Source: Planctomycetaceae bacterium (GTDB lineage: Bacteria > Planctomycetota > Planctomycetia > Pirellulales > Thermoguttaceae). From it: a DNA stretch of 28,305 nucleotides. The position numbers and the translations under genes were made by a program. The DNA lies in contig JAISNF010000396.1 of the NCBI GenBank assembly GCA_031276415.1, positions 1-28,305 of the forward strand, written 5' to 3'. Shown piece by piece: positions 1 through 28,305 of the stretch. How positions within the stretch are numbered: the stretch's first letter is position 1; every line of letters starts with the position of its first letter. The notes under the pieces are model-generated. The model ran no database searches and was not told the origin of the DNA. It saw nothing but the letters and a program-made list of their open reading frames with translations.

Positions 1-13
1 TTAAATTTTCCAT
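1..13 (-). CDS. 5' end of a gene running off the left edge (M-E-N-L...), product unknown
   Basis: The minus strand has AAAGGAG (complement of 21-27) 7 nt before ATG at 13-11, with an alternative in-frame ATG at 16-14. There is no stop before the window edge, and a matching promoter candidate lies at 121-148. Confidence 0.5.
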
Positions 14-120
14 CATCAATCTCCTTTGCAAAATTTCCTAATTTCTTAAAATAACCGCCAACACGTTTACCGAGAAACAACTCGGCAAGAAATAACGCAT
101 TGTGGTCGAATCAGTTTCAA

Positions 121-148
121 AGCGTATCATAACTTCCGTCAGTGTCAA
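121..148 (-). promoter_or_regulatory. Putative sigma70-type promoter for the left-edge gene
   Basis: The minus strand reads TTGACA (148-143), a 16-nt spacer ending in TGA, then TACGCT (126-121). This is a perfect -35 plus a TGn-extended TAnnnT -10. Confidence 0.45.
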
Positions 149-254
149 TAGGGGGGATATTTTCTTTTTTTCTCGGATTTGTAAATATTCGGCAAAATTC
201 TTGAAAAATAATCAATTTATTTTGTTTATGACGGGAAAATCGAATTAACATCAA

Positions 255-415
255 CCGTTGCGGCGTTTCGCCGAAACATCGCCTACCTAATGATTACAAA
301 CTCACAAGGTAGGTAATGTTTCGACAATAAATGTAGGATAAACTTGCCCCCTTGTGGGTCACATATTTATAGAACAAACGGAATTTTTATTTATATTTGA
401 CCCCTTGCGGGGTCA
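255..415. repeat. Cluster of two inverted REP-like doublets (REPIN/BIME-like)
   Basis: Pair 1 is 255-288 (ccgttgcggcgtttcgccgaaacatcgcctacct), inverted relative to 307-323 (aggtaggtaatgtttcg); the unit is GTAG plus an imperfect palindrome, and a homologue is at 9528-9562. Pair 2 is gcccccttgtgggtcacatatttatag (~346-372), inverted relative to tatatttgaccccttgcggggtca (~392-415). Confidence 0.65.
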
Positions 416-510
416 GATTTAATGGCGAGTTTCGCAATGCGGAATTATAAATGGTTTTGGCAATTCGTTTTTCGTTTTTCCGTAGTTCCCAAAATTGATC
501 TCTGTAGCAA

Positions 511-554
511 AAAATAACATAGACAGTTATCATTGTTACTGTCTATGTTATTTT
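511..554. other. Perfect 17-bp inverted repeat (terminator-like or operator)
   Basis: aaaataacatagacagt (511-527), a 10-nt loop, then actgtctatgttatttt (538-554). It lies between divergent genes. Confidence 0.6.
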
Positions 555-596
555 ATCAACAATTATGCTATTTTGTCTTGTTTGTCCAAATTCCTG

Positions 597-625
597 TTGA
601 CAGTTGTCAATATATGGATTATTTT
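597..625 (+). promoter_or_regulatory. Putative sigma70 promoter of the HzsA-like gene, with a dyad overlapping the -35
   Basis: TTGACA (597-602), N17, TATTTT (620-625). The -35 is the left half of the dyad TTGACA-GT-TGTCAA (597-610). Confidence 0.5.
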
Positions 626-725
626 AATACGATAATCATTGTACGGTAATAAACAAAATAGGAATATATCTGTTTTGTTTATCCGTTATGTAATAATTTA
701 GTTACTCTTTTTACTGTAAAATACC

Positions 726-3700
726 ATGTTAAAATTAAATTATTGTTGCTGTTTTTTTACATTGTTTGCAAGTTATTGTTTAGTGTTTTCTCTAATCCAA
801 CCGGAATTTTGTTTCGTTTCAGCGGACGAGGTATTGGAGAAAATTCTTGCAATGCCGCCGGTTGATTCGACGGCAGAATGGATTGAAAATTTTAGCCGTT
901 ATGACGGCGATTGGGCGGTTGACGGTAACGGCGTGATTACCGGAAACGGCTCTGGAAAACTTGTTTATAATAACGAAACGTTTCAAAATTTAACCGACGG
1001 CGAAATGTCTGTTGATATGTTTCTGCCCGAAACAGATAAAAAATCGTACCGTAACGCCGGAATCATTTTGAAAATCAGCGAACCGGGCAGCGGATCCGAC
1101 GCTTTTATCGGTTACGAAATTGCAGTGAGTCCGGAAAATCATCATGTCAATATCGGTTTACATCGTCATAATTATCAGCCGATTAAACAATCGGCTTGCG
1201 ATGTTCCTACTGGAAAATGGTTGACGTTGCATGTTCTTTTTAACGCAACTTCATTTGATGTACGGCTTGACGGAAAAACTGTTGCAAAATATGAGGACAA
1301 AACGTCCGGTCTTGTTCGTTCAGGCGGAATCGCTTTGCGAACCTGGCAACGTTCCGCTCAATACCGTAACTTGAAAATTAAAAAAGACGGCAATGATTGG
1401 GTTGCTGTTCCTTTCCGTTCACCGCAACAAATTAAAAAGGAAATCGCATGGGCTTCGACATTGGAAACGAAAAATCTTCCGCCCATTCTTTTTGTAACGC
1501 GTCATCCGTTCACACGTCCTCACTCTGTTGGTAACGATATTTGGATGGGAAAACCAATCGCAGCGGGGTGTTCTATTCGGTTGATGGAACCCGCACAGCC
1601 TGAAAAAGAAATCCGTACAATATTTTCTGATCCTGACGGGTGTATTTATGATATGAATCTTTCTGCGGATGCCAAAACTATTTATTTTTCGTATCGTCAA
1701 CGCGGTGAGAATTTTTGGCATCTTTGGTGTATTGGGGTTGACGGCAATGGATTACGGCAATTGACAAGCGGTCAGTATCATGATGTCAGTCCTTGTGAAA
1801 CGCCGGCGGGCGATTTGATTTTTGTTTCAACAAGGCGTTTTGGTTACACCGTTTGTCAGCCGGGTCCGTCATCAAATTTACATCGTTTACAAAATTTTGC
1901 GCCGGGTCAAAGTCCGGTTATTTCTTGTATCAGTATGAACACGCTTTCTGATTTTAGTCCGCAAATGATGTCCAACGGGCGTGTTCTGTTTACTCGCTGG
2001 GAATATATTGATCGTGATTTAACGTTTCGCCAGAGTTTATGGACGGAAAATCCTGACGGAACAGGTTATCAATTGTTTTTCGGTAACACAATACGTGATG
2101 TCGGAACATTTTGGCAAGCCCGTCAGATTCCCGAACAACGCGATCTTCTTCTCGCAACTTTCGCTCCGCATCACGGTTATCCACACGGAATGATTGGTCT
2201 GATTGATCGTAGCGCAGGTATCGAAGGTGCCAAAGGAAAAGGATTTATTTATGTTACGAAAGATGTTCCCAGTGTTGGCGACCGAAATTTTCCTTGGGGT
2301 TATCGTGATCCGTTTCCGCTTTCCGACGAACAATTTTTGTGCAGTTACGGCGATGGTACGGGTTATTACCGTGACGGGAAAAAGCGGTTTGCTTTATATT
2401 TGTTGAACAGAAATGGCGAAAAACGCTTGATTTTTGAGGACAAAGAGCAAAGTTGTTTTTTTCCCATGCCGTTGACAACTGCTCCGGCAAGAGCGTTGGT
2501 TGTTGACCGTGTTCAACCAACAACACCGCAAGAACTCAACAATCCCGGTAACAAAATTCCTACCGGAACATTAATTTTAATGAATGTCAACGAAGGACTT
2601 CAAGGGCTTGTTGAACCGGGAAAAATTGTTGCGTTAAGAATTATGGAACAAATTCGTAAAACGGAAGACCTTGTCAATCGGGCTTACGATCAATCTCCGG
2701 TGATGAGTTACGGGACTTATTACGCCAAACGCGATTGGGGAACGGTTTCTATTGAAACGGATGGTTCGGCGCATTTTGTTGTTCCGGCGTTACGTGAAAT
2801 TTATCTGCAAGGGCTTGATTCGGAAGGGCGTGAAGTTTTTAGGATGATGTCGGCTCTTCAGGTGATGCCGGGCGAACAATTGAGTTGTACAGGTTGTCAC
2901 GAAAATCGTGATGCGGCTCCCGTTCCCTTTACTCAAATACCAATTGCCGCACGAAAAGCCCCTGTTGTTCCGAAAAGTCCTGATTGGTTGTTGAAACGAA
3001 AACGGCTCAATGAATTTCCTGATGAGCGTGTTTTTGATTATCCAACGGTTATTCAGCCGGTTCTTGATAAATATTGTGTTTCGTGTCACAATGGCGAAAA
3101 AGCCGAAGCCGGTTACGATTTAACAGGCGGTAAAACGCGGTTCTTCAGTGTTTCTTACGATCATCTTCTTGGAACAAGCCGTTCTTATCGGCAGCATAAT
3201 ATGGAAACGGGAAAAATGTTACAGGAAGAAGCCGCCAAAGGAAAACCGCTTGTACATTTTTTCTGGTTGCTTATGACGCCGTCTTCTGTGAGTGAGCCGT
3301 ATATTACCGGTTCGTATGCCGGCAGGTTGACGGAAATTATTGAATCGGATCACGGCGGAATCGATATGACATTGGAAGATCGGCAAAAAATTTATTATTG
3401 GATGGATGCTAATGTTCCGTATTATGGAACTTACGCACATGCTCGTCCCAATGCTGCGGGTCGGCGTGATCGTTTTGCCGATCCTATTTCGGGACAATAT
3501 TCATCGTGGTTTTCGCAACGTTTTCTCGAAGTCTATAATCGCCGATGTACAGAATGTCATGGTTCATTTGATCAACCGCAACATCGTGATTGGATTGGGC
3601 GATATGCCTGGATCAATTTGGATAATCCGAAACAAAGTGCCGCCTTAACCGCTCACCTCGTTCCAACATCAGGCGGTCGCGGAATTGCTGCGGTGAAGGG

Positions 3701-3866
3701 AATCAAACGAACTGTTACGGAATTATCGGATCAACTTCTTTTTTTGAACACAAAAGATGCCGATTACGTCAAAATGTGCAACGCTATTGAAGAAGGAAAA
3801 CGAATCATGCTTGAAAATCCTGAAGCCGACATGACTGATTTCAAAAAAACACGACCGGAACCATAA
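726..3866 (+). CDS. Secreted multiheme c-type protein of the hydrazine synthase alpha-like (HzsA-like) family: signal peptide, DUF1080-like lectin-fold domain, TolB-like beta-propeller, HZS-alpha middle domain and 3 CxxCH motifs
   Basis: 1046-aa ORF with a hydrophobic N-terminus ending VSA|DE. It has a DUF1080-like segment (GKWLTLHVLFNATSFDVRLDGK...GGIALRTWQRSAQYRNLKIK) and propeller motifs (LSADAKTIYFS, LRQLTSGQYHDVSP, GRVLFTRWEYID). The HZS-alpha-like segment is DGSAHFVVPA...IYLQGLDSEG...VMPGEQLSCTGCHE. Heme motifs: CTGCH (2886-2900), CVSCH (3075-3089), CTECH (3546-3560). Confidence 0.8.
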   Translation: MLKLNYCCCFFTLFASYCLVFSLIQPEFCFVSADEVLEKILAMPPVDSTAEWIENFSRYDGDWAVDGNGVITGNGSGKLVYNNETFQNLTDGEMSVDMFLPETDKKSYRNAGIILKISEPGSGSDAFIGYEIAVSPENHHVNIGLHRHNYQPIKQSACDVPTGKWLTLHVLFNATSFDVRLDGKTVAKYEDKTSGLVRSGGIALRTWQRSAQYRNLKIKKDGNDWVAVPFRSPQQIKKEIAWASTLETKNLPPILFVTRHPFTRPHSVGNDIWMGKPIAAGCSIRLMEPAQPEKEIRTIFSDPDGCIYDMNLSADAKTIYFSYRQRGENFWHLWCIGVDGNGLRQLTSGQYHDVSPCETPAGDLIFVSTRRFGYTVCQPGPSSNLHRLQNFAPGQSPVISCISMNTLSDFSPQMMSNGRVLFTRWEYIDRDLTFRQSLWTENPDGTGYQLFFGNTIRDVGTFWQARQIPEQRDLLLATFAPHHGYPHGMIGLIDRSAGIEGAKGKGFIYVTKDVPSVGDRNFPWGYRDPFPLSDEQFLCSYGDGTGYYRDGKKRFALYLLNRNGEKRLIFEDKEQSCFFPMPLTTAPARALVVDRVQPTTPQELNNPGNKIPTGTLILMNVNEGLQGLVEPGKIVALRIMEQIRKTEDLVNRAYDQSPVMSYGTYYAKRDWGTVSIETDGSAHFVVPALREIYLQGLDSEGREVFRMMSALQVMPGEQLSCTGCHENRDAAPVPFTQIPIAARKAPVVPKSPDWLLKRKRLNEFPDERVFDYPTVIQPVLDKYCVSCHNGEKAEAGYDLTGGKTRFFSVSYDHLLGTSRSYRQHNMETGKMLQEEAAKGKPLVHFFWLLMTPSSVSEPYITGSYAGRLTEIIESDHGGIDMTLEDRQKIYYWMDANVPYYGTYAHARPNAAGRRDRFADPISGQYSSWFSQRFLEVYNRRCTECHGSFDQPQHRDWIGRYAWINLDNPKQSAALTAHLVPTSGGRGIAAVKGIKRTVTELSDQLLFLNTKDADYVKMCNAIEEGKRIMLENPEADMTDFKKTRPEP

Positions 3867-3974
3867 TTGTCCGCAAAAGACACCAATAATTTTGTCCGCA
3901 GATTTCGCTAATGGACGCCGATTGTTTTTGTATTATAAAAATAATCAGCGATTATCTGCGAAATCTGCGGACAA
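3867..3974. repeat. TGTCCGCAG...CTGCGGACA palindromic element (family A, copy 1)
   Basis: Starts immediately after the stop codon and has ttgtccgca / tgcggacaa termini. It is near-identical to 7560-7648. Confidence 0.85.
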
Positions 3975-4143
3975 TTTTTTGTTGTTGAAACCAGACGGGA
4001 ATTTTTTTATGAGGTTATTGTTTTTACTATTTAATGTGATATGTTTATACATTCAATTTATCAATGAATTGAAACTTGTAATCGTTTCTGTTTTTTAGAT
4101 TTTCAAAAAAGTATTTAACCAATGTTTAACAAAAAGTTTTAAC

Positions 4144-7100
4144 ATGACACAAAAAAATTATTGTTTGTTTATTGGTTTATTGTTCTGTTTGTTATGTAAC
4201 GATTTTTTGTTTGCTTACACTTCCAACAAGGCGACTGTTGGAGTATTGACGGTTAATATTGAGAAACCGGATGTCATGCGAAAACTCAATGAACCGCTTA
4301 AAATCAAAACGATTTTCAAAAACAATGATAATATACCGCTTAACGTCAAGTTGACGTATTCAACAATTGAAACCATTGAGTTTATTGAAGCGGAAAATGA
4401 CAAGAAAAAATTGATTCAAACCATTGAAGTTCAGGCAAAAAGTGAAACAACTATTAATATTGCCGTAGTGGGAAGAACCGGAACGCTTTCTGTTCATTAT
4501 CCAATTTATCTTATCGCCGAATGGGAAATGGAAGGAGTTCCATCGAAAGCCGTTGTTGTTCAACCGTTTGAATCGACGATTACACCAAATCCGAATTGGC
4601 AAACCAATAATCCGCAACACGGTCAACTTATTGAAAATGTAACCGATTTAATACAAAATACAATTCCTGCTAATAACGGGCTTACATTTGCCGAACAACA
4701 ATCCGTATTGCTTAAAGAGTGTACGGAAACAATGAAAACCGGTAAGAAAATTTCAGAACGTACAAAAACTTTTCCGTTGGATGGCGGATTGCGTGCTGTT
4801 GTAACATTTGGCGAATATGGATTTATTGATGGAAAAATTGCGATTGGTTCACCGGAAAAATTTGTCGTGTACGATGGTATAAAGGTTTCTGTTAAAGAAA
4901 ATCAGTTTACCGTTTTTCCTACAATACTTGCCGCCGAAAAATGGATGCCGACGGACAATCAGACAACCGATGAAACACAGATCGGTAAACACATTGAAAA
5001 ATGTACCGAAAAATACACATGGACACAAAACATCAGCATCGGTAACGAAAAATCGGTGATGAAATATTCGCTTTGGAAAAACGGAGCGGCAATTCAATTT
5101 TCGGTTGATTGTTCCGAACCCGCATGGATTTCATCGGTTGAACTCGGAGCGGCAAATGTTGTAGCGGAAAGAGTTTATTTTGGTCACGGTTATTGTGTTG
5201 TCAAACCGAAAAAACGTTTTGTGATAAATGCCAACGGGACACGACTTTCAACATCGCATGTTGGTTTTGAATATCCATCTGGAATTGCTGTTCTCCAAGC
5301 ATCAACAACACCGCCGGTGAATTTAACCGTTGATCCTGAACAAAAAATCGCAACAATCGTAACTTGTTCCGGTACAATAATGACATTACTTCCCGGTATC
5401 AATGGAATGTTTGATTGTGCTATTCGGTATCGTCCGTTGAATCCCAAGAAAGCGGCTGCGGGTGTTAAAACAAAGGCGGGACGATTTTGTTTCGATATTT
5501 GGGGCGGAAGTTTCAAACGGCATCATGAAATAATTGACCACGCTATTCGATACGGTTTGACCGATTCACTTTTTATTGTTCATAGTTGGCAGCGTTACGG
5601 TTATGATAATCGTTTGCCGGATATTTGGCCTCCTCATTCTGGTACAGGAACACTTGCCGAAATGCAAGATGCATTGAAAAAATGTGATGAAGCCGGAATC
5701 TTGTACGGTTTGCATGATAATTATATTGATTTTTATCCTGATGCCGAAGGTTACAATATTGATCTTTTGTCCTTTGAACGTCATGGTCAACCGCGAAAAG
5801 CATGGCTCAATTCCAGTATTGATGCACGAAGTTATCAATTCCGTCCCGATAAATTCAAACAATTTTTGAAACGAAATATTGGGCTGATGACTCCAGAACT
5901 TCCGCAAACGTGTTATTTTGTCGATGTTTTTTCTTCTGAACCGCCCATTGATTTTTATGACCGTTACGGAAATTTTCATACACGAAACGAAACATTGCAT
6001 TATTGGTGTGAATGTTTCGATATTATCCGTGAACATTTAACTCAAGCATCACGTCCTCGTCAAAATTTGTCTGATGAAAAACGCAACGAATTTTATGCTC
6101 CGACAATTAGTGAATCGGGAAATGATTTTTTGATTGGGCATCTTGACGGGGCTGATTGCGGATTTTCTTATCTCAGTAAATATCCGGGTTCGTTTCACAT
6201 GTACATTCCCTGTGAAGACAAGGAACGCGTTCCTTGGTTTGATGCCGTGAATCACACAACGTTTTCGTTACATGGAGCCGGTTATAGTAACCGTTTTGAA
6301 AATGGACGCGGTCGGTTATTGCACGGAATTGAAAGTGACAATTATATTGCAACTGAAATACTGACCGGACATCCGCCAATGGTTGATCTTGGTTGTGCAA
6401 CACGCGGGGCTGTACGAAAATATTGGTTGCTTCAACCAATATTGCGGGAACTTGCTGATTGTGAAATTGATTCTGTTGAATATGTTGACGGTGATATTCA
6501 TCAGCAGAAAATTGTCTGGAAATCACAGGATGGTCAACGTACAACAATTGTCTATGTTAATCGTAGCGAAAACGATTGGATTTTGCCGGAAGTTGATCAA
6601 TTCAAAAATGTTGGAGCTCGGTGCCAATTTATTTTACCGCCGTATGGTTTTTTAGCAAACGGTTCTGGCGGGACAGCGTCAATTTTTCGGACTGAAGAAG
6701 GTGGTGTTGCGGAATTTTCTTTGAGCAATTCAAAATTGTACGTTAATAGTCGTCAACAGACAATTGAAAAACTCTTACCAATTCGGGTTCGTTTAAAACA
6801 AAATTCGTTTCGTTATTTGGGTGATAATCGGTTTCAATGTGAAATTTCTTGGACGGCTAAGTTACCTGCTCCGCTGGATTATTCAATTTTTGTACATTTA
6901 GTTTCGGCAGACGGAAAAACCAGCAACAATAAAAATGAAGGAATCAAGGCAGTGTATGGTGTTCATAAGCCGAAACCTGTTACGGAATGGGACGATGAAA
7001 TTGTTACGCCAATGATTCCTGCAGGAATTGCAAACGATATTCCAGCGGGAAAATACCGTTTACTTGTTGGAATGTACGATTCACAAGGCAATGGTCATCG

Positions 7101-7506
7101 TGTCCGTTTGATAAGTAACGATAATGATAATTGCCGTTACTGTATTGGTGTTTTGAATATTGTTCGTGGAACGGATGGTAACATTTCCGATTTAACGTTG
7201 GAAGAAGAACAAGTGTTGAAGGGAATCGATGCCGAACTTCAAAACCGGTTGATGCCGCCGAAAAATCCTATTTTGTACGGAAATTTACTTACACGAGGAG
7301 CGTTTCTGTTGGAAGGCAATACATTAACACCGCTTCCCGACGAACCGGCAACAGAAGTTTCTGTACTTATCCCTGATGCGGATAAAATAAAAGTTGTTGC
7401 TATTGATAGCAACGATAAAAAAATTCGTGATGTTCCCTCCGTTTTCAAAGACGGCTTTTTAATTTTTACAACGGAAAAAGGCGAATTTCAGTACGTAATT
7501 GAATAA
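4144..7506 (+). CDS. Large secreted putative glycoside hydrolase (DUF5696 / GH129-GH101-like barrel) with accessory beta-sandwich domains
   Basis: 1120-aa ORF with signal peptide (...NDFLFA|YT). The central motifs HSWQRYGYDNRLPDIWP, YGLHDNYIDFYPDA, YFVDVFS and ISESGNDFLIGHLDG resemble GH129/GH101-type barrels. The C-terminal DYSIFVHLV...IPAGKYRLLVGMYD looks like an Ig-like module. The family call is from motif recall only. Confidence 0.55.
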   Translation: MTQKNYCLFIGLLFCLLCNDFLFAYTSNKATVGVLTVNIEKPDVMRKLNEPLKIKTIFKNNDNIPLNVKLTYSTIETIEFIEAENDKKKLIQTIEVQAKSETTINIAVVGRTGTLSVHYPIYLIAEWEMEGVPSKAVVVQPFESTITPNPNWQTNNPQHGQLIENVTDLIQNTIPANNGLTFAEQQSVLLKECTETMKTGKKISERTKTFPLDGGLRAVVTFGEYGFIDGKIAIGSPEKFVVYDGIKVSVKENQFTVFPTILAAEKWMPTDNQTTDETQIGKHIEKCTEKYTWTQNISIGNEKSVMKYSLWKNGAAIQFSVDCSEPAWISSVELGAANVVAERVYFGHGYCVVKPKKRFVINANGTRLSTSHVGFEYPSGIAVLQASTTPPVNLTVDPEQKIATIVTCSGTIMTLLPGINGMFDCAIRYRPLNPKKAAAGVKTKAGRFCFDIWGGSFKRHHEIIDHAIRYGLTDSLFIVHSWQRYGYDNRLPDIWPPHSGTGTLAEMQDALKKCDEAGILYGLHDNYIDFYPDAEGYNIDLLSFERHGQPRKAWLNSSIDARSYQFRPDKFKQFLKRNIGLMTPELPQTCYFVDVFSSEPPIDFYDRYGNFHTRNETLHYWCECFDIIREHLTQASRPRQNLSDEKRNEFYAPTISESGNDFLIGHLDGADCGFSYLSKYPGSFHMYIPCEDKERVPWFDAVNHTTFSLHGAGYSNRFENGRGRLLHGIESDNYIATEILTGHPPMVDLGCATRGAVRKYWLLQPILRELADCEIDSVEYVDGDIHQQKIVWKSQDGQRTTIVYVNRSENDWILPEVDQFKNVGARCQFILPPYGFLANGSGGTASIFRTEEGGVAEFSLSNSKLYVNSRQQTIEKLLPIRVRLKQNSFRYLGDNRFQCEISWTAKLPAPLDYSIFVHLVSADGKTSNNKNEGIKAVYGVHKPKPVTEWDDEIVTPMIPAGIANDIPAGKYRLLVGMYDSQGNGHRVRLISNDNDNCRYCIGVLNIVRGTDGNISDLTLEEEQVLKGIDAELQNRLMPPKNPILYGNLLTRGAFLLEGNTLTPLPDEPATEVSVLIPDADKIKVVAIDSNDKKIRDVPSVFKDGFLIFTTEKGEFQYVIE

Positions 7507-7515
7507 ATGTTTATA

Positions 7516-7811
7516 GTAACTCTATTTTCTTAGTCCCAGAAAACACTGAAATAAAAAATTTGTCCGCAGAAGATACCAATAATTTTGTCCGCCGATTGTT
7601 TTTGTATTATAAAAATAATCAGCGATTATCTGCGTAATCTGCGGACAAGTTTTTATCAGTGTGTATTTCATTGTTAAGAAAATAGGAAAAGTTAATAGTT
7701 AGTGGGGAATATTGAATAGTTGACGCAAGCGTATTATTTACCAAAATGTTTTTAATCCGCTTGCGTCAACTATTCAATATTCACTGCTCACTATTAACTT
7801 TCCTTAGTTAC
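7516..7811. mobile_element. Composite nested non-autonomous palindromic element (GTAAC...GTTAC shell holding a family A copy and a 120-bp hairpin)
   Basis: The left arm gtaactctattttcttag (7516-7533) pairs with taagaaaatag (7675-7685) plus agttac (7806-7811). A family A copy sits at 7560-7648. The 7686-7805 hairpin contains a perfect 25-bp IR (7707-7731 / 7758-7782). Confidence 0.65.
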
Positions 7812-7841
7812 TTGACATATTCCGGTTCGTTATTATATACT
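7812..7841 (+). promoter_or_regulatory. Putative sigma70 promoter of xylB
   Basis: TTGACA (7812-7817), N18, TATACT (7836-7841), about 100 nt upstream of the xylB ATG. Confidence 0.6.
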
Positions 7842-7937
7842 GTTTATGTTTTAGATGTTGTAACCGGCGTGGTTTTCATCGAACAAATTGAATAACACAA
7901 ATAATAAAATACCGTACATGATTGCGGTTTCCGAACT

Positions 7938-9509
7938 ATGATTTTTCTTGGAATTGATATTGGGACATCCGGTACGAAAACATTGGCAATTGACGCAAGC
8001 GGTAAAATTCTGGCAAGCGATATTCAGGAATATCCTTGTTTTACGCCCAAACCGCTTTGGAGTGAACAAGAACCCGACGATTGGTGGAACGCAACTGTTA
8101 AAACCGTCAATAATGTTATCAAAAAAGCACGGCTAAAACCTGTTGATGTTAAAGCGATTGGGTTGTCCGGTCAAATGCACGGCAGCGTTTTTCTCGACAA
8201 AAACGACAAGGTAATTCGGCGTGCAATTCTTTGGAATGACCAGCGAACGGTTGCGGAATGTCATGAAATCGAAAAGTCTGTCGAATCGTTTCACTTGGGA
8301 ACATTACCGCAAGGTATGTCATTGGAGTTGGAGTCTGTTAATGGGCGTGAATCGTTAATCCGGTTGGTTGCCAATCCTGCGTTGACGGGTTTTACCGCTC
8401 CAAAAATTCTTTGGCTGAGAAACAACGAACCAAAACATTTCGATAAACTCCGCAAAGTATTACTGCCCAAAGATGAAATTCGCAGGCGTTTGACGGGAGA
8501 ATATGCAACAGAAGTAAGCGATGCCAGCGGAATGCTTTTGCTGGATGTTGCACGCCGGAATTGGTCAACAGAATTACTTTCGGCGTTACAATTAGACATT
8601 GATCTTTTGGGACGCGTGTATGAATCCGAAGATGTTACAGGAAATCTAACCCAAAGTGCCGCAAAACAACTCGGTTTAACAACTGATTGTTTAGTTGTTG
8701 GCGGGGCGGGAGACTGTGCTGCGGGGGCTATTGGTAACGGAATTGTTCAGGAAGGAATTTTATCGACATCTATTGGAACTTCCGGTGTTATGTTTGTGTA
8801 CAGTGATGAGGTAAAAATTGATCCGCTTGGTCGGATTCATACGTTTTGCCATGCGGTTCGTGGAAAATGGCATTTAATGGGAGTCAATTTATCTTCCGGC
8901 GGTTCGCTCCAATGGTTTCGCAATGCTCTTTGTTCGGAACTTGTTGCGGAGGCTAAAAAGAAAAAAGCGGATGTGTACGATTTATTGACTGCTGAAGCGG
9001 AAAAAACACCGGCGGGGAGTGAGGGGTTGTATTTTTTGCCGTATTTAAGCGGCGAGCGGACACCTCATGCGGATCCTTTTGCGCGAGGTTGTTTTGTTGG
9101 TTTAACATTGGCTCATGGTCGCGGGCATCTTGTCCGAAGTATCATGGAAGGTGTAACATATTCTATGCGGGATTCGCTTGAAATTTTTCAGGGTTTGAAT
9201 ATTCCGGTCAAACAAATTCGTGCGTCCGGCGGCGGTTCCAAAAGTCCTTTCTGGCGTCAAATCCAAGCCGATGTATTCGGACAACGTGTTGTTACAATTA
9301 ACTCCGAAGAAGGTCCGGCTTTTGGAGTTGCTTTGCTTGCAGCGGTTGGAGCCGGTGCGTTCAAAAATATTCAGGAAGCCTGCAAAGCGACCATCAAAAT
9401 TGTTAAAGAAACAAAACCAAATCCCAAAACCAAAAAAATGTACGATAAAGCGATGCCGGTTTATCAAAATTTGTACCGTTCACTCAAAGACGATTTCAGA
9501 ACATTGTAA
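7938..9509 (+). CDS. xylB: Xylulokinase (FGGY family carbohydrate kinase)
   Basis: FGGY signatures: [95 protein letters not shown] and [13 protein letters not shown]. Confidence 0.93.
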
Positions 9510-9529
9510 ACAATATTGTAAACAATAAG

Positions 9530-9557
9530 GTAGGCAACGTTTTGCCTGAAACGTTGC
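9530..9557 (+). repeat. REP-like element (GTAG + palindrome)
   Basis: GTAG (9530-9533), gcaacgttt, loop tgcctg, aaacgttgc. It is homologous to 255-288 in the opposite orientation and sits just after the xylB stop. Confidence 0.7.
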
Positions 9558-9564
9558 ATCGGTG

Positions 9565-9671
9565 TACTCGCCGATTTAACCCTGTTTACGGGTTTTCGGA
9601 CGAAAATTGAAATCCAACATATTTTAGCAACACAAATTGCCAACCCTTATCTGATTTACAATCGGCGAATA
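9565..9671. mobile_element. Candidate ~107-bp MITE-like element
   Basis: Terminal IRs tactcgccgatt (9565-9576) and aatcggcgaata (9660-9671) match 11/12. The 8-bp direct repeat tcggtgta occurs at 9559-9566 and 9674-9681. Confidence 0.35.
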
Positions 9672-9707
9672 TGTCGGTGTAACGTTTATAGAAAAGGTCG
9701 TTTGAGT

Positions 9708-12700
9708 TTATTGATTTTTTCTATCCGGTTGAGTTGTTCGTTCAAGGAGTCGTTCATTCATTTCCTCAAGTTGTTTGATTAAGCCGAAATGTTGAAGCAA
9801 TGCGGTAATTGCACTGCGGCGATCTGTTTCCCGTGACGGATTTTGCGCCAATTCAAGAGCAATTTCCTTCGCTTCGCGCAAACGGTTGGCGGCAAGATAA
9901 AGATTCGCAAGCAAAATTAACGAATCGGTTTTATCTTTAAGTCCCTTAAAACGAACTTCAAGTTGTTCCGTAACAGAATCAATTTCACCGTATTCACGCA
10001 AGATTTTCAACGCTGTTTCATAAATATAGAAGTCAAGCGCAAAATGTCGGGAATCGTTAAAATATCCGGTATTTTGAATAATTCGCAACGAAATTTTAAC
10101 GGCGTTTTCTTTTTGTTTTTCTCCGGCAACTTGCATTCGATGAAGCAATTCATTTTGAATTTTGCGATCTGAAACAGAAATAACCAACCGATCAAGAAGA
10201 GTTTGCGCATCATTTGCACGTCCCCATTGTTCAAGAATCGGAAGCAGATTGAACGCCTCCTGATCGGAAAGACGATAACCAAGCAACCGATCCAACGCAA
10301 TTTCTGTACGTTGACGGTAATTTTCGTTTTTATTGTTGTTTTCTTTTTCGAGTTGAAGTCCAATATTAGCAACAATAAATTCCCGTGTTTTGGTATCCAG
10401 CGGCGACTTAAATTCCATTTCGTCCAAAACCGAAATCACTTCGCCCCAATATTTTGCTTTGGCTTTGAGCAAGGCAAGAGCAAGCAATTCCGCTGTATCC
10501 GACGGTTCTGACCGGTCAAGTCGTTGTTTTCGTACAGATTCAAGTTGACGTTCCAGCCGCATAAATTCATTTTCCGTTTCTTCCGTTAATCCGGGAATAT
10601 CCGCCAAAACGTTACGTAATAATTCTTCTTGTTCAATAAGTTTGGAAAAATGTTCGTTAAATTTGTTTTTGAAACATGATTGTAAAAGCGATTGTGTTTT
10701 AACGTCGGTTTTAATATTTGTATCAATTTCAGCGTTTTTAATATACGTTTCCATTATTTTCCTGATGACGGCAATTCGGAAAAAGATTTCCTGAAACGGC
10801 GAAAGCGGAGCATAATAAATTTTATTTTGAAGTACGGACTGCAATAATGTACGATCAACAACACGTTGTCCAATCAATTCCGGTTGATAATTAAGAAGCG
10901 GTTTGGGCAATGGCGGAAGTTCCTTGTTTTTCAGAATATTCTGAGCGGCTGGAGTTTCTTGTGCGGAAATTGAAGACGGCAAAATATAATTCCGAAACGT
11001 TATAGTCCATTCCGCAAGAATATTGAGTTCGTGTTCCAATTCGCTAATTTGGCGAATATGTTCCGAGCGAAGAATACGCCGGTTCGGTTCCATTTCCAAA
11101 CCAAGTACACGGCGAACAAGACGGGCTTTGGATGTCTGATTGCCGGTGCTAATCAAATTTCGCAACAATTCCGTCGGCATCTCCAACACTTCACGTTCAC
11201 GGTTATCAAAAAAATCGCAACGACCAAACCGAACCGGTTTCAAAAGAGAACAAAGTGATTTCATCGCCGCATCGCAAAGTAATTGCCGCTGTTCAAAATG
11301 AAATGTTTTATTTTGTAACTGCTCATTTTGTAAGTGTTCGTTTTGTAACAGTTCATTTTGTAACAGTTCATTTTCGTTCTGAAATTCAGCGGCGTTGAGA
11401 ATCCACGTCTTCATGCGTTCCAATTGTTTTTCAAGCGAATCGTAACCGGAAATCGCAAGAAAAAGAATCGTGTCATTATCGTACAAAATACCAAGTTCAT
11501 CGGCAATAGCGGCAAGAAAAACCGGATTTCGTTGAGCGGCTTGTTCTAAAGTTGTTTTCAGACGGGCAATATCCGTTTTACGTTCTGTTGTTTTTAGAAT
11601 CCAAACAAGCATCGGACATCGAGGGGCAATTTTTTGTTCAAAAATTTTAATTTGTTCCGCATCTTCACTCGTCGCCAAGGTTTCCCAAATTTCAAGGAGC
11701 CGATCAATTTTTTGATTGATCGTCAACGAATCATTGTTTTTTGAAGAATTTACCGAAGAATTTAGCGAAGAATTTTTCGGAACATTATTATTTTTCGGAG
11801 AATTATTTTCTGCGGCGATTTTTGTTTTTTCAAATTCTGCTTTTTCAAATTCTGTTTTTTCAAATTCTGCTTTTTCAAATTCTGCTTTTTTAAACGCTTG
11901 TTGTATCAGATATTCGGCAAATTGAATGAGTTGCGAACGGAGAGCCGGCAAAGGCGGCGGTAAACCGCGTCGTTGACGACAATTTTCGTCCAGAATTTCT
12001 CCGAGTTTTTGTTCGAGTAATTGTTTGTTTCCGGTCATATCGGCAAATCGTGTTGCGATTTTTTCGTCCAGAATTTCTGCCAAAAGAATTTGAAACGCCG
12101 CAAGTTGCCAATCTGTTTCGCCGTTAAAACCAAGATTACGAACATTTTTCCAGATTATTCTGTTACAAAGATCACGATCAATCTGAAATTTTAAGGTTCC
12201 GTTTGCCAAAGAGTTTCGACCATTATCAAGTTGACAGAGATCAAGCAGAAGAATTTCGAAACGAATTTGTTCCAACGGCGCATCATTCGCCGCATTTTCA
12301 ACGGACAAAAGTTGCCGGATTTTCTCGACAGTTTTTCGAAAGTTAATAAATTTGTTCGGGTCTGATTCTGTAACATTTGAATCGATTGTGTTTGAATTAT
12401 TTGAATGAGTTGTCCGCGAATTAACATCATTTGAATTAATTGTATCAGAATTATTAACATTCTTCAAATCTTGTTCAATTGCCTCTTTGAGCAACCAGCC
12501 GAGAACCAGAAATCGCGCATCACGAAATGAATTGACTTTAAGAAACGGTTTCGGCGGCAATATTTCTGTGTTGTGTTTCAAAAAACGTTCATTGTAACGC
12601 AAACGATTTCGGAACAATGTTGAAAAAAATTCACGCTGCAAACGAAGTGAAGTTAAAAATTCGGCGGGTGCGGAGTCTGCAAATTCAAATGAATTTTGAA

Positions 12701-15700
12701 TTTTTGAATCAAGATTGCCCGGCAATAACCATGCGGAGGAAACGGAATTGATTGTTCCGAATGTTTCCGGTGTTGTGTTGGCGGGCGATGCCGGAAAGGA
12801 CAGAGAGCGAAATTCCATAACGGATTCTGTAACAGATTGACCGCCAAGATATGAATCAACCGCAATACGGCGAAACGGAATTTCCCAGTTTTCTGTTTCG
12901 TGAATTTCAAGAAAACTCAAAACTTGTTTGACCGTATCGTATTGTTCGCGACCAATCATCAAATCAATATCTTCGAGTTGATCTTGCAAATCCGCTTTCT
13001 GAAGAATACGGCTAAGAAATAATTTATCGGCATTTTTCGTATCACCCGCCTGAACATAAAGTTCAAACAATTTATTTGTTTCAAAATTATCTTTGGTTAG
13101 TTGACAAAGTTTTTCCTGATACCGAACCGCCGCATTCAAATCGTTTTGCTTTTCCGCAACGGAAACGAGTTCTTTCAACAGAATGGAATCATGAGAAGCG
13201 GTCGTGTGATCAACCTGCATATCAAGGAGATTTTCAAGTGTTTGACGTGCAGCATCGAAATCGGAAATGATCGTCTGAACTCTGGCAAGCCCAAACATCG
13301 CTTCGTGTTTTTTATTATCGGAACGTATTCGTTTTTGAAGATTTTCTATCAAATTGTCAACTTGACCGGAACGTTGATAATAATCTGCCAATGTTTCAAT
13401 AATTGATAATTGAGCGGATAATTGATCGGTTTGTTCAAAAAGCCGCCAGGTCATTTCAATCGCTTCGTCATTCCGACCGATGTTTGCCAATGTTTGTGCG
13501 AGAAGTGTAAGTGTTGCAATATCACCCGGTTCTATTCGTAACGCCTGACGCAAAATATTGATTCCCTCTTCATAATTACCGATACTTAAAAGCAAATCGG
13601 CGTAAAACCGAAAATGAGCCGGATTACCGGACGCAATTCCAATTAATGTACGGCTTGTTTCAATAGCGTGATCAATGTATCCCAATTTAAGTTGCAGCAA
13701 TGCCAAATGTTTCAAATGATCGGCACGCCATACGGTATCACGTTCCGCAAGAATTTTGTACAATTCAACGGATTTTTCGCCGTTACCATTTTGCTCAAAC
13801 AGTTCAGCGGCAACACGAAGCAAGCGATAATTGGACGGTTGCGCAACAGCCAACGCTTTTTCAATAGCAAGCGTCGCCGCATGACTTTTGACTTCCGCCT
13901 GACGATAAACCGCAAGACGCCAAAACGCACGAATAAGCAAAACGGATTTATTTTTATCGTTACTATTTTGTATCTCGTCGATTTGTTGTTCAAGAATTTC
14001 GGTTGCTTGGGCGAGTTTTTGTGCCGATTTCAGAAACCGAACTTCCTGTTGCAAAAACGATTCAAATTGTTCTTCCGTTTCAATAAGATGTTCCGCCTGC
14101 GTCAATCGGTGAACCGCCGCTTCCATATCGTCCGGCTGACCTCTTCTGATTAACGCTTCAATAAATTGCCGCTGTGCCTGTAAATCATTCGGAAAAAGTT
14201 CGGCAATACGCTGAAATGTTTCAAATGATTCCGTAACATAACCAAGCGACAAAAATAAATTTCCTAATTGTGTTAGATTTTCGGAAGTTTGCTTTTGGTT
14301 TTCCGCAAGCGGACGCAATATTTCAAGAGCCTTTTCTTTTTGTCCGCGACCATGATAAAATATCGCCAGATATTCCCGATACGAAAAATCGTCCGGTCGT
14401 AATTCCATTCCCCGACGATAAAACTTTTCCGCCTCGTCATAAATTTTGTTGCGAAATAAAAGATCGGCAACGGTTATTGCCGCAACAGGATTGTCCGAAT
14501 CGGCGTCAACTATTTTCGTCCAGATTTTTACCGATTCCGTTTTACGTGTTGATTCGTCTCTCTCCGTATCTTGAAAAACAAGTTGCCCCCAACGCGAAAG
14601 ATAATCCGTATTGTTTGGAGCAAGTTGATTAATCGTTTCATATTGAGCAACAGCAGCCGCAATCTCTTTTTGTTCCGTTAAAAAGTCTATCAATGTTAAA
14701 CGCAACGGAATATTAGACGGTATTTTTTCGATTGTTACATTAAGCAATTTTCGTGCTTCATCGTGTTGTTTGAGTTGCCGCAACATTAAAGCCAAACGGC
14801 GGACGGATTCAAAATCAGTCGGATGTTTTTCAATTCGTTTACGATAAAATTCCGCCAAACCTGTTTCATTATTTTTTCGCACAAAAATCCGATCAATCCG
14901 GTTTCGCACCGATTCGGCAAGCCAACTATCCGGCGCAAGACGATCAAGCAATGTTTCCAAATCATTAAGAGCGGCTTGTTCATGACCTTGTTGCAGTTTA
15001 ATATCAACAATGGCTAACATAAAACGAAGACGAGAAAATTCATCGTCAGATTTCGTAACTAGTTTTTCGTATCGTTTTAAGGCTTCACTGTAACGGTTTT
15101 CCGATTCCAGAAGTTCCGCAATTTGAACAAGCATTTCAGCATCATCGGGAAAGAGTTCTTCCAATTGATTCCAGATGTTTTCCGACTTTTTGGAATCGCC
15201 AAACCGTTCATAAGCCCGCCCCAATGTTTGTAACACATTTCGAATATCCGCACGCTGCGGTTTACGTTGTACAGAAATTTCCAATGCGTTAATTGCTTCG
15301 CGCAACCGTCCTTGAGCAATCCGAATTTCGCCAAGATAAAACGGCGCAACAGAATCTTCGGTATTGAGTTGAACCGCCGTTTGAAAAGCCTGAGCCGCCT
15401 GTTCCATTTCGCCGTGCCGTTCCGACGCCAAACCGTACAATATCCACGATTTATTTTGTTGCGGATTTTGCACAGTGAGATTTCGGCAACGCTCAAGGAA
15501 TTGCTCAACGTGTCCGGTATCAATGTAATAAGTATAAACACGATCAAACGTCGTTCCTCGACGCGGTGATTTAACCAGAATTTCCCAAAACCGTTCAATT
15601 ATTCGCTGCTCCCGATCTGCCTGTTCCTCCGCAACTGACAGCATTGTAACAGAAAATGTTACAACAGAACAAAAACACAGAATAAAAAACCAAAACGTCC

Positions 15701-15776
15701 AATAAATATTGTGATGTTTATTGGTTTGAGTAACTTGGTTGGTTTGAATTATGTAATTATTCAGTCGAATGTTCAT
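9708..15776 (-). CDS. Very large (2022 aa) tetratricopeptide-repeat protein with an N-terminal signal/anchor
   Basis: Long single ORF with a hydrophobic N-terminal segment (YWTFWFFILCFCSVVTFSV). It has many TPR-like helical repeats (e.g. APFYLGEIRIAQGRLREAINALEISVQRKP, RFYADLLLSIGNYEEGINILRQALRIEPGD) and low-complexity linkers with 15-nt tandem repeats. Confidence 0.85.
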   Translation of the reverse strand: MNIRLNNYIIQTNQVTQTNKHHNIYWTFWFFILCFCSVVTFSVTMLSVAEEQADREQRIIERFWEILVKSPRRGTTFDRVYTYYIDTGHVEQFLERCRNLTVQNPQQNKSWILYGLASERHGEMEQAAQAFQTAVQLNTEDSVAPFYLGEIRIAQGRLREAINALEISVQRKPQRADIRNVLQTLGRAYERFGDSKKSENIWNQLEELFPDDAEMLVQIAELLESENRYSEALKRYEKLVTKSDDEFSRLRFMLAIVDIKLQQGHEQAALNDLETLLDRLAPDSWLAESVRNRIDRIFVRKNNETGLAEFYRKRIEKHPTDFESVRRLALMLRQLKQHDEARKLLNVTIEKIPSNIPLRLTLIDFLTEQKEIAAAVAQYETINQLAPNNTDYLSRWGQLVFQDTERDESTRKTESVKIWTKIVDADSDNPVAAITVADLLFRNKIYDEAEKFYRRGMELRPDDFSYREYLAIFYHGRGQKEKALEILRPLAENQKQTSENLTQLGNLFLSLGYVTESFETFQRIAELFPNDLQAQRQFIEALIRRGQPDDMEAAVHRLTQAEHLIETEEQFESFLQQEVRFLKSAQKLAQATEILEQQIDEIQNSNDKNKSVLLIRAFWRLAVYRQAEVKSHAATLAIEKALAVAQPSNYRLLRVAAELFEQNGNGEKSVELYKILAERDTVWRADHLKHLALLQLKLGYIDHAIETSRTLIGIASGNPAHFRFYADLLLSIGNYEEGINILRQALRIEPGDIATLTLLAQTLANIGRNDEAIEMTWRLFEQTDQLSAQLSIIETLADYYQRSGQVDNLIENLQKRIRSDNKKHEAMFGLARVQTIISDFDAARQTLENLLDMQVDHTTASHDSILLKELVSVAEKQNDLNAAVRYQEKLCQLTKDNFETNKLFELYVQAGDTKNADKLFLSRILQKADLQDQLEDIDLMIGREQYDTVKQVLSFLEIHETENWEIPFRRIAVDSYLGGQSVTESVMEFRSLSFPASPANTTPETFGTINSVSSAWLLPGNLDSKIQNSFEFADSAPAEFLTSLRLQREFFSTLFRNRLRYNERFLKHNTEILPPKPFLKVNSFRDARFLVLGWLLKEAIEQDLKNVNNSDTINSNDVNSRTTHSNNSNTIDSNVTESDPNKFINFRKTVEKIRQLLSVENAANDAPLEQIRFEILLLDLCQLDNGRNSLANGTLKFQIDRDLCNRIIWKNVRNLGFNGETDWQLAAFQILLAEILDEKIATRFADMTGNKQLLEQKLGEILDENCRQRRGLPPPLPALRSQLIQFAEYLIQQAFKKAEFEKAEFEKTEFEKAEFEKTKIAAENNSPKNNNVPKNSSLNSSVNSSKNNDSLTINQKIDRLLEIWETLATSEDAEQIKIFEQKIAPRCPMLVWILKTTERKTDIARLKTTLEQAAQRNPVFLAAIADELGILYDNDTILFLAISGYDSLEKQLERMKTWILNAAEFQNENELLQNELLQNEHLQNEQLQNKTFHFEQRQLLCDAAMKSLCSLLKPVRFGRCDFFDNREREVLEMPTELLRNLISTGNQTSKARLVRRVLGLEMEPNRRILRSEHIRQISELEHELNILAEWTITFRNYILPSSISAQETPAAQNILKNKELPPLPKPLLNYQPELIGQRVVDRTLLQSVLQNKIYYAPLSPFQEIFFRIAVIRKIMETYIKNAEIDTNIKTDVKTQSLLQSCFKNKFNEHFSKLIEQEELLRNVLADIPGLTEETENEFMRLERQLESVRKQRLDRSEPSDTAELLALALLKAKAKYWGEVISVLDEMEFKSPLDTKTREFIVANIGLQLEKENNNKNENYRQRTEIALDRLLGYRLSDQEAFNLLPILEQWGRANDAQTLLDRLVISVSDRKIQNELLHRMQVAGEKQKENAVKISLRIIQNTGYFNDSRHFALDFYIYETALKILREYGEIDSVTEQLEVRFKGLKDKTDSLILLANLYLAANRLREAKEIALELAQNPSRETDRRSAITALLQHFGLIKQLEEMNERLLERTTQPDRKNQ

Positions 15777-15826
15777 AAATAATTGATTTCATTTATTTAC
15801 AGTTGGAAATTAAGACGGAAACAAAG

Positions 15827-15906
15827 AATTGTCCGCAGAGAACACAAATAAACACAGATTATTTTCAAAAATTATCTGCGATTATCAACGTCATCTGCGG
15901 ACAATT
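15827..15906. repeat. Family A palindromic element, copy 3
   Basis: Perfect 13-bp terminal IR aattgtccgcaga / tctgcggacaatt, located between coaD and the TPR gene. Confidence 0.8.
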
Positions 15907-15940
15907 ATTGTACGCATTCATCAAAAAGTCAATTCTCATT

Positions 15941-16441
15941 TTATTTTACACGAACCATTTGAATTCGTTCTAATACTTTTCCGACAATTGGTTTCGGTAA
16001 AAAATTGGTGAATGTCGCTTCATCGGCAATTGGAGCGATTTCTTTAATAAGCGAACTGGAAACATGCGCCAGTTCGCCGTCCGCAATCATAAAAAGTGTT
16101 TCAATATCTGGAGCCAAACGACGGTTTGCCATCATCATCGTCAACTCAGCAGGAATATCCGTGATCGGACGCACTCCGCGAATCATAATCTTCGCTCCTG
16201 ATTGTTGTACAAATTTAACCGTCAACCCCTGATAAGTAACCACTTTAATATTGTTCAGATGAGGCGTTGAAAGCCGAATCAACTCAACCCGCTCATCCGC
16301 TGAAAAAAGCGGCTGCTTTTCCAAATTAACACCAACTCCAATAACCAAATATTCAAAAAGCCGGCTTGCCCGCTGGACAATATCAAGATGCCCCAACGTA
16401 AACGGATCAAATGAACCCGGATAAACTGCCCAAAATTTCAT
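15941..16441 (-). CDS. coaD: Phosphopantetheine adenylyltransferase
   Basis: AVYPGSFDPFTLGHLDIVQRASRLF (HxGH motif), MIRGVR, NRRLAPDIETLFM and HVSSSLIKEIA; 166 aa. Confidence 0.97.
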   Translation of the reverse strand: MKFWAVYPGSFDPFTLGHLDIVQRASRLFEYLVIGVGVNLEKQPLFSADERVELIRLSTPHLNNIKVVTYQGLTVKFVQQSGAKIMIRGVRPITDIPAELTMMMANRRLAPDIETLFMIADGELAHVSSSLIKEIAPIADEATFTNFLPKPIVGKVLERIQMVRVK

Positions 16442-16481
16442 TGATTGTAAAACCCTTTTATGAAAAAATTAAATTATTTAT

Positions 16482-17199
16482 GGTAACTTCTAATACCCGT
16501 TTTTTTATTTAACCACTTTATTTAACCACAGAGAACACAGAGTAAATTTTTAATTGGAATCAAAATGTTATTTAATATCATACTTCTCACATTTGACAAT
16601 TCGGTTTGCGTTTTTGAACAAAATCAACAAATTTCGACGGGATTAACAGAATTTACAAGATTGGCAAATAGAATATTCCAGGTGATATTTTCTAACAAAA
16701 CCGACTTTTAAAGTGTAATGAGTACATAATTAACTTGTAACCGTTCACGGCTATTTAAAAAAGTTGGTGTTTTTTTATTTGTAACTATTCAGTGGAATTT
16801 ACGAAAACGTATTGTCATTGTTTCAACAAACCTCATTTTTACCTAATTTTTCTTAACAAAACAACCTCAGTAGCAAAAAATCATAAAAAATCCGACCTCA
16901 TTACCTCATTAAAAATATTCATAATAAATGAGGTAATGAGGTTGTTGTGTGTTATCTTCATTTGGCTACTGAGGTTTTTTTGGTGAATCGTTTTGTTAGG
17001 AAAAATTAGGTTGAAATGAGGTTATCGAAGATAAACACGAAACCATTGAGGCAATTCTATGGAATCGTTATAAATTCAGCTGTGAACGGTTACATTAACT
17101 TTTGATCTAAAATAACTTTTTAAAATTAAATTTTCTTCTCTGTGAACTCTGTGGTTAAATATTCTGCGTTAAATAAAAAAGCGGTTATTAGAAGTTACC
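16482..17199. mobile_element. ~720-bp multi-layer nested palindrome of non-autonomous elements
   Basis: Six concentric IR pairs: 16482-16542/17138-17199, 16736-16752/17078-17094, 16777-16799/17053-17075, 16829-16862/16990-17023, 16863-16874/16965-16976 and 16895-16911/16927-16943. Confidence 0.75.
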
Positions 17200-17211
17200 T
17201 TTATAAATTCG

Positions 17212-25435: not shown

Positions 25436-27577
25436 ATGAATATTATTCGAACACTTTCACAGAGTATGATTAACAAGATCGCCGCCGGTGAAGTGATCGA
25501 ACGTCCGGCGAGTGTTCTCAAAGAATTGGTCGAAAACTCGATTGACGCCGGTTCAACACGAATTGATGTTGCCATCGATAAAGGCGGAACCGATTTGTTA
25601 CGAGTAGTCGATAATGGTTGCGGTATTGCGGCGGATCAATTGGTGTTGGCGTTGTCGCCCCACGCAACCAGCAAAATTTCCGACTCCGAAGATTTATTCC
25701 ATATCGGAACATTTGGTTTTCGTGGTGAAGCGTTGGCTTCGATTGCCGAAATCAGTCAAATGTCCATCAAAAGCCGCGTGTCAGAAAGTAACGAAGGTTC
25801 TGAAATTCATAGCAACGGCGGTGAACGAACTACGCCGGTTCCGTGCGGCATACCGGTCGGTTCACAAATTGAAGTCCGTAATCTTTTTTTCAACACGCCG
25901 GTTCGCCGAAAATATATGAAAGCAATCACCACCGAATTTGGACATATTACCGAAACTTTTATCCGGTTGGTGTTGCCGCATCCGGCAATTCATTTCACCT
26001 TAAAACACAACGGACGTATTATTCATGATTTACCGCCGGAAGAAACTCCAATCAACCGAATCCGTCAATTATTTGGCGAAGATGTTACGCGGGATTTGAT
26101 TTATGTGGAAAATCGGGCGGGTTCGGTTGTTCAGGTTTCCGGTTTTGTGTCGCATCCGAACCAAAGCCGTAACAATAACCGAATGCAATACTTTTTTCTC
26201 AATAAACGATACATTCGGGATCGGGCGTTGCAACACGCTTTGGGCGAAGCCTATCGCGGTATTTTGTTGTCGGGGCGTTTTCCGATTGCTTTTTTACAAA
26301 TTGAAATGTCGCCGGACATGTTTGATGTGAATGTTCACCCAACGAAAATGGAAGTTCGTTTTCTTGATTCCAACCGTATTTACGCTGATTTTCTGGGAGT
26401 GATTCGTGAAAAATTCCTCAGTTCCGATTTACGTAACCGATTCCACGCCGACACGTTGGAAAAAACAACCGCCCAAACAGAAACCGCCTCGCAATCGGAT
26501 GAACAATCGCACGCAACACATGGTCTGAATGATCCGCGAACAGCCCTCGCTCATTCGGCAACCGAAGAAACCCGCAAACATATTCATGATTGGGTTGAAC
26601 AAATCAGTCACAGTAAAACCTCCGATGAACCGAATCAGCCGTCCGAAACATCTTCCAAAACATCTTCCAATTTCGGTGAATCCGATTCCGATAAGTCTGG
26701 TTTGGATAAATCCGGTTCTGATAAATCTGATTTTGATGAATTTGGTTTTAATGAATTTAGTTCCGATAAATCCGGTTCTGATGTAACTTATTTTGATAAA
26801 TCCGATTCAATCCAGCGGTTATCGAATCAGATTGGCGGTAAAGATATTTCGTTTCACGCATTGCCGGATCGACCGGTATTATCGGAACAATCGGAACAGG
26901 ATTTGCAATCTTCATTTATGAAGCGTGACGGTAATAGTGTTGAAAACAAGGCGGTGCCGAATGATTTGCAGAGATTATTTTCGGATCGGGTGGCGTATTC
27001 GCCGCAGGGGAAACTCGTTGTTCAGATGCACAATCGTTATCTGATTATGGAAACATCGCGGGGAGTTGCTTTGATTGACCAACACGCATTGCATGAGCGG
27101 GTTCTTTATGAACGGCTCAAGGAAAAAATGAACGAGGGGCAACTGGAATCTCAACGGTTATTGGTTCCGATTCCTGTTGATTTATCTCCTAATGAATTAG
27201 TGTGTGTGGCGGAGCATCTTGAATTTTTTCAAACGCTTGGTCTTTATGTGGAGCCGTTTGGTGGTGAAACCATGTTAATTTCCGCATTTCCGGCGATTCT
27301 ATCGAAAACGCCGCCAACGGAAATTTTGATGTCGTTATTGGAACCGCTTCTTGTAGCGGGAAAGAAAACGAGTCGAACAGAGATGTTGGACGAATTGCTT
27401 CACAGCATGGCGTGCAAGGCGGCGGTCAAAGCCGGTGATCAACTCCGATCTGATGCGATTACTCGGTTGATCATGTTAGCGGAAAAAGAGGTGAATGCTC
27501 ATCATTGTCCGCACGGGCGACCTTCGATACTTATTTTCTCGTGTGAAGAACTCGATAAAATGTTCAAACGCACCTAA
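25436..27577 (+). CDS. mutL: DNA mismatch repair endonuclease MutL
   Basis: GHKL ATPase motifs: IAAGEVIERPASVLKELVENSIDAG, DNGCGI, HATSKI, TFGFRGEALASI and DVNVHPTKMEVRF. C-terminal endonuclease motifs DQHALHERVLYE, ACK and CPHGRP indicate a MutH-independent type. Confidence 0.97.
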   Translation: MNIIRTLSQSMINKIAAGEVIERPASVLKELVENSIDAGSTRIDVAIDKGGTDLLRVVDNGCGIAADQLVLALSPHATSKISDSEDLFHIGTFGFRGEALASIAEISQMSIKSRVSESNEGSEIHSNGGERTTPVPCGIPVGSQIEVRNLFFNTPVRRKYMKAITTEFGHITETFIRLVLPHPAIHFTLKHNGRIIHDLPPEETPINRIRQLFGEDVTRDLIYVENRAGSVVQVSGFVSHPNQSRNNNRMQYFFLNKRYIRDRALQHALGEAYRGILLSGRFPIAFLQIEMSPDMFDVNVHPTKMEVRFLDSNRIYADFLGVIREKFLSSDLRNRFHADTLEKTTAQTETASQSDEQSHATHGLNDPRTALAHSATEETRKHIHDWVEQISHSKTSDEPNQPSETSSKTSSNFGESDSDKSGLDKSGSDKSDFDEFGFNEFSSDKSGSDVTYFDKSDSIQRLSNQIGGKDISFHALPDRPVLSEQSEQDLQSSFMKRDGNSVENKAVPNDLQRLFSDRVAYSPQGKLVVQMHNRYLIMETSRGVALIDQHALHERVLYERLKEKMNEGQLESQRLLVPIPVDLSPNELVCVAEHLEFFQTLGLYVEPFGGETMLISAFPAILSKTPPTEILMSLLEPLLVAGKKTSRTEMLDELLHSMACKAAVKAGDQLRSDAITRLIMLAEKEVNAHHCPHGRPSILIFSCEELDKMFKRT

Positions 27578-27790
27578 CCACAATATAAGTAACATTTCAA
27601 TATGTTGGCTATAAATCGGTAACATTTTCAGCCATTTGAAAATTCAAAAAACGACAGTGCATCAGATTAACATTGGCAATTCCTGTTACAAAACGTTTCG
27701 GTTTTTATTTTCCGTCCATAAACACGAAAAAAAATTTTTGCTATTGGGGTTGACGTGTTTTAATTTTTTATTAAAATAACAAACAATTAA

Positions 27791-28305
27791 TTTCTGAATT
27801 TTTATTTTAAATTTTGGAGACCAAATTACGTTTTGAAAAATAAATTGCCCGAATTTTTGTTCGGGTATTAAAAAAATCGAGTACGTCAACAATACTAAGA
27901 TCGCTTCGGCGAACAGTAATTTTCTACATGACAACCGGATTTTCCGGGTAAAAGATTACTGTGAAATCACAAAGTTACGTTGCTCCCGCTAAGGGAGCGT
28001 CGCGTGTGATTTCATGGGTATAATTTAGTGTTACAATTTGAAACATGTAACACACCACTTATGTCGGTGGGAATGCACCTGTTCTTAGTAACGTGTCGCT
28101 CCTAATCTAGTAGCGATATTTCTGTTGCCGTTTCTCGGCGTTGAGTTTGTTTCCCACTTTGTAACAAAAACAGATTATTTGTTATGTAATCTGTAAAATT
28201 TCAATATCTCTATTGTATAAGGAGAACAAAAATGAAAGTATGAGTCTTTTACGGATTTACATGAGTTCGTTTCTGAGTTTTATTTTAAACTTTGGAGACC
28301 GAATT
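27791..28305 (+). repeat. Pair of 36-37-bp direct repeats about 480 bp apart
   Basis: tttctgaatttttattttaaattttggagaccaaatt (27791-27827) and tttctgagttttattttaaactttggagaccgaatt (28270-28305). Confidence 0.7.
27901..28194. ncRNA. Candidate structured non-coding RNA or hairpin-rich element (family not recognised)
   Basis: At least eight predicted helices in ~295 nt, including a C(UUCG)G tetraloop hairpin at 27901-27912 and nested multibranch stems. No long ORF. Confidence 0.35.

What the first reader, a model, noticed from the sequence alone, without database searches (positions are those of the whole stretch)
7516..7811. Three-element composite: a GTAAC...GTTAC shell with one element in its centre and another splitting its right arm
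Seen: the complement of the left arm (ctaagaaaatagagttac) is present but split into taagaaaatag (7675-7685) and agttac (7806-7811) by a 120-bp hairpin with a perfect 25-bp stem. The centre holds family A copy 2 inside a further IR (acactgaaataaaaa / tttttatcagtgt). The xylB -35 TTGACA begins at the very next base (7812). Inference: the order of insertion can be read (shell first, then two different invaders), and the element end may contribute to the xylB promoter.
Basis: partly seen in the sequence, partly recalled or inferred. Interest (0 to 1): 0.7.

Follow-up and report, generated by a model that had tools for sequence, protein, structure and literature searches.

The report
Mosaic of selfish palindromic repeats
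The 300-bp structure upstream of the xylulokinase gene is a pile-up of small non-coding palindromic repeats that occur hundreds of times in this planctomycete genome; it is an ordinary kind of selfish-DNA mosaic, and the xylB promoter beside it is ancestral, not supplied by the repeats.

Summary

The parse changes.
- The "shell" arm, the "further IR" and the family-A arm form one recurrent long arm: RTAAC-N3-CTATTTTCTTAACCACAGAAAA..AAAAATTGTCCGCAGAT. Of 54 such arms in the genome, 38 lead into a family-A arm.
- Shell and A are still separable modules. A-less shells exist, and 61% of A clusters have no shell.
- The hairpin (family B) has about 219 loci in this genome. It occurs in 12 of 24 congeners and, among 185,579 species genomes, only in four Planctomycetaceae MAGs.
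- The exact 18-nt shell arm is unique. Family-level unsplit shells exist at C41, C537, C157 and C610.

Whether B splits the right arm or merely abuts it cannot be decided (about 45:55). The last three bases of "agttac" (TAC) and the -35 box TTGACA are conserved in six orthologous xylB promoters that lack all these repeats.

The promoter is therefore ancestral. Insertion order is only weakly readable: A core is 97% identical to its nearest copy, B 87%, and the shell arms are degenerate.

No target-site duplication, parent transposase, arm covariation or Rfam match was found.

The parts
4144..7506 (+). Upstream ORF (1120 aa, weak DUF5696 match). Its stop codon lies 10 nt before the repeat cluster.
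   Evidence: The closest orthologue (G014, 75% aa) loses all similarity immediately after the stop codon.
7516..7556 (+). Left long arm: GTAAC-T-CTATTTTCTTAG plus a degenerate CCACAGAAAACAC..AAAAA tract.
   Evidence: Matches the recurrent arm RTAAC-N3-CTATTTTCTTAACCACAGAAAA..AAAAATTGTCCGCAGAT. Here the spacer is 1 nt instead of the usual 3.
7557..7654 (.). Family A core palindrome (TTGTCCGCAGA .. TCTGCGGACAA with CGCAGAT-type sub-repeats). It includes a terminator-like stem at 7629-7645 followed by a T run.
   Evidence: 97% identical over 65 nt to the shell-less copy at window 3916-3980. About 700 hits genome-wide. Terminator-like pattern. Fold z = -7.7.
7655..7685 (-). Right long arm, inner part: ..atcagtgtgtatttcattgTTAAGAAAATAG, the mirror of 7522-7556.
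   Evidence: C8 7675 minus-strand row matches the family arm.
7686..7803 (.). Family B hairpin element: GGAAAAGTTAAT .. ATTAACTTTCC. Its arms are tandem heptamers (TAGTKRR) around a central hairpin GCAAGCG..CGCTTGC. The perfect 25-bp stem is 7707-7731 / 7758-7782.
   Evidence: (about 219 loci, 55 near full length; family core 7690-7799), (12 of 24 congeners; four MAGs only).
7804..7811 (+). TTAGTTAC, of ambiguous origin. It is either the outer end of the right long arm (N3-GTTAC, matching the family spacing once B is removed) or the diverged ancestral promoter flank (TTTGATAC in relatives). Positions 7809-7811 (TAC) are conserved in orthologues.
7812..7841 (+). xylB promoter: -35 TTGACA (7812-7817), 18-nt spacer, -10 TATACT (7836-7841).
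   Evidence: 11 of 12. Conserved in L012, L010, L011, L018, L013 and L015.
7938..9509 (+). xylB, xylulokinase.
   Evidence: TIGR01312 scores 560 bits against a cut-off of 380. FGGY_N and FGGY_C domains.

Best explanation
The interval 7516-7811 is a mosaic cluster of non-coding palindromic repeats. They belong to families that saturate the intergenic DNA of this Planctomycetaceae MAG.

Two units are present.
1. A long-armed family-A element, at least 7516-7685. Its arm is one recurrent module string: RTAAC, a 3-nt spacer, CTATTTTCTTAACC, a CACAGAA tract, an A run, then TTGTCCGCAGAT.
2. A family-B hairpin (7686-7803). Its arms are tandem heptamers of variable number. It lies either inside the last 8 nt of the right arm or directly against a truncated arm.

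These are most likely selfish, non-autonomous MITE/REP-like sequences. I infer that they accumulate next to and inside one another because repeat-on-repeat insertion is tolerated, and that composites then multiply as units. The cluster sits between the stop codon of the upstream gene and an ancestral sigma-70-type xylB promoter. It does not create the promoter.

Shown: copy numbers, module co-occurrence, promoter conservation, and absence of arm covariation. Inferred: mobility, mechanism, and a side effect of the A hairpin plus T run as a transcription terminator for the upstream gene.
For: - Abundance: BLAST of the parts against the genome gives 723 hits for A and 383 for B. B resolves into 219 distinct loci. 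Module motifs hit 598 to 1102 times each in 4.3 Mb.
- B arms are heptamer arrays of variable length around a constant core.
- The arm string recurs. There are 31 exact CTATTTTCTTA sites in the same context. TAAC lies at a 3-nt spacing in 133 of 232 arms. 38 of 54 strict arms lead into an A arm, and full examples are shown.
- The modules are separable: A-less shells at C157 and C610; 464 of 763 A clusters have no shell; the A copy at 3867-3980 has no shell yet is 97% identical to the A core here.
- Composites behave as units: all 10 D-hairpin doublets of one type contain B and none is empty.
- B flanks are a mosaic of other families (A, C, D, H). Only about 24% of copies have mutually inverted flanks, against 4.6% in controls.
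- There is no selection for pairing: complementarity within a B copy is 0.789, and between copies it is also 0.789. There is no Rfam family.
- The promoter is ancestral: TAC-TTGACAT..TATACT aligns in six congeners without any of these repeats. All pairs of congeners lose similarity 8-10 nt upstream of the -35.
- The distribution is clade-restricted: 12 of 24 congeners and 0 of 16 other families of the order; four Planctomycetaceae MAGs among 185,579 species genomes.
Against: - No target-site duplication could be shown. The dinucleotides flanking B here are AA and TT, which extend the inverted repeat rather than form a direct repeat.
- No transposase with matching ends was found. The assembled genome has one IS5-like DDE gene with unrelated ends, no DDE_3, no TnpB, and three IS200-type Y1 genes flanked by other hairpin families. 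The MAG is only 85% complete and fragmented at repeats, so absence is weak evidence.
- No orthologous or population-level empty site at nucleotide resolution was obtained, so mobility is inferred and not shown.
- Arms built from iterated 7-10-nt units would also suit a host DNA-binding protein.
Confidence: 0.78

Rival explanations
1. A GTAAC..GTTAC shell inserted first. Family A then inserted in its centre, and the B hairpin inserted between ..AAAATAG and (TT)AGTTAC, splitting the right arm. The order of events would then be legible at this locus.
For: - With B taken as 7686-7803, as defined from other copies' GGAAA..TTTCC ends, the right arm reads TTAAGAAAATAG-TTA-GTTAC. This is the family's usual 3-nt spacing.
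- Excising 7516-7810 leaves TTTATAC-TTGACA, close to the relatives' GATAC/AATAC-TTGACA.
- Nearest-copy identity falls from A (97%) to B (87%) to the shell.
- B is often found inside other palindromes.
Against: - TAC at 7809-7811 is conserved next to the -35 in six repeat-free orthologues. The right flank TTAGTTAC is 6 of 8 identical to their TTTGATAC, so only 2-3 bases independently support the arm end.
- Three different choices of B's edges all 'work', which weakens the match.
- No other arm in the genome is interrupted at that point.
- At C537 a B copy lies outside an intact GTTAC end.
- Shell+A recurs as a unit at 38 loci, so A need not have entered here.
- The high identity of the A core could be gene conversion with the copy 3.6 kb away.
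Confidence: 0.4
2. The structure is a functional cis-element: a terminator/insulator between the upstream gene and xylB, or a promoter-modulating hairpin or UP-element replacement that selection maintains. The element end would contribute to xylB promoter activity.
For: - The A stem 7629-7645 followed by CAAGTTTTTA matches the terminator pattern. Three such sites were found in the region, against 0.5 expected.
- The family consensus keeps an A run and a T run outside the GC-rich stem on both strands.
- B ends 8 nt from the -35.
Against: - The -35, its TAC flank and the -10 are conserved without any repeat in the orthologues.
- No recurrent GTTAC-TTGACA junction exists: only 2 in the genome.
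- B arms show no compensatory change.
- There is no Rfam match above threshold.
- The same modules sit in hundreds of unrelated intergenic sites in many combinations.
Confidence: 0.12
3. The composite is partly an assembly artefact. A short-read (k119) MAG assembly joined two loci through shared repeat sequence, so the adjacency of the long-armed A element and B, or of the upstream ORF and xylB, would not be real.
For: - The genome is in 663 contigs, and many contigs end in these repeats.
- The upstream ORF is not next to xylB in any of 23 congeners within 1.5 kb.
- Record titles of related MAGs show MEGAHIT k119 contigs.
Against: - The junction sequences 7655-7690 and 7800-7815 are unique in the genome, so there is no shared repeat at the joins.
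- The region lies in the interior of a 28-kb contig.
Confidence: 0.05

Closest known systems
Bacterial interspersed mosaic elements (BIMEs) of E. coli: clusters of REP palindromic units combined with other short motifs
   Same: Extragenic and high in copy number. Several short motif families are combined in recurrent orders between genes. The hairpins are often followed by T runs and can act as terminators or mRNA stabilisers (general knowledge).
   Different: The sequences are unrelated. The arms here are built from iterated 7-10-nt units and stack into much longer layered palindromes. No GTAG/CGTC tag was seen, and no RAYT is associated with families A or B.
REPINs / REP-RAYT systems (Bertels and Rainey 2011; survey in PMC3733652)
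   Same: Inverted doublets form long hairpins. The genome has three IS200-type Y1 transposase genes, each flanked by its own hairpin arrays. PMC3733652 also reports REP dimers lying inside longer palindromes.
   Different: The hairpins flanking the Y1 genes belong to other families (CCGTAGG.., GACCCGCAAGGGGTC, GCCCTTTCAGGGC), not A, B or the shell. The NCBIfam RAYT model is below its cut-off.
Bacterial MITEs, including nested or composite ones (Correia/NEMIS, RUP, ERIC, Nezha)
   Same: Non-coding, 100-300 bp, with terminal inverted repeats. Hundreds of dispersed copies occur next to genes, and some copies lie inside others.
   Different: No target-site duplication and no parent IS were found here. 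Unlike Correia elements, this copy does not donate the promoter hexamer.
BOX elements of Streptococcus pneumoniae
   Same: Modular repeats in which an internal module varies in tandem copy number between copies and the whole folds into a stable hairpin.
   Different: Different sequence and phylum. In BOX elements the variable module is central; in B the variable heptamers lie in the arms.
IS1397 / ISKpn1-type insertion into the loops of palindromic units (from memory, not checked in the library)
   Same: This is a known precedent for mobile DNA that targets the centre of extragenic palindromes. Such targeting would generate nested structures like B inside A loops.
   Different: Those are protein-coding IS3-family elements with defined duplications. 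No such element was found here.

Membership tests
MITE | Short (under about 500 bp) and non-coding | tested here: met
   No ORF of 60 aa or more lies in 7507-7850. The units are about 170 and 118 bp.
MITE | Terminal inverted repeats | tested here: met
MITE | Many dispersed copies | tested here: met
MITE | Target-site duplication flanking the copies | tested here: inconclusive
   TA flanks many B copies, but TA is self-complementary and is part of the heptamer. The copy here has AA and TT, which extend the inverted repeat. No direct repeat is present at 7514-7516 / 7809-7812.
MITE | A cognate autonomous IS with the same ends | tested here: not met
   Inverted motif pairs 700-3500 bp apart enclose ordinary genes only. 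The single DDE_Tnp_1 gene has unrelated ends. There is no DDE_3 or TnpB. The MAG is 85% complete, so absence is weak evidence.
MITE | Presence/absence differences at orthologous sites | tested here: inconclusive
   Six congeners lack all repeats upstream of the xylB promoter, but no sequence upstream of the -35 is alignable in any pair.
REP/REPIN with RAYT | The repeat flanks a single-copy Y1 (RAYT) gene in inverted orientation | tested here: not met
   The three Y1 genes are flanked by other hairpin families.
REP/REPIN with RAYT | A conserved GTAG or CGTC tetranucleotide at one end of a 20-40-bp palindrome (PMC3733652) | tested here: not met
   Neither tag is present in the A, B or shell consensus sequences.
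Promoter-donating repeat (Correia-like) | The element supplies the -35 or -10 hexamer | tested here: not met
   TTGACA and TATACT are conserved in repeat-free orthologues.
Intrinsic terminator | GC-rich stem followed by a T run downstream of a gene | tested here: met
   Pattern match at 7629-7645 plus T run. This is a consensus match only; no transcript data are available.
Structured RNA family | Covariation that maintains the pairs, or a match to an Rfam model | tested here: not met

The most novel reading that the evidence does not exclude
The thousands of layered palindromes in this clade may not be classical MITEs. Their arms are iterated 7-10-nt units, their modules stack in a preferred order (GTAAC shell, CACAGAG layer, CGCAGAT layer, heptamer hairpin), and they have no detectable cognate transposase and no target duplication. 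They could be a new class of palindrome-centre-seeking or hairpin-templated repeat, perhaps mobilised in trans as composite REPIN-like units by the resident Y1 transposases. This locus would then record an off-centre insertion of one such unit into the arm of another.
Probability: 0.12. Interest if true: 0.65.

Novelty: new member of a known kind. Interest (0 to 1): 0.25.

Why it matters
For this locus it matters little. The xylB promoter predates the repeats, and the structure is one of hundreds of similar mosaics.

At genome scale the repeat load explains why this MAG and its congeners assemble into hundreds of contigs. The repeats also give a clade-specific marker: the B core occurs in only four species genomes of 185,579.

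These Planctomycetaceae would be a good system for asking how short palindromic repeats come to nest and multiply as composites. That question is better addressed genome-wide with long reads than from this single interval.

Tried and rejected
- Same-species contigs: the best JGI metagenome relatives of xylB are 84% identical or less at protein level, and their promoters are not alignable.
- Ancestral state: the orthologue of the upstream ORF in G014 loses similarity right after its stop codon. All congener pairs lose similarity 8-10 nt upstream of the -35. The left boundary of any insertion therefore cannot be fixed.
- TA target-site duplication model for the whole block or for B: rejected as unproven. 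The related long-form arm continues outward past the equivalent of RTAAC, and B here is flanked by AA and TT.
- Parent IS search by inverted motif pairs and Pfam transposase families: nothing matched.
- RAYT link for A or B: rejected.
- Structured-RNA reading: rejected. The Rfam hits are generic long-hairpin miRNA models far below threshold.
- Systematic shell-end/-35 junction: rejected.
- Paralogous 'empty sites' for B inside A: found only at family level (80-88% identity). They place B in the AT-rich loop of A but are too diverged to show a duplication.

Full report
**Setting.** Record titles of the only other genomes that carry the hairpin core read 'MAG: Planctomycetaceae bacterium'.

The finding lies in the 431-bp spacer between a 1120-aa ORF (4144-7506, weak DUF5696 match) and xylB. 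The xylB gene (7938-9509) scores 560 bits on TIGR01312 against a cut-off of 380.

**Observation.**
- The repeat finder recovers the 11-nt perfect inverted repeat 7522-7532 / 7675-7685 and the inner repeat 7543-7555 / 7650-7662.
- The hairpin folds with exactly 25 uninterrupted pairs, 7707-7731 with 7758-7782 (z = -14.9).
- TTGACA-18-TATACT at 7812-7841 scores 11 of 12.

The same DNA can also be read as one 65-nt-armed inverted repeat, 7672-7736 / 7753-7817. The hairpin's edges are therefore a matter of choice.

**The hairpin is a genome-wide family (B).**
- BLAST finds 219 distinct loci, 55 of them near full length, with the shared core at 7690-7799.
- Aligned copies show arms made of tandem heptamers (TAGTTAA / TAGTGAA / TAGTTAG) whose number varies. 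They surround a constant central hairpin, GCAAGCGGAATTA..TAATCCGCTTGC. One subfamily ends in GGAAA..TTTCC, as this copy does.
- B is present in 12 of 24 congeners and in none of 16 genomes from other families of the order.
- A 23-nt core pattern occurs in only four Planctomycetaceae MAGs among 185,579 species genomes.

**The 'shell' is not unique in kind, and it is not independent of family A.**
- The exact 18-nt arm occurs nowhere else at up to 2 mismatches.
- Its core CTATTTTCTTA occurs 31 times, almost always in one context: RTAAC, three bases, CTATTTTCTTAACCACAGAAAA, an A-rich tract, then TTGTCCGCAGAT.
- Both arms of the window's structure appear in that list. The 'further IR' is simply the degenerate CACAGAAAACAC..AAAAA part of this arm.
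- Of 232 arms with TAAC upstream, 133 have the 3-nt spacing. Of 54 strict arms, 38 run into an A arm within 100 nt (examples).
- A longer relative, GGTAACTTCTAATAAC-N3-TTTTTTTATTAACCACAGAG(GACACAGAG)n, is commoner still.

The modules are nonetheless separable.
- A-less shells exist at C157 (near 11927, minus strand) and C610:1093.
- Unsplit shells enclosing A exist at C41:2691-2810 and C537:2128-2314.
- 464 of 763 A clusters have no shell within 100 nt.
- The A copy at window 3867-3980 has no shell, yet it is 97% identical over 65 nt to the A core here.

At the level of the exact sequence it is not.

**Do composites arise locus by locus?** Probably not always.
- All ten doublets of another hairpin family (GCCCTGAAAGGGCARYATA .. 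TATRYTGCCCTTTCAGGGC) contain a B element, and none is empty. That composite multiplied as a unit.
- Shell+A at 38 or more loci suggests the same.
- B's neighbours are a mosaic of families A, C (AATGAGGTAATGAGGT..TTAGGAAAATTAGGTAGAAATGAGGTT, 143 hits), D and the CACAGAG layer.
- Only about a quarter of B copies have mutually inverted flanks, against 4.6% of shuffled pairings.
- Where B lies inside A, it occupies A's AT-rich loop.

**Is the right arm split by B?** The arguments on each side roughly balance.

For a split arm:
- If B is bounded by its subfamily ends (7686-7803), the arm reads TTAAGAAAATAG-TTA-GTTAC, which is the family spacing.
- Excising 7516-7810 leaves TTTATAC-TTGACA, close to the relatives' sequence.

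Against a split arm:
- In six congeners whose xylB promoters align to the window (L012, L010, L011, L018, L013, L015), TAC-TTGACAT is conserved with no repeat nearby. The window's TTAGTTAC matches their TTTGATAC at 6 of 8 positions.
- Only 'G' and one 'T' then independently support an arm end.
- GTTAC occurs at 0.0014 per position.
- No other arm in the genome is interrupted there.
- At C537 a B copy lies just outside an intact GTTAC end.

I put the split-arm reading at about 45%.

**Order of events.** Nearest-copy identity is 97% for the A core and 87% for B, and the shell arms match other copies only in 14-26-nt pieces. The window's B also has the cleaner stem. This fits an old outer arm with younger contents. 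Gene conversion with the A copy 3.6 kb away, or arrival of shell+A as a unit, would give the same picture. The order is suggested, not read.

**Promoter.** The -35, its TAC flank, the spacer's first bases and the -10 are shared with repeat-free orthologues. Every pair of congeners loses similarity 8-10 nt upstream of the -35, so that boundary is general and is not created by this insertion. Only two GTTAC-TTGACA junctions exist in the genome. The element end does not supply the promoter. It replaces whatever lay in the UP-element position, with unknown effect.

**Nature of the repeats.**
- No Rfam family matches.
- B arms show no covariation: complementarity is 0.789 within copies and 0.789 between copies. 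This argues against a selected hairpin.
- No target-site duplication is demonstrable.
- The assembled genome holds three IS200-type Y1 transposase genes, each flanked by its own REP-like hairpin arrays. None of those arrays is A, B or the shell.
- There is one IS5-like DDE gene with unrelated ends, and no DDE_3 or TnpB.
- Inverted motif pairs 0.7-3.5 kb apart enclose ordinary genes only.

Membership in MITEs or in REP/RAYT systems therefore cannot be claimed on the defining features. The behaviour resembles both, and it resembles E. coli BIMEs. PMC3733652 documents REP families in Planctomycetes and REP dimers lying inside longer palindromes.

**Verdict.** It is one instance of a genome-wide, clade-restricted mosaic of selfish palindromic repeats. 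The three-element nested reading is partly right: B is an independent family, and shell and A are separable. The split arm is undecided, the insertion order is only suggestive, and the promoter idea is not supported. An earlier follow-up of this scan on 16482-17199 of the same window reached a similar 'nested MITEs' conclusion.

Noticed in passing
G000 contigs C577:4725-5066(-), C9:5993-6337(-), C111:49-393(+) (loci L033-L035): Three IS200/IS605-type Y1 transposase genes are each flanked by arrays of a different REP-like hairpin: CCGTAGGTGTAGCGAAGCGCAACCTACGG with GCCCCGCAGGGGC; GACCCGCAAGGGGTC; and GCCCTTTCAGGGC. The arrangement is RAYT-like, although the NCBIfam RAYT model is below its cut-off.
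   Followed up: partly
G000, ten loci, e.g. C231:412, C25:4336, C526:4700: Every inverted doublet of the GCCCTGAAAGGGC hairpin of this type encloses a family-B element (10 of 10), and no empty doublet was found. The composite seems to multiply as a unit, perhaps as a REPIN with cargo.
   Followed up: partly
window 7720-7730 and 7990-8000: An exact 11-nt match (TTGACGCAAGC) links the B stem to the xylB coding sequence 270 nt downstream. This is probably chance.
   Followed up: no
G000 C537:2128-2450: A complete long-armed A element with an unsplit right end (..GAGACCGTTAC) is followed 12 nt later by a B element. These are the same two neighbours as in the window, but with B outside the arm.
   Followed up: partly
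G000 genome-wide; window 17002: Family C (AATGAGGTAATGAGGT .. GCTACTGAGGTTGTTTTGTTAGGAAAATTAGGTAGAAATGAGGTT) has 143 core hits. It has a constant left part and a variable right neighbour, often B. Its TTGTTAAGAAAATTAGG stretch resembles the shell arm.
   Followed up: partly
xylB loci of congeners (L010-L032): Sequence upstream of the xylB -35 box is non-homologous in every pair of species, and the 1120-aa ORF is not the upstream neighbour in any of 23 congeners. The spacer is a hot spot for turnover.
   Followed up: partly
window 3867-3980 versus 7557-7654: Two family-A cores 3.6 kb apart, after consecutive genes, are 92-97% identical apart from a 19-bp indel. One lies inside shell arms and the other has none. 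This points to recent copying or gene conversion.
   Followed up: partly
G000 C139:~330-480, C80, C583; window 27800-27846: A conserved TTGACA-17-TAAAAT promoter-like site followed by ..TTGGAGACCAAATTACGTTTTGAAAAATAAATTGCCCGAATTTTTGTTCGGG recurs downstream of A arms at several loci. Its nature is unknown; it may be a small RNA or an operon leader.
   Followed up: no

What the first reader, a model, noticed from the sequence alone, without database searches (positions are those of the whole stretch)
16482..17199. ~720-bp 'Russian-doll' palindrome with six concentric inverted-repeat layers between rluD and coaD
Seen, outside in: (1) ggtaacttctaata...aaccacagagaacacagag / ctctgtgaactctgtggtt...tattagaagttacc, ~60 bp; (2) tgtaaccgttcacggct / agctgtgaacggttaca, 16/17; (3) atttgtaactattcagtggaatt / aattctatggaatcgttataaat, ~18/23; (4) aacctcatttttacctaatttttcttaacaaaac / gttttgttaggaaaaattaggttgaaatgaggtt; (5) aacctcagtagc / gctactgaggtt; (6) acctcattacctcatt / aatgaggtaatgaggt. 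The three outer layers all start with GTAAC. The left arm has ~150 extra bp, including a lone gattaacagaatttacaagatt arm. Inference: either serial insertion of related elements into each other's centres, or one giant hairpin acting as ssDNA, cruciform or dsRNA in a possible rluD-coaD transcript. I recognise no named element class with this structure.
Basis: partly seen in the sequence, partly recalled or inferred. Interest (0 to 1): 0.8.

Follow-up and report, generated by a model that had tools for sequence, protein, structure and literature searches.

The report
Nested MITEs forming a 718-bp palindrome
The big "Russian-doll" palindrome between rluD and coaD is a pile-up of small non-coding transposons (MITEs) inserted into one another's centres in a MITE-ridden planctomycete genome, which is a known kind of selfish-DNA structure and not a new functional element.

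Summary
Window 16482-17199 is a 718-bp imperfect palindrome (fold -240 kcal/mol, z = -16). It is not one structure. It breaks into repeat families with very different copy numbers in the same 4.3-Mb Planctomycetota MAG.

- **Layer 1** is a roughly 210-bp MITE with GGnAACTTCTAA ends and 4-bp target duplications. Intact copies without guests exist elsewhere, and an IS5-family IS with similar ends is present.
- **The "extra 150 bp"** is a separate 146-bp MITE with about 30 copies.
- **Layers 2-3** are a 357-bp MITE with GTAACCGTTCACGG ends. It is flanked here by a perfect 8-bp duplication (ATTAACTT). These are IS66-family hallmarks, and the same ends bound an IS66 transposase gene in a related genus.
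- **Layers 4-6** are one 195-bp palindromic core repeat with about 38 copies, also found in other shells. How it moves is unresolved.

The closest relative has rluD and coaD only about 115 bp apart. The AT-rich centre of the layer-1 family is a recurrent insertion site.

This is a new member of a known kind (nested bacterial MITEs). Interest is modest. The assembly could not be checked with reads.

The parts
16477..16481 (.). TTTAT, left copy of the direct repeat flanking the whole composite (target-site duplication of the outer MITE)
   Evidence: TTTAT is repeated at 17200-17204. The family makes 4-bp duplications: exact in 44 of 126 motif pairs.
16482..16579 (+).
   Evidence: Hundreds of hits in more than 300 contigs. 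Intact 205-214-bp copies at C419:2198-2402 and C407:2059-2272 join this arm directly to the right arm.
16580..16725 (+).
   Evidence: 28-30 full-length copies in unrelated contexts; 24 of 30 are flanked tATA...TATa. The window copy is 95% identical to the family consensus.
16729..16736 (.). ATTAACTT, left copy of the 8-bp target-site duplication of the inner MITE A; part of the centre of family C
   Evidence: The identical 8-mer lies at 17094-17101.
16737..17093 (+).
   Evidence: About 25 copies at 83-96% identity. This end motif occurs 325 times with at most 2 mismatches and gives an exact 8-bp duplication in 21 of 54 pairs.
16779..16801 (+).
   Evidence: 151 genomic hits with at most 2 mismatches; no target duplication detected.
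16829..17023 (+).
   Evidence: About 38 copies. They lie inside A shells and inside other shells with heptamer-repeat arms. No target duplication was seen. It is the part most widely shared among species of the genus.
17094..17101 (.). ATTAACTT, right copy of the 8-bp duplication of MITE A; part of the centre of family C
17102..17199 (+). Right arm of the outer MITE C, ending TATTAGAAGTTACC
17200..17204 (.). TTTAT, right copy of the direct repeat flanking the composite
15941..16441 (-). coaD (phosphopantetheine adenylyltransferase-type cytidylyltransferase); its start codon lies 40 bp from the composite
   Evidence: PF01467, E = 2.5e-26.
17212..18423 (-). rluD-like pseudouridine synthase; its stop codon lies 12 bp from the composite
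   Evidence: PF00849 and S4 domain.

Best explanation
The palindrome is a stack of non-autonomous transposable elements (MITEs). Each is itself an imperfect palindrome, and each sits near the centre of the next one out. An IS5-type MITE of about 210 bp (family C) lies in the rluD-coaD spacer, 40 bp upstream of coaD. Its AT-rich centre then received two guests side by side: a 146-bp MITE (family B) and a 357-bp IS66-type MITE (family A). Family A already carried a 195-bp palindromic core repeat (D) and spreads with it as one unit. Shown: the separate multi-copy families, their terminal repeats, the 4-bp and 8-bp target duplications, guest-free copies of C, and the short spacer in relatives. Inferred: which transposases move them, namely an IS5-family enzyme for C and an IS66-family enzyme for A. 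Also inferred is why the layers are concentric. These elements prefer AT-rich targets. A guest that lands between intact ends does not stop the host from being mobilised, so composites survive and can amplify. How the D core moves is not resolved. The giant hairpin is a by-product, not a selected structure.
For: Parts of the region have very different copy numbers in the same genome. C arms give more than 100 hits per position, B about 40, A arms about 15-25 and the D core about 57-75. Alignment boundaries are sharp at 16482, 16580, 16727, 16735-37, 16829, 17023, 17093-95 and 17199.

Intact C copies of 205-214 bp join the two arms directly.

Family C. The core AACTTCTAA occurs 690 times against about 75 expected. 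An exact 4-bp duplication is found in 44 of 126 pairs, only at offset 3. The window copy is flanked by TTTAT.

An IS5-family IS is present at C184:1-1263 (NF033581, 245 bits; DUF772 + DDE_Tnp_1). Its ends are GGGAACCTCTAATAAT and GGGCATCTCTAAAAAT, against GGGAACTTCTAAAAAC for the MITE.

Family A. GTAACCGTTCACGG occurs 325 times with at most 2 mismatches and heads many sub-families. An exact 8-bp duplication is found in 21 of 54 pairs, only at offset 0. The window copy is flanked by ATTAACTT on both sides.

IS66 elements are described as having ends starting GTAAGCG and 8-bp direct repeats (PMC11946415). The exact 14-mer bounds an 1121-bp element encoding an IS66 transposase (NF033517, 209 bits) in a genome of another genus of the order (L105:375-1495). 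An internally deleted IS66 remnant with GTACCCGTTCACGG ends sits at C41:5295-6255.

Family B has 28-30 copies with defined ends.

Relatives. The closest public relative has rluD and coaD about 115 bp apart, and its sequence is homologous right up to the insertion point. Another species has a 368-bp spacer without these families.

The centre of C is a recurrent target. There are 146 intact centres and about 45 with a 91-107-bp guest at TAAT. At least 10 further distinct insertions by three element classes, plus the IS5 element itself, fall within about 25 bp.
Against: No sequencing runs could be listed, so the contig was not checked against reads. It comes from a short-read MAG of 663 contigs and runs through 718 bp of repeats.

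The IS5 element's ends match the MITE ends at only 12-13 of 16 positions, and no complete copy with both ends is assembled. No intact IS66 transposase was found in this 85%-complete genome.

The window's outer duplication is 5 bp (TTTAT), whereas the family norm is 4 bp.

The relative's spacer is not a precise empty site. About 70 bp present there is missing or diverged in the window.

The D core shows no target duplication, and no 'empty' A shell was found. So D's entry into A by transposition is not shown.

The local-symmetry test of reconstructed target sites was only weakly positive (p about 0.025).
Confidence: 0.9

Rival explanations
1. The region is one functional giant hairpin. It would act as a cruciform, an ssDNA structure, or a dsRNA in an rluD-coaD transcript, for example as an RNase III substrate or an attenuator, and would be kept by selection.
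For: The predicted fold is very stable (z = -16). It lies between two co-oriented genes, 40 bp upstream of coaD, so read-through RNA would contain it.
Against: Every part is a dispersed multi-copy repeat with transposon hallmarks. Relatives with the same gene pair lack it. No Rfam family reaches its threshold; only weak plant-miRNA-like hairpin hits appear. In 40 copies of the core repeat, the arms decay independently: 309 one-sided breaks, and 74 double changes against 77 expected by chance, of which only 29 are Watson-Crick. Promoter and terminator scans are no better than shuffles.
Confidence: 0.03
2. It is an assembly artefact. The metagenome assembler joined unrelated repeat copies into a chimeric path between rluD and coaD.
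For: The genome is a fragmented MAG of 663 contigs. TIR cores are enriched at contig ends (162 of 1326 ends against 35 of 1326 internal windows). No reads could be laid.
Against: The nesting is internally coherent. A perfect 8-bp duplication brackets A and TTTAT brackets C. Removing B, A and one duplication copy rebuilds a C element of about 215 bp, like the intact copies. Both unique flanks match the gene order of the closest relative. The repeat segments differ from their closest paralogues by at least 4%, which gives an assembler unique words.
Confidence: 0.05
3. It is a single inverted duplication, or a foldback of one sequence, rather than nested insertions.
For: Overall two-fold symmetry.
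Against: The layers occur separately and with different copy numbers. The left side holds a 146-bp element with no partner on the right. The internal junctions carry direct, not inverted, repeats.
Confidence: 0.01

Closest known systems
Bacterial MITEs (non-autonomous derivatives of insertion sequences), including nested or composite MITEs
   Same: They are small, non-coding, AT-rich and multi-copy. They have terminal inverted repeats and fixed-length target duplications, and their ends resemble those of full-length IS elements in the same or related genomes. Elements sit inside one another. Nesting 'as Russian dolls' is already mentioned for prokaryotic TEs (PMC3852290). Nested MITEs are classic in plants (own knowledge: Jiang and Wessler 2001).
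   Different: These families (GGnAACTTCTAA, GTAACCGTTCACGG, ATACTTCTCACA, and the ACCTCATT core) are, as far as my searches show, undescribed. They are confined to one uncultured Planctomycetota genus and its order. The depth of nesting is unusual: three to four levels, with two guests in one centre.
IS66-family insertion sequences
   Same: Family A ends start GTAA, and insertions make 8-bp direct repeats. The exact 14-bp end bounds an IS66 transposase gene in a related genus.
   Different: Family A has no transposase or accessory genes and is only 357 bp long. Its interior is a palindromic core repeat unrelated to IS66.
IS5-family insertion sequences (IS5 group, 4-bp duplications; own knowledge of ISfinder descriptions)
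   Same: Family C makes 4-bp AT-rich duplications. Its GG-initiated ends resemble those of the IS5-family element at C184, C290, C40 and C16.
   Different: The ends match at 12-13 of 16 positions, not identically. Mobilisation by that enzyme is inferred only.
IS elements that target palindromic repeats (IS1397 / ISKpn1 inserting into the loops of REP/BIME palindromes; own knowledge)
   Same: There is recurrent insertion into the central, loop-forming part of another palindromic repeat.
   Different: The insertion points here are spread over about 25 bp, and many insertions lie elsewhere. That fits a preference for AT-rich targets better than a strict structure-specific mechanism.
REP / REPIN elements mobilised by RAYT (Y1) transposases
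   Same: The D core is a long hairpin-forming repeat without target duplications. The genome encodes three Y1_Tnp genes.
   Different: Those three genes are flanked by their own, different GC-rich palindromes, not by the ACCTCATT motif. D is much longer than a REP doublet.

Membership tests
MITE (non-autonomous IS derivative) | Short and non-coding | tested here: met
   C is about 210 bp, B 146 bp and A 357 bp. The longest ORF inside the region is 64 aa with no support.
MITE (non-autonomous IS derivative) | Terminal inverted repeats | tested here: met
   GGTAACTTCTAATA / TATTAGAAGTTACC; GTAACCGTTCACGG / CTGTGAACGGTTAC; ATACTTCTCACA / TGTAATGAGTAC.
MITE (non-autonomous IS derivative) | Target-site duplication of fixed length | tested here: met
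   For C, 4 bp in 44 of 126 pairs at one offset only. For A-type ends, 8 bp in 21 of 54 pairs at one offset only. Window: TTTAT x2 and ATTAACTT x2. B is flanked tATA...TATa in 24 of 30 copies, so the duplication length (TA or TATA) is ambiguous. D shows none.
MITE (non-autonomous IS derivative) | Many dispersed copies in the genome | tested here: met
   74.7 kb (1.7% of the genome) in 382 of 663 contigs resembles the 770-bp region.
MITE (non-autonomous IS derivative) | Ends shared with an autonomous IS that can supply the transposase | tested here: inconclusive
   C has a similar but not identical IS5-family element in the same genome. A has identical ends on an IS66 element in another genus, and only a deleted remnant in this genome. 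No partner was found for B (PF13358 absent) or for D.
MITE (non-autonomous IS derivative) | Presence/absence polymorphism at orthologous sites | tested here: inconclusive
   The closest relative has a 115-bp spacer that is homologous up to the coaD-side junction, but it is not a precise empty site.
IS66-family-derived element (family A) | Ends starting GTAA and 8-bp direct repeats | tested here: met
   The family description is from PMC11946415.
IS5-family-derived element (family C) | 4-bp duplication and ends like an IS5-family IS | tested here: met
   Ends match at 12-13 of 16 positions.
REP/REPIN with RAYT (considered for core D) | The cognate Y1 transposase gene is flanked by the same repeat | tested here: not met
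   The three Y1_Tnp genes are flanked by other palindromes. No ACCTCA(T/G)T motif lies within 700 bp of any of them.
Curated structured RNA family (Rfam) | Score at or above the gathering threshold | tested here: not met
   Best hits score 22-27 bits against thresholds of 57-140, and all are plant or animal miRNA hairpin models.

The most novel reading that the evidence does not exclude
Insertion into the centres of other palindromic MITEs might be structure-directed, that is, targeted at extruded cruciform or hairpin tips, rather than a simple AT-rich target preference. The TSD-less ACCTCATT core (D) might be a new class of palindromic mobile element that rides inside different MITE shells. 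Together these would give self-propagating 'Russian-doll' composites specific to this Planctomycetota genus.
Probability: 0.12. Interest if true: 0.55.

Novelty: new member of a known kind. Interest (0 to 1): 0.3.

Why it matters
The result turns an apparently exotic 718-bp palindrome into an annotated stack of transposon derivatives. It also documents a heavy, genus-specific MITE load in uncultured Planctomycetota. There are several end classes, with hundreds of termini per genome, but 0 to 646 copies of one end motif among sister species. This load probably explains why these MAGs are so fragmented. It provides markers for strain typing and a natural system for studying target choice by IS5- and IS66-type transposases. 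It also warns against reading long intergenic hairpins in these genomes as regulatory RNAs. It does not reveal a new mechanism.

Tried and rejected
- **Rfam scan of 15800-17900.** Only sub-threshold miRNA-like hairpin hits.
- **Long pairs of C-type ends 1.5-2.9 kb apart, as candidate autonomous elements.** They enclose ordinary genes such as enolase, glucose-6-phosphate isomerase and an efflux adaptor, not transposases.
- **Pfam searches of the own genome.** DDE_Tnp_1_2, DDE_Tnp_4, ISL3, IS1595, IS256 (Transposase_mut) and DDE_3 gave nothing. DDE_Tnp_IS66 gave only sub-threshold remnants.
- **Y1/RAYT genes as movers of the D core.** Their flanking repeats differ from D.
- **Layer-3 motif as a third TIR class.** It is abundant, but no duplication length stands out.
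- **Local two-fold symmetry of reconstructed target sites against matched controls.** Only a weak shift: mean 14.5 against 13.9 of 30, p about 0.025.
- **Dating the layers by identity to family consensus.** B is 95% and A is 91%, but the C alignment is too heterogeneous to use.
- **Sequencing runs holding the locus.** None was listed in two tries, so no read-level check and no RNA evidence.
- **Promoter/terminator scan.** Not above shuffles.
- **Literature search.** I searched for described MITEs in Planctomycetes and found nothing specific.

Full report
**Observation.** The sequence shows the described inverted repeats at the stated places. As a single strand, 16470-17215 folds into one long hairpin of -240.4 kcal/mol. 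Dinucleotide shuffles give -131.7 +/- 6.8, so z = -16. The flanks are a CoaD-type cytidylyltransferase gene (15941-16441, minus strand) and an S4 + pseudouridine-synthase gene (17212-18423, minus strand). The next gene encodes a YTV-repeat protein, a planctomycete signature.

**The region is a mosaic of dispersed repeats.** A search of the window's own assembly (4.3 Mb, 663 contigs, 40% GC, 85% complete) with the 770-bp spacer gave 151 listed matches. A position-by-position tally shows abrupt steps in copy number:

| Segment | Window coordinates | Hits per position |
|---|---|---|
| Outer arms (C) | 16482-16579 and 17095-17199 | more than 100 |
| Element B | 16580-16727 | about 40 |
| A arms | 16736-16828 and 17024-17094 | about 15-25 |
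| Core D | 16829-17023 | about 57-75 |

Alignment starts and ends pile up at exactly these boundaries. In all, 74.7 kb (1.7% of the genome, 382 of 663 contigs) resembles this spacer. The end motifs are enriched at contig ends: 162 of 1326 ends against 35 of 1326 internal windows.

**Layer 1 (family C).** Intact copies of 205-214 bp join the left arm directly to the right arm. Examples are C419:2198-2402 and C407:2059-2272.
- The end motif core AACTTCTAA occurs 690 times against about 75 expected.
- If the element starts three bases before that core (GGn), an exact 4-bp direct repeat flanks 44 of 126 motif pairs. No other offset or length gives a signal.
- The window copy is flanked by TTTAT on both sides.
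- The genome holds a multi-copy IS5-family element (C184:1-1263, with pieces at the ends of contigs C189, C40, C290 and C16). Its 373-aa product scores 245 bits on NF033581 and has DUF772 + DDE_Tnp_1 domains.
- That element's ends are GGGAACCTCTAATAAT and GGGCATCTCTAAAAAT, against GGGAACTTCTAAAAAC for the MITEs.
- This makes it the best candidate source of transposase, but the match is 12-13 of 16 positions and no copy is assembled whole.

**The 'extra 150 bp' (family B).** Positions 16580-16725 are a 146-bp element with ends ATACTTCTCACA...TGTAATGAGTAT. It has 28-30 full copies in unrelated contexts, and 24 of 30 are flanked tATA...TATa. This fits a TA or TATA target. No IS630-type transposase was found.

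**Layers 2-3 (family A).** Positions 16737-17093 have about 25 relatives at 83-96% identity.
- The end GTAACCGTTCACGG occurs 325 times with at most 2 mismatches and heads many families with different interiors.
- An exact 8-bp direct repeat flanks 21 of 54 pairs, only when the element starts at the G of GTAAC.
- The window copy is bracketed by ATTAACTT at 16729-16736 and 17094-17101.
- Ends starting GTAA(GCG) with 8-bp direct repeats are the published description of the IS66 family (PMC11946415). A Pseudomonas IS66 end reads GTAACCGTCCGGGCA (PMC12888890).
- In this genome I found only an internally deleted remnant, C41:5295-6255. Its ends are GTACCCGTTCACGG, and it scores E = 6e-32 on NF033517.
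- In a genome of another genus of the same order, the exact 14-mer bounds an 1121-bp element whose ORF scores 209 bits on the IS66 transposase model, above the cut-off. The same end precedes another transposase start at a contig end.
It also heads 151 other short palindromes, and no duplication length stands out. I treat it as a subterminal module of A, of unclear origin.

The shared GTAAC of layers 1 and 2 does not mean one family, because their duplication lengths and candidate transposases differ.

**Layers 4-6 (core D).** Positions 16829-17023 behave as one unit with uniform coverage.
- There are about 38 copies. Roughly half lie inside A shells. The rest lie in other contexts, several with arms made of TATTCAC/TATTAAC heptamers.
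- No target duplication is visible, and no A shell without D was found. How D came to sit in A is therefore open.
- D is the part most widely shared among species of the genus.
- Its hairpin is not conserved by compensatory change. Across 40 copies and 78 pairs there are 309 one-sided breaks. There are 74 double changes against 77 expected if the arms evolve independently, and only 29 of them are Watson-Crick.
- The three Y1 (RAYT-like) genes in the genome carry other flanking palindromes.

**Reconstruction of the locus.** Removing B, A and one copy of ATTAACTT leaves a C element of about 215 bp. Its centre (ATTTAATATCATACATAATTAACTTTTGATC) aligns with the centres of intact copies (ATTTAATATTATCATTGACTTTTGAT).

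The closest public relative is a Planctomycetaceae MAG, with RluD 80% and CoaD 95% identical. It has rluD and coaD about 115 bp apart, and its sequence is homologous up to the coaD-side junction of the composite. About 70 bp of its spacer has no counterpart in the window, so it is not a precise empty site. Only one further species keeps this gene pair adjacent, with a 368-bp spacer holding other repeats.

**Why concentric?** Among 282 C-type left arms, 146 have intact centres. About 45 carry a 91-107-bp GGCAACTTCTAAAAA element at the same TAAT. This is one event that then amplified as a composite, and it is seen on both strands. At least ten further distinct insertions lie within about 25 bp of the centre:
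- IS66-type ends at five different positions;
- C-type elements at three;
- B in the window;
- a copy of the IS5 element itself (C417).

Duplicated targets are AT-rich. A symmetry test on reconstructed targets was only weakly positive.

My reading is inferred, not shown. The centre of a palindromic MITE is AT-rich and dispensable. It is therefore both a favoured target and a place where a guest leaves the host's ends intact, so composites persist and sometimes amplify. A itself, with D inside, is such a propagating composite.

**Distribution.** The C-type end pattern has 385 exact matches here and none for the reversed control. It occurs in 17 of 24 sampled species of the genus, with 0 to 646 matches each. 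It occurs in none of 16 genomes from other families of the order. The IS66-type 14-mer is abundant in some species of the genus (up to 481 matches) and present at low numbers in a few other genera.

**Function.**
- No curated RNA family matches.
- Promoter and terminator scans are at chance level.
- No RNA or DNA runs could be listed.

An effect on coaD expression or on an rluD-coaD transcript cannot be excluded, but nothing supports it.

**Limits.**
- The contig was not verified with reads.
- The transposase assignments rest on end similarity and duplication length.
- The mobility of B and D is unexplained.

**Verdict.** This is a nested stack of MITEs, a new member of a known kind. It is interesting mainly as a marker of an unusually MITE-rich planctomycete lineage.

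Noticed in passing
own genome: C184:1-1263; also ends of C189, C40, C290, C16, and C417:3218-3500: A multi-copy IS5-family insertion sequence of about 1.4 kb (373-aa transposase, NF033581 245 bits). It is never assembled whole. One copy sits in the centre of a C-type MITE (C417), and one sits inside an A-type MITE (C16).
   Followed up: partly
own genome: C577:4725-5066(-), C9:5993-6337(-), C111:49-393(+): Three Y1_Tnp (RAYT/IS200-like) genes, each flanked by arrays of its own GC-rich palindromes, for example CTTAACCCCGCAGGGGTG...CATAACCGTAGGTG. The same REP-like motifs also occur inside many IS66-type MITEs.
   Followed up: partly
window 22375-22492, 25413, 15751: There are further copies of the GTAACCGTTCACGG end (22492, minus strand) and of the TTGTAAyTATTCAGT motif (15751, 22375, 25413) in the same window.
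   Followed up: partly
own genome, e.g. C281:48-2036, C102:495-2533, C276:1149-3111: Single housekeeping genes (an efflux adaptor, an oxidoreductase-like gene, enolase) are bracketed by inverted C-type MITE ends 2 kb apart. These are probably just MITEs in both neighbouring spacers, but in principle they form composite-transposon-like arrangements.
   Followed up: no
genus-wide (G001-G024): MITE load differs enormously between sister species. The C-type end pattern ranges from 0 to 646 matches and the IS66-type 14-mer from 0 to 481. The two classes have burst in different species: G021 has 646 and 0, while G004 has 201 and 481.
   Followed up: partly
own genome C64, C168, C179, C387, C562 around D-core copies: D cores outside A shells are flanked by variable runs of heptamers (TATTCAC/TATTAAC/TAAACTA). 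Beyond those lies a further palindromic shell, AATTCCGCTTGCGAAACT... / ...GAGTTTCGCAATGCGGAATT, which is yet another nested repeat family.
   Followed up: no
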